Program-made: the position numbers and the translations under genes | Virus record (IMG/VR): IMGVR_UViG_3300045988_061090 | Source of the DNA: a virus | Length of the DNA stretch: 44,782 nt | Direction: 5' to 3' (one strand) | Shown: positions 1 through 44,782 of the stretch, piece by piece | Layout: each line of letters opens with the position of its first letter | How positions within the stretch are numbered: the stretch's first letter is position 1 | The notes under the pieces: generated by a model | Told to the model about the DNA's origin: nothing | Database searches by the model: none | Seen by the model: only the letters and a program-made list of their open reading frames with translations

Positions 1-99
1 ACCTTACATCTGTTCTTCGCGGAGAAAGTGAATCAGAAGAAATAGTTGTTGAAGGTGTTGGAGATGGATGTAGTGAAGCAAGAACAATGAAAAAAAAAC
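1..99. repeat. Terminal direct repeat, copy 1 (identical to 44684..44782). Indicates a circular or permuted assembly.
   Basis: Reading both ends by eye, accttacatctgttcttcgcggagaaagtg...caatgaaaaaaaaac occurs at both termini. Confidence 0.9.
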
Positions 100-227
100 C
101 GTCCGAAAAAGATAGATTAAAAGCTGCTGATTTGATTCTGAAACGATTTGACAAGTCAGATGATGGCAAGAAAGACGCTCTTGCGAAGCTGGACGAAGTG
201 CTGAAAGAGATTGGCGGTGTTATCTAA
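1..227 (+). CDS. terS: Terminase small subunit, 3' portion. The gene wraps the circular junction and its 5' portion is 44467..44782.
   Basis: The frame is open from the window start to TAA 225-227. It is in phase with the ORF starting at GTG 44467 when the genome length is 44683. A TAATG overlap links it to terL. Confidence 0.8.
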   Translation, partial: LTSVLRGESESEEIVVEGVGDGCSEARTMKKKPSEKDRLKAADLILKRFDKSDDGKKDALAKLDEVLKEIGGVI

Positions 228-1414
228 TGCCATTTAGTGTAAAACAGAGAGAATACTTTGATAATGCTGATAGGCGTTGGAATTTCAAGACCGGTGCAAC
301 AAGGTCGGGCAAGACGTACATGGATTATTATGTTATTCCCAAACGTATACGCGCGAGAATCGGAAAGCCGGGACTTGCGGTAATTTTGGGAGTAACAAAA
401 TCTACCATAGAGCGTAATATCTTAGAGCCTATGCGGAACATCTGGGGAACTGACCTTGTGGGAGAGATAAACAGTCAGAATATTTGTTATCTGTTCGGAG
501 AGCGTGTTTATTGTTTGGGCGCGGAGAAAGTCAGTCAGGTATCAAAGTTACGTGGTAGTTCCATTAAATATGTATATGGCGACGAAGTGGCGGACTGGAA
601 CGAAGAAGTATTTGAAATGCTTAAATCCCGTCTGGACAAGCCGTATAGCTGTTTTGACGGGGCATTAAACCCACAAGGGCCGAACCACTGGTTAAAGGAG
701 TTTCTGGATAGCGATTTTGATATTTACTGCCAGAAGTATACTATCTTTGATAACCCGTTTTTGGATAAAAAGTTTGTTGAGAACCTCTGCAAAGAGTATG
801 AGGGGTCTGTATATTATAAACGGTACATTCTGGGCGAATGGGCGCTTGCAGAGGGGCTTGTATATCCGATGTTCAGTCGGGAAAAGAATGTTGTCGGCGG
901 AGAGGTAGAATACAAGCGAGGACATCAATACTATGTGTCTATTGACTACGGTACAGTCAACCCGTTTGCAGTCGGCATATTCGATTTTGACGGTAGGAGC
1001 AGCACAATGATTAAGGAGCTGCACTATTCTGGTAGAGATAGGGATAGGTTGGATAATGAGGGATATTACAGCAAACTGAAAACACTGATAGGAGATTTGC
1101 CTATTGAGTATATCGTTGTTGACCCGTCTGCTGCCGGATTTATTGAGACTATAAAGAAATACGGTAAATATATCGTAAAGGGCGCAAACAACGACGTACT
1201 GAACGGCATACAGGAAGTAACAAAGTATCTGAATTATGGCTTGCTAAAAATTCATGAAAGCTGCACGGAAACGCTGAAAGAGTTCCAGCAATATGCATGG
1301 GACGACAAGAAACCGAATGAGGACGCTGTGATTAAAGAAAACGATCATCATTGTGACCTTATACGGTACTACATATATACGGTGGCAAGGCAGTTGAATA
1401 GGTGGATTGTATAG
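227..1414 (+). CDS. terL: Terminase large subunit (PBSX/SPP1-like size class)
   Basis: 395 aa with a Walker A-like GATRSGKT near the N-terminus. It lies immediately after terS and upstream of the portal gene. Confidence 0.85.
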   Translation: MPFSVKQREYFDNADRRWNFKTGATRSGKTYMDYYVIPKRIRARIGKPGLAVILGVTKSTIERNILEPMRNIWGTDLVGEINSQNICYLFGERVYCLGAEKVSQVSKLRGSSIKYVYGDEVADWNEEVFEMLKSRLDKPYSCFDGALNPQGPNHWLKEFLDSDFDIYCQKYTIFDNPFLDKKFVENLCKEYEGSVYYKRYILGEWALAEGLVYPMFSREKNVVGGEVEYKRGHQYYVSIDYGTVNPFAVGIFDFDGRSSTMIKELHYSGRDRDRLDNEGYYSKLKTLIGDLPIEYIVVDPSAAGFIETIKKYGKYIVKGANNDVLNGIQEVTKYLNYGLLKIHESCTETLKEFQQYAWDDKKPNEDAVIKENDHHCDLIRYYIYTVARQLNRWIV

Positions 1415-1424
1415 GAGACAAGTT

Positions 1425-1763
1425 ATGTATATGGCATTAACCGAAGAACAAGCGAGAGGAATCAGAAAACTCGGAATTACAGTAATTGAATGGAAAAGGT
1501 GCATAAAGAAAAGTGTGAATGTGTTTACATACATCATGAACAAAGTCGTAGAAAAAGCAACACAAGCGTGGAACGCGATTAAAAACGCTATTGAAGAATT
1601 AACAGATGGATTATCTCTTGCTGTCGAAGAAATAAAAGAACGTTTTCAAGTTCCGGTGTCCCGGCGGTATAAGTTTGTAAAAATTCTTGGTGCAATGGGA
1701 TATGACAAACAGCGTGTATGGGCGCTGACAAGGCATACATGGCTTGCAAGAAGTAATTGTTAA
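1425..1763 (+). CDS. Hypothetical protein between terL and portal
   Basis: ORF-track frame 1407..1763. ATG 1425 sits 6 nt after AGGAGA (1413-1418). No recognisable motif. Confidence 0.5.
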   Translation: MYMALTEEQARGIRKLGITVIEWKRCIKKSVNVFTYIMNKVVEKATQAWNAIKNAIEELTDGLSLAVEEIKERFQVPVSRRYKFVKILGAMGYDKQRVWALTRHTWLARSNC

Positions 1764-1766
1764 GGA

Positions 1767-3215
1767 GTGAAGAAAGTGGGGCTGATAACATGGATAAAGG
1801 CGGTGTGGAATAAGTTGTTCAGGAAAGAGATAGAAGAACGGTTTCAGGCAGATATACAGCTTTCGTCTGTTATGGAATCGGCGATAAACAAATACTACAA
1901 TATTACAGCCGGAAAGCCGCCTTGGCTAGACCCGGACGATGACATTGAGAGCATTAACTTTGCCGGATACATTAACGACGTGACAGCCGGACTTGTGACG
2001 CTTGATCTTGGTATTGATATTTCAGGCGGCGAGCGCGCGGAGTATTTGCAAAAGCAGGCTGACTATGTACTGGCGGTTATTACAGACAAGGTTTCAGAGG
2101 CTCTCGGGAATTGCGGTATTATGTTCAAACCGAACGGAAATAACGTAGATTACATAGAGCCGGGAAACTTTGCACCAACAGAGACGGACAGCAACGGCAA
2201 TATTCTTGGGTGTGTGTTCCAGAGCCAGATAGACCGGGGAGACTGGTGTTATACTCGGCTAGAGTGGCACAGATTTGAAAGTGCTGCACTGGAGGACGGA
2301 ACAGAGGGAAAAGTATACCGTATTACAAATTATGCATACAAGGCAAGGGCCGGCAGAATGGCAACAAATCAGTTGAGCATAGGAAACCCGTGCGAACTGA
2401 AGGAAGTAAGAGAGTGGGCAAACATTGAGCCGGATATATCCTTACTGAATGTGGAAATGCCGTTATTTGCATACTTTAAAAATCCCGCGCCGAATCGCAT
2501 TGATCGGACAAGCCCTTTAGGTGTTCCAGTGTGGCATAATGCGCTGAAAGAGTTAAAAGACCTTGACATAGCGTGGAGCCGGAAGTCTGGCGAGGTTGAG
2601 GACAGTAAGCACATGACCTTTGTCGCGCAGGCGGCTATCCAATACGCAGATCAGCATGATGTTAAACTGCCGAGGTTTCTTCGGGGCTTGGAAATGGGGG
2701 TGGATGCAGATAGTACGGTACATGAGCATGTGTCTACTCTGCTCACAGATCAGCGTATCAAGGATATAAATTCTATCCTAGCTATGATTTCCACAAAATG
2801 TGGCTTCTCGCAGGGAATGTTCGTACTGGACGAAAAAACAGGCATGATGACTGCGACACAGGTAGAGGCGGACGATCAGGAGACAATCCGAACGATCAAA
2901 AATATCCGTGACGTTTTGCAGGACACAATCACGCAACTGCTATATGGTTGCAATGTTATGGCGGACTTGTACAGCGACACGCCGCCGGAACTATGGGAAA
3001 CGCTCAAAGAGGGTATGTCTTTCAGTTTTGGAGATATTACATACAACTATCAGGAGGATATGGCAAACTGGTGGAAATATAGGATTCAAGGCGATGTGCC
3101 GCCGTGGATGTATTATGTCAAATTTGAAAAAATGAGCGAGGAAGAAGCAAAGAAAATGGTTGAAGAAGCGCAGCCGAAAGAGGACACGCTTTTCAATAAA
3201 TTTCAAGAGGAATAA
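1767..3215 (+). CDS. Portal protein (SPP1 gp6-like)
   Basis: 482-aa ORF after the terminase genes, with the size and acidic C-terminus typical of portals. The start is uncertain: GTG 1767 abuts the RBS and GTG 1776 is better spaced. Confidence 0.75.
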   Translation: MKKVGLITWIKAVWNKLFRKEIEERFQADIQLSSVMESAINKYYNITAGKPPWLDPDDDIESINFAGYINDVTAGLVTLDLGIDISGGERAEYLQKQADYVLAVITDKVSEALGNCGIMFKPNGNNVDYIEPGNFAPTETDSNGNILGCVFQSQIDRGDWCYTRLEWHRFESAALEDGTEGKVYRITNYAYKARAGRMATNQLSIGNPCELKEVREWANIEPDISLLNVEMPLFAYFKNPAPNRIDRTSPLGVPVWHNALKELKDLDIAWSRKSGEVEDSKHMTFVAQAAIQYADQHDVKLPRFLRGLEMGVDADSTVHEHVSTLLTDQRIKDINSILAMISTKCGFSQGMFVLDEKTGMMTATQVEADDQETIRTIKNIRDVLQDTITQLLYGCNVMADLYSDTPPELWETLKEGMSFSFGDITYNYQEDMANWWKYRIQGDVPPWMYYVKFEKMSEEEAKKMVEEAQPKEDTLFNKFQEE

Positions 3216-3221
3216 AGGAGA

Positions 3222-3455
3222 ATGATTATGAAGAATAAAGAGTATTGGATTAACTGGGTAAAGGCAGCAGGAATAAGAGCTGTTAAGACAGTGGCGCAGT
3301 CGGCTATTGCAGCTATTGGCGCGTCTGCTATGATTTCAGAAGTTGATTGGGTAATGGTAGCGTCTACCGCTGTACTGGCAGGCGTGGTATCAATTCTGAC
3401 AAGCATTGCAGGACTGCCGGAAGTAAGCATACCGAAAATTGAAACGGAGGAATAG
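3222..3455 (+). CDS. Holin-like membrane protein (phiLC3 / Phage_holin_1-like)
   Basis: The pattern IRAVKTVAQSAIAAIGA...VDW...VVSILTSIAG resembles the lactococcal phiLC3/r1t holin family, as recalled from memory. It has two hydrophobic segments. ATG 3228 has better RBS spacing than ATG 3222. Confidence 0.55.
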   Translation: MIMKNKEYWINWVKAAGIRAVKTVAQSAIAAIGASAMISEVDWVMVASTAVLAGVVSILTSIAGLPEVSIPKIETEE

Positions 3456-3456
3456 G

Positions 3457-4671
3457 GTGTTAACACCAGAATACCTATACCGCATAACAGAAAATGCAGA
3501 GGATATTGCTTCTCAGCTCCATAAAAACATCATAGACAAGATTATAGCCCGTATGATGGCGAGAATCGGACGGGGCGAGGAATATCTTCTGACCGCAACG
3601 GACAAGTGGCAAATTGAAGTATTGCAGGAAGCAGGCTATCTCTTAGAGGACATACAGCAGGAGCTTTCCGACAAGACCAAAAAGCAAGTGCAGGAAATCA
3701 AAGAAGCTATGGAGGAAGCCGGGGTTATAGCTTTACAGTGGGACGATAAAATCTATCAGGCTGCCGGGCTGTCCCCTGTTCCCCTCTTGCAATCTCCGGC
3801 ACTTATGCGTATCATGCAGCGCAACTATGAAGCTACCGCTGGAGAATGGCGGAACTTTACGAAAACTACCGCGAACAAAGCACAGAGGCTTTTTATCAAT
3901 CAGATGGATAATGCCTATAATATGGTCGTTTCCGGGGCTGTATCGTACACAGAGGCGGTCAGGGATGTATTAAAAGAGGTATCAGACGCAGGGATGAAAG
4001 TAAACTATCCATCCGGTTATAAGATGAGTATAGAATCCGCAACAATGATGATTTTAAGAACAGGAATCAGTCAGGCGGCTGGCGATATTTCGATAGAACG
4101 TATGAAAGAAATGAACTGGGATATTATTCTTGTCAGCTCTCACTTGGGTGCGCGTGTCGGAGATGGCGGACAAAATCCGGGTAATCATAGTTGGTGGCAA
4201 GGGAAATTTTACAGCCGAAGCGGAAAAGATGAGCGTTTTCCTCCATTTTCGGAAACAGGATACGGAACCATTACAGGATTGTGTGGCGTGAATTGTAGAC
4301 ATTCTTTTGGGGCGGGCGACGGAGAAAATAACCCATTTGAGCAATACGACACAAAGGAAAATCAAAAAGTCTATGAGAAACAACAGAGGCAGCGGACACT
4401 TGAGCGTCGTGTACGCGATACCAAGCGGAAAATCCAGAATATGCAAACAGCGATTGATAATTGCAAAGACGAAAAGCTGAAATTTGAGTTACAGCAGGAT
4501 TTTGACAGAAAGTCATATCTGCTGAAAAAGCAGAACGCCGTGTATAAGAAATATTGTGAGGACAACAACCTAAAGCCATATGCGGAAAGATTGAAAATAG
4601 CGAAATGGGATAGGGAACAGGCTATGAAAGTGGCAGGAGCTGCAAGGAGGTATGAAAATGCGAAAAAATGA
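3457..4671 (+). CDS. Head morphogenesis / minor capsid protein (SPP1 gp7 / Mu F-like)
   Basis: GTG 3457 lies 6 nt after GGAGG. The motif GLCGVNCRHSF and the position after the portal gene fit this family. The C-terminus is basic and coiled-coil. Confidence 0.7.
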   Translation: MLTPEYLYRITENAEDIASQLHKNIIDKIIARMMARIGRGEEYLLTATDKWQIEVLQEAGYLLEDIQQELSDKTKKQVQEIKEAMEEAGVIALQWDDKIYQAAGLSPVPLLQSPALMRIMQRNYEATAGEWRNFTKTTANKAQRLFINQMDNAYNMVVSGAVSYTEAVRDVLKEVSDAGMKVNYPSGYKMSIESATMMILRTGISQAAGDISIERMKEMNWDIILVSSHLGARVGDGGQNPGNHSWWQGKFYSRSGKDERFPPFSETGYGTITGLCGVNCRHSFGAGDGENNPFEQYDTKENQKVYEKQQRQRTLERRVRDTKRKIQNMQTAIDNCKDEKLKFELQQDFDRKSYLLKKQNAVYKKYCEDNNLKPYAERLKIAKWDREQAMKVAGAARRYENAKK

Positions 4672-4769
4672 TGTTATTGAAATTGCTGAAATAGCAATAG
4701 TGGCATTAGCGTGTCCATTTGCTTTATTTGTGCCGCCATTTAACAATCTCACTAAAAAGGACAAGAACA

Positions 4770-5144
4770 ATGAACAGATGGAAACCATACAACCCTAACC
4801 CGCGTGCGTCCAATGTCGGAGATTGTACCGTCCGAGCAATCAGCAAAGCCTTAAATCAGGACTGGGAAACCACCTATGCCGGATTGTCTTTCATGGGATT
4901 CTCTTTGTCTGATATGCCATCTGCAAATCATGTGTGGGGCGCTTACCTGCGGCGGAACGGTTTTGCGCGGCACATCGTAGACGACCACGGACAGGATATA
5001 TACACCGTCCGGGATTTCTGCGAGGATAACCCGAAAGGAACGTACATACTGGCGATTGACGGGCATGTAGTGTGCGTACAGGACGGATATTACTATGACA
5101 CATGGGATTCAGGCGGCGAAATACCTATTTATTATTGGGAGTGA
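4770..5144 (+). CDS. Putative papain-fold cysteine peptidase-like protein
   Basis: 124 aa starting at ATG 4770. It shows ordered Cys (VGDCTVRAIS), His (DGHVVCV) and Asp (YYDTWDS) motifs. Confidence 0.45.
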   Translation: MNRWKPYNPNPRASNVGDCTVRAISKALNQDWETTYAGLSFMGFSLSDMPSANHVWGAYLRRNGFARHIVDDHGQDIYTVRDFCEDNPKGTYILAIDGHVVCVQDGYYYDTWDSGGEIPIYYWE

Positions 5145-5149
5145 TAAAT

Positions 5150-5353
5150 ATGGAAAGGTGCAGAACATGTAAACATTTTTCGGCTCTTATTGTGGTGCCG
5201 TCGGGAATTGGAGATTGCTTGTATTGCCAGAAAAATCATTGTATATATTGTAATCATTACGGAAGATATTGCAGAGATTACGAACAAGGGGAAAATGATG
5301 GGGGCAAATTGGCAGATGATTATGACGATGAAGATGAAGAAGCGGAGGGCTAA
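5150..5353 (+). CDS. Cys-rich mini-protein with acidic tail
   Basis: 67 aa reading MERCRTCKHF...CLYCQKNHCIYCNHYGRYC followed by DDYDDEDEEAEG. Confidence 0.55.
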   Translation: MERCRTCKHFSALIVVPSGIGDCLYCQKNHCIYCNHYGRYCRDYEQGENDGGKLADDYDDEDEEAEG

Positions 5354-5356
5354 CGC

Positions 5357-5689
5357 ATGGACGTAATGGACACTATACAGACAATACTTGCAATCTGCGG
5401 CGGTATCTCTGTTATTGGAGGGGCGGCTGCTGTTTTGTCTGGGGCATACAAAAAATATAAGAAGCCGACATCAGATCTTGAACGGCGGATTGAGGTCATA
5501 GAGACAGATATTAAGGACATTAAACAAAAACTGAACAATGATTATGAGAATATCAATGCGAACCGAAACGACATGAATCTTCTTATGCGTAGTATGTTTT
5601 GCCTGATAGAAAACAAGATAACAGGGAACAACATTGACGGTCTAAAAAAAACGAGAAACGAGCTTATAAACGCCTTGACCGAAAAATAA
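5357..5689 (+). CDS. Single-pass membrane protein with coiled-coil ectodomain
   Basis: The N-terminal hydrophobic segment is ILAICGGISVIGGAAAVLSGA, followed by charged heptad-like sequence. Confidence 0.55.
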   Translation: MDVMDTIQTILAICGGISVIGGAAAVLSGAYKKYKKPTSDLERRIEVIETDIKDIKQKLNNDYENINANRNDMNLLMRSMFCLIENKITGNNIDGLKKTRNELINALTEK

Positions 5690-5700
5690 GAGGTGGCGGA

Positions 5701-5901
5701 TTGAAGGTATATGATTTTACCGTGCCGGAACTGAATTATTTCCGTACATACTGTAATTTCACAAAGGATGAGAGTACGCTTTTTGAATATCGCGCTAGAA
5801 ATATTCCGCTTGAACAGTGTGCGGAACTGATGAATGTGAGTGTATCGACTATTAAGCGGTTGAGTAGGAAAGTGAATAATAAGATTATAAGGGTGTGTTG
5901 A
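5701..5901 (+). CDS. Sigma-70 region-4-like HTH protein (putative transcription activator)
   Basis: 66 aa with a TTG start. The segment LEQCAELMNVSVSTIKRLSRKV is a region-4 / LuxR-type HTH pattern. Confidence 0.5.
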   Translation: MKVYDFTVPELNYFRTYCNFTKDESTLFEYRARNIPLEQCAELMNVSVSTIKRLSRKVNNKIIRVC

Positions 5902-5904
5902 TGT

Positions 5905-5997
5905 ATGATAAAATCAAAATGCGTTAAATGTAAATATTGGGTAAGATATTTTAATTCAAACAAATGCTACTGTAAAAAAGGATATTGTTTTAAGTGA
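5905..5997 (+). CDS. Candidate 30-aa Cys-rich micro-ORF, below the ORF-track cutoff
   Basis: Hand translation gives MIKSKCVKCKYWVRYFNSNKCYCKKGYCFK. It shares a CxxCK[HY][FW]...CYC...C signature with the 5150..5353 product. Confidence 0.3.
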   Translation: MIKSKCVKCKYWVRYFNSNKCYCKKGYCFK

Positions 5998-6015
5998 TAC
6001 TTTCATGATACTTTT

Positions 6016-6050
6016 CAAGAACTTTGACGAACTGTCAGAGTTCTTTTTTT
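6016..6050 (+). terminator. Rho-independent terminator
   Basis: The stem pairs aagaactttgac with gtcagagttctt (6017-6028 / 6034-6045, imperfect) and is followed by a T7 run. Confidence 0.7.
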
Positions 6051-6092
6051 ATGCCTAAAATTAAGGTATAGAAACAGGAACGGAGGAAGATC

Positions 6093-6584
6093 ATGGCAGG
6101 CTATATGAACAATGGATATGGCGGATATGCACCAACACCATATTATAACCCGTTGCAGCCGCAAATGGACAGGCTGGCACAAATGCAGGCGCAGTATCAG
6201 CCGACACAACAGCCACAAGTGCCGCAGACAAATCAAGGTATTTTGTGGGTACAGGGAGAAGCAGGAGCAAAGTCCTATCTGGTGGCGCCGAATACAAGCG
6301 TGTTGCTCATGGATAGCGAGAATGAGCGGTTTTACATCAAGACAACAGATTCAGCCGGCATGCCAACGCTCCGAACGTTTGAGTATAAAGAAGCTGGTGT
6401 GAATGCGCCAGAGCCGCAGAAACAGCCTGAAATTAGTTTAGACGATAAATATGTCACCCGGCAGGAATACGACGATTTACGGGGCAAATATGAAGAACTA
6501 TATGGGCTTTTAGAGGCAGCAACAAAGCCGGCAGCAAATAATCACAGAAAGGGTGAGCAAAACAATGGGAAATCCTCTGTTTAA
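6093..6584 (+). CDS. Q/P/Y-rich N-terminus protein with a conserved beta-rich core, unknown function
   Basis: 163 aa with RBS GGAGGAAG. The N-terminus is low complexity, followed by GILWVQGEAGAKSYLVAPNTSVLLMDSENERFYIK. Confidence 0.6.
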   Translation: MAGYMNNGYGGYAPTPYYNPLQPQMDRLAQMQAQYQPTQQPQVPQTNQGILWVQGEAGAKSYLVAPNTSVLLMDSENERFYIKTTDSAGMPTLRTFEYKEAGVNAPEPQKQPEISLDDKYVTRQEYDDLRGKYEELYGLLEAATKPAANNHRKGEQNNGKSSV

Positions 6585-6786
6585 TATGTTGGGTGGCGGT
6601 ATGCCGCAGAATCCCATGAACAAAATGATTCAAGATTATAAGAAATTCCGTCAGGAGATGCAGGGCAAGAACCCGCAGGAAGAAATCAATAAAATGTTGC
6701 AGTCTGGGAAACTGAATCAAAATCAGCTCGACCAGATTCAGCAGAAAGCCCAGCAAATGAAGGGATTATTTAAAGGACTATTTTAG
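6565..6786 (+). CDS. Small Q/M/N-rich protein
   Basis: ATG 6565 follows an AAGGGTGAG RBS. 73 aa with helical Q-rich composition. Confidence 0.5.
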   Translation: MGNPLFNMLGGGMPQNPMNKMIQDYKKFRQEMQGKNPQEEINKMLQSGKLNQNQLDQIQQKAQQMKGLFKGLF

Positions 6787-6840
6787 TACATAAATCAATG
6801 CGCATGATTTTGTAAATATATTTTAAAGGAGTAAAAGACT

Positions 6841-7174
6841 ATGACAGACGGTTTAACTGCTTCTGACGTTGCTGTATTGACTGGCAACAATGGAAGAAAT
6901 AATGACGGCTGGGGTGGAGATGGCTGTTGGTGGATCATTCTCTTCCTCATTTTCGGAATGTTTGGCTGGGGCGGTTACGGCAACGGCTGGGGCGGAAATG
7001 GTGGAGCAAATTCTCCAGCGTTCCAAGGCTATGCGACACGTGCTGATCTCGATGCAGCGCTGTCCACACAAGGAATCGAAAGCGGAATCCAGAATATTTC
7101 TACACAGCTTTGTAATGGATTCGCTGGTATAAATTCCAATATCTCTAATCTGGGGTATCAGCTTCAGCAGTGCT
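6841..7174 (+). CDS. Gly/Trp/Cys-rich membrane protein, exon 1. The predicted spliced product is 220 aa.
   Basis: The ORF starts after a GGAG RBS. A TM segment is flanked by GW/GY/GN repeats. The predicted 5' splice site lies after T7174 (see the intron feature). Confidence 0.65.
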
Positions 7175-8456
7175 TAAATAGGTTCAAAAAAGCCATAATG
7201 AATCTGTTTACGAAAAAAGTAAACGCAGTAGGCACTTACGCATAGTAATATGCGTTGGCAATCGGGAGAATTGCTGGAAAGTCTAAGTACACATATTTAC
7301 TTTCGCATTATTTTAATGTATAATTAAAATATAAATTGCGGAGGTAAACTATAATATGTATTATGTATATGAATGGTTTATAAAAGAAACTGGGGAAGTT
7401 ATATATGTTGGCAAAGGAACACATAATCGGTATAAAGTAAGAAAGCATAATAGATTCTTTAATGACATGATAAAGCGATTTGATTGCGATAGTCGCATAA
7501 TCAAAGAGTTTGAAGATGAAAAAGCTGCTTTTGAGTATGAATATGACAGAATAAATGAATTACGTCTAACTGGACAGTGTGTATGCAATATATATAATGG
7601 TGGAACCGGAGGTACAACTTCTTGGTGGGATGATAATAGGCGAAAATGGTATTCGGAACATAATACCATGAAATCGGAAAGACAGAGAAAAAGAATGTCT
7701 GAGAAAAATCCCATGAAAGACAAAAAAGTAAGCAACCATGTAAATTCAAAAAAACGCAGATTGGTGATTATTAATGAAAAAGAATATGAATCGGTCAAAG
7801 CGGCAATGAAAGAATATGGCGTAGCTTACGGAACTATAAAAAAATGGTGCGAAAAAGGAATAAATCCAAGTGGAGAAAAATGTAGATATAAGGACTCTAC
7901 ACAAGCTGTGTTTGACGGAAAAAGATATAATAAAGGCGGATGTAGACCGTTGCTATATAGAGGAGAAACATTTGAGAGTCCGATAGATTTAGCAAAAATT
8001 TTAGGAATACATCATTCTACGATTTGCAAATGGGCTAAACGAGGATTTGACCCAGACGGAAACGAATGTAGGTATCTTGATGACACACAAAAGCACATTT
8101 TTAAAAGATGGGTCAACGGAGAAACAATAAAGAAACCTATTTGGGTAAATGGAGTTTGGTATCCATCAAAGGCAGAAGCCGAGAAACAGCTTGGATTGTC
8201 AAAAGGATATTTAGCACCATATATAGCAGGAACCAGGAAAAACAAAAAATACATTTGTGTATATGATAATCAGCAGCCGAGCCAGACGAAATCCGATAAT
8301 AGTAGTCTGGAAGGTTCAACGACTAACGAGTGAGGACGGAAACCAATAATCTCGACACGAGTACCCGACTCCTATTTTATAGGATGAAGATATAGTCTGA
8401 ACTGCCGAGGAAACCGGCAGAAGTATAGGATAAAGAGCCTATACGTTAACATGATG
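7175..8456 (+). mobile_element. Group I intron (1282 nt) carrying a GIY-YIG homing endonuclease ORF
   Basis: A P-like element AATTGCTGGAAAG lies at 7269-7281, an R-like CCCGACT at 8364-8370 and an S-like AAGATATAGTC at 8387-8397. Hairpins occupy 8370-8384, 8402-8420 and 8423-8444. P1 pairs exon agtgcT (7169-7174) with Ggcact (7231-7236), giving a U.G pair at the splice site. P10 pairs cgcagt (7224-7229) with exon-2 gctgtg (8457-8462). The terminal G is G8456. Confidence 0.75.
7356..8333 (+). CDS. GIY-YIG homing endonuclease
   Basis: The N-terminus YVYEW...GEVIYVGKG...R...N matches the GIY-YIG motif. Three repeated HTH-like DNA-binding modules follow (YESVKAAMKEYGV.., FESPIDLAKILGI.., YPSKAEAEKQLGL..). 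The gene is AT-rich relative to its flanks. Confidence 0.85.
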   Translation: MYYVYEWFIKETGEVIYVGKGTHNRYKVRKHNRFFNDMIKRFDCDSRIIKEFEDEKAAFEYEYDRINELRLTGQCVCNIYNGGTGGTTSWWDDNRRKWYSEHNTMKSERQRKRMSEKNPMKDKKVSNHVNSKKRRLVIINEKEYESVKAAMKEYGVAYGTIKKWCEKGINPSGEKCRYKDSTQAVFDGKRYNKGGCRPLLYRGETFESPIDLAKILGIHHSTICKWAKRGFDPDGNECRYLDDTQKHIFKRWVNGETIKKPIWVNGVWYPSKAEAEKQLGLSKGYLAPYIAGTRKNKKYICVYDNQQPSQTKSDNSSLEGSTTNE

Positions 8457-8785
8457 GCTGTGATACACAACGCGCTGTTGACGGCGTAAATTACAACATG
8501 GCTATGCAGACCAATACGATTCAGCAGGCTCTTTGTAGTGGATTCCGCGATGTAATTGACAGTCAGAATGCAGGAACACAGCGTATTATTGACACGATCA
8601 CTCAGGATAAGATTCAGTCCTTGCAGACTGAGCTTCAATCCGCACAACTTCAGCTTGCGAATGTAAGTCAAACGAACAATATCATCAACACATTACGTCC
8701 GACTCCGGTTCCGGCTTATATTACTTGCAGTCCTTATCAGGCGGCTTATGGATATGGCAATGGGTGCGGAAACTGTGCTTGCTAA
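8457..8785 (+). CDS. Gly/Trp/Cys-rich membrane protein, exon 2
   Basis: The frame is open from 8450. Joining T7174 to G8457 keeps the frame and gives ..LGYQLQQCCCDTQRAVDG... The C-terminus is YGYGNGCGNCAC. Confidence 0.6.
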
Positions 8786-8908
8786 AAACTTCATATTGAG
8801 GTTTCTTCCCGGTACGTCCGGGTTGTTCGGCAAAAGCCGTTATTACTAATGTGAGAGGGTGGGCTGATAGTCTACCCTTTTGCAATATTATGAAGGGAGA
8901 ATGAAATT

Positions 8909-9304
8909 ATGGCAGATATGGTAAGCTTAGGAACACAGACAGTAAATGTCGGAGACAATGTTGCCTTTACTACAAATAGGATCGGTGGAAATTGTCAGAA
9001 TATACGTCATGAGCCGGGGAGCGGTAGAGTGACATTGCTGCCGGGTCTTTATAGGGTTGGCTTTAATGGAAACTTTTCAGCAGTGGCAGCCGGAACGTTA
9101 GCCTTTGAAATCAGGCAGGACGGAGATAGTATTCCTGGAAGTAAAATCATTACGACAGTTACGGCAGCAGGGTATGGAAACGGTTCTTCTACTGTGGAAG
9201 TCCGAGTAAATCGCCCATGTTGTTCTACCTTGAGCGTAAGAAACATTGGAACTGTGGCAGCTATCGTAAGTGACGCAAATCTCGTTGTGAGCAGAATAGG
9301 TTAA
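8909..9304 (+). CDS. BclA C-terminal / C1q-TNF-like jelly-roll protein
   Basis: 131 aa. The pattern LPGLYRVGFNGNF...GTLAFEIRQDGDSIPGS...DANLVVSRIG resembles the exosporium BclA C-terminal domain, but no collagen repeats are present. Confidence 0.4.
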   Translation: MADMVSLGTQTVNVGDNVAFTTNRIGGNCQNIRHEPGSGRVTLLPGLYRVGFNGNFSAVAAGTLAFEIRQDGDSIPGSKIITTVTAAGYGNGSSTVEVRVNRPCCSTLSVRNIGTVAAIVSDANLVVSRIG

Positions 9305-9316
9305 GGAGGACAGGCT

Positions 9317-9847
9317 ATGAGTTATAAATTAATGCAGAATATCAAAGAAGAGCTTGATAGAATCGCAGAAAAAGGTCTGAATACCTCAAACCTTGAAACT
9401 GCTTACAAGCTGATCGACATGTTAAAAGACATGGAAAATGTTGAATATTGGAAGTGTAAAGAGGAATATTATGACGCTGTTTTGGCAGAAATGGAAGGCG
9501 GCTATTCCGAAGCTAGAAAGCGTGACAGCATGGAGAGATATTCCCGTGATGGAATGATGCCAAATTATGACAATGACAATTCCTATCGTGGTACACGTGG
9601 AAAGCATTACGTCAGAGGCCACTACAGTCGCGGTAGAGACATGGACACATATAATCAGTACATGGATAAAAAGAACTCTTACAGAGCCGGAAAAGACATG
9701 GATTGTAAACAGAAAATGCTTGCAGCATTAGAGGAGCATATGGACGCTCTGACGGAAGAACTGGAAGGCATGAGCCGCGACGCTGACTGTCGTGAAGAAA
9801 GAGACACCATGAAGCGGTATATCGACAAATTAAGAGACATGATGTAA
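9317..9847 (+). CDS. Charged R/D/Y/M-rich helical protein, unknown function
   Basis: 176 aa with a strong GGAGGA RBS. It has helical ends around a low-complexity Y/R/G/D centre. Confidence 0.55.
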   Translation: MSYKLMQNIKEELDRIAEKGLNTSNLETAYKLIDMLKDMENVEYWKCKEEYYDAVLAEMEGGYSEARKRDSMERYSRDGMMPNYDNDNSYRGTRGKHYVRGHYSRGRDMDTYNQYMDKKNSYRAGKDMDCKQKMLAALEEHMDALTEELEGMSRDADCREERDTMKRYIDKLRDMM

Positions 9848-9853
9848 GCATGA

Positions 9854-9881
9854 GGGCGGTATCTTATGTTACCGCCTTTTA
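9854..9881 (+). terminator. Rho-independent terminator closing the cargo operon
   Basis: The stem pairs gggcggta with taccgcc(t) and is followed by tttt. Confidence 0.7.
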
Positions 9882-9889
9882 ATATGGGT

Positions 9890-9928
9890 AAATATGGGTA
9901 CAACATAATAAAAAAAATATGGTAAAAT
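9890..9928 (+). promoter_or_regulatory. Candidate phage-specific (late?) promoter: AAATATGGGTACAAC-N16-GGTAAAAT
   Basis: The same bipartite motif recurs at 44393..44432 with N17 spacing. Here the -10 is an extended TGGTAAAAT, and a tandem extra AATATGGGTA sits at 9881-9890. Confidence 0.4.
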
Positions 9929-9958
9929 TTAAATACAATATCGAAAGAGAGGCGGAAC

Positions 9959-10132
9959 ATGGTAAAGGAAAAATGGATTTATTGCCCTGTATGCAATAAT
10001 AAAACACGTATAAAAATACGCAAAGAAACTGTGGCAGAAAACCTACCAGTGTTTTGCCCTAAGTGTAAAATACAATCTATCATTGATATAAAGCCAGACT
10101 TTGAAATAGAAGTAAAAACTGATATTGTATAG
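9959..10132 (+). CDS. Cysteine-rich KTR zinc-ribbon protein (57 aa, below the ORF-track cutoff)
   Basis: Hand translation gives MVKEKWIYCPVCNNKTRIKIRKETVAENLPVFCPKCKIQSIIDI... The CPxC-x-KTR ... CPKC pattern matches the Cys_rich_KTR family. RBS is AGAGAGG. Confidence 0.65.
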   Translation: MVKEKWIYCPVCNNKTRIKIRKETVAENLPVFCPKCKIQSIIDIKPDFEIEVKTDIV

Positions 10133-10149
10133 AGCCAGTTGCCAGACAC

Positions 10150-10200
10150 AGAGCCAATGAACTTATCGGAAATTCCGACAGGTTTGTTGGCTCTTTTCTT
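10150..10200 (+). terminator. Possible terminator or structured element
   Basis: agagccaa (10150-57) pairs with ttggctct (10187-94) around an internal hairpin, followed by tttctt. The long loop lowers confidence. Confidence 0.35.
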
Positions 10201-10393
10201 ATTTTTGACACCTCCTTTCTTAGCACACGTCCTTAATAGAAACGGCTTTATGCCGGAGGTTGAAAAGCGGGTGCAATTTCCGGCGTGTGCATTAGGCTTA
10301 TCGCATTGAGCCTGATAATCAATGTACGGGTCTACCGGTCAAATAGCACCTTTGAACGGGTTATAAATGTTCTGCCGCTGTTTGGCGGCATTT

Positions 10394-10466
10394 TGGGACA
10401 TAGCGCAGTTGGTAGAGCACCTGTCTTATACACAGCAAGTCCCCGGTTCGATTCCGGGTGTCCCGA
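10394..10466 (+). tRNA. tRNA with anticodon UAU (tRNA-Ile reading AUA), no encoded CCA
   Basis: A manual cloverleaf fits: acceptor tgggaca/tgtcccg (U1.G72), D arm gcgc-agttggta-gagc, anticodon arm cctgt-cTTATac-acagc (one C:C mismatch), variable loop aagtc, and T arm cccgg-ttcgatt-ccggg. Confidence 0.7.
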
Positions 10467-10545
10467 TTACCCCGACAGAGGTTTATCTGTCTGAATCCAT
10501 TACCGCTGACGGGCGGTTAATAAGTAGACGTTTAGGAGGATTATT

Positions 10546-11184
10546 ATGCAGAACATTGAAGCAATCTTGAAACAATTTAACATCGAAGTTCCAAAAGAAC
10601 AGTCCGAGGAATTTAGGAAAGTATTCCATGAAAATTACAAGACTGTAAAGGACTATGAAAAGGTGGAATCTGACCGCGACAAGTGGAAAGGGCAGGCAGA
10701 GACAGCCGAGGAAACGCTGAAAAAGTTTGACGGCGTGGACTTGGAAACCATGAAGACAGAACTTGACACATGGAAACAGAAAGCGGAAACAGCCGAAAAC
10801 GACTATAAACAGAAGATTTATGACAGAGATTTTTCTGACGCATTGAAAACTGAAATGGAATCCATTAAGTTTTCTAGCGAAGCGGCGAAGAAAGCTGTCA
10901 TGGCAGAGATTAAGGAATCCGGCTTAAAGCTGAAAGACGGTAAGATTTTAGGCTTGTCTGATCTGATCGGGCAGATTAAAGAAAGAGATGCTTCGGCGTT
11001 CGTTGATGAGCAGCAGCAGAAAGCGCAGCAGCAGGCGGCGCGATTTACAACCCCAGGAACAGGAAAAACACCGGGCGGACATGGAACTATGACAAAGAAA
11101 GATATTTATGCAATCAAAGACCCGTCAGAGAGGCAGGCGGCGATTGCTGAAAATCTTGGATTATTTGGACAAGGAGAAGAATAA
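10546..11184 (+). CDS. Scaffolding protein (Phage_GP20-like)
   Basis: 212 aa, highly charged and helical. It lies directly upstream of, and overlaps, the capsid gene start. RBS is AGGAGG. Confidence 0.75.
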   Translation: MQNIEAILKQFNIEVPKEQSEEFRKVFHENYKTVKDYEKVESDRDKWKGQAETAEETLKKFDGVDLETMKTELDTWKQKAETAENDYKQKIYDRDFSDALKTEMESIKFSSEAAKKAVMAEIKESGLKLKDGKILGLSDLIGQIKERDASAFVDEQQQKAQQQAARFTTPGTGKTPGGHGTMTKKDIYAIKDPSERQAAIAENLGLFGQGEE

Positions 11185-12353
11185 TGGCAGCAAAAAATAA
11201 TCTTATCAAAACCGCTGACATTCAGGTAACGGCAAGGGAAATTGATTTTGTTACTAGATTTGAGCGGAACTGGGAGCATTTAAGAGAGATTCTCGGTATT
11301 ATGCGCCCGATTAAGAAACAGCCGGGAGCAATCCTGAAAAGTAAATATGCAGAGGGAAGTCTTGCAGATGGAAACGTAGGCGAGGGCGAGGAAATCCCAT
11401 ACAGCAAATTTACTGTAAAAGAAAAAGAATATGCGGAAATGACCATTGAGAAGTATGCAAAGGCTGTTTCCATTGAAAGCATTAAAGACCACGGCTATGA
11501 GAACGCAGTGCAGATGACCGATGATGAATTTCTGTTCCAGCTTACCACTATGGTTACTGGAAGATTCTATGATTATCTGAATACCGGCACACTGACAGCG
11601 ACAGAGACTACTTTCCAGATGGCGCTTGCTATGGCCAAAGGTCTTGTGGAGAACAAGTTCAAAATGATGCACAGGACAGCAACGGGAGTTGTAGGCTTTG
11701 TAAATATCCTTGACGTGTATGAGTACATCGGTGCGGCAGATATTACGATTCAGAATCAGTTTGGATTCCAGTATATCAAGGACTTCATGGGATTCAACAC
11801 GATCTTCCTGCTTTCTGAGGGAGAAATCCAGAGAGGACGCATTATTGCTACCCCGGTAGAAAATATCGTTCTTTACTATGTTGACCCGAACGAGAGTGAT
11901 TTTGTACGGGCTGGACTGGTATATACGGTCAGCGGAGAAACGAATCTGATTGGATTCCACACTCAAGGCGACTACAAACATGCTGTATCAGAAGCATTTG
12001 CAATCATGGGATTAACTCTTTTTGCAGAATATATTGACGCTATTTCAGTTGTTGATATGACGGACGATACAACACTCGGTACTTTAACGGTAACATCCGC
12101 CGCAGGCACAAAGACGGGAGATACCAAAGTGACTGTTTCTCCGGGGCTTGAAACCGGACACATGTACAAATACAAAGTGGCAGCAGGTTCCGCGCCGGAA
12201 GTAAAGTTCGGACAGAGTGTAAAGACTTGGACACCTTGGGACGGCAAGTCTGATATTACAGCCACTACCGGACAGTATATCACGGTTGTTGAATGTGACA
12301 ATACCTATAAGGCACTGAAATCGGGAAATGACGATGTAACCGCAAAATCATAA
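11184..12353 (+). CDS. Major capsid protein with C-terminal Ig-like extension
   Basis: 389 aa after the scaffold gene. The C-terminal ~90 aa (TLTVTSAAGTKTGDTKVTVSPG...) look like a Big-type decoration domain. Confidence 0.8.
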   Translation: MAAKNNLIKTADIQVTAREIDFVTRFERNWEHLREILGIMRPIKKQPGAILKSKYAEGSLADGNVGEGEEIPYSKFTVKEKEYAEMTIEKYAKAVSIESIKDHGYENAVQMTDDEFLFQLTTMVTGRFYDYLNTGTLTATETTFQMALAMAKGLVENKFKMMHRTATGVVGFVNILDVYEYIGAADITIQNQFGFQYIKDFMGFNTIFLLSEGEIQRGRIIATPVENIVLYYVDPNESDFVRAGLVYTVSGETNLIGFHTQGDYKHAVSEAFAIMGLTLFAEYIDAISVVDMTDDTTLGTLTVTSAAGTKTGDTKVTVSPGLETGHMYKYKVAAGSAPEVKFGQSVKTWTPWDGKSDITATTGQYITVVECDNTYKALKSGNDDVTAKS

Positions 12354-12365
12354 GGAGGCTCCGGC

Positions 12366-12842
12366 ATGGCATACGCAGATACAGAGTTTTATAAAACTAA
12401 ATATTATGGCGATACTGTGCCGGACAAATCCCTTGAAAAGTATCTGGAGAAAGCCAGTGACCGCATAGACAACATTACCTTTGACCGTCTTGTGGACGGC
12501 CTCCCAGACAATGAACGAGCGCAAACAAAGGTAAAGAAAGCGGTCTGTGCGGTTGCTGATTGCTTGTACCAGATTGACGAAGTAAAGAAAGCATCTATGG
12601 CTACTGTGGGAACGGTAACGAGGGAGGACGGCACAATGACCGGAAAAATGGTTTCGTCTGTTTCTTCCGGCTCCGAAAGTATCTCTTATGTTACAGGAAT
12701 ATCTGGAAACAGTGAGGATATTTATTCTCAGGCGGCTATGGACAAAAAAGTAGAGAACGTACTACTGCGGCAAGTTGCGACAGAGTACCTTGCTAATGTT
12801 GGAGATAAAAAAGGAATCAATCTGCTTAGTGCAAGAATTTAA
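12366..12842 (+). CDS. Head-tail connector / DNA-packaging adaptor (gp6/gp15-like)
   Basis: 158 aa at the position after the capsid gene. The N-terminus is MAYADTEFYKTKYYGD..LEKYLEKASDRID. Confidence 0.6.
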   Translation: MAYADTEFYKTKYYGDTVPDKSLEKYLEKASDRIDNITFDRLVDGLPDNERAQTKVKKAVCAVADCLYQIDEVKKASMATVGTVTREDGTMTGKMVSSVSSGSESISYVTGISGNSEDIYSQAAMDKKVENVLLRQVATEYLANVGDKKGINLLSARI

Positions 12843-12928
12843 AGGAGGGGATACCGATATATACCGATACTGTAACGATTTTTAACAAATACGAAAGTCA
12901 GACCGGGGATATATATTGGTATCCTCAT

Positions 12929-13312
12929 GTGCTTTCCGGCGTTGACCTGATTATTGACAAAGCAGCAAACGTAGCAAAGACAGGTCTGGATAGCGCAGAT
13001 ACGGCGAATTTGCATGTTAAATACCATACCGTTGACGGCACCGTAATGGTAGGAGACAAGCCATATCTGCCGCCGAAAGAGTGGGGGAAACAACCAAATG
13101 ACGAACTGGAAGAAAGCATTACCTTTGCTTCTGGGGATTTCTTCATGCAAGGGGAATACGCGGAAGCTCCTATTCTGGATTCCGATTATGCAAACCGTGT
13201 AGACGGTGGATTTTACGATTACCTGAACAAGCGGCATGATTATGTGTTTCTGATAACAACAGTCGGCGGGCCGTATACGCTAATACCGCATTTTGAGATT
13301 GGAGGGAAGTGA
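12929..13312 (+). CDS. Head-tail joining protein. The true start is probably upstream, with the frame open back to the RBS at 12843.
   Basis: The ORF track uses GTG 12929. The frame is open from 12842, and the upstream residues (IYTDTVTIFNKYESQTGDIYWYPH) look coding. No canonical start lies between the AGGAGG RBS and 12929; ATA 12857 is the candidate. Confidence 0.6.
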   Translation: MLSGVDLIIDKAANVAKTGLDSADTANLHVKYHTVDGTVMVGDKPYLPPKEWGKQPNDELEESITFASGDFFMQGEYAEAPILDSDYANRVDGGFYDYLNKRHDYVFLITTVGGPYTLIPHFEIGGK

Positions 13313-13313
13313 C

Positions 13314-13766
13314 ATGGCAGGTAGGACATTTCATTTTCCGGGATTCTCTTTAGTGCAGGGAGATATAAGAGTTGATGTGAGCCTAAATCGTTTTGAACGA
13401 CAGTATGAACGTGCTCAATACTATCTTGATAGTCAGATCATGACGGATATGGTGCCGTATATGCCGCATAGAGACGGAAACTTTGTGAATGTAACGAGAT
13501 TGCAGAGCGCAGCATTGGCAGGAAGCGGAAAAGTTGTTGCGGCTGCGCCACCTATGGGACGTTTTTTGTATGAGGGTAAAGTTATGATTGACCCTGTGAC
13601 ATGGTCACCCTGGGCGAGAAAAGGAGCAAAGAAAGTTGTGACAGAGCGACCGCTTACATACAGCAATCCAAAAGCTACACCGCATTGGTTTGATACAGCA
13701 AAAGACGCGCACGGTAAAGCATGGGTAAAAGGAGTGAAGCGAATTGCCGGAGGAGGCACTAAATAA
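13314..13766 (+). CDS. Neck / minor capsid family protein
   Basis: ATG 13314. The motif ERAQYYLDSQIMTDMVPYMP resembles lactococcal-type minor capsid (neck) proteins. Confidence 0.6.
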   Translation: MAGRTFHFPGFSLVQGDIRVDVSLNRFERQYERAQYYLDSQIMTDMVPYMPHRDGNFVNVTRLQSAALAGSGKVVAAAPPMGRFLYEGKVMIDPVTWSPWARKGAKKVVTERPLTYSNPKATPHWFDTAKDAHGKAWVKGVKRIAGGGTK

Positions 13767-14262
13767 ACCGAAAAGATATGACATAGATGGATATGATGTT
13801 GTGACAAATGCAATCAAGGATTTGCTGAACGACTTTCCGGGACTGTTAGAGGGTGAATCAATTAAATTCTCCACGCTGGAAGAAGAAAGCGGAATTTCGT
13901 TTTACCCCATTTCCGGCCCGGTGATTGCTACAGAAACAACATCTGTAACCGGGAAAGTTAATCAGCTTTGCAATTATCCGTTTTATGTGGTGTACCGAAC
14001 ATCAGTAGACAGTCAAAACTCCAAAATTGATATTAAAGAGTTTTTGGACAATCTCGGTAAATGGCTTGAAAAGCAGTCGATAACCATTGATGGAGAACAG
14101 AAGAAGCTGAAAGATTATCCGGCACTGACAGATGGACGGGAAATCACAGAGATCGCGCGGCAGACCCCGGCATATCTGGACAGCACATCAGAGGGAAATG
14201 TGCAGGACTGGGTTATCAGCCTTGCACTGAAATACAGGAACATATTTTACAAGAACAGATAG
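13744..14262 (+). CDS. Neck / tail-terminator-like protein
   Basis: 172-aa ORF with a TTG start per the track. It lies between the neck gene and the major tail protein gene. Confidence 0.5.
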   Translation: MPEEALNKPKRYDIDGYDVVTNAIKDLLNDFPGLLEGESIKFSTLEEESGISFYPISGPVIATETTSVTGKVNQLCNYPFYVVYRTSVDSQNSKIDIKEFLDNLGKWLEKQSITIDGEQKKLKDYPALTDGREITEIARQTPAYLDSTSEGNVQDWVISLALKYRNIFYKNR

Positions 14263-14276
14263 AAAGGAAAATAAAC

Positions 14277-14831
14277 ATGGCGAAATTAAATCGTGAAGCG
14301 CTTGCGCACTATTTGGACACCACATTTAAAAATGTCGTGGGAAGTGCGGAGTGGGAAATTATTGGTGATGATATCGAAGAAATGTCTAATGAACTTAACC
14401 CGGATATGGAAACATTGAAAAACATCCTGGGTCAGACGAAAACAAAGGATAATGGTTATGAGCCAACAATGGATGCTGACCCATTTTATGCAGATCCTGC
14501 AAAAAAACTTTATCCGAAAATCAGAGAAATTGCTTTTGATCGTTTAAAAGGGGATTCTTGTAAGACTCTTATGTTGGAAGTTATTGTGGAAGATACGGAG
14601 GCCACAAATCATCTGGCGTACGTGCAAGAAGTTATTGTTAAACCGCAGAGTTATGGTGGGGATACGGCCGGATTGAACATTCCATTTCAGGTATCAGAAG
14701 ATGGAGCAAGAACAAAAGGATATGTATCTGCTGCATCGTTAAAAACGGGGAACCCAGAATTTACAGAGGGCGAAATTCCTGGTCCGTCTATGCTGAAGTT
14801 AGAAAAAGAGACGGAGGGCCTTGGTGTCTAA
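14277..14831 (+). CDS. Major tail protein
   Basis: 184 aa located before the chaperone pair and the tape measure gene. Confidence 0.7.
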   Translation: MAKLNREALAHYLDTTFKNVVGSAEWEIIGDDIEEMSNELNPDMETLKNILGQTKTKDNGYEPTMDADPFYADPAKKLYPKIREIAFDRLKGDSCKTLMLEVIVEDTEATNHLAYVQEVIVKPQSYGGDTAGLNIPFQVSEDGARTKGYVSAASLKTGNPEFTEGEIPGPSMLKLEKETEGLGV

Positions 14832-14899
14832 TAACTTAAAGGCGTGTGCAATATCACGTCTTTATCTTTATAAAAATGAATGAACATTGGGAGAACGAT

Positions 14900-15313
14900 A
14901 TGAAAAGTATTACAGCAAATATAGGGGAAAAAATAGAAGTTAAAGACAATAATGGTGATATCATGGGTTACTTTTATTTCAATCCTGCAGACCCTGACAT
15001 TATAAGAAGATGTAATGTAGTTCAGGATAAACTTAATGAACTAACCAACTCTATAAGTAACAAAGGAGATATTAATGAGCTAGAAAAAGTAAATCTGGAA
15101 ATCAGAAAACAAATGCAATTTCTTTTGGGTGAAAGTGCGGGTGATACATTTTTCAGGTACAATTCACCACTTGCAATAACAGATGAAGGAGTTTTGTATG
15201 CGGTGTACATATTTGATATTATTTATGAGTTTATCAGAACTGAAGTAAATGCACGCTCCAAAAAAGTAAAAGAAGCGATGGAAAAATATACAAGGAAATA
15301 TTCTGATGATTGA
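14900..15313 (+). CDS. Tail assembly chaperone
   Basis: ATG 14900 follows a GGGAGA RBS. It is an acidic small protein upstream of the Gp15-like gene and the tape measure gene. Confidence 0.55.
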   Translation: MKSITANIGEKIEVKDNNGDIMGYFYFNPADPDIIRRCNVVQDKLNELTNSISNKGDINELEKVNLEIRKQMQFLLGESAGDTFFRYNSPLAITDEGVLYAVYIFDIIYEFIRTEVNARSKKVKEAMEKYTRKYSDD

Positions 15314-15878
15314 TATATGGTCTTTGCCAAAATCTCTTTGTATAGACGGAAAAGAATATGAAATAAGGAGTGATTTCAGGGCTATATTAGATATATTGTC
15401 AGCATATAACGATTCTCAGTTTAATGACCAAGAAAAAACGATGATTATGCTTAAAATATTTTATAAAGATAAAATTTCTGCTGATTGTTTAAGAGAAGCG
15501 TGTGACAAAGCTATCGAATTTATAGATTATAGTTTTGAAGATTTTAAGAAGAGAAAAGCACATAAGTTAATGGATTGGAATCAAGATGCTCCTATATTAA
15601 TTCCTGCAATTAACAAGGTTGCTGGAAAAGAGATCAGAAGTATACCTTACTTGCATTGGTGGACATTCATGAGCCTATACATGGAAATAGGAGAAGGATT
15701 ATATTCCCAAGTTATTAACATAAGAAATAAAAAAATCAAAGGAAAAAAATTAGAAAAGTGGGAACAAGAATTTTACAGAGACAATAAGTCCTTAGTGGAT
15801 TTAAAAATGAAAAGAAATGAACGGAGCGAAGAAGAGAAGGAAGAACTTCGAGAACTGTTTGGAATTAAGAAAGATTGA
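15306..15878 (+). CDS. Gp15-family tail assembly protein
   Basis: The N-terminus IDGKEYEIRSDFRAILDILSAYND is typical of Phage_Gp15. It has its own ATG, overlapping the upstream stop by 8 nt. Confidence 0.65.
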   Translation: MIDIWSLPKSLCIDGKEYEIRSDFRAILDILSAYNDSQFNDQEKTMIMLKIFYKDKISADCLREACDKAIEFIDYSFEDFKKRKAHKLMDWNQDAPILIPAINKVAGKEIRSIPYLHWWTFMSLYMEIGEGLYSQVINIRNKKIKGKKLEKWEQEFYRDNKSLVDLKMKRNERSEEEKEELRELFGIKKD

Positions 15879-15948
15879 ATATTGGCCAGTAGTTTTTTTA
15901 TTTTAGAGCCAGTCGCTAGTCGCAGAGCCATAGGAAAGAGGTGGAATT

Positions 15949-18948
15949 GTGGCACAAGCGGATGGCTCTATTATTATTGATACACGAATTGATACAGATG
16001 GAGTGTCAAATGGAACAAAAAATATAAAATCACAAATGCAAGGGCTGTCTGGCACTGTAAAAAAAATAGGCGGCATAATAGCTACTGCTTTTGCAGTTGG
16101 AAAAATTGTAGAGTTTGGAAAAGAATGCCTAGAGTTGGGTTCTGACTTACAAGAAGTACAAAATGTTGTGGACGTGACGTTCACCAGTATGTCTGACAAA
16201 GTAGATACATTTGCTAAGGATGCGGCAAAATCGTTTGGACTGTCAGAGACGATGGCAAAGCGATATGTAGGTACTTTTGGAGCCATGGCAAAAAGCTTTG
16301 GATTTACGGAACAAGAAGCTTATTCCATGTCTACCGCATTGACAGGATTAGCCGGGGATGTTGCATCTTTTTATAACCTGAGCCAAGAAGAAGCATATTA
16401 TAAGCTTAAATCTGTATTTACTGGCGAAACTGAGACATTAAAAGATTTAGGTGTCGTAATGACTCAGGCTGCTCTAGATCAATATGCATTAGCAAACGGA
16501 TACGGAAAGACTACGCAGGCTATGACAGAACAAGAAAAAGTTGCTCTTAGATTTGCATTTGTACAAGAACAGCTTTCGGCGGCTTCTGGGGACTTTATTA
16601 GGACCAGTGATTCTTGGGCCAATCAGATGCGTGTGATGCAGCTCCAACTCCAATCTATCAAGGCTAGCATTGGACAAGGATTTATTAATCTTTTTACCCC
16701 AATTATAAAATCAATTAACGTTTTTCTGGAAAAGATCGCAACAGCGGCAAATGCATTTAAATCTTTAACGGAATTACTGACAGGAAAGAAAGCCACTGAA
16801 TCAAAGCCTATACAATCCGCAACAAATGATTTATCCGGTTTGGAAGACGAATATAATAGCGTCTCTAATGCATCTAACAATATGGCATCAAACACGGAGG
16901 ATTCCGCAAACGCAACAGCAGATCAGGCGGAAGTTATGCAAGAAGCGACAGAAGCCGCCAAGAATTATCTATCTCCGTTAGATGATATCAATAGGATGAG
17001 TAAGGAAACTGTGAGCCAGGAAACAGGGGCAACTCCAAGCGGAGGGAATGGAGCAGGCGGCAATGGCGGAATTATCGGAGCAGGTGTTGACTTTGGAGAA
17101 GCGGCAAAGGGTGAAACCGTATTAGATGAAACAAATAGTTTAATAGATGAAATTATTACAAAAGTAAAAGAGCTTGGAAAATTATTTGAAAAAGGGTTCT
17201 GGGAAGGGATTGGAGATTATAAGCCGATTTTAAGTGAACTCAAGAAAGACTTATCTTCTATTGGAGCATCTTTAAAGGATATTTTTACGGATGCAGATGT
17301 CCAGGCAGCGGCCAGCCGTTTTATTGATTCTTTTGTTTACAATGTCGGTAAAATGTTAGGGGCCTTAACAAGTATTGGCTTAGCTATTGCCAGCAATGTT
17401 GTGGGAGGAATTGAGAGCTATTTATCAGAGAATGCAGAAAGAATAAAAAGTCATTTAGTATCTTTATTTGATATAGGTACTGAAATTTTAGACTTAGCTG
17501 GTGGGTTTGCGGCCGATTTTGCAGAGGTTTTTTCGGAGGTAATTAGTTCCCAAACTGCGCAAGATATAACCGGAAATATTATTGGGATTTTTGCAGAAAT
17601 TAGATTTGGGCTTTTAGAAATAACTGCAAAATTCAGAAGAGACATTTTAGAAGGAATCACAAGACCTTTCAGAGAAAATAAAGACGCCATCAAAAATTCA
17701 TTACTAGAAACACTTGAACCAATACGGACAGTTACTCAGTCTCTTGAAGAGTTGGTGCAGCGTGTATGGGATAAAGTCAATAGTGTCTACGACGGAAGTA
17801 TAAAACCCTTTATAGAATCTATTTCTAGCGGAATATCTGATATACTTGGCAAGCTTTTAGAAGGATACAATACTTACATTGTTCCAGTTCTTGATGGATT
17901 ATCTCAAAAATTATCTGAACTGTTAGAAGGACCTGTTGGGACTTTGATGGAATCTGTTTTAACATTGCTTGGGAAAATCTTTGAAATATTAATGGTAGTC
18001 TGGCAAGAAGCATTGATGCCTGTATTCTCTTGGATTGCCGAGAATGTTATGCCAATTTTAGCTCCTATTGTTAATATCATCGGTACTGTTTTTATTGAAG
18101 CAATAGGACTACTTATCACAGCCATTACGTCGGTTATTGATACGTTATCAGCACTTTTGGAATTTGTTAAAAATATTTTTACTGGAAATTTCAAGGAGGC
18201 TTTCGTAGGACTTTGGAATGACTTGCAACAGATATGGTATAATCTTGGTTCTTATTTTGCTGATGTATTTAGCAGGATGTATGAAAAGGCAAATGAAATA
18301 GTAAGTAAGCTGGTATCGTTTGTTACTGAAAAATTTAAAAGCCTTAAGTCGGAAGTCGGAAAGATATGGGACGGTATTAAATCAAAAGTTGTGAATATAT
18401 GGAATAGCATTTATAGTTTTATTTCTAATAAAGTAGAACGAATAAAAGATGCAATCGTTGATAAGTTTAATGAAGCGAAAAATACTGTTGAAAATATATT
18501 TAATGGAATTGCTGATACTATTCGATCAATTATAAACAATGCTATAGATATTGCTAATGGCGCTATTGGACTTATCAATGATGCAATATCAGGCGTTGAA
18601 AGTGCTTTTACGTTTGGCCCGTGGGATGTACCTACACCGTTCGGAGATGTGACGATCGGCTATGAAGCATCGTTCCCAAGAGTTCCGACTATTCCTTATC
18701 TTGCATCTGGCGCAGTAATCCCGCCGAACAAAGAGTTTATGGCTGTACTTGGAGATCAGAAGCATGGAAATAACATTGAAGCCCCTGAAAGTTTAATCAG
18801 GCGTATCGTCCGAGAAGAAGCTGCCGGCGGCGGAAATAAGTATGAGGTAGCTTTAAAAGTAGGAAGACGTGAACTTGCAAAATTGGTAATTGATGAAGCA
18901 AAGTTGATGAGACAACAAACAGGGAAAAACCCTTTTGAATTGGCATAG
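15949..18948 (+). CDS. Tape measure protein
   Basis: 999 aa, helical and repetitive, with a G-rich insert (GGNGAGGNGGIIGAG). Its position is canonical. Confidence 0.85.
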   Translation: MAQADGSIIIDTRIDTDGVSNGTKNIKSQMQGLSGTVKKIGGIIATAFAVGKIVEFGKECLELGSDLQEVQNVVDVTFTSMSDKVDTFAKDAAKSFGLSETMAKRYVGTFGAMAKSFGFTEQEAYSMSTALTGLAGDVASFYNLSQEEAYYKLKSVFTGETETLKDLGVVMTQAALDQYALANGYGKTTQAMTEQEKVALRFAFVQEQLSAASGDFIRTSDSWANQMRVMQLQLQSIKASIGQGFINLFTPIIKSINVFLEKIATAANAFKSLTELLTGKKATESKPIQSATNDLSGLEDEYNSVSNASNNMASNTEDSANATADQAEVMQEATEAAKNYLSPLDDINRMSKETVSQETGATPSGGNGAGGNGGIIGAGVDFGEAAKGETVLDETNSLIDEIITKVKELGKLFEKGFWEGIGDYKPILSELKKDLSSIGASLKDIFTDADVQAAASRFIDSFVYNVGKMLGALTSIGLAIASNVVGGIESYLSENAERIKSHLVSLFDIGTEILDLAGGFAADFAEVFSEVISSQTAQDITGNIIGIFAEIRFGLLEITAKFRRDILEGITRPFRENKDAIKNSLLETLEPIRTVTQSLEELVQRVWDKVNSVYDGSIKPFIESISSGISDILGKLLEGYNTYIVPVLDGLSQKLSELLEGPVGTLMESVLTLLGKIFEILMVVWQEALMPVFSWIAENVMPILAPIVNIIGTVFIEAIGLLITAITSVIDTLSALLEFVKNIFTGNFKEAFVGLWNDLQQIWYNLGSYFADVFSRMYEKANEIVSKLVSFVTEKFKSLKSEVGKIWDGIKSKVVNIWNSIYSFISNKVERIKDAIVDKFNEAKNTVENIFNGIADTIRSIINNAIDIANGAIGLINDAISGVESAFTFGPWDVPTPFGDVTIGYEASFPRVPTIPYLASGAVIPPNKEFMAVLGDQKHGNNIEAPESLIRRIVREEAAGGGNKYEVALKVGRRELAKLVIDEAKLMRQQTGKNPFELA

Positions 18949-18957
18949 GAGGTAATT

Positions 18958-19350
18958 ATGGCACAACAATATTTAATGTTTAATGATTATACAGCCCCTA
19001 TGGTTGATGAGGACGGGTATCAAGTGGCTGAAGCCGTTACATCTGCATCGAACAGAGGTAGGACCATGAGGGGAGACATGAAGGGCGGTGTCCTGTTTAC
19101 GGTAGAGGCGTACAATCTAAAGTGGACTAATATTTCTGCCAAAGACGTAGCAGAGATTAAAAAAAGAATACTAGGAAGACAGCAATTTGATTTTTATCAT
19201 TTTAACTCCTATACAGCACAATGGGAGACAAAGCCGTTTATAGCTAATAATATATCCTCTTCTTATTATTCTCTGGTGGATGGTCACGAAATGGCGGATG
19301 AATTAAGCTTCCAGGTAACAAGTGTAGAACCATTAGATACAGAGGACTAA
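18958..19350 (+). CDS. Small distal tail protein (Dit-like)
   Basis: 130 aa immediately after the tape measure gene. Confidence 0.5.
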   Translation: MAQQYLMFNDYTAPMVDEDGYQVAEAVTSASNRGRTMRGDMKGGVLFTVEAYNLKWTNISAKDVAEIKKRILGRQQFDFYHFNSYTAQWETKPFIANNISSSYYSLVDGHEMADELSFQVTSVEPLDTED

Positions 19351-19354
19351 GTAA

Positions 19355-22300
19355 ATGAAGAACGTAAGCAATGCATTTAAGAAAGTAATAAAAGACGGCG
19401 GACCTTTCTATGCTTATGCAAAAGTAACCTTATCAAATGGTACGCAGTTAGAACTAAATTCTAAGGATGATTTCTATATTGAGGGAAATAATTACACAGA
19501 ATCCAGTGAAAGTGGCTTTCCATTGGGAGTTGCTGTAGCTAAGACCATTGATATAGGAATTGACAATTCCGACGAAAGATTTTCGGGCTATGATTTTTAC
19601 TATGCTCGAATTGCATTTTATACCGAAGCTGATCTAGAAGACGGAAGGAAAGAGAGAATTTTAGAAGGGACCTTTACAGTTGTGGATTCCGTTGCACCAG
19701 GAGATACCATTGAATTTACCGCGTCCAATGATATGTACAAAGCGGATATCACCTATGTACCCAAAGCGTCTTTTCCGACAACAGCATTGATATTTTTAAA
19801 AGATGTATGTACTCAGTGTGGCATGCGTTTGGGAGATGCGTCGTTTGTCAACGATGATTTTGAGATACGGCAAAAACCAGATGGTTTGACCTGTAGACAA
19901 GCAATAGGATATGTGGCTCAGATCGCGGGTGGTAATGCTGTAGTAGATGCAAATAATAATTTACATATCAAATCTTACCAGTCTTTAGGGATTACAAATA
20001 CAGACCTGATAAGCGGCGGAACGTTTAAGCAGGAATTGAATAAAAAGATTAGTGGTGGAGTTTTTGGACAAGATACGGATTACCTGATAACTAGTGGAGA
20101 TTTTAACACTACTGATAATTACATTATGCTCACTGATTTTACGTCTGACCCTGATGTTGGAACAGATGATGTGACAATAACCGGACTTTCAACGGAAGTA
20201 GAATCAGAAGATGAAAATAATGATACATCCACGTTGATTTATGGTACAGATAATTATTGTCTGAAGATTGATAATCCGTTGATAAAGGGAAATGAAGAAG
20301 AAGCTTTAAGAATGATCGGTGATATCTTAATTGGACTATCTGTGCGACCATTTTCGGGAAGCTTTTTCCCTAACCCAACGATAGAATTTATGGACCCTGT
20401 TTATTTGGTAGACCGTAAAAATAACGTTTATAGGTCTTTTGTATCGTCTTTTACTTTTAATTATTTAGGAGATTGTAAAGTATCCAATGATACGGAAAGC
20501 CCAGAAAGAAATAAGGGTACTTATTATAGTAATGCAACGGAGGTGTACCGAAAAGCTAAAGAGGAAGTCCAAAAAAACAAAACCGAATGGGAAAAAGCCA
20601 TGGAAGAGTTGGCTAACCGGGTAAATAACTCATCGGGCTTGTATATGACAAAGGAAGAGCAAGAAGACGGCAGCAGCATTTACTATATGCACGATAAGCC
20701 GACCTTGGAAGAATCTATGATTGTCTGGAAAATGACCGCTGAGGCTATGGCAGTATCGACAGACGGAGGAAAAACCTGGAATGCCGGGCTAACGGTTGAC
20801 GGTACACTGATTACTAAGATCATGAACACGATTGGCCTTAACTTTGACTGGGGTGTTGGCGGAACACTGATTATCCAGACACCATCCGGCGAACAGACAT
20901 TGTATGTCAATGCAGAAACGGGTGAGGTACGTATTGTTGCCAACTCTTTCACCTTAAAAGGAAAATCCATTGAGGAAATTGTACAAGAAAACACAGAATC
21001 CTATGTGGATGCGGTATTGCCAGAGAAGGTTAAGGCAATGTCTACACAGTATTTTGGGGATTATATGCCAAATGCCAGCAACGAACCGGCTGTAAACTGG
21101 AAAACTGAAGAAGAAAAGAAAGCCCATCTTAATGATTTATTTTACTATTCAAGTGACTTTATGAAGGGAAAACTATACAGATGGATAGAATTTTCTGATT
21201 CAGGCGTATATTTATGGGAACCGTTTGAGGACAACGATATAGAAAAGGCAATGAGCGCGGCATCCACGGCCCAGGATACGGCAGATGGTAAAAGGAGAGT
21301 TTTCACAAGTACACCTTTTCCGCCTTATGATGTTGGAGATTTATGGGCACAAGGAACAGACGGCGATCTTATGCGTTGCAAGAAGGCAAAAGAATCCGGT
21401 GATTCTTACGCTTCCACAGATTGGGAAAAGGCAAGTAAGTATACGGATGATACGAAAGCTAATGAGGCATATGATTATGCTGTATCAAAATTTAATGTAA
21501 CGAACAATGCGATTATCGCAGAGGTAACACGCGCTAAGAATGCAGAAAGTGTATTATCATCCTCTATTGAAATTAACGCAAATGCAATAAAGCAAAAGGT
21601 TTCTGCTGGAGAAGTGGAGTCAATTATTGAACAGAATGCAGATTCTATTCGTTTACGAGCGGATAGAATTAGTTGGGACAGTACGTATTCTTCTATGACA
21701 TCAAGTGGAAAATTTACCTGTGAAGAAGCAACAATCAACGGTGCCTTTACATCGGAAGAGCTTTATGGAGGCAAAAGAAAAGGGATTACTATAGAAGAAG
21801 GTACAATAAGAGGATTTTACGGAAGCACTACAACGGGCTTACTTGATTTATCTGCAATGTACGATGATGGTGATAGACATGTGGCGCTTAAAGGATATGA
21901 CTATTTACACTTGCAAGCAGGAACGGAGATCCTCGTAGAAGATTATGTATCTTTTATAGATTCAGTATATTTTAATAATTCAGTAGAATTTACAAATTGG
22001 GTTTATTTTACCTCAGATGTAGAGTTTGAATATAAATCGCATTTTCGAAAGGCGCCGGAATTGTATAATTTAGACCATGTATCCAGTGGAGGACACATAG
22101 TGTTTGGTTCAGACGGTGTAACTTTAGCATATTTAGCATCTTCATCGAAGCGTTATAAAAATCATGTAAAAGATATGACTGATCGGGACGCTGAGAAACT
22201 TTTAGATATTCATGTCGTATGGTTTAAGTATAAAGATGGATATTTAAGTCAGACAGATCATATGTGCGGTAAAGAAATTCCTGGGTTTTATGCAGAGGAA

Positions 22301-22474
22301 TTGAACGACGTTATTCCAGATGTTGTGCAATATGATAAAAACGGGAAGCCAGAAGATTGGAATTATAGAGCTATGATACCTTATATGGTACAGCTTTTAA
22401 AAAAGCAGAATGAAGAAATAAAAGAATTAAAAAATGAAGTAAATAAACTCAAAGGAATGATAAGGAGTGATTAG
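19355..22474 (+). CDS. Tail-associated protein (Tal-like) with C-terminal peptidase S74 intramolecular chaperone domain
   Basis: 1039 aa. The C-terminus ..LASSSKRYKNHVKDM...VWFKYKD...EIKELKNEVNKLK matches the self-cleaving chaperone signature. Confidence 0.75.
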   Translation: MKNVSNAFKKVIKDGGPFYAYAKVTLSNGTQLELNSKDDFYIEGNNYTESSESGFPLGVAVAKTIDIGIDNSDERFSGYDFYYARIAFYTEADLEDGRKERILEGTFTVVDSVAPGDTIEFTASNDMYKADITYVPKASFPTTALIFLKDVCTQCGMRLGDASFVNDDFEIRQKPDGLTCRQAIGYVAQIAGGNAVVDANNNLHIKSYQSLGITNTDLISGGTFKQELNKKISGGVFGQDTDYLITSGDFNTTDNYIMLTDFTSDPDVGTDDVTITGLSTEVESEDENNDTSTLIYGTDNYCLKIDNPLIKGNEEEALRMIGDILIGLSVRPFSGSFFPNPTIEFMDPVYLVDRKNNVYRSFVSSFTFNYLGDCKVSNDTESPERNKGTYYSNATEVYRKAKEEVQKNKTEWEKAMEELANRVNNSSGLYMTKEEQEDGSSIYYMHDKPTLEESMIVWKMTAEAMAVSTDGGKTWNAGLTVDGTLITKIMNTIGLNFDWGVGGTLIIQTPSGEQTLYVNAETGEVRIVANSFTLKGKSIEEIVQENTESYVDAVLPEKVKAMSTQYFGDYMPNASNEPAVNWKTEEEKKAHLNDLFYYSSDFMKGKLYRWIEFSDSGVYLWEPFEDNDIEKAMSAASTAQDTADGKRRVFTSTPFPPYDVGDLWAQGTDGDLMRCKKAKESGDSYASTDWEKASKYTDDTKANEAYDYAVSKFNVTNNAIIAEVTRAKNAESVLSSSIEINANAIKQKVSAGEVESIIEQNADSIRLRADRISWDSTYSSMTSSGKFTCEEATINGAFTSEELYGGKRKGITIEEGTIRGFYGSTTTGLLDLSAMYDDGDRHVALKGYDYLHLQAGTEILVEDYVSFIDSVYFNNSVEFTNWVYFTSDVEFEYKSHFRKAPELYNLDHVSSGGHIVFGSDGVTLAYLASSSKRYKNHVKDMTDRDAEKLLDIHVVWFKYKDGYLSQTDHMCGKEIPGFYAEELNDVIPDVVQYDKNGKPEDWNYRAMIPYMVQLLKKQNEEIKELKNEVNKLKGMIRSD

Positions 22475-22915
22475 ATGCCAACTTTACAATTTGTTTTAAA
22501 GGGCCAATATATCACCCGGATAGATAGCCTGGCCCCAGTAGCAAAATCTCGGAATTATTTTTATGCACATTTTGATTTTCAGACACCGGAGTGGACAGGC
22601 ATTAAAACAGCATTGTTTACTCAAGGCAAGCAGACCAAAGCGGCAGTCCTAGACGATAACGACGAATGCTTAATCCCGTGGGAATTTTGGGACACAGACC
22701 GGGAATGTGTGGGAAGCGTATCTGTATTTTGTGGAGATTTACGGACCGCGAATGAGGCTTATGTCAGGATTTTTAAATCAGGATACCAAGACAGCGATGC
22801 CTCAGTTCCGCCGTCCTCGAGTGTCTATGAACAGATATTGCAAAAGTTAGAAGATTTGTCCAGAAAACAGATCAAGACAATAAGCGGTGGTGCATTTACA
22901 GACTGGAAGGAGTGA
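22475..22915 (+). CDS. Hypothetical tail/baseplate accessory protein
   Basis: 146-aa ORF whose start is coupled (TAGATG) to the Tal stop. Confidence 0.5.
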   Translation: MPTLQFVLKGQYITRIDSLAPVAKSRNYFYAHFDFQTPEWTGIKTALFTQGKQTKAAVLDDNDECLIPWEFWDTDRECVGSVSVFCGDLRTANEAYVRIFKSGYQDSDASVPPSSSVYEQILQKLEDLSRKQIKTISGGAFTDWKE

Positions 22916-22919
22916 GAAA

Positions 22920-25900
22920 ATGGCAATAAAAAGTAATGCTCTGGCGGAAAACAAAGCTGCGATGATAGCAGAAGACGGCGGGACCATATACGCCACCTTG
23001 CAGATGCGGCATGGCAAAGAATCCGAAATGGATAAAAGTAAGTTTGTCCCGGCAGAGATAGGGGTAGTGACGGACACAAAAAGGGCAGTTGTAGCGTTTG
23101 CACCGGGAGACACAAAGGACGTTGCATTTAAAGAAGATATCCCAGAACAGGACAAGAATTATAACAACCTAGAAAATAAACCGTCAATCGGTGGTACAGA
23201 ATTATCCGGCAATAAAACCCTTGAAGAACTGGGAATCCAGCCGAAAGGAAACTATCTAACAGCAATCCCGGAAGAATATGTCACAGACACAGAGCTGACA
23301 GAAAAATTAGAATCCTATCCAACAAAAGAAGAGCAGACTGCAGAACTAGGCAAGAAATTGGACAAAGATCAAGGGAAAGAGAATGCCGGAAAAGTCCTGG
23401 TTGTTGGAGAAGACGGGACAGCAAAGCCGGGGGAAACTCCCATCAAAGTGGACGCTACCTTGAGCCAGACGGGACAAGCTGCGGATGCGGAGAAGGTTGG
23501 GGCAAGGCTGCATGAGATTGATTCTACGAAATTTCAGGGGCCAGTTAAGACAATCAGTGGTGAAATTCTGAAAATTGAGAATGCAGCAGAACAGCCGCCG
23601 GCAGGACTGAGAGTATATGGCAAAGCAAAGCAGAATACAACAACGGGAGCACAGCTACTCAATGCACCAGATAAAACTAATAAAATATATGGGGTAACGA
23701 TGGATGTTTCTGGAGGAGTAGCTTCTTTTAGTGGTACGTTGTCATCAAACAATGCAACATTCTGGTTTATTGGAAGTTATAATGGAACGGATGTAGTGAT
23801 GACTTTGCCGGCCGGCAAATACTATATACAGAACTGTTCCATACAAACGCTGGGAAACAGTGCATTAAAAACAGGTGCGATAACCAGTGAGACAGAAATA
23901 CAGATAACAGGTGTTGCGTATACTTACACGGAATCTTCACCAAAAACGATATATCCTATGATTAATGCTGGCTCTTCACCTCTTCCCTGGGAACCCTATA
24001 CCGGTGGCCAGCCCAGTCCTAACCCTGATTATCCACAGGAGATTGAGATTCCTGGGAATGATGGAGAAATTAAAGTGGAACTGAAAGCGGCGAATCTGAT
24101 GCAGATCACTGAGGCCGTAGAAAAAACGCAATATGGTGTGACGTTCAAGCAAAACGCGGACGGTTCTGTTACAATTAATGGACAAAATACAGGAGAAGCC
24201 AGATCTGTTTATAATCTAATTACGAATGATGCTTTATTGGCAAAACAGTTTGTCAAAATCGGAACATTATGTTTGAGTGGGAACAAGGCGGGAACAAACG
24301 TAACATTACAATGTTGGAATTATGACGGAAATAACAGTGCGGCGAAAGATAATGGGGAAGGAGTTTCTTTTGTTTTTACTAATGTTACAGCTCCTTATAA
24401 TATTGCACTTGTTGTTCCGACAAATGAAATAGTAGATAATGTGACTATAAATCCGATGCTTAATGCAGGCACCACGGCCCTCCCTTGGGCGCCTTATAAG
24501 GACCAATCCCTCACCCTCTCCACTCCAAATGGTTTACCTGGAATCCCGGTAAAATCCGGCGGTAATTATACGGATGAGGATGGACAACAGTGGGTGTGCG
24601 ATGAGATTGATTTTGTGAGAGGGAAATATATTCAGAGAATAGGAAAGACAAATTTTGTTGAGACGAGTTGGATTAGAAATAATTCCGGCCAATATTATAC
24701 AAACAAAGATTCTGATAAGTATAAAATAGATAGCTTAGTGATATGCTCGCATATGTTGGGAAAAGACACGGGAGCATCAAAAAATACGATGTTTGTAAAT
24801 AACAACGGGAACATCAGGCTAAACTATAAAAACACGACAGATACCATTGAATATATTGCGGATATCATGAACGACGCAGTCATGTATGGAATTCTTGCCG
24901 AACCTATAGAAACCGATCTTTCCCCAGAAGAAATCGCAGCTTACCGGGCATTAAAATTGAATAATCCTGTAACAAACGTCTTTACAGCGGAATCTCTCAT
25001 GCCTGGAATAGAGGTTGATTATGTCCCTGAGACAGAACAATACATAGAAAAGTCCATCAATGAAAATACCCAGAAAGCCCCGGCGATTGTGGAGAAGGCA
25101 AGTGGAGAAATGCTGAATGTTACGGATAGCTCTGATCTGGGACTAAAAGGGCTGAAGGTGTTTGGAAAGGGTGAACAAGCGAAGACAACTGGGGCGCAGT
25201 TATTTCAACCAAAAAAAGAAAACTTAACAACTAATGATGGTTTGACGGGTGTGATAAATTCTGATGGAAGTGTCACTGTGACAGGGACACCTACCAAACG
25301 ATATGCACAAGCCTATTTTGAAAATGTTTCAAGTTTCCCAGAAGGCAAATATTTCATATCAGGAGGAAGCCATGAAGTCAGTACATTAACCTTTCAGGTG
25401 GATATAACACGGCAGGATGATACTATAGAATATTTAAGAAACACTGCAATGGAATTTAAAGCGGATGATAAATCAAGAAGAGTTATGATTAAATATGATT
25501 CACCAGATTTACAGAAAACAAATTATACCATATATCCGATGCTTAACGTGGGCGAAACACAAGCTCCGTATGAACCTTACACCGGCAATCAACCTAGTCC
25601 GAATCCTGATTATCCGCAGGAGATTAAGATTCCTGGGAGTGATGGGGAGATTGAGGTGAGTTTGATAGGGGTGAATCTATTTGATGCGAGCAAACTACCA
25701 ACTAAGTCGCAGGGCGGTGCAACTGTAACAAATAATGGTGATGGAAGTTTTACAATTAGTGGGAAAGGAACTCTTTCAAGCGAATTCAGGCAAGCGTATG
25801 ATTTAAACCATGAAGAAAGTGTTCGTTTATTAAAAAAAGGTTTCTTAAACTTGCGCGCTAATAAAACAGAACCTTATGTAAGCATTGTTATTTATTCTAA

Positions 25901-26756
25901 TGAATCCAAAAAGGAGTTAAATACGACTATCAAAGAAGAAACTAGATTGGAGATATTAGAAAATGAAATAAAAGATGAAGCGTTTCATGTTCAAATTCAA
26001 TTTTATGGAAGAATTGGAAGAGAAATCATATCAGGAATAGTAAAGCCTATGCTCTATCAAGATGGGGATGGCACCTGGGAACCTTACAAACACCAACCCC
26101 TTACTCTTTCTACTCCCAATGGTCTCCCCGGTATTCCCGTGGACTCCGGCGGAAATTACGCAGATGAAAGCGGCCAACAGTGGATGTGTGATGAGATAGA
26201 CCCGGAGCGAGGAAAATATATCCAAAGAGTTATTAAAAAAGGAAATCCTGTTTTTGCTAAGAATGGTGATTATGCCGTAGAAGGAAGCGAATTGTATTTT
26301 TGTAGTATTCCAGAAATTTCAGAAACAAAAGAAACGTCTCTTTCTGGTGCAGGGATATCTACACATATGCAGTATACAAGTACTGTTCTTAATAGAAATG
26401 AAACTGGTTTTTATATTGGTTATGGCGGAATCTGGGCGAGAATAAAGGATGTTGGAGACCTTGATGCTTTTAACAAAAAACTTCAAGATGCTGTGTTCTA
26501 CTTTACATATAAAGGTATACCTGAGACAGAAACTGATTTGTTGGAAAAACAACTGGAAGCTTATCGCACTCTTCACACCAATTACCCAACCACGAAAGTT
26601 TCCACAGATTCCACCCCGCAGGCAGGTTTAGAAATGGAATATGTAGCGGACACCAAGTCTTACATTGACAAAAAATTTAAAGAACTACAAAAAGCCCTAG
26701 TAAACACGAACACACAAGTATTAAACAAAGTTATGGAGGATATCAAACATGTATGA
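22920..26756 (+). CDS. Tail fibre / receptor-binding protein with Mtd_N/hyaluronidase-like N-terminus and a duplicated distal module
   Basis: ATG 22920 follows GGAAGGAG. The N-terminal motif is FVPAEIGVVTDTKRAVVAFAPGD. Two diverged ~520-aa modules lie at about 23553-25075 and 25098-26690. Confidence 0.8.
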   Translation: MAIKSNALAENKAAMIAEDGGTIYATLQMRHGKESEMDKSKFVPAEIGVVTDTKRAVVAFAPGDTKDVAFKEDIPEQDKNYNNLENKPSIGGTELSGNKTLEELGIQPKGNYLTAIPEEYVTDTELTEKLESYPTKEEQTAELGKKLDKDQGKENAGKVLVVGEDGTAKPGETPIKVDATLSQTGQAADAEKVGARLHEIDSTKFQGPVKTISGEILKIENAAEQPPAGLRVYGKAKQNTTTGAQLLNAPDKTNKIYGVTMDVSGGVASFSGTLSSNNATFWFIGSYNGTDVVMTLPAGKYYIQNCSIQTLGNSALKTGAITSETEIQITGVAYTYTESSPKTIYPMINAGSSPLPWEPYTGGQPSPNPDYPQEIEIPGNDGEIKVELKAANLMQITEAVEKTQYGVTFKQNADGSVTINGQNTGEARSVYNLITNDALLAKQFVKIGTLCLSGNKAGTNVTLQCWNYDGNNSAAKDNGEGVSFVFTNVTAPYNIALVVPTNEIVDNVTINPMLNAGTTALPWAPYKDQSLTLSTPNGLPGIPVKSGGNYTDEDGQQWVCDEIDFVRGKYIQRIGKTNFVETSWIRNNSGQYYTNKDSDKYKIDSLVICSHMLGKDTGASKNTMFVNNNGNIRLNYKNTTDTIEYIADIMNDAVMYGILAEPIETDLSPEEIAAYRALKLNNPVTNVFTAESLMPGIEVDYVPETEQYIEKSINENTQKAPAIVEKASGEMLNVTDSSDLGLKGLKVFGKGEQAKTTGAQLFQPKKENLTTNDGLTGVINSDGSVTVTGTPTKRYAQAYFENVSSFPEGKYFISGGSHEVSTLTFQVDITRQDDTIEYLRNTAMEFKADDKSRRVMIKYDSPDLQKTNYTIYPMLNVGETQAPYEPYTGNQPSPNPDYPQEIKIPGSDGEIEVSLIGVNLFDASKLPTKSQGGATVTNNGDGSFTISGKGTLSSEFRQAYDLNHEESVRLLKKGFLNLRANKTEPYVSIVIYSNESKKELNTTIKEETRLEILENEIKDEAFHVQIQFYGRIGREIISGIVKPMLYQDGDGTWEPYKHQPLTLSTPNGLPGIPVDSGGNYADESGQQWMCDEIDPERGKYIQRVIKKGNPVFAKNGDYAVEGSELYFCSIPEISETKETSLSGAGISTHMQYTSTVLNRNETGFYIGYGGIWARIKDVGDLDAFNKKLQDAVFYFTYKGIPETETDLLEKQLEAYRTLHTNYPTTKVSTDSTPQAGLEMEYVADTKSYIDKKFKELQKALVNTNTQVLNKVMEDIKHV

Positions 26757-27261
26757 AATGATTAAAAGTATTATCATATCAGGAGATTTTAAAGTTGCTG
26801 ACATCACAAATAAAATTGATGTACTCTGGGTCAGCGGAGACCTAACGGATGAACAACGTACAGAACTACTACAGATGATTACCTCTCACCTAAATCCAGG
26901 CACAGAAGCTCCGGAAGAGGCAGAACGCTACAAACGTCTGGAAGACAGAGTGGCAAAACTGGAAGAAGAGGTGAAAAAGCTGAAAGGGGAACCAGAACCA
27001 GAGCCGGGTGAGGTTACAGTACCGGCCTGGGAACCTTGGGACGGTATCGCCCAGGAATGGTATAACTATGGAGATGTCGTACAGCATAGTGAAAAATACT
27101 GGATTGATACCTTAAAAGATATGATGAACACTTGGGAGCCTGGCACGATCGGAGTGGACGAACGCTTTTGGAAAGAAATCACCAAAGAGCAAGCCGAGGG
27201 AATCTTAAAGGGTGAATTAGAAGCAGATGAGGTTATTGCACAAAAAGAACTTTTGATCTGA
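26749..27261 (+). CDS. XkdX-like N-terminus plus Trp-rich carbohydrate-binding-like C-terminus
   Basis: 170 aa. A coiled-coil/PEPEP linker is followed by WEPWDG..YNYGDVV.H..KYW......NTWEPG. No TM segment is present. Confidence 0.5.
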   Translation: MYEMIKSIIISGDFKVADITNKIDVLWVSGDLTDEQRTELLQMITSHLNPGTEAPEEAERYKRLEDRVAKLEEEVKKLKGEPEPEPGEVTVPAWEPWDGIAQEWYNYGDVVQHSEKYWIDTLKDMMNTWEPGTIGVDERFWKEITKEQAEGILKGELEADEVIAQKELLI

Positions 27262-27275
27262 CAGGAGGAAAAACT

Positions 27276-29093
27276 ATGGGAAAAACAACCGGAATTGACG
27301 CTTCTGAATGGCAGAAGTCCATTGATTGGGCTTCTGTGAAGTCTCAGATTGATTTTGTTATCCTACGGGAAGGATACCGCAAGGCAGCGGACAAGTACTT
27401 TTTCCGAAACGTAGAGGGGTGCAAAAATAACCAGATACCCATCCATGGTGTGTATCATTTTCTTTACGCTCTAAATAACCAGGATGTGATCGCAGAAGCG
27501 GAAAGCTGCCTAGCCAATATTGAAAAGGCTGGGCTGCCTAAAACTATCTACGTTTGGGCGGATTTTGAATATGATACTGTCACTAATGCCGCCAAAAAAG
27601 GAGTCACACTTGGTCCCAATGAGTGCAATTTGTTTACTCAGACGTTTTGTGATTTCTTCAAGAAGAGAGGCTATAACACTGGAATATACACTAATGGAGA
27701 TTATTATAAACACTGGTACCGCCAAGATGTCCTGAACAAGTACCCCCTGTGGCTGGCGGATTATGAGGGAGGCCCGGATTACCATTGTCTCTACCAACAG
27801 TATACGAACAACGGCCAAATAACAGGAATTAACGGTAACATAGACATGAACTATTATTACGGCGATAAGGAAGAAACAAACATGGCGAAAGATTTGTGGA
27901 GCAAAACAGCGGAATTGATGGCAGCAGAATCTGGGTATCTGGAAAAAGCATCGGAAAGCAACCTGGACAGCAAGACCGGAAACGCGGGGTATGGGAACTA
28001 TACCAAGTATGCGAGAGACATCAATAACCTTGGCTTGATGGGATGTCAGGGACAGCCATGGTGTGCCGTATATCAATTTTGGATTAACTGGCAAATTTTC
28101 GGAAAAGAAAAAGCCCTTGACATCATGGGACCGGGATTTTATAACTGCACCAGTATCACAAATCATGCCAAATCCAAAGGCACCTGGCACAGTGAGCCAA
28201 AGCTTGGGGCCTTGGTGATCTTCCGAAATGGTGCACATATTGGCAGGGTGACAAAAATCACCTCTTCCCAGATCTACACCAACGAAGGGAATACCTCAAA
28301 AGGCGGTGTGAATAACGTAGAGGCAAATGGCGGCTGTGTGGCCGACAAAGTCTACACCCGGAATTACTCAGGGATTGATGGCTATGTGTGGATTGATTAT
28401 ACAGATTCTTCTGAGGCTGTTGTCCGGGATTATTTACAACTTGGAGATACTGGTCCCGCAGTAAAAACTATGCAGCAAAATTTGATTACTCTGGGCTTTG
28501 ATGTTGGTACACACGGGGCAGACGGCAGCTTTGGTCAAGACACGTTAGCAGCAGTAAAACAGGCACAAGAGCAGTATGGTCTTGCTGTAGATGGTTATTA
28601 CGGCCCGGATACCAAGGCAAAAATTGAGGATGCGATTGGGAAAGATTTTTTATGCGTAGGCGATCAAGGCAACCAAGTGGAAGAACTGCAAAGCAATCTG
28701 ATCTATTTAGGCTACGACTGTGGTGTGAGTGGTGCCGATGGAGATTTTGGTGCAGATACCGAGGCAGCTGTCAAAGCATTTCAGAAAACTTGCGGTTTAG
28801 ATGTCGACGGAAATGCAGGGCCGAAAACCCTGGAAAAAGTCAGCACAGAGGTGTACAAGCAGAAAAACACCCAGACAGGCTTCCAGCGCTTTGTGGGAGA
28901 GGTACAACAGACTTGTGCCGTCCATAAAAAGGCTAAGAAAGCATCTCCGGCCATTGCAGGATATCCCAAATTGGTTCCGGGCAATCTGGTGGATGTCTTA
29001 GGCCGAGCCGGTTATGAAAACAACTGGTACAAGGTCTGCGTGGCCGATCAGTACATAGGGTATGCTTGGGCGGATAGTATTAAAAGAGTATGA
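27276..29093 (+). CDS. Endolysin: GH25 muramidase + CHAP + 2x PG_binding_1 + SH3b-like
   Basis: The GH25 N-terminus reads GIDASEWQKSIDW..DFVILREGY. CHAP is indicated by QPWCAVYQFW ... GAHIGRV ... TNEGNTS. Two LxxGDxGxxVxxLQxxL..G...G.DG.FG..T..AVK.FQ repeats follow, then an SH3-like tail NNWYKVCV. Confidence 0.85.
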   Translation: MGKTTGIDASEWQKSIDWASVKSQIDFVILREGYRKAADKYFFRNVEGCKNNQIPIHGVYHFLYALNNQDVIAEAESCLANIEKAGLPKTIYVWADFEYDTVTNAAKKGVTLGPNECNLFTQTFCDFFKKRGYNTGIYTNGDYYKHWYRQDVLNKYPLWLADYEGGPDYHCLYQQYTNNGQITGINGNIDMNYYYGDKEETNMAKDLWSKTAELMAAESGYLEKASESNLDSKTGNAGYGNYTKYARDINNLGLMGCQGQPWCAVYQFWINWQIFGKEKALDIMGPGFYNCTSITNHAKSKGTWHSEPKLGALVIFRNGAHIGRVTKITSSQIYTNEGNTSKGGVNNVEANGGCVADKVYTRNYSGIDGYVWIDYTDSSEAVVRDYLQLGDTGPAVKTMQQNLITLGFDVGTHGADGSFGQDTLAAVKQAQEQYGLAVDGYYGPDTKAKIEDAIGKDFLCVGDQGNQVEELQSNLIYLGYDCGVSGADGDFGADTEAAVKAFQKTCGLDVDGNAGPKTLEKVSTEVYKQKNTQTGFQRFVGEVQQTCAVHKKAKKASPAIAGYPKLVPGNLVDVLGRAGYENNWYKVCVADQYIGYAWADSIKRV

Positions 29094-29166
29094 CAAAATT
29101 CCTCGGCTGCTTACCGGGGGATACTCCCTATATTACAAAGAGATCTGGTTGCTATTTAAAAATTTA

Positions 29167-29196
29167 CCCCTGGGCTTATTGCTCAGGGGCTTTTTT
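29167..29196. terminator. Terminator after the endolysin gene, overlapping the 3' end of the minus-strand gene
   Basis: A 9-bp stem pairs cccctgggc with gctcagggg, followed by cTTTTTT on the + strand. Confidence 0.7.
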
Positions 29197-29502
29197 CCTT
29201 TCACGCCATTTTTTGATTGCTAAAGCGTTTTTACTCCTGTCTTCCGCGTATACGGGCCTAACTCTTGGCAGATAGGCTTGCACGGTTTTTACGTTTACTC
29301 CGACTTGCTTAGCTATTTGATCAACGCTCAATCCCTTTTCGTGTAATTGCATGATCTGATAATGCGTATAATTAATTGTAACGCCATTACTCGATAGAGA
29401 TTTGACAATTTTATTCCAGCTATATCCTGTTTCTTTGGATGCTCCCTTTACGGAGCCGGTTTTCTCAAAGCATTCTTTTATTATTTTATCTGATTTTTTC
29501 AT
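29176..29502 (-). CDS. Double-HTH DNA-binding protein
   Basis: 108 aa with two HTH-like segments (GSVKGASKETGYSWNKIVKSL; GLSVDQIAKQVGVNVKTVQAYL) and a basic tail. Confidence 0.6.
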   Translation of the reverse strand: MKKSDKIIKECFEKTGSVKGASKETGYSWNKIVKSLSSNGVTINYTHYQIMQLHEKGLSVDQIAKQVGVNVKTVQAYLPRVRPVYAEDRSKNALAIKKWRERKKAPEQ

Positions 29503-29680
29503 GATCTTTCCTTATGGTAATTTTATCTCCATCAAATTCCAGAGTTACCTCTCTATTTTCTTCTGTGATGCCCATCTCCCTGGCCCACGTGGTCGGGATA
29601 GTTACTCGGTTGGTGATACCTCCACTGCCGGCAGTACCACCGGATTTGTTAAAGATTACCTTCGCAATTTTTTTGTTCAT
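29486..29680 (-). CDS. AbrB/SpoVT/MazE-type looped-hinge-helix protein
   Basis: 64 aa with the motif RVTIPTTWAREMGITEENREVTLEFDGDKITIRK. Confidence 0.65.
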   Translation of the reverse strand: MNKKIAKVIFNKSGGTAGSGGITNRVTIPTTWAREMGITEENREVTLEFDGDKITIRKDHEKIR

Positions 29681-29713
29681 TCTTTTTCTCCTTGTAATTT
29701 TCTTTCTTCTAAT

Positions 29714-29884
29714 TTATATTCTCCTCACATTCACGACTTCTTCATCTGGACCGCTACAGAAAAATTTTAATGCTTCAATAACGGCTTCTTCTTCCATTCC
29801 TTCCGGTTTAATTTCTTGAACAGCATCTTTTCTAATTATCTCTCTTGATTCCCTGTCAATTACGTCATACATAAATTTCATCAT
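29714..29884 (-). CDS. Hypothetical 56-aa protein (below the ORF-track cutoff)
   Basis: Hand translation gives MMKFMYDVIDRESREIIRKDAVQEIKPEGMEEEAVIEALKFFCSGPDEEVVNVRRI. An AGGAGG RBS is present, and the start lies 3 nt after the upstream stop. Confidence 0.5.
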   Translation of the reverse strand: MMKFMYDVIDRESREIIRKDAVQEIKPEGMEEEAVIEALKFFCSGPDEEVVNVRRI

Positions 29885-29886
29885 TT

Positions 29887-30291
29887 TTATTTCCTCCTTA
29901 TTTTTTGTTCTCTTCTTCTATTCTCCTCTCTACTCACCATCTGATTAATAGAATAAGAGGAAAGCTTATCTCTCATATCAATAATAGTTGCAGCGTCATC
30001 AATCTGTGAGAGCATCTGCTCAAGAGACTCTCCGCATTCAACATAGCACTGTCTCTCAATCGCTCTGATACCAATCGTGTCTATTTTATCAATGTTAGCG
30101 ATATTATTTTTGATCGTCTCTCTTGCTTCTCTGATAATATCTTCGGCCCATTTAATCTGTTTTTCGGTTCCCTTCAATGTTTTCTTTGCCTCCTTCCATG
30201 CTTTTTTGAGTCCAGCAGAGATGGTCGTATCTAACTTTTTAACTAACTCCCATGCTCTTTTCATAATTGCTGATAAATTATATTTTTTCAT
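29887..30291 (-). CDS. Helical K/E-rich protein, unknown function
   Basis: 134 aa with RBS AAAGGAGGA. It is the first gene of the minus-strand operon. Confidence 0.55.
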   Translation of the reverse strand: MKKYNLSAIMKRAWELVKKLDTTISAGLKKAWKEAKKTLKGTEKQIKWAEDIIREARETIKNNIANIDKIDTIGIRAIERQCYVECGESLEQMLSQIDDAATIIDMRDKLSSYSINQMVSREENRRREQKIRRK

Positions 30292-30332
30292 CTCTGCGTC
30301 CTCCTTTTATCTTATCTCCTCTTGATGATTAT

Positions 30333-30361
30333 ATTATATATCATTCGTAACGAATAGTCAA
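30333..30361 (-). promoter_or_regulatory. Near-consensus sigma-A promoter with a palindromic operator in the spacer
   Basis: The minus strand reads TTGACT-attcgttacgaatgata(17)-TATAAT. The spacer contains the inverted repeat ATTCG-N3-CGAAT. Confidence 0.65.
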
Positions 30362-30563
30362 GAGGTTTTTAAGATTTTTTTGAAAGAAATATTGTATCAT
30401 CTTACTTTTACTTTTTAAAAATTATATTTCTATTTTAGACACATTTTAGACAAAAATGCTTGAAAATGGCTTAAAATCGTTCTTTAATGTTAAAAAAATA
30501 TTAATTTCTATATACTTTAAAAAAAGCTTTTAATTACAAGGAAAACGGCGCAAACCCTTGATT

Positions 30564-31787
30564 TTACGCCATTTTCTTGTCTTGTATTGTCTCGAATATT
30601 TGTTCTTTTTGAATTGATTTTGAGGTTCCATTTTCGACGCATTTTAGACACGGAATTTTCTCGATTTCTTTTCGGAGATCTTCTAGTGCCCTATGTCCGT
30701 ATACTTCATTTGTGACATCCATAAATTTGTGTCCCAACATTCTTTTTCGGTCATTTTCTTTTACCTCGTATTTTTCGCAAAGGGCTGAGAAAGTGTGCCG
30801 ACAGTCATGCGGTGTATGTTCTCCGATTCCGAGAGATTTGATGTAGGTCCTCATAGACTCTCGGAATTTGACATCAGATAAAGGCATTATTTCACCATAT
30901 TTCCTTATTCGTTTTTTGACAATCGGGTAAATAGCCGAGTGGATAGGGACGATTCGATCTTTACTTGTCCTTGTTTTCAAGCCACCCGAAAAGAAACATT
31001 TTTTTAGATCAGTTTTTATAACTTTCAATTCTCCGATACGATACCCTGTATAACACATAATTAGGAGTACTTGGGCAATATCATTGTCTTCATGATTCCA
31101 CAGTCGTTCTATATCTCGGATACTAAACGGAACCCCGTGCTCATCATCGTCTGGAATATTGATGCGCAGCAGCTCTGTAGGATTTTTTTCTATAAAGTTT
31201 TGAGCTAAAGCATATTTAAACATCTGCTTTAGGAGTGATACTATCAATTCCAGACTGGCGTGTTTAAGCGTAGAAGCGTCTACAATGCGTTGTAATTGCT
31301 CATAGGTGATATTCTTTACCTTCTCCCCATGAATGGCTTCACAGTTCTTGTACGCAGCCCTGGTGGACCTTTTGGATTGATCAGAATATTGTTTCTTCCC
31401 ATCATATTTCCATGTATAGTATTTTTCGTATAATTGAGTAAAAGTCATGTGACCCTTATCTTCTTGGACCGGACGTACTGCTATAGTGTAATCTGCAAGG
31501 ATTCGTTTAGTAAACCCATGTAAGTCCCCATCATCCATGGCACGCATGATTTCCAGCTCTTTTTCTAGCCCTGGTTTATAAGTACCAGCCTTGTAAGCCA
31601 TCAGAACCGAGAAACCTACATACCAATCAGATACATAGCATAAAGCTTTGGGAGTTACTGGTTTCCCATCTTCACCAAAGTCTTTCACAGGTGGGTGTAC
31701 TGCGTAAGCGACATTACGGTTTCCAGATAGTTTGCGGATACTGCCAAAACCATTAGGGAGATTTGGGTGTTTCTTCCTTTTTGCCAT
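30564..31787 (-). CDS. int: Tyrosine recombinase (phage integrase)
   Basis: The start MAKRKKHPNLPNGFG (ATG 31787) follows AGGAGG. Catalytic motifs are YTGYRIGEL, HDCRHTF and LGH...VYGHR. Confidence 0.9.
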   Translation of the reverse strand: MAKRKKHPNLPNGFGSIRKLSGNRNVAYAVHPPVKDFGEDGKPVTPKALCYVSDWYVGFSVLMAYKAGTYKPGLEKELEIMRAMDDGDLHGFTKRILADYTIAVRPVQEDKGHMTFTQLYEKYYTWKYDGKKQYSDQSKRSTRAAYKNCEAIHGEKVKNITYEQLQRIVDASTLKHASLELIVSLLKQMFKYALAQNFIEKNPTELLRINIPDDDEHGVPFSIRDIERLWNHEDNDIAQVLLIMCYTGYRIGELKVIKTDLKKCFFSGGLKTRTSKDRIVPIHSAIYPIVKKRIRKYGEIMPLSDVKFRESMRTYIKSLGIGEHTPHDCRHTFSALCEKYEVKENDRKRMLGHKFMDVTNEVYGHRALEDLRKEIEKIPCLKCVENGTSKSIQKEQIFETIQDKKMA

Positions 31788-31944
31788 AAAATCATCCTCC
31801 TTTTGGGTATAAAAATAACAGCCAGCGCGAACGAGTGTTCCGCTTGCGGGGGCTGTCCGAAGATGATACAATATTACCGACCAAAGTAATAGCATATCTT
31901 CGGATATGTGGCCGCTCCTGTTGGCGCAGGGGCGGTTTTTACGT

Positions 31945-31973
31945 TTGACAAATAGTTTGCTTTGACATATAAT
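31945..31973 (+). promoter_or_regulatory. Perfect consensus promoter for the antitoxin sRNA
   Basis: The sequence reads TTGACA-aatagtttgctttgaca(17)-TATAAT. Confidence 0.7.
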
Positions 31974-31979
31974 ATACTT

Positions 31980-32086
31980 AACAAGACAGCCGACAGGTAG
32001 GTGCAAGCTACCCGTTCCGGCGAATTAAAACGAACTTAGTAAGCCGTCCTATCCGACCAAGATACAGGGCGGCTTACTTATTTTTC
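31980..32086 (+). ncRNA. Candidate type I antitoxin sRNA (~105 nt), convergent with the toxin gene
   Basis: It would start about 7 nt after the -10 and end at a 12-bp-stem terminator (32039-32050 / 32066-32077) followed by ttattttt. Its 3' end is antisense to the toxin's last codons. Confidence 0.5.
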
Positions 32087-32154
32087 AAATTTAGAATAGC
32101 AACAACAAGCAATGAGAATGTAAGTAAAATTTGCATTTCCTCATATGTACTCAT
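32074..32154 (-). CDS. 26-aa hydrophobic peptide, holin-like type I toxin family
   Basis: Hand translation gives MSTYEEMQILLTFSLLVVAILNLKNK. RBS is AAAGGGGA. It resembles the Firmicutes putative holin-like toxin family (MS.YE.l.lm..F..l.v). Confidence 0.6.
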   Translation of the reverse strand: MSTYEEMQILLTFSLLVVAILNLKNK

Positions 32155-32303
32155 AAGTATTTCCCCTTTCCGCAAGACTCGGAACGGGAACCAGCACGCC
32201 CCTCGGCTGCCCGGGTAAGTATATTATATTGTCAAGGTGCTGCCCCTACGGTTGGATGGACGTAGGGGCGCGATAATATTCAATTAAGCATATGTATAGA
32301 TGG

Positions 32304-32966
32304 TTATTTATTAATGACAAATTTTATGTCATTTGCTGACCAAAAATCTGGTGAAACATTAATTTCAAAGTTTGAATAACTCACCGGAACTTGATAAGCG
32401 ATCACTCCATTCATTTTCTTTCCAGCGGCAACACTTCCATCGAGTTGATTTTTGCCTTCTATTTCAGGAGCTTGTAATCCGAGTAAGTCTTGATTTAGAG
32501 AATAATCATCACAATATGCTTCAAAGTTTGCGACAGAACTTATATTGATATCTGAACCAGAATTATTAACAATTTCAAATTCAAGAAGTAAAAAAATGTT
32601 TCCTTCGTCTGGGGTTACATATTCACTCCCTTGTGATTCAGTTGCTGATATAAGTGTGACTTGAATATCTTTTTGTTCTGCTGTTTCGCCTACGCTAAAT
32701 TCAGTTTTTTCTTCTTTCTCTGGTTCTTCTGTATTTTGTGTTTCTTTATTTGTTGAATTTTCTGTGTTTTTTGGTTCCGTTGTTTCTACTTTTTTAGGAG
32801 TGTCGTCCCCACCGGCAGCAGCTCCAATAATTGCAATTACAATTACTATAATTATAATCCATTTCAGTTTTCCACCTTGTTTTTTTCGACAATTAGGACA
32901 CACTTTTGCATCAGCAGGTATTTCAGACTTGCAATGCTTACATAATTTTGTTTTTTTCTTTTCCAT
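32304..32966 (-). CDS. Zn-ribbon - TM - DUF4352-like extracellular domain protein
   Basis: The order is CKHC..CPNC, then a TM segment (WIIIIVIVIAIIGAAA), a T/E/K-rich linker, and a beta-rich domain (IFLLLEFEIVNNS..VAAGKKMNGVIAYQVP). Confidence 0.65.
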   Translation of the reverse strand: MEKKKTKLCKHCKSEIPADAKVCPNCRKKQGGKLKWIIIIVIVIAIIGAAAGGDDTPKKVETTEPKNTENSTNKETQNTEEPEKEEKTEFSVGETAEQKDIQVTLISATESQGSEYVTPDEGNIFLLLEFEIVNNSGSDINISSVANFEAYCDDYSLNQDLLGLQAPEIEGKNQLDGSVAAGKKMNGVIAYQVPVSYSNFEINVSPDFWSANDIKFVINK

Positions 32967-33015
32967 AAGTTTTCCTCCTAATGGTAATATTTATTAAAAC
33001 GCCGTAGCGGTTTAA

Positions 33016-33735
33016 TCAGCTATTCGCTATGTCAATTAGAGATAATAGCTTTTCCCTATCCCACAACTTTACACCAAGCATTTCAGCTTCTTCTTTTGCC
33101 TGTGGAGTAAAATCTCTATTAGTCAGTACAACAGCAATGTCTTTTTTATAGATGCTTTTACCTGTATGTGCTTGTTGTACAGCAGCATTTCCAATATTTC
33201 CAGTATAACATTTCGTTTGTATGGCATAACTAATATCATCTTTCTCCGCTAAAATGTCTATTCCATGATCTCCACTCCCTCTAGTTACCTCTACATTTTT
33301 AAACCCATTCTTCTTTAGTAGATCGGCACAATAGTGTTCAAATCTATGTCCGTCCATACTATCAAAATTTTGATCTTTAGCTTTGGAATCTTCGGAATTT
33401 TCGGAATCAATAGGAGGGTTGACATATCTAAATCCAAGATGTCCACGGTTTTGTGTTTGATTATTATTGGAGCTAGGTCTATTTATTAATAGACGGTTAT
33501 TTTTCCCCATAAGGAATTTAATAATCTTTTTTGCACACCAATAAATTACATCAAATGGGATAACAAAAAAAATGAAAAATATAATCATCATCCCAAACCA
33601 GTCAAATAATGCGACTTTTTGACCATCTATTTCGCTGTGCATAAAAGCAACTCCAAATATCAAAATCAGACATATTGATGGAATTGGGCATAAAAATTTA
33701 AAATATTTGTTTTTGTATATATTAGTAATTTTCAT
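33016..33735 (-). CDS. Membrane-anchored Mrr_cat-type restriction-endonuclease-fold protein
   Basis: Two N-terminal TM segments precede a C-terminal FEHYCADLLKKNGF..GSGDHGIDILAEKDD..YAIQTKCY motif (D..D-x-QxK). Confidence 0.65.
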   Translation of the reverse strand: MKITNIYKNKYFKFLCPIPSICLILIFGVAFMHSEIDGQKVALFDWFGMMIIFFIFFVIPFDVIYWCAKKIIKFLMGKNNRLLINRPSSNNNQTQNRGHLGFRYVNPPIDSENSEDSKAKDQNFDSMDGHRFEHYCADLLKKNGFKNVEVTRGSGDHGIDILAEKDDISYAIQTKCYTGNIGNAAVQQAHTGKSIYKKDIAVVLTNRDFTPQAKEEAEMLGVKLWDREKLLSLIDIANS

Positions 33736-33772
33736 CTTAAGGTACCGAGAAATTTAAATATTTCCTTTCCTG

Positions 33773-34000
33773 TTATTTACTATGAGCAGCACTTTCTATT
33801 GATTGAACAGTAAATTTGTCAAAATCGTTATTTAGAATATGCCCCATGGCGTGCTCATAAGCTTCTAGTCTTCCAATATCAGATAATCTAGCGTTTATAA
33901 ATATAGTATAACTTCCATCCTCATTTGGATGAATCATTTCTCTTCCTCTACAAGGAAAATCTACTATTTGTAAATTAATAATCGGTTCCATCCTCTCCAC
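33773..34000 (-). CDS. Short ImmA/IrrE-like protein with non-canonical metal motif
   Basis: 75 aa. TIFINARLS...AYEHAMGHILNNDFD resembles the short ImmA-like proteins found next to XRE repressors, but it reads EHxxGH rather than HExxH. Confidence 0.45.
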   Translation of the reverse strand: MERMEPIINLQIVDFPCRGREMIHPNEDGSYTIFINARLSDIGRLEAYEHAMGHILNNDFDKFTVQSIESAAHSK

Positions 34001-34361
34001 GCTCCTTACGTTTTAGAGCGAGAGCCATTTGGTGTAATGCTTTTAAGTCTTGGGGTTCCATGTCTCTTTGTACGTCAAATAGCGCTCGTAATTCTTTGTT
34101 CTCAAATATTTCTTGGGCTACCTGGGCAGTCTCATCATTAAGATAGTACCTTTCTCCTTCTTTTTCTTCTCCGGTCATAAGATAATCAACAGATACTCCA
34201 AAATAATCCGCTATTTGCTGGAGTTTTGTCGCAGTAGGGACAGTCCCTTTTGTTCGGAATTTCCCAATATATCCACGGCCAAAACCCAACTCTTTTTCGA
34301 GTGCTGTAATGGCTATTCCGTGTTGATTACATAACTTAGCAATTATTTCATATGTTGTCAC
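33975..34361 (-). CDS. CI-like XRE-family repressor
   Basis: GTG 34361 follows AGGAGGA. The HTH is ITALEKELGFGRGYIGKF...KLQQIADYFGVSVDYL, with a C-terminal dimerisation-like tail. Confidence 0.8.
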   Translation of the reverse strand: MTTYEIIAKLCNQHGIAITALEKELGFGRGYIGKFRTKGTVPTATKLQQIADYFGVSVDYLMTGEEKEGERYYLNDETAQVAQEIFENKELRALFDVQRDMEPQDLKALHQMALALKRKERGEDGTDY

Positions 34362-34381
34362 AGTATCCTCCTTTTTTAAAA

Positions 34382-34397
34382 GTAGAAAAAAATCTAC
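34382..34397. promoter_or_regulatory. Operator O1 (GTAGAAAAAAATCTAC palindrome)
   Basis: A perfect 5-N6-5 inverted repeat abutting the -35 of the + promoter. It is identical to O2. Confidence 0.6.
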
Positions 34398-34405
34398 AAA
34401 AACTA

Positions 34406-34434
34406 TTGACAACGTAGAAAATAGGCTATATAAT
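34406..34434 (+). promoter_or_regulatory. Perfect consensus rightward promoter
   Basis: The sequence reads TTGACA-acgtagaaaataggcta(17)-TATAAT. The spacer carries an ACGTAGA half-site. Confidence 0.7.
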
Positions 34435-34447
34435 ACAAATATACGAG

Positions 34448-34463
34448 GTAGAAAAAAATCTAC
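34448..34463. promoter_or_regulatory. Operator O2 (GTAGAAAAAAATCTAC)
   Basis: An identical 16-mer lying at about +7 to +22 of the rightward promoter. Confidence 0.6.
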
Positions 34464-34509
34464 CAGACATATGATATACGTTGTCTTTTATAATTATGCT
34501 GGTAACTTA

Positions 34510-34538
34510 ATTATAGAATAAAATCTACGTTGTGTCAA
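34510..34538 (-). promoter_or_regulatory. Perfect consensus leftward promoter facing the rightward one
   Basis: The minus strand reads TTGACA-caacgtagattttattc(17)-TATAAT, with the same ACGTAGA half-site after the -35. Confidence 0.7.
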
Positions 34539-34546
34539 TATGTATA

Positions 34547-34562
34547 GTAGAATTTTTTCTAA
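34547..34562. promoter_or_regulatory. Operator O3 (GTAGAATTTTTTCTAA, degenerate copy)
   Basis: The arms are GTAGA and TCTAa, just upstream of the leftward -35. Confidence 0.4.
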
Positions 34563-34580
34563 GAAAGAAAGGAGGGTTCA

Positions 34581-34685
34581 ATGAAAAACAGGAAATTATT
34601 TTGGTTGATATGTTTTCTGCTGTCAGCGATAAGCGGGTCACTAGGGGGGATTTTGGGTGTTATTGTAGTACGAGCATTGTTATGA
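34581..34685 (+). CDS. 34-aa single-TM peptide
   Basis: Hand translation gives MKNRKLFWLICFLLSAISGSLGGILGVIVVRALL. A strong AAAGGAGGG RBS lies 6 nt upstream. Confidence 0.5.
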   Translation: MKNRKLFWLICFLLSAISGSLGGILGVIVVRALL

Positions 34686-34860
34686 GTGACGCTATAAACC
34701 CAAATAAAGCACCTATGGTAGCGCTGAATAAGGCAACTCGATAATCATGCCTCCATTGTTGTTTGCGGAGTTCCTTTCCCTTTGCTTCTTTTAGCTGTTG
34801 TTCAATAACACCGTTAGGAATAACTGTTCCTTTGGACATTTCTGGTAATTTAAAGTCCAT
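34660..34860 (-). CDS. Tail-anchored membrane protein A
   Basis: 66 aa with RBS AAAAGGAGAAAAAC and a C-terminal TM (ALFSATIGALFGFIASLITMLVL). It shares its 5' region with gene B. Confidence 0.6.
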   Translation of the reverse strand: MDFKLPEMSKGTVIPNGVIEQQLKEAKGKELRKQQWRHDYRVALFSATIGALFGFIASLITMLVLQ

Positions 34861-34880
34861 GTTTTTCTCCTTTTGTTTTT

Positions 34881-34917
34881 TTGATAACAGTATAGAAGAA
34901 AATCTATAAAACTACAA
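34881..34917. promoter_or_regulatory. Overlapping divergent promoters (cro-like rightward, gene A leftward) around a TATAGA-N6-TCTATA palindrome
   Basis: The + strand reads TTGATA-18-TATAAA (34881-34910). The minus strand reads TTGTAG-17-TATACT (34917-34889). The palindrome spans 34891-34908. Confidence 0.55.
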
Positions 34918-34933
34918 GAAGGGAAGTGATAAA

Positions 34934-35119
34934 TTGCTTATTTATGACAAAGTGAAAACTATCTGTGAAGAAAAAGGTATGAGTGTTAGGCAGGTAGAAT
35001 ACGCTGCGGGTTTGAAGAATGGGGCTATAGGCAAATGGAATGAATCTAGTCCAACAATTAAGAGTTTAAAAGCAGTAGCGGATGTTTTGAAAGTAAAAGT
35101 AGACAAGCTGATTTCTTAG
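34934..35119 (+). CDS. Cro-like XRE-family HTH protein
   Basis: 61 aa with a TTG start. The HTH is MSVRQVEYAAGLKNGAIGKW...LKAVADVLKVKVDKL. Confidence 0.75.
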   Translation: MLIYDKVKTICEEKGMSVRQVEYAAGLKNGAIGKWNESSPTIKSLKAVADVLKVKVDKLIS

Positions 35120-35138
35120 AATGAGGAAAGGAGGAAAT

Positions 35139-35243
35139 ATGAAGAAAGAAAAGAAACCGCCAAAGATAACGGTTTCAGATGTGGGATTGGTAATGTCAAT
35201 TATTACTCTGTTATTTGTACTTTCAGGGATATTTTTAAAATAA
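35139..35243 (+). CDS. 34-aa single-TM peptide
   Basis: Hand translation gives MKKEKKPPKITVSDVGLVMSIITLLFVLSGIFLK. RBS is AAAGGAGGA. Confidence 0.5.
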   Translation: MKKEKKPPKITVSDVGLVMSIITLLFVLSGIFLK

Positions 35244-35546
35244 TCCCAAGCGTCCACACAATTCAAGAAGAAAAGCAAGAAAAGCTATTACAACAGAAAT
35301 CCAACCTTTAATATCAGCTTTTTGAGATTGTTTAGAAGCAATTTCAGATTGGATTTTTGCGGAATCAGCAATTTTCATGGAAGAATTAGCTAATCGCTCA
35401 GCAGAATCAGCTTTTTGCTCAGCGGAATCAGCAATTCTTTTTACGGAATTCATAAATTCTTTCTTTTGCTGCTGTTCTTCCTTAAAATTTTCAATTTCAA
35501 TTTGAGAATGGTATGAATCGAGTGGATTTGATGGTATGAATCTCAT
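35235..35546 (-). CDS. Tail-anchored membrane protein B with ADSA repeats
   Basis: 103 aa with repeats IADSAEQKADSAERLANSSMKIADSAK and a C-terminal TM. Its 5' region duplicates that of gene A. Confidence 0.6.
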   Translation of the reverse strand: MRFIPSNPLDSYHSQIEIENFKEEQQQKKEFMNSVKRIADSAEQKADSAERLANSSMKIADSAKIQSEIASKQSQKADIKGWISVVIAFLAFLLELCGRLGLF

Positions 35547-35612
35547 GTTTTTTCTCCTTTTTGATAACAGTATAGGAAAAAATCAGGAGAAAAGCAAGAT
35601 AAGGAGGCGGAA

Positions 35613-35714
35613 ATGTACATACCAGAATTTGCCCTTGGATTTATCGCAGGGGCGGTAGTAGGAATCACGACATTAATCATAATAGCACTTATCGCAGATA
35701 AAAGAGATAAGTAA
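35613..35714 (+). CDS. 33-aa single-TM peptide
   Basis: Hand translation gives MYIPEFALGFIAGAVVGITTLIIIALIADKRDK. RBS is AAGGAGG. Confidence 0.5.
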   Translation: MYIPEFALGFIAGAVVGITTLIIIALIADKRDK

Positions 35715-35844
35715 AAAGCCCCGGCAGTGCTGGAACCACTACCGAGGCAACGCAACCAACTAACCTGTCTAGCTGTTTGCAAGATTATACTAACATATTT
35801 TCCTGCAAATGGCAAGAACAAATGTTCTAAAATTGGAGGAAAAG

Positions 35845-36000
35845 ATGAAAAAAGAAGAAATCAAGACATGGAAAGAAGCAGAAGGATGGGCAGTAGAGGT
35901 TATCAGCCAAGAAAAAAGGAAGACAAGGAGATGGTTTATTGCATGGATTTTGACCTTGGCAGCATTGTTCGTGTCCAACCTAATATGGATATTTACATAG
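35845..36000 (+). CDS. 51-aa protein with C-terminal TM
   Basis: ATG 35845 follows a TTGGAGGA RBS. The sequence reads MKKEEIKTWKEAEGW...RRWFIAWILTLAALFVSNLIWIFT. Confidence 0.5.
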   Translation: MKKEEIKTWKEAEGWAVEVISQEKRKTRRWFIAWILTLAALFVSNLIWIFT

Positions 36001-36003
36001 GAG

Positions 36004-36252
36004 GTGAAACATCTGAGACCAATTATACGGAGTGCAGAGCAGGCGGCTTATATCTTACAGATTCCCCCTCAGGCATTTCGGGAGCAGACAAAAAGGGGGA
36101 AAAATGTTTACAGCAGAGTAGCAAATACAAGCAAAAAGCGCAGGATTTACGAATTTTTCCCGTATGTTGCAGCGGAAGAATTAAAAGTACCGCTAGAAAT
36201 ATTGGAAAAGAGGAACCAAGAGTATGAAAAAGCTATTGAAGGACCCCGCTAG
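36004..36252 (+). CDS. Small HTH-like protein (possible excisionase or DNA-binding protein)
   Basis: 82 aa. SAEQAAYILQIPPQAFREQTKRG resembles Xis/AlpA-type HTH. The start codon is uncertain because GTG 36004 abuts the RBS. Confidence 0.4.
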   Translation: MKHLRPIIRSAEQAAYILQIPPQAFREQTKRGKNVYSRVANTSKKRRIYEFFPYVAAEELKVPLEILEKRNQEYEKAIEGPR

Positions 36253-36421
36253 GGATCTGGCGATCACGGGCCTGTTGGCGTACCTGATTACCTACTCAGG
36301 ATTTTTTGAGTTTGGCCGGACATCTCAGATGATCTGTACTTTTCTAGGGATGGCCTTGGTGATTTTAATCGCGTTGATCTGGTTGGAAAGTAAAAATGAG
36401 CCCCAGGGCGGCAACCCATAA
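36224..36421 (+). CDS. Two-TM small membrane protein
   Basis: 65 aa with two hydrophobic segments. Confidence 0.5.
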   Translation: MKKLLKDPARDLAITGLLAYLITYSGFFEFGRTSQMICTFLGMALVILIALIWLESKNEPQGGNP

Positions 36422-36488
36422 GGCTCTAAATAAAAGAATACAGGTAAAATACCTGTCTTTATCATAAAAGAAAGAGAGGGAAATGTCA

Positions 36489-36626
36489 AATGATTAAAGT
36501 AGATTACGAAGATTTCATTCGATTAATCAAAGCAGAAGAGAGACTGGAAATCATTAAAAGAATGACGAATAAAGATGAATGCATTCTTTCAAAAACATTG
36601 AAAAAGATTATTGGAGAGTCAGATGA
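36489..36626 (+). CDS. Hypothetical 45-aa protein
   Basis: Hand translation gives MIKVDYEDFIRLIKAEERLEIIKRMTNKDECILSKTLKKDYWRVR. An ATGA stop-start overlap links it to the next gene. Confidence 0.4.
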
Positions 36627-36826
36627 AAACGAATAATCCAGTATTAGATGCGGAAAGGCACGAACAGACGGACCGGGATTTTATTCTTTGTGATCTTTGC
36701 GAACAGCCCATATACCGGGAGGACAGCTTTTACAATGGCGACATGGTGTATGAGATCAATGGGCTGTCGGTCTGCGAAGACTGTATTGGCGATTATATAC
36801 GATCCCTAGGAAAGGAGCTGAGTTGA
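36623..36826 (+). CDS. Small zinc-finger-like protein
   Basis: It contains CDLCEQP...CEDC. ATG 36623 is coupled to the upstream ORF. Confidence 0.5.
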   Translation: MKTNNPVLDAERHEQTDRDFILCDLCEQPIYREDSFYNGDMVYEINGLSVCEDCIGDYIRSLGKELS

Positions 36827-37017
36827 TGGATAATACAGGACGAATTTCCAGGCTGTATGATCTGATGGATGAGCAGCTTTCAGAGATTAATGATAATCCA
36901 GTTTATGAGCAGTATCGCAGCCGGTCAATTTCAAATTATGCGCAAGCAATAAAAACGTTGATGGAGGTGGACAGGAATGAGCGACAAATGGGAAATTCAT
37001 ATTCCTGCAAGAAATAG
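36823..37017 (+). CDS. Hypothetical protein
   Basis: 64-aa ORF with an ATGA overlap to the upstream stop. Confidence 0.45.
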   Translation: MMDNTGRISRLYDLMDEQLSEINDNPVYEQYRSRSISNYAQAIKTLMEVDRNERQMGNSYSCKK

Positions 37018-37198
37018 AGAACGCCTGCAAAAAGGATGTCAGGCAGTCGTTAGAGTTTCCGCAGAAGCGTACAATGCGCTTATAGACATTTACAACGAGT
37101 CAACTCTTTCCATGAAGGAAATCGCAGCGATTTTGATTTTGGAAACGGCGGACAAAGTAGTATATGACAAAGGAGAGGAAGATCAGTGTCAAAAGTAA
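36977..37198 (+). CDS. Hypothetical protein
   Basis: 73-aa ORF. Confidence 0.45.
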   Translation: MSDKWEIHIPARNRERLQKGCQAVVRVSAEAYNALIDIYNESTLSMKEIAAILILETADKVVYDKGEEDQCQK

Positions 37199-37827
37199 TC
37201 TGTATTGCAGGGGAATCTGGTTCCGGCAAAACAACGAGTATGCGGAACTTAGACCCCAAAACGACGTTGTACATAGACTGTGATAAAAAGGGGCTGTCGT
37301 GGAAGGGCTGGAAGCAGCAGTATAACACAGAAAACAAGAATTATATCAAGACAGATTTTGTACAGCAAGTGCTTATTGCATTAAAAAAGCTGGAAACAGA
37401 CTGGAAAGACAAAAAGGTAGTAGTAATTGACACAATCAACGGGCTTATGATAGCGGACGAAATGCGCCGGAGTAAGGAAAAAGGGTATGACAAATGGGTT
37501 GATCTAGCCGCTTGTGTCTGGGATTTAGTATGCTATGCCTATGAATTACGAGACGATCTGACAGTAATTTTTACAGCCCATACCCAGACAGACCATGACG
37601 AAGCAGGCTATATGTTTACTCGCATTAAAACATCCGGGAAGAAGCTGGACAAGATTGTGCTGGAAAGTAAGTTTACCACGGTACTCCTGTCAAAGTGTGT
37701 GGACGGGAAATACCTTTTTGAGACCCAGGCGAAGAACAGCACGGCTAAGAGTCCTTTAGGGGCTTTTGAGAGCTTCGAGATTGAGAACGATATTGTAAAA
37801 GTAATGAAAGCATTGGAGGAGTACTGA
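37186..37827 (+). CDS. Sak4-like RecA-fold ATPase (AAA_24)
   Basis: The Walker A is GESGSGKTT and the Walker B-like segment is VVVIDTI. Size and neighbourhood with a DUF669 gene fit this family. Confidence 0.75.
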   Translation: MSKVICIAGESGSGKTTSMRNLDPKTTLYIDCDKKGLSWKGWKQQYNTENKNYIKTDFVQQVLIALKKLETDWKDKKVVVIDTINGLMIADEMRRSKEKGYDKWVDLAACVWDLVCYAYELRDDLTVIFTAHTQTDHDEAGYMFTRIKTSGKKLDKIVLESKFTTVLLSKCVDGKYLFETQAKNSTAKSPLGAFESFEIENDIVKVMKALEEY

Positions 37828-38426
37828 TGAGACAATTTAACGGATTTGACAGGAATGACACGTATAAGGATTTTGAGAGGCTGCCGGCCGGCGGGTATGT
37901 CTTGGAGATCATGGACGCGAAAGAGCAGTCCTACCCTGACGGCGGGAGGGCGTTGGTGCTTTCCTTCGACATAAAAGAAGGGGAATACAAGGGATTCTAT
38001 AGAGAAAACTATAAAGCGCAGACGGGAGAAGATAAAAAGTGGAAAGGGGTATACCGCTTATATGTGCCGCGGGACGATGGAAGCGAAATGGACCGCTGGA
38101 CCAAAAAACGTTTCAACACCGTGATGGTCGCCATTGAAGAATCCAACCAGGGATATTTATGGGACTGGGACGAGCAGAAGCTGAAAGGGAAGCTGGTTGG
38201 GGGATTGTTCAATAATAAAGAATACCATTTCAATGGACGCAGGGGATTTTTTACCAACTGCCACAGCCTAGTAACGGTAGAAAAAATCCGTTCCGGCAAA
38301 TTCGAAATTCCAGCAGACACACTTTTGAAAGAAAAGAAAGACAACGGATATCCAGCAGGCAGCACACCGGCAGGGGGCGGCTTTATGAATATTCCAGAAG
38401 GAGCAAAGGATGAATTGCCATTCTAA
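37827..38426 (+). CDS. DUF669-like protein with SSB-type acidic C-terminal tip
   Basis: 199 aa ending ..GGFMNIPEGAKDELPF. It is always-adjacent-to-Sak4-type gene context. Confidence 0.6.
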   Translation: MRQFNGFDRNDTYKDFERLPAGGYVLEIMDAKEQSYPDGGRALVLSFDIKEGEYKGFYRENYKAQTGEDKKWKGVYRLYVPRDDGSEMDRWTKKRFNTVMVAIEESNQGYLWDWDEQKLKGKLVGGLFNNKEYHFNGRRGFFTNCHSLVTVEKIRSGKFEIPADTLLKEKKDNGYPAGSTPAGGGFMNIPEGAKDELPF

Positions 38427-38967
38427 AATGAACATTTTTGAGCAAAAAGAAGTCTTAAAAACGTTTGAAATATTGGTAGATACAAGGGAGCAGGATACCG
38501 AAAAAAGCAGAAAAAGGTATGAAGAATTTGGTGTTCCATACACAAAAAAAACTTTGTCTTATGGGGATTATACATACAATTTAATTCTTCCAAATGGTAC
38601 TAAATTATATGATAATTCGGAAACAATAAGCCCTATTTGTGCCGTGGAAAGGAAGATGAATTTGGACGAACTGGCAGGCTGTTTTACACGCAGCCGCCAG
38701 CGATTCCAGAGAGAATTTGAAAGAGCTTTGGACAATCATTGTAGGATATATTTGTTATGCGAAAACTCTAATTGGGAGAACTTGTTGAACGGAAAATACC
38801 GCAGTAAATTCCACCCAAAAGCATTCGCAGCGTCTACAATAGCGTGGATGATTAGATATAACTTAAATGTCATTTTTTGCAAAGAAGAAACATCAGGAAA
38901 GCTTATCAAAGAAGTCCTCTACAGGGATGCTAAAGAGAGATTGGAAAGAGGTGAATTTGATGGCTAA
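38410..38967 (+). CDS. ERCC4/XPF-Mus81-type nuclease
   Basis: Motifs are VDTREQ ... YGDYTY ... ERK(mnl)DEL. AAGGAG lies 7 nt before ATG 38410. Confidence 0.7.
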   Translation: MNCHSKMNIFEQKEVLKTFEILVDTREQDTEKSRKRYEEFGVPYTKKTLSYGDYTYNLILPNGTKLYDNSETISPICAVERKMNLDELAGCFTRSRQRFQREFERALDNHCRIYLLCENSNWENLLNGKYRSKFHPKAFAASTIAWMIRYNLNVIFCKEETSGKLIKEVLYRDAKERLERGEFDG

Positions 38968-39580
38968 AGGATGGGTAGTGATATATCGAAGCATTATGGA
39001 TAATCCTTTATGGGAAGATAAGCCTTTTTCCAGGGGACAGGCGTGGATAGATATGATTCTTTTGGCCTCTCATAAAGATACTGAATTTTACTTTGACGGA
39101 GATATGGTTTCAATTGAAAAAGGACAAATTATCACAAGTAAGAGGAAATTAGGAGATCGGTGGGGATGGTCAAATTCTAAGGTAAATAAGTTTCTAAATG
39201 AATTAGAAAAGGTCGGAATGTTGTCTCAAAAAAGCGACACTAAAAAAACCACTATAAAAATTGTGAAATACGAGCAATATCAAGGGTTTGGGAGTATCGA
39301 GGCTATAGAGAAAACATCACACAAAGCATCACAGAAACGTCACAGAAACATCACTCAGGCATCACAGAAGCATCACGGAGGCATCACAGAGGCATCACAG
39401 AAACACACATTCAACAATGTAAACAATTATAACAATGATAACAATGTAAACAATAAAGAGCCTGTGGCGCCTATTTCTCCTCCGCTTGAGGAGCGAGAAG
39501 GAATTGATCTGTGGAATATGAGCGACGAAGAGTATGCGGAAATGAAAAGGAAAATAGAAAATGGAGATATACAAATTTGA
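38960..39580 (+). CDS. Replisome organiser / origin-binding winged-helix protein
   Basis: The sequence MAKGWVVIYRSIMDNPLWEDKPFSRGQAWIDMILLASH..SKRKLGDRWGWSNSKVNKFLNELE is followed by an iteron-encoded low-complexity linker. Confidence 0.65.
   Translation: MAKGWVVIYRSIMDNPLWEDKPFSRGQAWIDMILLASHKDTEFYFDGDMVSIEKGQIITSKRKLGDRWGWSNSKVNKFLNELEKVGMLSQKSDTKKTTIKIVKYEQYQGFGSIEAIEKTSHKASQKRHRNITQASQKHHGGITEASQKHTFNNVNNYNNDNNVNNKEPVAPISPPLEEREGIDLWNMSDEEYAEMKRKIENGDIQI
39315..39404 (+). repeat. Iteron array: 8 tandem ~11-bp CATCACAGA(A/G)-type units inside the organiser gene. An AT-rich AACAAT-repeat tract follows at 39405-39460.
   Basis: The units are catcacacaaag, catcacagaaac, gtcacagaaa, catcactcagg, catcacagaag, catcacggagg, catcacagagg and catcacagaaac. 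AACAATGTAAACAAT then occurs twice (39413 and 39440). Confidence 0.7.
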
Positions 39581-41381
39581 CCGAGAGGATGCAATACGGT
39601 TCGGAAGAGAGATCAGGGCCAGGTATTGTGTAAAGGGAGATGAGCTGAGATTTGACCGATGCCCTTACTGCTTAGGTGGAAGCAACGGAAAAGACAAAGG
39701 GACCTTTTCGATCAATCTTGATACTGGACAATTTAAATGTTTAAGAGCGTCCTGTGATGCCCACGGTAATATGATTACGCTCGCTAGGGATTTTAATTTT
39801 TCGCTTGGAACTGAGGTGGATGAGTATTACAGCCCCAAGAAACGATTTCGGAATATCCACAGAAAAGAAAAGCCGCAGACAAAGCCAGCAGCAGTTAAAT
39901 ACCTGGAGAGCAGGGGGATAAGCGAAGAAACAGCAAAACGGTATAATATCACCACGCAAAAAGACAATGAAAATATTTTAGTGTTTCCGTTTTACGACGA
40001 AAATAACATCTTGCAATTTGTAAAGTATCGGAAAACCGACTTTGACAAAGATCGGGACAAGAACAAAGAGTGGTGCGAACGAAACTGCAAACCGATATTA
40101 TTTGGAATGAACCATTGTGACCCAGAGCAACCAACGTTGGTTTTGACAGAAGGACAGATAGATTCTTTGTCTTGTGCGGAAGCTGGAATTAAAAACGCCG
40201 TAAGTGTTCCGAACGGGGCAAAAGGATTTACCTGGATACCCTATTGCTGGGACTTCCTCTCTAGATTCGCAAATTTGGTCATATTTGGCGATTTTGAGCA
40301 TGAGGCGATATCTTTATTACCTGAGATGCAAAAACGCTTTCACGGGACCGTTAAGCACATCAGAGAGGACGATTACAAAGACTGTAAGGACGCAAACGAA
40401 ATTTTACAGAAATATGGTCCGGAATATTTACAGAAATGTGTGGAGAATGCAGTTCCGGTAAGCAACCCCAAAATAAAACCTTTGGAAGAAGTAAAACGAA
40501 TGGACCTGAACGCCATGGAAAAGATAAGGTCCGGGATTTATGGACTGGACAAACTAACAGGTGGTTTTTACTTTGGACAAGTAATCTTAGTTACCGGGGA
40601 GCGTGGTTTTGGAAAATCTACGTTGGTGTCCCAATTTGGCACACAAGCAATCGCGGCTGGATACCCTACATTTTTCTATTCTGGTGAGCTGATGGATTGG
40701 TATTTTAAAGCGTGGATAGAGTACCAGATCGCAGGGGCGCGGAATATCAATGCTTTGATATCAGATTATGGCTATAAGTCATACTCCATTCAGGCAGATA
40801 AATTGCAGCAAATTGAAAATTGGTATGCCGGGAAAGCTTATATTTATGACAATGGGATTGTTACGGAAGACACAGAAGAAGAGACTTTGCTGGAAACTCT
40901 GGAAAATGCTATTAAACAATATGGATGTCGAGTTTTGGTTATTGATAATCTTATGACGGCAATCTCAGATGATTTATCATCAGACTTGTATCGGATGCAG
41001 ACAAAGTTTGTAAAAGCCTTGACTGTGCTGGCAAAAAGATATGATGTGCTGGTATTTCTGATTGTCCATCCTAGAAAGTCTACTGGGGTAGCATTTGATA
41101 ATGATGATGTGGCCGGAAGCTCAAATATTACTAATCTGGTTGATGTGGTAATCCGGTATGGCAAACCGAAAGATAACGATAAAAAGGACTCCACAGAGAG
41201 GATTTTAAGCGTGTATAAAAACCGTTTAAACGGGAGGACAAATCGAGATGGCATCAAGCTATATTTCCAAGAATCTTCCAAGCGAATTTCTGAAAACCCA
41301 GAAACATTTGATTGGGAATTGGGATGGGAAAAAGAAGAATTTGTTACTGTTCCGGATGATTTTGAACCAATTTTTGATTGA
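39561..41381 (+). CDS. Bifunctional primase-helicase (Zn-finger + Toprim + DnaB/RecA-type helicase, T7 gp4-like architecture)
   Basis: The Zn-finger is CPYC...C..SC.AHG and the Toprim-like segment is LTEGQIDSLS. The helicase Walker A is GERGFGKST and Walker B is VLVIDNL. Confidence 0.8.
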   Translation: MEIYKFDREDAIRFGREIRARYCVKGDELRFDRCPYCLGGSNGKDKGTFSINLDTGQFKCLRASCDAHGNMITLARDFNFSLGTEVDEYYSPKKRFRNIHRKEKPQTKPAAVKYLESRGISEETAKRYNITTQKDNENILVFPFYDENNILQFVKYRKTDFDKDRDKNKEWCERNCKPILFGMNHCDPEQPTLVLTEGQIDSLSCAEAGIKNAVSVPNGAKGFTWIPYCWDFLSRFANLVIFGDFEHEAISLLPEMQKRFHGTVKHIREDDYKDCKDANEILQKYGPEYLQKCVENAVPVSNPKIKPLEEVKRMDLNAMEKIRSGIYGLDKLTGGFYFGQVILVTGERGFGKSTLVSQFGTQAIAAGYPTFFYSGELMDWYFKAWIEYQIAGARNINALISDYGYKSYSIQADKLQQIENWYAGKAYIYDNGIVTEDTEEETLLETLENAIKQYGCRVLVIDNLMTAISDDLSSDLYRMQTKFVKALTVLAKRYDVLVFLIVHPRKSTGVAFDNDDVAGSSNITNLVDVVIRYGKPKDNDKKDSTERILSVYKNRLNGRTNRDGIKLYFQESSKRISENPETFDWELGWEKEEFVTVPDDFEPIFD

Positions 41382-41392
41382 CGGAGGTGAGT

Positions 41393-41623
41393 GTGTCAGA
41401 AATCAAAAATAATGACAAAGTTACAGAATCAAAAATGATATCGGAAATCTGGCGAGTAATTAAAAAATATTATTTACCAGAAGAACAAGATGGATATTGG
41501 GCGGATTTAGTGACAGACCTTGATGAGATATACAAAAGATATCCCACGGAATTATGCAAATATTTATGTCTGTCAGTATCACAATATTTGGAATCAAAAT
41601 ATCGAAAGGGGATGCATATATGA
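41393..41623 (+). CDS. Hypothetical protein
   Basis: GTG 41393 lies 5 nt after GGAGG, whereas the track uses TTG 41378. Confidence 0.45.
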   Translation: MSEIKNNDKVTESKMISEIWRVIKKYYLPEEQDGYWADLVTDLDEIYKRYPTELCKYLCLSVSQYLESKYRKGMHI

Positions 41624-41907
41624 AAATTAAAGTTGATGAAAAATACTTTATCGAGACAGACAAGTTAATTTATATTTTGAAAGAGAAATGTACAGCAAAG
41701 AAGAGTGGAAAAGAGATATATCGTACAGTTGGGTATTATGGCAGCATGACAGCTTTGGCGGAAAGATATCTGGAAGAGCGACAAAAAGCGATTATGGACG
41801 ATTCCACGGTTAATCTGGATGAATATGTAAAATTGGTTGAGGAAAGCAATCAAAAGGCTGTATCGAGATTATACGATGTTTTACGGCTATATCCAGAGAA
41901 AGGGTGA
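41620..41907 (+). CDS. Hypothetical protein
   Basis: ATG 41620 overlaps the upstream stop (ATGA). 95 aa. Confidence 0.5.
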   Translation: MKIKVDEKYFIETDKLIYILKEKCTAKKSGKEIYRTVGYYGSMTALAERYLEERQKAIMDDSTVNLDEYVKLVEESNQKAVSRLYDVLRLYPEKG

Positions 41908-42254
41908 TAAGAATGATTGAGATTGAAAACATGATTGATGAACGGCAGCAGAAGCTTCGCCAGATCGCAGACCACTACCAGGAAAAGCAGCTTTGGAAGC
42001 TGGCAGAGGAGTGCGGCGAGCTGGTTCAGGCATTGAGCAAGTATGCATTGACAGGAGATAAGCGCCCTGTGATCGAAGAGATCGCGGACGTAAAGAATGT
42101 GGCTCCGCAGGTGGAATATTTGCTAGGGATTGAGGATGATGTGGAGCCGATGATGGAGTATAAGCTTGACCGGACGATCAAAGAAGTAGAAGAGCAGCAG
42201 AAAAAAATGGATTATCGGGAGCGGATGCTGCGGACGTTTTTGAGCAGAAAATAG
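41904..42254 (+). CDS. MazG-like nucleotide pyrophosphohydrolase
   Basis: The EExxE..D pattern appears as LAEECGELVQA ... EEIADV. Confidence 0.6.
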   Translation: MIRMIEIENMIDERQQKLRQIADHYQEKQLWKLAEECGELVQALSKYALTGDKRPVIEEIADVKNVAPQVEYLLGIEDDVEPMMEYKLDRTIKEVEEQQKKMDYRERMLRTFLSRK

Positions 42255-42265
42255 GGAGGACTGAC

Positions 42266-42676
42266 ATGCAGGAATTAGAGAAGATTCTGGAAGAGATAGA
42301 TAAGGAAATTGCAAAGGAACGTGCAATATGCGAAGACTTGGAAGATACACCTGGATGGAGGTTGTACGAAAAAACGATGAATAGAGCAAAAGACATCATC
42401 CGCAAGCATATGAATGATGGTAACGACATAAATGTCACTGCCAAAGATGATGGCTGGATTCCGGTGGAAAAACGACTACCAGAAAAGAAGGACGTGTATC
42501 TTGTAACCTATCATCCGTGTTATTGGGATAATGTGCATCCAGACATAGCGATAGGAATTGACACATTTAGAGGAAAGACAACGTGGGCAAAGAAAAAATT
42601 TCAGAAAGTAATCGCATGGAAGCCACTTCCAGAGCCATACCGCCCGGAAAGGAGAAAAGATGGACAAGCTGATTAG
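42266..42676 (+). CDS. DUF551-like protein
   Basis: It shows the GWIPVEKRLPE...VIAWKPLPEPYRPE pattern. Confidence 0.6.
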   Translation: MQELEKILEEIDKEIAKERAICEDLEDTPGWRLYEKTMNRAKDIIRKHMNDGNDINVTAKDDGWIPVEKRLPEKKDVYLVTYHPCYWDNVHPDIAIGIDTFRGKTTWAKKKFQKVIAWKPLPEPYRPERRKDGQAD

Positions 42677-42941
42677 TGCAGAAAAACTAATACAAAATAT
42701 AAGAAAACGATCATACATAGACAAGGCATTAGCAGAAATATTTGAAACAATAATTGAAGAGCAGCCTGCCGATTTTGACAAGGAAAAAGTGATTAAATAC
42801 TTATCCATCCGAAAACACGTAGCAGAAGAAGATGCAGCACTTTATGACGAAGTGGGTGATACCAATAGAGCGCACTTAAAAGATACGATTGCAAGATGTT
42901 ATAAAAACGCGATAGAGATTGTTGAGAAAGGCGGTGTTTAA
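42660..42941 (+). CDS. Hypothetical protein, paralogue of 43143..43409
   Basis: It shares FDKEKVIK and AIE(I/V)VEKGG motifs, plus a 23-nt identical stretch, with the downstream gene. Confidence 0.5.
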   Translation: MDKLISAEKLIQNIRKRSYIDKALAEIFETIIEEQPADFDKEKVIKYLSIRKHVAEEDAALYDEVGDTNRAHLKDTIARCYKNAIEIVEKGGV

Positions 42942-42943
42942 GC

Positions 42944-43141
42944 ATGGAAGAAATCAAATTAAAGCCGTGTCCGTTTTGTGGAGGCGAGGCATTTATACAT
43001 GAGATTTGTGAGGATTTTCTCGGTGTGGGGTGGAAACAAAGAGGATATGCTGTGGTTTGTAAGAAATGTCATTCATCTACGGAGTATGACGAAAATAAAG
43101 AAAAATCAGCAGCAGCATGGAACAGGAGGGCAGGTGAATAG
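42944..43141 (+). CDS. Lar-family restriction-alleviation-like zinc protein
   Basis: The pattern is LKPCPFCGGEA...CKKC...AAAWNRRA. Confidence 0.6.
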   Translation: MEEIKLKPCPFCGGEAFIHEICEDFLGVGWKQRGYAVVCKKCHSSTEYDENKEKSAAAWNRRAGE

Positions 43142-43142
43142 A

Positions 43143-43409
43143 ATGAGTGATGATTTAATCAGCCGGAAAACGGTTATAGCTGCTGTAGACAGGCACACAA
43201 GAGAAGACGGCACTCTTGATGATGATATTTCTGTGATTTTAGAAGAAGTCAAGACAATTTTTGACAAGGAAAAAGTGATTAAGGAATTAAAAAGTCTGGC
43301 AGAAGATTCAAGAAAGTATTGGAGTAAATTTGATGATGAGGACGCTTTCGGAGAAATGAATGCATATACAAGGGCGATAGAGGTTGTCGAGAAAGGCGGG
43401 ATTGAATGA
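43143..43409 (+). CDS. Hypothetical protein, paralogue of 42660..42941
   Basis: ATG 43143. 88 aa with the shared motifs described for 42660..42941. Confidence 0.5.
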   Translation: MSDDLISRKTVIAAVDRHTREDGTLDDDISVILEEVKTIFDKEKVIKELKSLAEDSRKYWSKFDDEDAFGEMNAYTRAIEVVEKGGIE

Positions 43410-43576
43410 GCAAAGGAATTATTGTGGTGGATGTGCCGGAAAACTGTAAGAAATGCGAGTACAGATTGACAAATGGATATTGCATACCATCCAGAAAGGA
43501 TATATTTAAATTTGCACTAAGCGACCAAAAGCCAGATTGGTGTCCGATAAAGCTGATGCCGGAAAAGAACTTGTAA
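43406..43576 (+). CDS. Cys-rich 56-aa protein. It may be a frameshifted or truncated form of a longer protein.
   Basis: Hand translation gives MSKGIIVVDVPENCKKCEYRLTNGYCIPS...PDWCPIKLMPEKNL. The -1 frame continues as ..KELVKIGWNACIDEILGKE up to TAG 43619-43621. Confidence 0.45.
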   Translation: MSKGIIVVDVPENCKKCEYRLTNGYCIPSRKDIFKFALSDQKPDWCPIKLMPEKNL

Positions 43577-43627
43577 AGATTGGCTGGAACGCCTGCATTG
43601 ACGAAATTCTAGGAAAGGAGTAGTCAA

Positions 43628-43921
43628 ATGAGTGTACGCGATACATACTTAAAAGATTACGGACTATCAGAAGAGGATGTGGGAAAAATTGTCTCATATT
43701 GCCGCAAAGCGAAAGACTATGAACAGCGCTTGCTATTAGAGGCAGCGCAGGATACATACCCGGAGATTGCGCCGTATCTTTTCCTGAATCTTACAACGGG
43801 AATTGGCTATGATCGCATGGGTAATATTCCGATGCAGCGGAAAGATTTTCAGGGCTATCGGCGCAAGACGATAGAGACGTATAACAGGTATATGATACTG
43901 AATGGGAAACAGATTGTGTGA
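43628..43921 (+). CDS. Hypothetical protein, a late-regulator candidate by position only
   Basis: 97-aa ORF with RBS AAAGGAG. It lies upstream of the packaging module. Confidence 0.45.
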   Translation: MSVRDTYLKDYGLSEEDVGKIVSYCRKAKDYEQRLLLEAAQDTYPEIAPYLFLNLTTGIGYDRMGNIPMQRKDFQGYRRKTIETYNRYMILNGKQIV

Positions 43922-43936
43922 GGAGCTGAAAAAAAT

Positions 43937-44365
43937 ATGGCAACTAGAAATATTTTACATATCAGTAAATTACAGGAGTTTGAAGATTTCCTAGAAACAA
44001 AAGGTTACATGATTGTGGCAACAAGCAAGAACCCTTATGAGATTTTGAGGGCGCAAAAAGACGGTGATACAATTATTGTCTACCAAAAGAAAGACTCTAA
44101 GGAACATCTGTCTACGATGGACAAGGACTATAGGTTTGTACGGGAGTTTATCAAAAGTCAAAGGAAACAGAGTAATGCTGACCGGATTAGAGAAATGTCG
44201 GATAAAGAAATGGCGAAGTTTCTTTCAGAATTTAGTGCTTGTCAGGTATGTGAATACTACAATGAAGAACATTGCGATTGTGGTGCAAACATTAATTTCA
44301 CCTGTGTAAAAGCGTATGCAGAAGCAATTATTGGGGATTGGCTGAATAAGTCTGTGGAGGCTTGA
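43937..44365 (+). CDS. Hypothetical protein with C-terminal Cys cluster
   Basis: 142 aa containing CQVCEYYNEEHCDCGANINFTC. Confidence 0.5.
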   Translation: MATRNILHISKLQEFEDFLETKGYMIVATSKNPYEILRAQKDGDTIIVYQKKDSKEHLSTMDKDYRFVREFIKSQRKQSNADRIREMSDKEMAKFLSEFSACQVCEYYNEEHCDCGANINFTCVKAYAEAIIGDWLNKSVEA

Positions 44366-44366
44366 T

Positions 44367-44432
44367 TTGACTTCGAAAGTGTAAAAACTATAAAATATGG
44401 GTACAACGACACCACCTCACATGCGGTAAAAT
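44367..44432 (+). promoter_or_regulatory. Promoter region upstream of terS: a sigma-A-like TTGACT-16-TATAAA plus the second copy of AAATATGGGTACAAC-N17-GGTAAAAT
   Basis: The -35 is at 44367-72 and the -10 at 44389-94. The shared motif lies at 44393-44407 and 44425-44432. Confidence 0.45.
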
Positions 44433-44466
44433 ATAATTAAGAATACTGTGTGTGGGGTGAGTTTGT

Positions 44467-44782
44467 GTGACAGAAAAGCAAAAAATATTCGCAGATGAGT
44501 ATTTAATAGACCTCAATGCCACACGGGCTTACCGTGTAGCATATCCAAATTGTAAAAAAAATAGTTCTGCCGATGCAGCGGCGAGAAAGTTACTCGGAAA
44601 TACTCGGATTAAAAATTACATTGACGAAAAATTGCAGGAAATTCATGACGAAAAGACCGCTGATATAAAAGAAGTTATGGAGTACCTTACATCTGTTCTT
44701 CGCGGAGAAAGTGAATCAGAAGAAATAGTTGTTGAAGGTGTTGGAGATGGATGTAGTGAAGCAAGAACAATGAAAAAAAAAC
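44467..44782 (+). CDS. terS: Terminase small subunit, 5' portion (continues at 1..227)
   Basis: GTG 44467 follows GGGGTGA. The N-terminus TEKQKIFADEYLIDLNATRAYRVAYPN carries the small-terminase HTH signature. The full length is 147 aa when joined across the junction. Confidence 0.8.
   Translation, partial: MTEKQKIFADEYLIDLNATRAYRVAYPNCKKNSSADAAARKLLGNTRIKNYIDEKLQEIHDEKTADIKEVMEYLTSVLRGESESEEIVVEGVGDGCSEARTMKKK
44684..44782. repeat. Terminal direct repeat, copy 2 (identical to 1..99)
   Basis: See copy 1. Confidence 0.9.

Follow-up and report, generated by a model that had tools for sequence, protein, structure and literature searches.

A probable mobile group IA intron with a GIY-YIG endonuclease gene in the Cys-Cys-Cys codons of a conserved phage gene

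The stretch of viral DNA analysed here (44,782 nt, referred to as the window) contains at positions 7175-8456 what we consider, with a probability of about 90%, to be a mobile group I intron of subgroup IA inserted in the CCC codons of a conserved phage gene. In the best explanation of the data the product of this gene is, very probably, a membrane-anchored, helix-rich protein of 220 amino acids. The intron, so far unannotated, belongs to a well-known class of mobile elements and calls for no new mechanism. A first-pass annotation had proposed a group I intron with a GIY-YIG homing endonuclease at this place, and this assignment is now supported by covariation and by the RF00028 scores of ORF-less relatives. 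The features are collected in Table 1.

Table 1. Features of the interrupted gene, the intron and its endonuclease gene (positions in the window).
Feature	Position	Strand	Basis
Exon 1 of the host gene	6841-7174	+	colinear with intronless homologues up to 7174
P1 5' strand AGUGCU, last six bases of exon 1	7169-7174	+	U7174.G7231 wobble at the 5' splice site
Probable group I intron, subgroup IA, 1,282 nt	7175-8456	+	exact insertion relative to L001-L005; Rfam; covariation
In-frame continuation of exon 1, 23 codons, LNRFKKAIMNLFTKKVNAVGTYA	7175-7245	+	stop TAG 7243-7245 at the P2 apex
P1 extension, two hairpins within the P1 loop	7180-7224	+	minimum-free-energy fold, ORF-deleted construct
P10 guide CGCAGU	7224-7229	+	pairs with GCUGUG 8457-8462, directly after G8456
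Internal guide sequence GGCACU, P1 3' strand	7231-7236	+	pairing model, covariation
P2 hairpin ACGCAUA-GUAA-UAUGCGU	7238-7255	+	changes on both sides in 7/7 pairs
P3 5' strand UCGGGAG	7262-7268	+	pairs with 8362-8368; 97% of cells paired
'P' element AAUUGCUGGAAAG	7269-7281	+	J3/4, P4 5' strand (7272-7277), J4/5
P5 (7281-7283) and P5a (7287-7293, GUACACA) 5' strands	7281-7293	+	long-range helix with 8256-8267
Putative endonuclease promoter TTTACT-17 nt-TATAAT	7296-7324	+	consensus scan, 10/12 matches
Ribosome-binding site GGAGG, 9 nt before the endonuclease ATG	7342-7346	+	sequence reading
Predicted homing-endonuclease gene, 325 aa	7356-8333	+	GIY-YIG N-terminus, then three NUMOD/helix-turn-helix modules
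P5a (8256-8262, UGUGUAU) and P5 (8265-8267) 3' strands, within the ORF	8256-8267	+	covariation
'Q' element AAUCAGCAGCC	8268-8278	+	P4 3' strand (8270-8275), start of P6
P6 (8276-8278/8313-8315) and P6a (8282-8287/8305-8310)	8276-8315	+	covariation
'R' element GGUUCAACGACUA	8313-8325	+	J6/7, P7 5' strand (8319, 8321-8325), C8320 bulged
P7.1 (8327-8330/8351-8354) and P7.2 (8334-8335/8343-8344)	8327-8354	+	insertion between P7 and P3', typical of IA
P3 3' strand UACCCGA	8362-8368	+	overlaps CCCGACT, formerly 'R-like'
P8 hairpin	8370-8384	+	4/5 pairs compensatory
'S' element GAAGAUAUAGUCU	8386-8398	+	J8/7, P7 3' strand (8393-8398); family-invariant; fits the RF00028 consensus
P9 hairpin CUGCCG-AGGAAAC-CGGCAG	8402-8420	+	3 pairs compensatory, 100% of cells paired
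P9.1 hairpin GUAUAGG...CCUAUAC	8423-8444	+	7/7 pairs compensatory, 99.5% of cells paired
omega-G, last intron base	8456	+	every copy has G ahead of exon 2
Exon 2	8457-8785	+	colinear with intronless homologues from 8457 on

Insertion site and host gene

The ends of the insert were determined by comparison with syntenic intronless loci (L001-L005), relative to which it measures exactly 1,282 nt, in accordance with the earlier estimate of about 1.28 kb. Window 5998-7167 aligns to L002 5142-6327 and window 8474-10292 to L002 6352-8185, and the 24 nt between the two L002 blocks match window 7168-7174 plus 8457-8473 one-for-one. The intron begins after U7174 and ends with omega-G8456. The insertion lies within three cysteine codons (TGC T|GC TGY), and the intronless site of L001 reads CAGCAATGCTGCTGCGATAC.

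Three ORFs were re-read from the sequence: 6841-7245 (134 aa, with the motif QLCNGF), 7356-8333 (325 aa) and 8498-8785 (95 aa, with the motif QALCSGF). The view that the first and the last are halves of one protein is borne out by their colinearity with uninterrupted homologues of 220 aa. Joining 7174 to 8457, the junction put forward in the first-pass annotation, keeps the frame and yields a 220-aa product that reads ...LGYQLQQCCCDTQRAVDG..., as confirmed by the intronless loci and the homologues; none of the others among the 108 in-frame U/G junction pairs with an open product gives ..QLQQCCCDT... Thousands of uninterrupted homologues are colinear with the predicted spliced protein, in which their conserved Cys-Cys-Cys motif is rebuilt at the junction. 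Aligned at this position, the uninterrupted 220-aa homologues do contain CCC, and those with 98% identity read ..QLQDCCCQTQRAVDG.. across it. Exon 1 comprises 111 codons plus 1 nt and codes for an N-terminus rich in Gly and Trp, a single hydrophobic helix and the first QLCNGF motif. Exon 2 comprises 109 codons and the stop, its first six bases GCUGUG being the P10 strand. Reading of the sequence 5' of the internal ATG at 8498 revealed no Shine-Dalgarno sequence.

The host gene had been described as a cargo gene, which has to be corrected: it is conserved and syntenic, lies between a minor head protein gene and the scaffold/capsid genes, is assigned to PHROG 16490 and has over 6,000 homologues in the databases. 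Homing introns usually target conserved genes. A Pfam and NCBIfam search of the host protein gave no match. The labels ZorA and MCPsignal, obtained as weak matches only (PADLOC, and Pfam on relatives), were read as coiled-coil-type noise and rejected. The AlphaFold model reached a pLDDT of 39.5, which was too poor for a fold search. The exact spliced 220-aa product, looked up in the protein collection as a sign of spliced transcripts, was not found there. The exact 134-aa ORF occurs on 207 public contigs and the exon-2 ORF on 306, including a Blautia hydrogenotrophica RefSeq protein; the public records list both halves as separate hypothetical proteins.

Group I core and covariation

With Rfam model RF00028 (Intron_gpI, gathering score 50 bits), no group I match was obtained on the whole window at the gathering threshold. 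The whole intron region scored 32.3 bits and its 3' half 37.3 bits (E=2e-8, model positions 71-253), and Rfam on the 5' part alone (7150-7310) gave no group I match. In comparison, the ORF-less relatives L068 and L083 reached 101.7 and 96.1 bits over the full model, and over the core L068 shares 76% identity with the window copy. The window copy remains below the gathering score because an ORF of about 1 kb is located in the P5a loop and the model cannot span this insertion. The Rfam search suggested in the first-pass annotation was therefore negative for the window itself at the curated threshold and positive for its ORF-less relatives. The loci of the phages CPQ4 and phiCP13O also gave no Rfam match (E<=0.01), presumably because of the ORF insertion as well.

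All helices of a group I core could be located, namely P3-P9 with the P/Q (P4) and R/S (P7) pairings and the P3/P7 pseudoknot. P7.1/P7.2 are present between the P7 5' strand and the P3 3' strand, as in subgroup IA, the level to which the placement applies. The P-like element AATTGCTGGAAAG (7269-7281), the S-like element AAGATATAGTC (8387-8397) and the P8- and P9-type hairpins recognised before were found at their expected places. The P element is family-invariant and is aligned to the RF00028 P4 5' strand in the ORF-less relatives. The stretch CCCGACT (8364-8370), formerly regarded as R-like, is really the P3 3' strand with the first bases of P8. The true R element GGTTCAACGACTA (8313-8325), which has a high posterior probability in the RF00028 alignment, sits in the 3' end of the endonuclease ORF.

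This ORF is more than a passive insert: it is placed in the P5a loop, but its 3' end extends into the ribozyme core, the last ~26 codons doubling as P5a', P5', P4', P6/P6a, J6/7 and the P7 5' strand. The P5/P5a helix closes over it with 6-11 bp in the same register in 34 of 36 distinct variants, many of them compensatory, and in the ORF-less L068 P5a is a simple hairpin. A local P5 hairpin (GAAAGU...ACUUUC, 7278-7306) was considered and dropped, since the long-range P5a covaries and corresponds to the L068 hairpin. The two hairpins of the P1 extension (AGGUUCA/UGAAUCU, 7180-7186/7199-7205, and GUUUAC/GUAAAC, 7206-7211/7219-7224) are missing from the short-loop relatives L028 and L124.

The P1-P10 model, consisting of 81 pairs in 15 helices, was tested on 29 distinct family members. 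In the model 92.8% of the cells are paired, compared with 33-40% for slid partners, and 46 of the 81 pairs changed on both sides, including pairs of P1, P10, P7 and P5a; the observed covariation values were reached in 0 of 500 shuffles. In the window copy all pairs of P1, P2, P4-P9.1 and P10 are standard, with A7267.A8363 in P3 as the only non-standard pair. RNAalifold independently recovers P10, P2, P4, P6a, P7.1, P7.2, P8, P9 and P9.1. In individual helices, all 6 pairs of P6a are compensatory (98.8% of cells paired), as are all 4 of P7.1 (100%), and P3 shows an exchange of U-A for C-G in 5 sequences. The guanosine-binding pair of P7, G8321-C8397, is invariant (29/29) with C8320 bulged beside it, and A8319-U8398 is replaced by G-C in 5 sequences. 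Both pairings with the exons that had been predicted at the outset are confirmed by compensatory changes. P1 has 100% of cells paired with U.G in 29/29 sequences, and its variants include ACUGCU/GGCAGU in L061 (G-C to C-G), AGUGUU/GACACU in L096 and GCUGUU/GACAGC in phage CPQ4. P10 varies at pair 76-376 (G-C in 14 sequences, G-U in 8, A-U in 6) and changes in L096 from GCAGU/GCUGC to ACAAU/GUUGU. The fold is, as the compensatory changes throughout the family show, still under selection.

Reading frame of exon 1 within the intron

The frame of exon 1 continues into the intron and remains open through the P1 extension up to a UAA or UAG in the P2 loop in 36/36 distinct 5' regions; the remaining two frames close early in most sequences. 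Seven P1-loop lengths were found (11, 50, 53, 56, 59, 68 and 71 nt), all of them 2 mod 3, with a naive chance of (1/3)^6 = 0.0014 that has to be read in view of the shared descent of the sequences, which makes the length classes partly dependent on each other. Within the continuation, variation is highest at third codon positions. Since the guide sequence is read in the exon-1 frame to the P2 apex, ribosomes could interfere with P1. These observations, together with the exact 134-aa ORF on the 207 contigs, would fit an intron that acts in addition as a switch. Unspliced RNA would then give a truncated isoform of 134 aa, that is exon 1 with a basic tail of 23 residues from the P1 extension, or the travel of ribosomes to the P2-apex stop would be required for correct folding. 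The efficiency of splicing would set the ratio of two products, or splicing would be coupled to translation, both of which can be reconciled with the main explanation. In favour of such a role, reviews consider an in-frame stop of a phage intron to be a means to halt ribosomes (PMC3984707).

We consider such a role rather unlikely. The codon differences are mostly non-synonymous (766 vs 172 and 787 vs 189), so that the peptide itself is poorly conserved, and the same stretch also forms conserved RNA hairpins that could account for part of the pattern. In CPQ4, a more distant relative, the frame stops after 3 intron codons. A translational constraint on the P1 extension, with a frame always open to a fixed P2-apex stop and indels in threes, is a tentative proposal. 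If true, the intron would not be phenotypically neutral, and either a splicing-dependent isoform switch, in which the truncated membrane-anchored product of 134 aa would serve a purpose of its own, or the passage of ribosomes within the folding pathway of the ribozyme would have to be considered.

Endonuclease gene

The ORF at 7356-8333 had been taken for a GIY-YIG gene, and the comparisons agree with a modular GIY-YIG/NUMOD endonuclease. The protein matches PHROG 314 'homing endonuclease' (1.2e-14) and Pfam NUMOD1 (1e-7). Pfam PF01541 GIY-YIG gave E=0.012 in the window protein (16.4 bits vs a cut-off of 22.6) and 3.5e-6 in 2 of 22 relatives; endonucleases of relatives also show I-TevI_DNA-bd and I-HmuI NUMOD-like matches. 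YVY (residues 3-5) and YVG (17-19) stand 11 residues apart, the spacing of GIY-YIG enzymes, and Y5, Y17, G19, R25, E62 and N78 are invariant in 22-25 relatives and, together with the invariant Y3, fit the GIY-YIG motif. In the AlphaFold model (pLDDT 81) the beta-beta-alpha-beta-alpha order fits the GIY-YIG fold. Foldseek matched the catalytic domain of I-TevI (1ln0) with a probability of 0.84 and a target-normalised TM-score of 0.57, and the GIY-YIG enzyme PD-T4-3 with a probability of 0.96, the E-values of these GIY-YIG fold matches (0.1-0.5) being weak despite the high probabilities. For the I-TevI DNA-binding domain 1i3j and I-HmuI 1u3e the probabilities were 0.96-0.97. A search of the sequence and of a 22-member profile against PDB chains gave no meaningful match, and NCBIfam gave weak helix-turn-helix matches only. 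The ORF product is, as predicted from these matches, a modular GIY-YIG/NUMOD endonuclease, for which cleavage activity is likewise a prediction. It belongs to a family of 659 clustered proteins.

The promoter-like site upstream would serve the endonuclease gene. Its TATAAT-like box is present, and the GGAGG before the gene is kept, in most relatives inspected. An extended -10 element (TGnTATAAT) was rejected, as the TG directly abuts TATAAT.

Relatives and homing

About 100 contig stretches of relatives were fetched. In all copies with both ends available (~107/~107), the CCC site of homologous genes is the place of insertion. This site also holds ORF-less copies of the element, and intronless alleles exist among the homologues. 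Both exons are intact and in frame in about 100 copies. In a second phage genome (L038) the intron is identical at 1281 of 1282 positions (99.9%), and the adjoining exon tracts 7151-7174 (24 nt) and 8457-8504 (48 nt) are identical too. In comparison, exon 1 is 63% identical, exon 2 positions 8497-8600 59% and the flanks 86-91%. A near-identical intron with identical exon tracts in a diverged gene is, judged by these alignments, the signature of homing. A blastn search with the 5' part of the intron (7175-7360) gave no match among phage records.

Discussion

The following steps apply the established group I mechanism to the structure found, and our direct results concern this structure and its consequences at the DNA level. 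In the pre-mRNA, the guide GGCACU would pair with AGUGCU to form P1 with the U.G wobble at the 5' splice site. The core would fold by P3-P8, P4-P6, P7 (G8321-C8397 by the bulged base), P7.1/P7.2, P9 and P9.1, the long-range P5/P5a helix joining the core halves parted by the endonuclease gene. A free guanosine bound in P7 would attack after U7174; CGCAGU and exon 2 would then form P10, omega-G8456 would enter the G site, and ligation of the exons would give a product reading ...QLQQC-C-CDTQ.... The endonuclease, expressed from its own GGAGG and promoter-like box, would cut intronless alleles in co-resident phages, and repair would copy the intron with short exon tracts. That the intron is 'self'-splicing without helper factors is an assumption, because some phage group I introns splice in infected cells only and not in vitro (PMC11878797).

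The separate annotation of the halves in public records and the Rfam score of the window copy below the gathering value could also be explained by a splicing-dead relic, which would leave a pseudogene or a gene split for good, with two ORFs that work independently or not at all. This is very improbable. All helices of the window copy are intact except for one P3 position, the compensatory changes throughout the family show that the fold is still being selected for, the exons have stayed intact and in frame in about 100 copies, a separate ribosome-binding site is missing from exon 2, and two diverged genomes share the intron with 99.9% identity; the low Rfam score is accounted for by the ORF in the P5a loop. 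A free-standing endonuclease gene or other insertion without ribozyme activity that merely disrupts the gene is refuted, common as free-standing GIY-YIG genes are in phages, by the complete, covarying group I core flanking the ORF, by the ORF-less copies at the same site and by their RF00028 scores.

Recognising a spliced intron restores one gene of 220 aa from two 'hypothetical proteins' on hundreds of public contigs, and explains how introns with large ORFs escape covariance-model scans run at curated thresholds. A widespread lineage from gut phages of Firmicutes is added to the phage group I introns. It is locked to one site, Cys-Cys-Cys, and so singles out this motif as the stretch under the strongest constraint in an abundant phage protein; it is also a clean case from nature of homing with short co-conversion tracts. 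The known working of such elements is unchanged by this case.

The closest well-studied counterpart is the td intron of phage T4, a subgroup IA2 group I intron with the GIY-YIG endonuclease I-TevI. In both introns the core is of the IA type with P7.1/P7.2, and a peripheral loop of the P4-P6 domain holds the endonuclease gene. Both enzymes, that of the window intron as predicted, are built of GIY-YIG catalytic domain, linker and DNA-binding modules (the model matching 1ln0 and 1i3j), and homing goes along with co-conversion of flanking exon sequence. In contrast to td, which interrupts a nucleotide-metabolism gene and carries its ORF in P6a, the window intron is found in a head-region gene, has its ORF in the P5a loop with a 3' end overlapping P5a' to the P7 5' strand, and possesses a long P1 extension in frame with exon 1. 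No sequence similarity between I-TevI and the window endonuclease was detected by phmmer.

Clostridium phage CPQ4 (MZ401006.1) has an intron in the same gene family and at the same CCC site (TGTT|GTTGC), with a homologous endonuclease; blastn similarity covers the ORF and the 3' core, the latter with 74.6% identity. By this evidence the CPQ4 intron belongs to the same lineage, and CPQ4, as a cultured phage, provides a system for studying splicing, the endonuclease and the puzzle of the open frame. It differs by a short P1 loop, by the early in-frame stop mentioned above and by the P/J3-4 sequence GAACTGCTGGGAC. In the CPQ4 record the intron is unannotated and exon 2 is absent from the gene list, and a literature search for this intron or any CPQ4 introns found no description.

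Similar elements are known from Bacillus. Bastillevirinae and other Bacillus phages have group I introns in protein-coding genes (PMC11878797), and nrdF of the B. cereus group contains an IA intron with an unconventional GIY-YIG endonuclease (PMC2248736). These phage and prophage introns share with the window intron the group I (IA) type, the location in protein-coding genes and, in some cases, endonuclease genes (PMC11878797, PMC2248736), but they occupy other host genes and insertion sites, and the similarity is limited to the conserved catalytic core. The 3' core of the window intron is 76-80% similar to unannotated stretches of Bacillus phages, for example Eyuki and Megatron.

Results and Discussion

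With the gene order terminase, portal, minor head protein, several small genes, scaffold, capsid and tail genes, the window represents a phage or prophage. Sequence comparison identifies the stretch 7175-8456 as a group I intron of subgroup IA that encodes a modular GIY-YIG homing endonuclease. The motifs and pairings named in the first-pass annotation, which had read this stretch as a group I intron splitting a gene, were all found in their places (see table).

Insertion could be located precisely by comparison with intronless loci. Four of them (L002-L005) are syntenic, about 85% identical to the window, and align with it on both flanks of the insert. In L002, positions 5142-6327 align with window 5998-7167 and 6352-8185 with 8474-10292, and the 24 nt between these blocks correspond one-for-one to window 7168-7174 plus 8457-8473. 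The window therefore carries exactly 1,282 extra bases (7175-8456). The site reads CAGGATTGTTGCTGCCAGAC in L002, and the allele of a further intronless locus, L001 (CAGCAATGCTGCTGCGATAC), aligns without gaps to the spliced window (CAGCAGTGCT joined to GCTGTGATAC). When 6841-7174 is fused to 8457-8785 the encoded product has 220 aa, and among 108 in-frame U/G junction pairs with an open product, 7174/8456 is the sole pair rebuilding ..QLQQCCCDT.., so that the proposed junction and product could be adopted unchanged. With the spliced protein as query 6,215 homologues were retrieved. The top ones are uninterrupted, exactly 220 aa long and 97-98% identical at 100% query coverage; they carry NLGYQLQDCCCQTQRAVDGVNYNM at the position of NLGYQLQQCCCDTQRAVDGVNYNM in the spliced product, in line with the expectation that uninterrupted relatives would read through the junction. 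On reading the sequence, no Shine-Dalgarno motif was seen upstream of the internal ATG at 8498. The ORFs 6841-7245 and 8498-8785 are not independent genes. Public records treat each half as a hypothetical protein in its own right, the first on 207 contigs and the second on 306.

The host gene had been called a cargo gene. This term does not fit, as related phages show the gene in synteny, with the minor head protein on one side and the scaffold/capsid genes on the other. It falls into PHROG 16490 (E=2.3e-62), a family of unknown function, and its homologues number in the thousands. The protein combines a Gly/Trp-rich N-terminus and one hydrophobic helix with long predicted helices and a Cys-rich C-terminus. 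None of the libraries searched yielded a function, and the structure model was unusable at pLDDT 39.5. Intronless alleles were found in [Clostridium] symbiosum and Blautia hydrogenotrophica assemblies, and the exon-2 ORF of the window equals a Blautia hydrogenotrophica RefSeq protein.

The Rfam search suggested earlier gave a divided result. Scanning the window at the gathering threshold returned no group I match, and neither did a search with only the 5' part of the intron. In E-value mode the group I model RF00028 matches 8187-8420 at 32.3 bits; a search restricted to the 3' part (8240-8420) scores 37.3 bits (E=2e-8) over model positions 71-253, and J6/7-P7, J8/7-P7' and P9 align there with high posterior probability. 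Searches with the endonuclease protein and with a conserved 24-mer, GGCAAYCGGGWGAATTGCTGGAAA, brought up relatives in viral, genome and metagenome contigs. The 125 pattern matches include some contigs present in several collections; they yielded 100 complete introns, corresponding to 41 distinct ORF-deleted sequences. Two copies, L068 (a 324-nt intron) and L083, lack the ORF and score 101.7 and 96.1 bits on the full RF00028 model (gathering score 50). Over the core, L068 shares 76% identity with the ORF-deleted intron of the window. The window copy falls below the threshold because the model cannot span a gene of about 1 kb inside P5. As far as sequence can tell, the relatives settle the group I identity.

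Features of the intron and its surroundings (window positions; helices as modelled on the window copy)
Feature	Position	Strand	Remark
ORF	6841-7245	+	134 aa
P1	7169-7174 / 7231-7236	+	
P10	7224-7229 / 8457-8462	+	
P2	7238-7244 / 7249-7255	+	
P3	7262-7268 / 8362-8368	+	
P4	7272-7277 / 8270-8275	+	
P5	7281-7283 / 8265-8267	+	
P5a	7287-7293 / 8256-8262	+	
TTTACT-17-TATAAT	7296-7324	+	promoter-like; putative promoter activity
GGAGG	7342-7346	+	before endonuclease ORF
ORF (endonuclease)	7356-8333	+	325 aa
P6	8276-8278 / 8313-8315	+	
P6a	8282-8287 / 8305-8310	+	
P7	8319, 8321-8325 / 8393-8398	+	C8320 bulged
P7.1	8327-8330 / 8351-8354	+	
P7.2	8334-8335 / 8343-8344	+	
P8	8370-8374 / 8380-8384	+	
P9	8402-8407 / 8415-8420	+	
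P9.1	8423-8429 / 8438-8444	+	
ORF	8498-8785	+	95 aa
RAGATH-21 RNA	10222-10291		Rfam 83 bits, gathering score 70.3
tRNA-Ile	10393-10467		anticodon UAU; after RAGATH-21 RNA

The structure model, built from the window copy, was tested against 29 family members, all distinct and aligned in ORF-deleted form. Standard pairs occupy 92.8% of 2,318 cells; sliding the 3' partners by 1-3 columns leaves 33-40%. Changes on both sides are seen in 46 of 81 pairs. None of 500 shuffles came up to the real alignment in pairing, in covariation score or in the count of compensatory pairs. Every pair is compensatory in P2, P6a, P7.1 and P9.1. Within P7, the pair 8319-8398 changes from A-U to G-C in five sequences and the putative G-binding pair G8321-C8397 is invariant. 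The P1 and P10 pairings of the first-pass annotation are borne out by compensatory variants: for P1, AGUGCU/GGCACU in most members becomes ACUGCU/GGCAGU in L061, AGUGUU/GACACU in L096 and GCUGUU/GACAGC in the phage CPQ4; in P10 one pair occurs as G-C, G-U and A-U, and GCAGU/GCUGC turns into ACAAU/GUUGU in L096. Since MAFFT mis-registers P5/P5a in some rows, these helices were checked sequence by sequence. P5a, joining the bases after P4 to those before Q across the ORF, is a helix of 6-11 bp in the same register in 34 of 36 distinct variants (among them UACACA/UGUGUA, UUUGCA/UGCAAA, UUCGCA/UGCGAA and UUGACAAAU/AUUUGUCAA), and a plain hairpin in the ORF-less L068. RNAalifold, blind to the model, recovered P10, P2, P4, P6a, P7.1, P7.2, P8, P9 and P9.1. 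The presence of P7.1/P7.2 between P7 and P3' places the intron in subgroup IA. One core assignment had to be revised: CCCGACT (8364-8370), taken for R-like, comprises P3' and the start of P8, and the classical R is GGTTCAACGACTA at 8313-8325. RNAalifold also pairs the invariant guide GGCACUU (7231-7237) with the conserved GAGUACC (8358-8364; GAGUGCC in most relatives) just 5' of P3'. This pairing shows no covariation; it may be fortuitous, or it may represent an alternative that competes with P1.

The exon-1 frame continues past the splice site: another 23 codons, spanning the P1 extension and the guide, lead to a TAG (7243-7245) at the P2 apex. It is open to the same P2-loop stop in all 36 distinct 5' regions; CPQ4 departs from this rule. 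The P1 loops take seven lengths (11, 50, 53, 56, 59, 68 and 71 nt), every one of them 2 mod 3, and a naive estimate puts the chance of this at (1/3)^6 = 0.0014. In every sequence a stop closes the +1 frame at the splice site, and most sequences close the +2 frame within about 50 nt. Variation in the extension is greatest at third codon positions, codon differences are mostly non-synonymous, and the stretch also forms two RNA hairpins. In-frame stops of phage introns are usually taken as ribosome stalling devices (PMC3984707).

The endonuclease ORF is placed within the P5a loop, and the GGAGG and TATAAT-like boxes before it are similar in most relatives inspected. Its earlier reading as GIY-YIG was upheld with moderate to high confidence. 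Its product hits the homing endonuclease family PHROG 314 (1.2e-14) as well as NUMOD1 (1e-7); the Pfam GIY-YIG match is weak for the window protein (E=0.012) and reaches 3.5e-6 in two of 22 relatives, five of which match the I-TevI DNA-binding domain. All family members share Y3, Y5, Y17, G19, R25, E62 and N78, residues spaced as in the GIY-YIG motif. The AlphaFold model (pLDDT 81) shows an N-terminal beta-beta-alpha-beta-alpha domain followed by three repeated strand-strand-helix-helix modules. Foldseek found the I-TevI catalytic domain (1ln0; probability 0.84, target-normalised TM-score 0.57), the GIY-YIG enzyme PD-T4-3 (0.96), the I-TevI DNA-binding domain (0.96) and I-HmuI (0.97), with weak E-values as expected for a multi-domain query. 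The last ~26 codons (8256-8333) double as P5a', P5', P4', P6/P6a, J6/7 and the P7 5' strand. Its sequence probably reflects the needs of the RNA more than those of the protein in this tail, since residues 307-325 are the sole stretch of the model with pLDDT <50 and the ORFs of CPQ4 and the related L028 end sooner, at ...NQQPS. ORFs extending into the intron core are a known arrangement (PMC3984707).

Evidence for mobility comes from the viral contig L038 (IMGVR_UViG_3300045988_094856), whose intron is identical to that of the window in 1281 of 1282 positions. The exon tracts 7151-7174 and 8457-8504 are also identical, whereas exon 1 overall shows 63% identity, exon 2 (8497-8600) 59% with an indel block, and the surrounding genome 86-91%. 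The pattern is the footprint expected of homing with short co-conversion tracts. On the upstream side the identity ends at 7150/7151, 24 nt short of the insertion site. The cut made by I-TevI-type enzymes falls about as far upstream of their own insertion site; the agreement is suggestive only. All ~107 copies with both ends available, including copies that failed the extraction filters and were inspected by eye, share one site, TG(C/T) T^G(C/T) TG(C/T) (^, insertion), in a Cys-Cys-Cys motif. Among 22 aligned intronless homologues Cys 2 and Cys 3 are invariant and Cys 1 is kept in 21. The metagenome contigs L096 and L123 have an in-frame TAG in exon 1 four codons upstream of the splice site (..MLAN-stop-NQC), which could denote a pseudogene or a phage reading TAG as sense.

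More than 100 phage group I introns have been described already (PMC11878797). The window intron belongs, in mechanism and membership, to the class typified by T4 td/I-TevI; new are the intron lineage and its target gene, the ORF position in the P5a loop with a long overlap onto the core, and the open-frame P1 extension. In the cultured Clostridium phage CPQ4 the same gene is split by a related intron and endonuclease. There (MZ401006.1, a C. perfringens phage) the split gene lies at 1048-2790 with the same CCC site; exon 1 and the endonuclease are recorded as hypothetical proteins, exon 2 and the intron are unannotated.

Many related introns in public phage genomes appear unannotated. In Clostridium phage phiCP13O (JF767208.1) the tape-measure ("minor tail protein") gene is present as two CDS (406-1083 and 2151-3572). 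The gap of ~1.07 kb (1084-2154), whose 3' end (2001-2154) resembles the 3' core of the window intron, is probably another unannotated group I intron, to judge by this resemblance. The same split pattern occurs in phiCP34O and vB_CpeS-17DYC. The 3' core (8256-8456) further resembles unannotated stretches in 63 Streptococcus (mostly S. thermophilus), 27 Bacillus and 22 Flavobacterium phage records as well as in several crAss-like phages, where one match adjoins a thymidylate-synthase gene. Downstream in the window, the RAGATH-21 RNA and tRNA-Ile sit between a 176-aa gene and the scaffold gene; in the intronless L002-L005 a small Cys_rich_KTR ORF lies upstream of this spot.

Follow-up and report, generated by a model that had tools for sequence, protein, structure and literature searches.

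The stretch of DNA analysed here, referred to below as the window, comprises 44,782 nucleotides from a virus (IMG/VR record IMGVR_UViG_3300045988_061090) and reads as a complete temperate phage genome of the Lachnospiraceae type. Its structural and lysis genes are followed by a leftward lysogeny block, beyond which the early genes run rightward:

up to ~29.1 kb, plus strand: structural and lysis genes
27276-29093, plus strand: endolysin gene (GH25 and CHAP), one of the lysis genes
29176-34412, leftward: lysogeny block
30564..31802, minus strand: tyrosine integrase gene (Pfam Phage_integrase), including the initiation region GGAGGAUGAU at 31802..31790, with the ATG at 31787
32304..32966, leftward, in the lysogeny block: gene of a DUF4352 protein
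33016..33735, leftward, in the lysogeny block: gene of an Mrr_cat nuclease-like protein
33975..34412, leftward, in the lysogeny block: HTH_3 repressor gene
from 34934, rightward: early genes

The subject of this analysis is the 516-nt gap that extends, within the lysogeny region, from the start codon of the integrase to the DUF4352 gene. The gap is filled by two elements, a putative toxin-antitoxin (TA) module and a unit located upstream of the integrase. No deposited phage is closely related to the window, a BLAST search of the phage collection gave a match only to 31802-31957 and none to the TA module, and no DNA similar to the region was found in the plasmid collection.

Two convergent transcription units

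The right-hand part of the gap contains the following features, two of which, the inverted repeat and the GC-rich hairpin, are given without a strand:

31945..31973, plus strand: sRNA promoter, with the -35 box TTGACA at 31945-31950, a 17-nt spacer and the -10 box TATAAT at 31968-31973
31980..32086, plus strand: antitoxin-type sRNA (~105 nt), with a two-helix stem-loop, a terminator and a U-run
32074..32154, minus strand: putative toxin ORF of 26 aa, MSTYEEMQILLTFSLLVVAILNLKNK, with its stop codon (32074-32076) inside the 3′ arm of the sRNA terminator
32155..32216, minus strand: 5′ UTR of the toxin mRNA, with a predicted start at ~32216, an anti-SD at 32180-32190 and the SD at 32163-32171
32223..32235, minus strand: toxin promoter region, with the -10 box TATAAT at 32228..32223 and TTGACA before it
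31967..31993 / 32203-32229: inverted repeat of 27 nt, 85% complementary
32242..32269: GC-rich hairpin GCCCCTACG / CGTAGGGGC, between the DUF4352 gene and the toxin promoter

The minus-strand ORF, which an earlier note on this DNA had pointed out together with its ribosome binding site, is present and is preceded by the SD GGAAAGGGG at 32163-32171, 8 nt 5′ of the ATG. It encodes a peptide of 26 aa with the hydrophobic core ILLTFSLLVVAIL and a C-terminal KNK, and this pattern of a hydrophobic core and a basic C-terminus is kept across an alignment of 20 variants. The likeness to the small holin-like toxin family that the same note had perceived was borne out by the HMM search it had proposed: the peptide exceeds the gathering score of Pfam Hol_Tox (PF16935; 25.8 bits against 23.3, E 9.7e-6) through residues 1-24, which correspond to profile positions 1-24 of 34 only, and the family is likewise matched by 17 of 20 homologous peptides (E<0.01). 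Fst gave no match to the peptide in the Pfam search. The sole NCBIfam model matched was PepG1 (NF041589), with scores of 14.5 and 16.9 bits that lie far below its cut-off of 70, and there is a weak match to phrog_9488, a family without known function. In the public collection, the exact peptide occurs only as an unnamed JGI/IMG entry. The variable sites of the ORF at codon positions 1/2/3 number 16/10/20 and 11/3/16, a distribution biased towards the third position.

On the opposite strand, the earlier note had described a perfect promoter that would launch an RNA of about 105 nt ending at a terminator over the toxin stop codon, and both elements are found there. The promoter agrees with the consensus at 12/12 positions and is the sole perfect match among the six promoter-like sites between 31000 and 33200; in all the homologous loci TTGAC(A/T), a spacer of 16-17 nt and TATAAT are conserved. 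The sRNA is composed of a 5′ stem-loop (31989-32021), a terminator stem (32038-32049/32067-32078) and a U-run (32079-32086). The terminator stem has 12 bp, with one G-U pair, is followed by TATTTTT and carries the toxin stop codon in its 3′ arm. Folding of 109 nt of the sRNA gave -36.3 kcal/mol (z = -4.9), a value that none of 200 shuffled sequences equalled.

A covariance model built from 19 sRNA sequences located the sRNA in the window at 31980-32084 (79.9 bits, E 5.7e-17), and the search with this model returned 124 copies from 100 sources, including tandem arrays of three or four copies. In the alignment of the 124 hits, 96.4% of the cells are paired compared with 81.5% after shuffling, a percentage inflated by the fitting of the alignment to the covariance model; RNAalifold had given the same helices on a MAFFT alignment before the covariance model was made. 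The covariation score was 0.534, compared with 0.244 for shuffled alignments (0/500 as high) and with ≤0.12 after sliding of the partners, and 19 of the 20 pairs have changed on both sides, so that the convergent, 3′-overlapping sRNA of the earlier note is both structured and conserved. Its G-U pairs fit the plus strand only, and the terminator is on average 4.5 kcal/mol more stable on that strand, which is favoured in 18 of 21 loci. Because of the many G-U pairs and of this asymmetry in terminator stability, the plus strand is taken to be the folded RNA. No Rfam family reached its gathering score or E<0.1 with the region or with 15 related loci, the best relevant match being BsrG (RF01412) at 13.4 bits against a threshold of 55.

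The distribution of the module was established from two sides. A first set of loci, found through a neighbouring conserved 19-mer and located beside integrases, showed the same arrangement in 25 sequences, the window included: a TTGAC(A/T)/TATAAT promoter, an RNA starting with AACA(A/G)GA(C/U)AGCCG, a terminator and a convergent ORF of 25-31 aa whose stop codon lies within the terminator. The encoded peptides are of the types MSTYEEL.., MSTYEEF.., M(V/I)TYDELF.. and MYVTYD... A second, independent scan, for which the start of the sRNA served as anchor, added more than 110 further loci from Lachnospiraceae and other Clostridia, nearly all of them with the ORF and a few visibly degraded. In total, the combination of promoter, sRNA and convergent ORF is present at more than 130 loci of Lachnospiraceae/Clostridia, some of them in tandem arrays, and this recurrence in independent loci, together with the covariation, places the module beyond chance. 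Because the integrase unit adjoins it in only 11 of 111 loci, the TA module has to be regarded as an independent element.

The toxin unit is driven in a very different manner. Its promoter lacks a -35 box at 17 nt, the place being occupied by the GC hairpin, and in the homologous loci the -10 box is AATAAT or TATAAT, likewise without a -35 box. GC hairpins occur at the same place in other loci, several of them with a T-run on the plus strand. In the centroid fold of the window leader, UUCCCGUUCCG is paired with CGGAAAGGGG, and the consensus structure of 17 leaders keeps this anti-SD/SD helix, with double changes in 7 of its 11 pairs. Translation of the toxin is therefore predicted, from these folds, to be held low by sequestration of the SD in its own mRNA. 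At the other end of the transcript, the toxin strand has a weaker version of the shared hairpin and a poor U-run. [quoted passage not shown]

The inverted repeat of ~19 nt that had been described as framing the module is real, but it is longer (27 nt, 85% complementary) and does not merely frame it. One arm belongs to each of the convergent RNAs and comprises its -10 box, its start site and its first ~14 nt, an arrangement that is conserved elsewhere, and the resulting same-sense likeness between the 5′ ends of the two RNAs was seen in all loci.

Toxin-antitoxin reading, known systems and rival explanations

At the sequence level, the locus shows a convergent pair of transcription units whose promoters are very unequal, a 3′ hairpin common to both and a sequestered toxin SD. 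The region 31945-32235 is very probably a type I TA module of the TxpA/BsrG kind (holin-like toxin, Hol_Tox), as had been proposed in the earlier note, and the proposal finds its support in silico in the Hol_Tox match, the conserved convergent sRNA and the sequestered SD. In such a module, the weak toxin promoter, consisting of a -10 box only, would produce a minus-strand mRNA of ~190 nt, in whose 62-nt leader the upstream anti-SD would pair with the SD and keep low the translation of a 26-aa single-helix membrane peptide. [quoted passage not shown] The two RNAs would be fully complementary across the shared terminator region, for ~55-60 nt where the toxin mRNA ends in the shared hairpin and for up to the whole sRNA in the case of read-through. 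If the analogy with txpA/RatA and bsrG/SR4 is followed, the paired RNAs would undergo RNase III-type cleavage, which would remove the toxin mRNA; in a cell that loses the phage or stops making the sRNA, the more durable toxin mRNA would be released.

[quoted passage not shown] Their toxins are longer (59 aa for txpA and 38 aa for bsrG) than the 26-aa peptide of the window, and RatA, SR4 and the BsrG RNA bear no sequence or Rfam likeness to the window sRNA. A further difference is that, in the window, the -10 boxes of the two units are homologous, and so are the 5′ ends of the RNAs. In B. subtilis, txpA, bsrG and bsrE combine 3′ overlap with SD sequestration, and toxin and antitoxin overlap by 100-140 bp (PMC6562991), in contrast to the ~55-60 nt that are assured in the window with its sRNA of ~105 nt. 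The burial of the SD in a few GC pairs and an antitoxin promoter stronger than the toxin promoter are common to txpA/RatA, bsrG/SR4 and the window (PMC6562991). The TxpA family has members in Clostridiales and takes in proteins annotated as 'holin-like toxin' (Fozo et al., PMC2887945); it also includes the divergent toxin EF3263 of Enterococcus faecalis, with an RNA of ~110 nt complementary to the 3′ UTR (PMC2887945). The size of the sRNA and the layout of the EF3263 locus are about equal to those of the window, a likeness by description, without sequence comparison. The par locus of pAD1 (fst RNA I/RNA II) also has convergent units with 5′ regions related by repeats and one shared bidirectional terminator, but its toxin is Fst, which the window peptide does not resemble, and its direct DNA repeats generate complementary RNA 5′ ends, whereas the inverted repeats of the window generate same-sense 5′ ends. 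SprG1/SprF1 (PepG1) of S. aureus likewise associates a type I toxin with a 3′-overlapping antisense RNA; with 14.5-16.9 bits against the PepG1 cut-off of 70, the window peptide is not an equivalog.

The features of the sRNA also allow a different mode of action, in which its non-overlapping 5′ stem-loop, with a copy of the anti-SD (CCCGUUCCGG), and not the 3′ overlap, would block the toxin SD in trans. SprA1AS of S. aureus and the 5′ repeats of RNA II of par block translation by pairing in trans. The 5′ domain of the sRNA and the toxin leader are same-sense homologues, the anti-SD of the leader included, and the best duplex between the sRNA and the SD consistently falls at sRNA positions ~23-46 and in the CUUGCGGAAAGGGG region. 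At three loci (L067, L081 and L080) the duplexes reach -24 to -32 kcal/mol and each ranks first against non-cognate partners; overall, however, cognate duplexes (-19.3 kcal/mol) show no specificity over non-cognate ones (-18.5 kcal/mol), the z score relative to shuffled sRNA averages only -0.9 and the pairing segment is locked within the sRNA's own covarying stem. Control by this route is thus considered unlikely, and antisense action through the 3′ overlap is preferred.

The function of the peptide can be disputed as well. It might be a small membrane protein for superinfection exclusion, abortive infection or lysis timing, whose level the antisense RNA would tune. A role of this kind would suit its location in a lysogeny module with accessory genes (Mrr_cat nuclease-like and DUF4352), the name of the Hol_Tox family says merely 'putative holin-like', and the toxicity of TxpA-family proteins varies between hosts (PMC2887945). 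Nevertheless, a weak toxin promoter, a sequestered SD and a strong convergent antisense promoter make up the architecture of type I TA, the module lies mostly away from phage integrases and in tandem arrays, like chromosomal type I TA, and the phage itself carries lysis genes at a distance of 3 kb, all of which leaves this role improbable, more so than the block in trans. Hardly any weight can be given to the suggestion that the ORF is a chance frame opposite a regulatory sRNA that stands alone. In its favour speak the great shortness of the ORF and the fact that the exact peptide is nameless in the public collection, but the frame, start codon, SD and length of 25-31 aa are retained in more than 100 loci, at ~50% amino-acid identity between homologous peptides that keep the hydrophobic core and the basic C-terminus, and the HMM match lies above the threshold.

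The putative TA module of the window is an addition to the TxpA/BsrG-like kind, with an sRNA that has no Rfam family. The more than 130 loci and the covariance model document a widespread, unannotated type I TA subfamily in the dominant Firmicutes of the human gut and in their phages, of which both the peptide and the RNA have been missed by annotation pipelines. Type I TA modules are useful as counter-selection tools. They can also stabilise prophages, as in Clostridioides difficile (PMC7699646).

A separate unit upstream of the integrase gene

The left-hand part of the gap, which contains three hairpins that the earlier note had placed between the TA module and the int RBS, is a separate unit outside that module, with its own promoter and RNA and with more than 200 loci:

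31807..31856, minus strand: hairpin 1 (31818-31856) and its U-tract (31817..31807), resembling an intrinsic terminator, directly upstream of the int RBS
31844..31872, plus strand: promoter of small RNA 1, with the -35 box TTGCGG at 31844-31849, a 17-nt spacer and the extended -10 box TGaTACAAT at 31864-31872
31857..31872, minus strand: segment b, UGUAUCAUCUUCGG, the minus-strand RNA copy of the small-RNA-1 promoter
31879..31940, plus strand: small RNA 1 (~62 nt), with a variable 5′ tail, a C(UUCG)G hairpin (31892-31909), a terminator (31910-31937) and a U-run

The three hairpins are predicted as described (31818-31856, 31858-31905 and 31910-31937), but they do not belong to one RNA. Conservation of hairpin 1, with stems that vary, extends to more than 200 loci; of 156 informative loci, 124 have the more stable fold on the minus strand and 32 on the plus strand (p 3e-15), in agreement with the role of minus-strand terminator before int that had been assigned to it. 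Hairpin 2, as predicted at 31858-31905, pairs the promoter of small RNA 1 with the RNA driven by that promoter. Hairpin 3 constitutes the plus-strand terminator of a separate predicted small RNA that has its own promoter.

In phages of R. gnavus, Blautia and Roseburia, the BLAST match to this unit was invariably located immediately before the integrase start. The 19-mer CCGAAGATGATACAATATT is present in more than 120 genome contigs, and an independent anchor placed in hairpin 1 retrieved 119 viral contigs. Among the more than 200 loci, tyrosine integrases and large serine recombinases each account for about half of the genes on the left, as confirmed by Pfam searches on representatives. In the viral loci found with the independent anchor, the extended -10 box TGnTAnnnT is present in 111 of 114, and a TTG is located exactly 17 nt upstream in ~110 of those 111, whatever the length of hairpin 1; this TTG of the -35 box lies within the unpaired 3′ side of hairpin 1. 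The two-hairpin fold of small RNA 1 is represented by ~85 distinct sequences. The UUCG stem has a covariation score of 0.441 compared with 0.209 after shuffling (0/500), and its G-U-type pairs outnumber the A-C-type ones by 86 to 19, which fits the plus strand only. The terminator, which was also called by the promoter/terminator scan, is more stable on the plus strand in 147/147 loci. No Rfam family matched the unit in the region or in 15 related loci.

Two other identities were considered for this stretch and rejected. The segment 31802-31957 is neither an attP site nor a host-gene fragment, as it serves two unrelated recombinase families and the attP core of phiRgPS6, which has been mapped experimentally (PMC10072058), lies elsewhere: the core corresponds to L002 1670-1690, beyond the 3′ end of int, and the unit to L002 3001-3153, 1.3 kb away. 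A small ORF in the small-RNA-1 region was also discarded, since its frame is not conserved and the inserted hairpins of varied length argue against coding. Inspection by eye of the sequence between hairpin 1 and the RBS revealed no convincing -35/-10 pair for a minus-strand int promoter. When targets in trans of the variable tail of small RNA 1 were sought within the window, only the cis-antisense site stood out.

A possible switch on integrase translation

Segment b is complementary both to 31894-31905, with which it forms the long hairpin 2, and to the int initiation region GGAGGAUGAUAC. In hairpin 2, the promoter spacer pairs with the 5′ half and the loop of the UUCG hairpin, and the pairing covaries between loci: CCTGGAAGA occurs with TCTTCCAG, CCTTATGGA with CCATAAGG and GCTCCGAATGATAC with GTATCATTCGGAGC. 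Cognate partners pair better than non-cognate ones (p 5e-13, and p 2e-4 at one sequence per group), the p-values of the switch analysis being inflated by the relatedness of the sequences. Because the transcript must cross the small-RNA-1 promoter, hairpin 2 is possible only in the leftward leader. The duplex between segment b and the int initiation region has a mean of -11.7 kcal/mol (z -3.1), with cognate duplexes better than non-cognate ones by 2.2 kcal/mol, and the motif [GA]TGAT is found in 129 of 177 int initiation regions (73%) compared with 253 of 1984 control gene starts (13%).

The consequences of these alternative pairings were modelled by folding 135 distinct leaders under three conditions. 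The mean probability that the int SD is unpaired was 0.35 in the free leader, 0.15 when the part complementary to the small RNA was blocked and again 0.35 when the same block was combined with a shuffled segment b. With the block, the SD became less accessible in 82 leaders and more accessible in 3; the window's own leader went from 0.43 to 0.11. These in silico results make plausible an antisense-driven switch that closes the integrase SD. Hairpin 1, as a leftward terminator, would insulate int from the repressor operon. In a leader that reads through it, segment b would have two alternative partners: with the upstream segment a it would form the long hairpin 2, and the int SD would stay free; with the int SD region GGAGGAUGAU it would shut translation. 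The divergent antisense RNA of ~62 nt, made from a promoter that is the DNA copy of segment b, would bind segment a and favour the SD-closed leader, so that integrase would be off in lysogens. Taken as a whole, the idea that 31790-31945 is an undescribed, portable integrase-control unit of Lachnospiraceae phages, shared by tyrosine and serine integrases and operating as an RNA switch, is put forward tentatively, with the odds somewhat against it.

Countertranscript attenuation of rep in pT181/pIP501 likewise relies on an antisense RNA gene located inside the leader of the regulated gene and on a terminator hairpin directly upstream of the RBS. In those plasmids, however, the alternative pairing prevents the terminator, whereas in the window unit the conserved alternative pairing involves the integrase SD; no conserved partner for either arm of the hairpin 1 terminator was found by inspection. 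Lacto-int is an earlier candidate RNA motif found beside phage integrases in Lactobacillales (PMC2864571); it shares this position with the window unit and, being without an Rfam model, can be likened to it by description only. The window unit differs from pT181/pIP501 and from Lacto-int in that it precedes both tyrosine and serine integrases. The presence of the same cassette before two unrelated recombinase families points to a shared, undescribed control of integrases at the RNA level, which makes the integrase-upstream unit the more unusual and less expected result of the analysis. The unit also explains the mis-annotated, over-long integrase genes of deposited phage genomes.

The RNA unit upstream of the integrase

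The unit that precedes the integrase gene (window 31790-31945) is kept in more than 200 Lachnospiraceae loci (L001-L243), where it lies 5′ of phage integrases. It brings together a terminator for leftward transcription, a divergent promoter of the extended -10 type and an RNA of about 62 nt with a UUCG hairpin. The recombinases encoded downstream are of both the tyrosine and the serine types. One segment of the unit is complementary to the ribosome-binding region of the integrase, and the unit is absent from Rfam.

The frame 5′ of the integrase start has no stop codon, either in the window (30564-32006) or in Ruminococcus phage RG-TP1 (L001 1569-3173), and the open reading frame therefore extends across the RNA unit. 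In the window, the extended integrase frame begins at a TTG at 32006 and encodes 480 aa. The deposited integrase CDS of RG-TP1 (gp42) spans the RNA unit and is about 200 nt too long.

The probable toxin-antitoxin module and its flank

Tandem arrays of the predicted type I toxin-antitoxin module, with 3 or 4 copies spaced about 300-700 nt apart, were found in several Clostridia genomes:

L257 4643-5956, tandem array
L280 6728-7456, tandem array
L294 2913-4181, tandem array
L252 5591-6301, tandem array

At one locus, labelled Ruminococcus bromii (L285 5703-6365), the antitoxin-type sRNA faces a convergent 51-aa two-helix ORF and no Hol_Tox peptide is present.

In the window, a GC-rich hairpin that lacks a U-run (32242-32269) separates the DUF4352 gene from the toxin promoter. 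Other GC hairpins occupy the same position in related loci, several of them followed by a plus-strand T-run. These hairpins may prevent transcription from the two sRNA promoters on the plus strand, those of the antitoxin and of small RNA 1, from continuing as antisense read-through.

Neighbouring genes, a probable attP and other structured RNAs

The following features of the window lie in the lysogeny block:

29176-30291, four small leftward genes in the stretch from the endolysin to the integrase 3′ end, among them those of an HTH protein and a 64-aa MazE/AbrB-like protein
30292-30563, a 270-nt gap after these genes
33016-33735, a membrane-anchored Mrr_cat restriction-endonuclease-like protein

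By analogy with phiRgPS6, a phage whose attP core was mapped experimentally beyond the int 3′ end (PMC10072058), the 270-nt gap is likely to contain attP. The Mrr_cat protein may serve in defence or exclusion.

Two further features lie on the plus strand, about 100 nt apart:

10222-10291, plus strand, RAGATH-21 RNA (83 bits, above threshold), 5′ of the tRNA gene
10393-10467, plus strand, tRNA-Ile(TAT) gene

In Sellimonas intestinalis (L035 6428-6507), a skipping-rope RNA (Rfam RF02924, 43 bits) is located about 0.7 kb from the integrase unit.

Follow-up and report, generated by a model that had tools for sequence, protein, structure and literature searches.

We analyzed the virus record IMGVR_UViG_3300045988_061090 over its whole length of 44,782 nt, referred to here as the window. 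It is a temperate siphovirus-like phage from human metagenome samples, and it is most closely related to prophages of gut Clostridia, e.g., Lachnospiraceae. Upstream of a leftward repressor gene, two promoter sequences face each other; the pair is embedded in five copies of the word GTAGA-N6-TCTAC, two of them inside the promoter spacers. The features of the region are as follows.

33773-33991, minus strand: p75/p72, a 72-aa minimal ImmA/IrrE (Peptidase_M78) homolog (phrog_20886) overlapping the 3' end of cI in the same orientation
33975-34361, minus strand: cI, a CI/ImmR-like repressor gene of 128 aa with a GTG start and the SD AAGGAGGA (Pfam HTH_3, 5e-8; PHROG transcriptional regulator)
34382-34397: O1, perfect palindrome GTAGAAAAAAATCTAC, 8 bp upstream of the P-right -35 (centre at about -51.5) and 20 bp upstream of the cI start codon
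34406-34434, plus strand: P-right, TTGACA-17-TATAAT, predicted start at about 34441
34414-34429: OspR, operator-like GTAGAAAATAGGCTAT with 2 mismatches, filling the P-right spacer and touching the -10
34448-34463: O2, perfect palindrome GTAGAAAAAAATCTAC identical to O1, at about +8 to +23 of P-right and +40 to +55 of P-left
34513-34528: OspL, operator-like ATAGAATAAAATCTAC with 1 mismatch, in the P-left spacer with a 3-nt overlap with the -10
34538-34510, minus strand: P-left, TTGACA-17-TATAAT, predicted start at about 34503
34547-34562: O3, GTAGAATTTTTTCTAA, 8 bp upstream of the P-left -35 (centre at about -51.5)
34563-34933: insertion of about 370 bp relative to the closest relatives, L001-L009, in which it is missing and cro starts right after O3
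34581-34685, plus strand: 34-aa hydrophobic ORF within the insertion, the first ORF after P-right, using the strong ancestral cro SD
34660-34860, minus strand: 66-aa ORF with a C-terminal TM, within the insertion
34881-34910, plus strand: Pcro, TTGATA-18-TATAAA, assigned as a promoter by eye
34892-34907: sixth word copy, palindrome ATAGAAGAAAATCTAT, inside the Pcro spacer and upstream of the cro-like gene
34917-34889, minus strand: weak divergent promoter-like site for the 66-aa ORF, TTGTAG-17-TATACT (8/12, by eye), on the same palindrome as Pcro
34934-35119, plus strand: Cro-like gene of 61 aa with a TTG start (Pfam HTH_3)

P-right and P-left each match the sigma-A consensus at 12 of 12 positions, exactly where the initial annotation of this DNA had placed two perfect promoters. 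That annotation had also described them as facing each other with starts about 60 nt apart and overlapping transcripts. Consensus scans, with the start placed 7 nt past the -10, agree: the predicted starts are separated by 62 bp, the 5' ends of the transcripts would overlap over about 63 nt, and both genes would receive mutually overlapping 5' leaders of about 140 nt. Perfect 12/12 matches to TTGACA-17-TATAAT number three in the window and zero in 100 dinucleotide shuffles. The third such match lies at 31945-31973. In the promoter scan, P-left was the sole leftward candidate of at least 9/12 between the cI start (34361) and position 34626. Since no other leftward candidate at this threshold lies between the cI start and P-left, a cI transcript would have to cross O2, P-right and O1, a path that had been proposed from the outset. 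As far as sequence analysis reaches, all parts of that earlier interpretation hold up.

The palindromes reported earlier were all recovered, with some corrections. O1 and O2 are identical and O3 is a degenerate copy upstream of the P-left -35, as had been stated; O2 lies one base further on than the +7 to +22 first given, and the count of three operators was too low, since OspR and OspL make five. The motif ACGTAGA, said to follow the -35 directly in both promoters, does so in P-right but lies 2 nt further on in P-left; these motifs are the left halves of OspR and OspL. A related palindrome reported at the cro-like promoter corresponds to the sixth word copy. At no more than 1 mismatch, the operator word has five matches in the window against 0.9 expected, and four of the five fall within 34382-34562. 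The promoters and the cluster of operator words are non-random. O1 and O3 are mirror-symmetric about the promoter pair, and the two promoter units are mirror copies sharing the order operator, 8 bp, -35, spacer operator, -10. Three of the word copies, O1, OspR and O2, span P-right at spacings of 32 and 34 bp, about three helical turns. When six copies of the region with an identical CI protein were compared over about 630 bp, all internal variable positions were inside O1, OspR or O2. The variants include one A more or less in the central tract and G>A at 34451, and those on the phage-sized contigs L113 and L114 may be true vir-like mutations or homopolymer errors. The exact CI is indexed in 256 blocks of the sequence collection, and the entries listed are human metagenome samples.

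P-right appears ancestrally to have been the promoter of cro and the early genes. In relatives L001-L009, L003 and L014, cro lies directly 3' of P-right, and the window Cro-like protein is 85% identical to the cro product of L001-L009. Comparison with these loci indicates that cro was displaced from P-right by an insertion that close relatives lack, and the insertion is retained in six independent metagenome copies. Because cro has a promoter of its own in the window, P-right may have ceased to be the chief lytic promoter. For the 34-aa and 66-aa ORFs, searches of 120 loci, Pfam, PHROGs and NCBIfam gave no convincing homolog; the best match among the loci had an E of 0.049 over 19 aa. Elsewhere the window carries a module resembling type I toxins, which has a perfect promoter.

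The window CI consists of an N-terminal XRE helix-turn-helix and a conserved C-terminal domain of about 55 aa. In Pfam, only HTH families match it, with no Peptidase_S24 and no Phage_CI_C, and the C-terminal 60 aa are unmatched. Comparison of loci showed that the C-terminal domain recurs joined to unrelated N-terminal domains, and that p75 is present in all 15 loci with this domain and in none of 16 loci without it. From this co-occurrence, p75 is probably the partner of the CI C-terminal domain. Taken alone, p75 has no Pfam match and no sequence match in the PDB, and the best PDB fold match found by Foldseek for its AF2 model (pLDDT 77) was CapP, at a nonsignificant E of about 1. Its family assignment was obtained through mini-HExxH proteins that were found by synteny and match PF06114, with which p75 aligns in a profile-profile comparison (hhalign, 99.3%, E 3e-20). 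The p75 motif is HAMGH where HExxH is expected, and the Ala that replaces Glu is conserved to at least 90% among close family members. Proteolytic induction is uncertain for a mini-ImmA that lacks the catalytic Glu. The strict association of a mini-ImmA bearing HAxxH with a single type of repressor C-terminal domain offers a further clue to the inactivation of such repressors.

The layout was surveyed in a census of 80 genome prophage loci whose repressor has a related N-terminal domain. A face-to-face pair in which both promoters scored at least 10/12 was found in 44 of the 80 loci and a back-to-back pair in 3 (0.3% and 1.2% of shuffles, respectively); at a threshold of at least 9/12 the counts were 64 and 7 (9.7% and 21% of shuffles). 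This excess argues that the layout is selected, and across the loci sampled face-to-face is the majority layout for this repressor family. The predicted P-right start was always 74 to 99 nt from the CI start codon in the prophage census, and the transcript overlap, or inter-start distance, was 40 to 130 nt across relatives. The same layout is kept in IMG/VR relatives with a CI 38 to 73% identical to that of the window, and among isolated phages in Listeria PSA, pneumophage IPP43, Lactococcus TPW22 and Dulem virus 35; its spread takes in phages of Lachnospiraceae, Oscillospiraceae, Streptococcus, Listeria, Paenibacillus and Lactococcus. A DNA search of isolated phages for close relatives of the window returned only a 145-bp, 73% match inside cI.

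Operators, repressors and inter-start distance all drift among these loci while the order of the promoters stays. The operator word varies (GTAGA..TCTAC, TTCTGAAAAAATCGCAA, AGTTCNGAAATC, TTAGGA..TCCTAA, CCGAAGTAAT and CTATGAAAACTAAG) at fixed positions. Position statistics were taken from a best-in-window analysis of 31 independent specificity groups; fixed-offset averaging blurred every peak except that of O1. Between offsets -30 and -32, an O1 equivalent was found in 14/31 groups, compared with 1/31 controls, and O2 equivalents were enriched between +29 and +34, counted from the spacer word. The P-right spacer word, which was found in every specificity group inspected, recurs at 9/12 or better in that of P-left in 8/31 groups and 1/31 controls. 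The full set of five sites is evident in only about half of the groups; it is weak in the branch of Streptococcus, Listeria and Paenibacillus, whose start sites are 95 to 118 bp apart. L003 and L014 share the same recognition helix and the same word despite different C-terminal domains, and in L010 the recognition helix is identical in CI and Cro. This covariation of the repeated word with the HTH recognition helix across relatives supports the earlier reading of the palindromes as operators, and we regard them as putative CI operators. L011 and L012 combine the same CI C-terminal domain and mini-ImmA with an unrelated HTH and have no face-to-face pair; the promoters of L011 look back-to-back by eye. 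In these comparisons the layout moves as a module with the N-terminal domain, the intergenic region and cro.

We consider it probable that the locus is a 186-like lysis-lysogeny switch, combining repression with transcriptional interference, on an ImmR/ImmA chassis. What the analysis supports directly are the sequence features, their non-randomness, conservation and geometry, the covariation of operator and helix and the protein homologies; from these we infer the promoter activity, the assignment of proteins to sites, the interference and the route of induction. P-left would transcribe a leftward lysogeny operon, first cI and the mini-ImmA gene and, with no terminator, on through the genes of the lysogeny module toward int, while transcription from P-right would run through P-left toward the early genes. 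A CI dimer would bind the 16-bp TAGA-N6-TCTA sites and, on O1, OspR and O2, would cover P-right and silence it. With P-right silent, polymerases would no longer collide with the complex at P-left, which would be freed from transcriptional interference as at 186 pR/pL, and CI synthesis would continue. The weaker sites OspL and O3 could provide negative autoregulation at high CI or could be the sites at which Cro shuts off P-left. Derepression would proceed via the C-terminal domain of CI and a mini-ImmA partner dedicated to it, and not by RecA-stimulated self-cleavage. The insertion would have moved cro about 370 bp away and supplied an operator-controlled promoter of its own, leaving P-right to read the 34-aa ORF first and probably to continue into cro. 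In both 186 and lambda PR/PRE, repression of a convergent promoter is known to relieve interference (PMC3675496, PMC5001618). However, consensus matches alone do not prove promoter activity; both promoters here are 12/12, where 186 pairs a strong pR with a weak pL, and symmetric interference may act differently. Moreover, CI at O1, OspR and O2 stands in the path of P-left transcription and could be a roadblock instead of a help.

The overlap of the two leaders could itself set the switch, if the approximately 63 complementary 5' nt formed a duplex leading to RNase III cleavage or a block of translation, the way in which antisense RNA acts at the pCF10 prgQ/prgX pair. Such posttranscriptional cross-inhibition, which could act alongside polymerase interference, is unlikely in our estimation. 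The predicted leaders of about 140 nt and the maintenance of the overlap in relatives are what it would call for, and the fold of the P-right leader is better than that of its shuffles (z -2.46). Against this, the overlap is about 75 to 80 nt from both ribosome-binding sites, and its sequence is not conserved among specificity groups except for O2 and a short TGGTA motif. The fold of the P-left (cI) leader did not differ significantly from shuffles (z -1.45), a scan of 31500-36500 in Rfam E-value mode gave no match, and the leader stem is formed by O2 paired with O3, whose two differences are not compensatory. The palindromes could alternatively act at the RNA level in the cI leader, as attenuator or terminator hairpins, and not as protein sites; minus-strand O2 does score as terminator-like, with a hairpin followed by a U-rich tract, and an O1 hairpin would lie just upstream of the cI SD. 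But the stems are just 5 to 6 bp long with 2 to 3 G-C pairs, copies are also found at nontranscribed positions upstream of both -35 boxes, and the imperfectly symmetric words of other specificity groups, which cannot form comparable hairpins, occupy the same positions. On account of these imperfect words, together with the cI leader fold and the O2/O3 differences, we rejected a hairpin or terminator role, which we judge highly improbable.

It is also conceivable that, with two working promoters and true operators, the face-to-face order still has no regulatory role and is the frozen accident of an inverted duplication of a single promoter-operator unit that gave long leaders, with lambda-like control entirely by CI and Cro occupancy. 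The mirror-copy structure of the two units would suit such an origin, and the spacer operator in both promoters implies that each is directly repressible. The order is nevertheless retained in 44 to 64 of 80 loci across the host groups named above despite the drift of operators, repressors and distances, and back-to-back pairs are rare even though shuffles yield twice as many of them. This persistence argues for selection on the order itself, and we think a frozen accident quite unlikely. A different origin for P-right would be a cassette of small inserted ORFs, for example one in which the 34-aa ORF encodes a toxic membrane peptide and the leftward transcript serves as antitoxin (a type I TA or moron). 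The hydrophobic ORF with its strong SD directly after P-right fits such a cassette, as does the presence of a toxin-like module elsewhere in the window, yet the ORF has no convincing homolog or family match, and relatives that lack it retain both the promoter pair and the operators and carry cro at that position. Because these relatives keep the pair, we rejected the type I TA reading, and the likelihood of any cassette of this kind appears very small.

As a tentative generalization, one that we find possible but would not yet bet on, face-to-face near-consensus pairs with mirrored operators may be the default switch of a very large Firmicutes prophage family (gut Lachnospiraceae and Oscillospiraceae, Streptococcus including pneumophages, Listeria PSA/B025, Paenibacillus and P335-type Lactococcus phages). 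Bistability would arise from the mutual interference of equally strong promoters 40 to 130 bp apart, not from PRM-type cooperative activation, and an ImmR/ImmA-type module, sometimes with a degenerate mini-ImmA, would flip the switch. The repressor family spans prophages of gut commensals and of pathogens, among them Streptococcus pneumoniae and Listeria monocytogenes. Should interference operate in these prophages, the way in which induction and stability are modelled for many gut and pathogen prophages would change. Dozens of natural variants, differing in start spacing (40 to 130 bp), promoter-strength symmetry and operator plan, would then be available to test sitting-duck, occlusion and roadblock models, and the loci would offer compact orthogonal bistable parts for Firmicutes engineering.

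Textbook phage switches are either lambda-like, with back-to-back promoters, or 186/P2-like, with face-to-face promoters, and to our knowledge face-to-face switches have been dissected only in Peduoviridae of enterobacteria. Full-text literature searches returned no experimental work on such switches in Gram-positive phages. The window resembles lambda CI/Cro in that divergent cI and a small HTH cro share graded operators in the intergenic region, with lysogeny genes leftward and early genes rightward. It differs in that its promoters are face-to-face, whereas lambda PRM and PR are back-to-back with one tripartite operator, and in that its CI lacks the S24 autoprotease domain and activation of the cI promoter would be indirect. 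The prgQ/prgX pair of Enterococcus pCF10 likewise has convergent promoters with overlapping 5' transcripts and an XRE-family regulator and is bistable via interference and antisense RNA. It belongs, however, to the pheromone response of a conjugative plasmid, has an overlap of about 220 nt and a peptide-sensing RRNPP-type regulator, and shows no mirrored operator plan.

The protein side of the locus is closest to ICEBs1 ImmR/ImmA, IrrE/DdrO and CapH/CapP, in which an XRE repressor without S24 is likewise followed by a co-directional, overlapping Peptidase_M78 homolog; the ICEBs1-type likeness extends to int further downstream and to a small regulator gene divergent from the repressor gene. In contrast to ImmA, the window partner is a minimal 72-aa protein with HAxxH in place of HExxH, and ICEBs1 PimmR/Pxis are described as divergent, unlike the face-to-face pair of the window (PMC11318856). 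Convergent promoters have been predicted in prophages phi5 and phi12 of Clostridium clostridioforme LM41, where the authors invoked 186-type interference (PMC11318856), and the 1999 record of Lactococcus phage TPW22 (GenBank AF066865) annotates face-to-face -35/-10 signals with which our promoter scan agrees. All of them are Firmicutes prophages in which an ImmR-like or rap repressor is accompanied by a divergent HTH gene and by facing predicted promoters, described as single-phage predictions or annotations (2024 and 1999) without operator analysis, census or interference experiments.

The promoter side is closest to 186 pR/pL (and P2 Pe/Pc, Peduoviridae), where the lytic and lysogenic promoters face each other as they do here. 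The initial annotation had likened the layout to 186, and the annotated 186 record closely matches the window in geometry, from the cI start and three CI sites over pR to pL. The 186 starts are 62 bp apart, cI is reached only through the lytic promoter, three CI sites cover pR beside the cI start, where the window has three word copies (O1, OspR and O2) across P-right as candidate repressor sites, and int lies downstream of cI. In 186, pL is inhibited by the convergent pR and becomes active when CI represses pR (186 record annotation; PMC3675496). The proteins are another matter: the window CI aligned with 186 CI at a nonsignificant BLASTP E of 2.1 over 13 residues, 186 CI carries PF07022 and PF16452 where the window CI has HTH_3, and the Cro-like protein, a plain HTH_3 protein, gave no alignment with Apl. 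Homology to 186 CI and Apl was rejected for want of significant alignments, and the likeness to 186 is one of analogy and not of homology. No Apl/Cox-type excisionase-repressor and no CII/pE were identified in the window. Other differences from 186 are that both window promoters are perfect consensus matches, where those of 186 are strong and weak, that putative operators are present within the lysogenic promoter too, with mirrored copies upstream of both -35 boxes, and that the phage host is a Gram-positive anaerobe. The face-to-face design thus stands here on a protein chassis unrelated to that of 186.

Two promoters with a perfect sigma-70-type consensus, as predicted from sequence, face each other in the window between cI and the next ORF. 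As the initial annotation had claimed, TTGACA-17-TATAAT is present on both strands; the perfect motif occurs three times in the window and was absent from 100 dinucleotide shuffles. Counting 7 nt from each -10 placed the predicted start sites at ~34441 and ~34503, i.e., 62 bp apart, in agreement with the original estimate of ~60 bp. No other leftward promoter scoring at least 9/12 was found between cI and P-left. Therefore, the cI message must begin at P-left and cross P-right, as had been proposed, and the analyses that follow support and extend this interpretation of what is a real arrangement.

Overall, the window looks like the complete genome of a temperate phage. Structural genes are oriented rightward from 1 to ~29 kb, and a leftward lysogeny block has the order int, DUF4352/zinc-ribbon protein, membrane-anchored Mrr_cat protein, 72-75-aa protein (mini-ImmA), and CI-like HTH protein.

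Features of the window in and around the switch
30564-31790, minus strand: int (leftward block)
33975-34361, minus strand: CI-like HTH protein (leftward block)
34382-34397: O1
34406-34434, plus strand: P-right
34414-34429: OspR, filling the P-right spacer
34448-34463: O2
34513-34528: OspL, filling the P-left spacer and overlapping the -10
34538-34510, minus strand: P-left
34547-34562: O3
Within 34563-34933, plus strand: 34-aa hydrophobic ORF
Within 34563-34933, minus strand: 66-aa ORF with C-terminal TM
Within 34563-34933, just upstream of cro, plus strand: second promoter TTGATA-18-TATAAA, with palindrome ATAGAAGAAAATCTAT in its spacer
From 34934, plus strand: Cro-like HTH protein, 61 aa, first of the rightward early genes

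The word GTAGA-N6-TCTAC occurs in five copies within 34382-34562, with one more at 34892-34907. At no more than one mismatch, the window held five matches against 0.9 expected, four of them inside 34382-34562. The initial annotation had described three palindromes in this interval; O1, O2, and O3 were all confirmed, but two further copies in the promoter spacers, OspR and OspL, had been missed. The plan is mirror-symmetric, with O1 and O3 each 8 bp upstream of its own -35 (~-51.5) and one spacer site per promoter, and O2 is an extra site outside this plan, just downstream of the P-right start. The centre-to-centre spacing of O1, OspR, and O2 is 32 and 34 bp, ~three helical turns. We took 31 loci whose spacer words mutually differed at >3/12 positions and scored recurrence of the P-right spacer word at ≥9/12. 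An O1 equivalent (30-32 bp upstream of the spacer word) was found in 14/31 loci, an O2 equivalent (+29 to +34 from the spacer word) in 7/31, a copy in the P-left spacer (opposite strand) in 8/31, and an O3 equivalent (upstream of P-left, opposite strand) in 5/31, each against 1/31 control windows. At ≥8/12, the O2 equivalent recurred in 15/31 loci versus 5/31 controls. The recognition helix GFGRGYIGKF and the GTAGA word were common to the window and the close relative L001. Two fetched loci with differing C-terminal domains, L003 and L014, both had the helix GF(G/A)KGY(I/V)SKL and the word TTCTGA..TCGCAA, and in L010 the helix TKSTFSDWK was identical in CI and Cro. On these comparisons, the repeats appear to behave as operators, with the word changing with the HTH recognition helix.

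The repeats are unlikely to act as RNA hairpins: symmetry is imperfect in most other words, both -35 boxes have copies on their upstream side, and folding of the cI leader is no better than that of shuffles (z -1.45). The P-right leader folds better than shuffles (z -2.46), but this is due solely to O2 and O3 being inverted copies of each other, and the two differences between them are not compensatory.

Conservation of the layout was analyzed in 23 IMG/VR loci fetched via the CI protein and 2 loci sharing the O1/-35 30-mer. Relatives with a 73% identical CI had the same words and both promoters perfect. Those at 69%, 56%, and 43% CI identity kept the promoter pair with other words, TTCTGAAAAAATCGCAA and AGTTCNGAAATC, and at 38-46% identity the pair was ~110 bp apart. 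A scan of genome contigs gave 80 prophage loci, from Lachnospiraceae, Oscillospiraceae, Anaerotignum, Streptococcus, and others. With both promoters at ≥10/12, the order was face-to-face in 44/80 (shuffles, 0.3%) and back-to-back in 3/80 (shuffles, 1.2%); at ≥9/12, these values were 64/80 (9.7%) and 7/80 (21%). In this census the rightward start lay 74-99 nt from the CI start codon, and the inter-start distance was mostly 44-90 bp in Clostridia and ~109 bp in Streptococcus. The face-to-face order was also present in isolated phages with a related repressor N-terminal domain, namely, Listeria PSA, pneumophage IPP43, Psychrobacillus Spoks, Paenibacillus HB10c2, and Lactococcus TPW22 and bIL312, as well as in Dulem virus 35, where the starts are 62 bp apart and the same five-site plan is built on TTAGGA..TCCTAA.

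The motif TGGTA(A/C) (TTACCA on the transcribed strand) was noted at 34499-34509, ~+1 to +8 of the leftward promoter, and at the matching place in the fetched loci L001, L003, L010, L026, L043, L054, L060, L068, and L096. It is kept across groups whose operators differ completely and might serve as a pause signal or host-factor site or represent an initial transcribed sequence.

We consider it probable that CI binds cooperatively at O1, OspR, and O2, which would silence P-right and relieve interference on P-left, with OspL and O3 serving negative autoregulation or as the site of Cro action and derepression mediated by the pair of mini-ImmA and the CI C-terminal domain. Given the 62 bp between the starts, polymerases bound at P-right and P-left would not overlap, and a firing polymerase would hit the other within ~20 bp, the sitting-duck situation described for 186 (for the mechanisms, see PMC5001618). 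In lambda, fast-exchanging repressors neither roadblock nor get dislodged (PMC5001618), which, by analogy, would answer the objection that CI at P-right blocks cI transcription. The main rivals to interference relieved by CI are that antisense RNA contributes to the switch and that the face-to-face layout is neutral; against neutrality, promoter order is conserved beyond shuffle expectation.

No S24 domain was found in CI. Its C-terminal 55 aa (ETAQVAQEIFENKELRALFD...LALKRKERG) recur behind unrelated HTH domains, followed by a mini-ImmA homolog in 15/15 loci with the domain and 0/16 without it. We infer that this domain (…ENKELRALFD…LALKRKERG) is a mobile module, always accompanied by the following ~70-aa mini-ImmA; this rests on the window region 33773-34361 and loci L001-L013, L026, L027, and L035-L053. 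The IMG/VR loci L011 and L012 have the window-type C-terminal domain and mini-ImmA, an unrelated HTH domain, and no face-to-face pair, the promoters of L011 reading by eye as back-to-back. Therefore, the layout is inherited as part of a module made up of the N-terminal domain, intergenic region, and cro, and not with the induction module.

No sequence match to the window mini-ImmA was obtained in Pfam, NCBIfam, or PDB. Proteins of similar size encoded downstream of other CI relatives have the HExxH motif and match Peptidase_M78, the ImmA/IrrE domain, and profile-to-profile alignment of the 72-75-aa group with this HExxH group gave 99.3% (E 3e-20). An AF2 model (pLDDT 77) had three strands plus a long helix on which the motif lies; its best PDB fold match, which was not significant, was the ImmA-like protease CapP. 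The motif is HAMGH in the window protein and its close family, Ala replacing the catalytic Glu. The wider family is mixed, with some members HExxH and others, including the window, HAxxH; an HExxH protein occupies this position in about half of the face-to-face loci. Because of the Glu-to-Ala change, the window mini-ImmA may act by binding rather than cleavage, and the HAxxH proteins may descend from a protease as a lineage of catalytically dead anti-repressors.

In the closest relatives, where the Shine-Dalgarno of cro is the one preceding the 34-aa ORF in the window, cro begins directly after O3; therefore, the window has a 370-bp insertion at 34563-34933. No fetched locus contained a convincing homolog of either inserted ORF, and neither matched any family library; six independent copies of the window phage from metagenomes retain both. 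No rightward terminator was found between P-right and cro, so read-through of P-right transcription into cro is likely. Dulem virus 35 has different small ORFs inserted at the corresponding position (L026 340-1034), and by this comparison the gap between switch and cro is an insertion hot spot. Just after the window cro, a 40-aa peptide (35121-35243) shares 72% identity with one from the Dulem virus insertion. At 34881-34917, a weak promoter-like site on the minus strand, TTGTAG-17-TATACT, overlaps the cro promoter, with one palindrome common to both. This site is directed at the 66-aa ORF and, beyond it, at cI and might, speculatively, be a second, upstream leftward transcription source comparable in position to 186 pE.

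Several observations were made elsewhere in the window. Two proteins encoded in the lysogeny block at 32304-33735 are candidates for a prophage defence or exclusion function: one of 239 aa, with hydrophobic segments at its N terminus and an Mrr_cat nuclease domain, and a zinc-ribbon/TM/DUF4352 protein of 220 aa. The third perfect promoter, at 31945-31973 (+), has a predicted RNA of ~95 nt ending at a long hairpin and T-run near 32040-32085. A 26-aa ORF, MSTYEEMQILLTFSLLVVAILNLKNK (32152-32075, minus strand; stop codon 32074-32072), converges on this RNA and scored 25.8 bits against Pfam Hol_Tox PF16935 (cut-off, 23.3). With its 3' overlap, the region 31945-32235 resembles a type I toxin-antitoxin module; it is flanked by int and the DUF4352 gene and had no Rfam match. 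Within the rightward early region, a near-perfect leftward promoter, TTGACA-17-TATGAT (36489-36461, minus strand), adjoins a perfect 17-bp hairpin (36440-36456), which has a terminator score on each strand.

The exact CI protein was indexed in 256 blocks of the collection, and among the matches listed the places were human metagenome samples. The contigs were phage-sized (~44 kb) and up to 182 kb, the latter suggesting that the phage occurs as an integrated prophage. When the six metagenome copies with identical CI (L113-L118) were compared across the switch, all internal variable positions in 34331-34960 lay within O1, OspR, or O2. In one copy, the central tracts of O1 and O2 were each longer by one A; another lacked one A in O1 and had a half-site change in O2. 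Across the copies, the changes, at 34385-34458, were the substitutions 34424 G>A, 34451 G>A, and 34458 A>T and gain or loss of a single A in the central A-tracts. Phage-sized contigs carried the two copies that were altered most. These variants could be operator (vir-like) mutants or homopolymer error, a six-copy sample being too small to tell.

Two prior mentions of such a layout in Firmicutes, and no experimental analysis, were found in the literature. In a 2024 survey of the prophages of Clostridium clostridioforme LM41, convergent promoters were predicted for two that are ImmR/ImmA-like, and 186 was cited (PMC11318856); in the GenBank record of Lactococcus phage TPW22, from 1999, -35/-10 signals are annotated in face-to-face order. 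The present finding is of value mainly for how widespread the layout is and as a comparative series, not as a new principle. In the annotated record of phage 186, the cI start is followed by three CI sites spanning pR, by pL, which points back from 62 bp away, and by apl; pL is inhibited by convergent pR and activated by CI repression of pR (record notes; PMC3675496). The window has nearly the same geometry, but its proteins are unrelated to those of 186 and instead resemble ImmR/ImmA, albeit with a degenerate mini-ImmA. By analogy, therefore, the window switch would work like that of 186 without being a member of that family.
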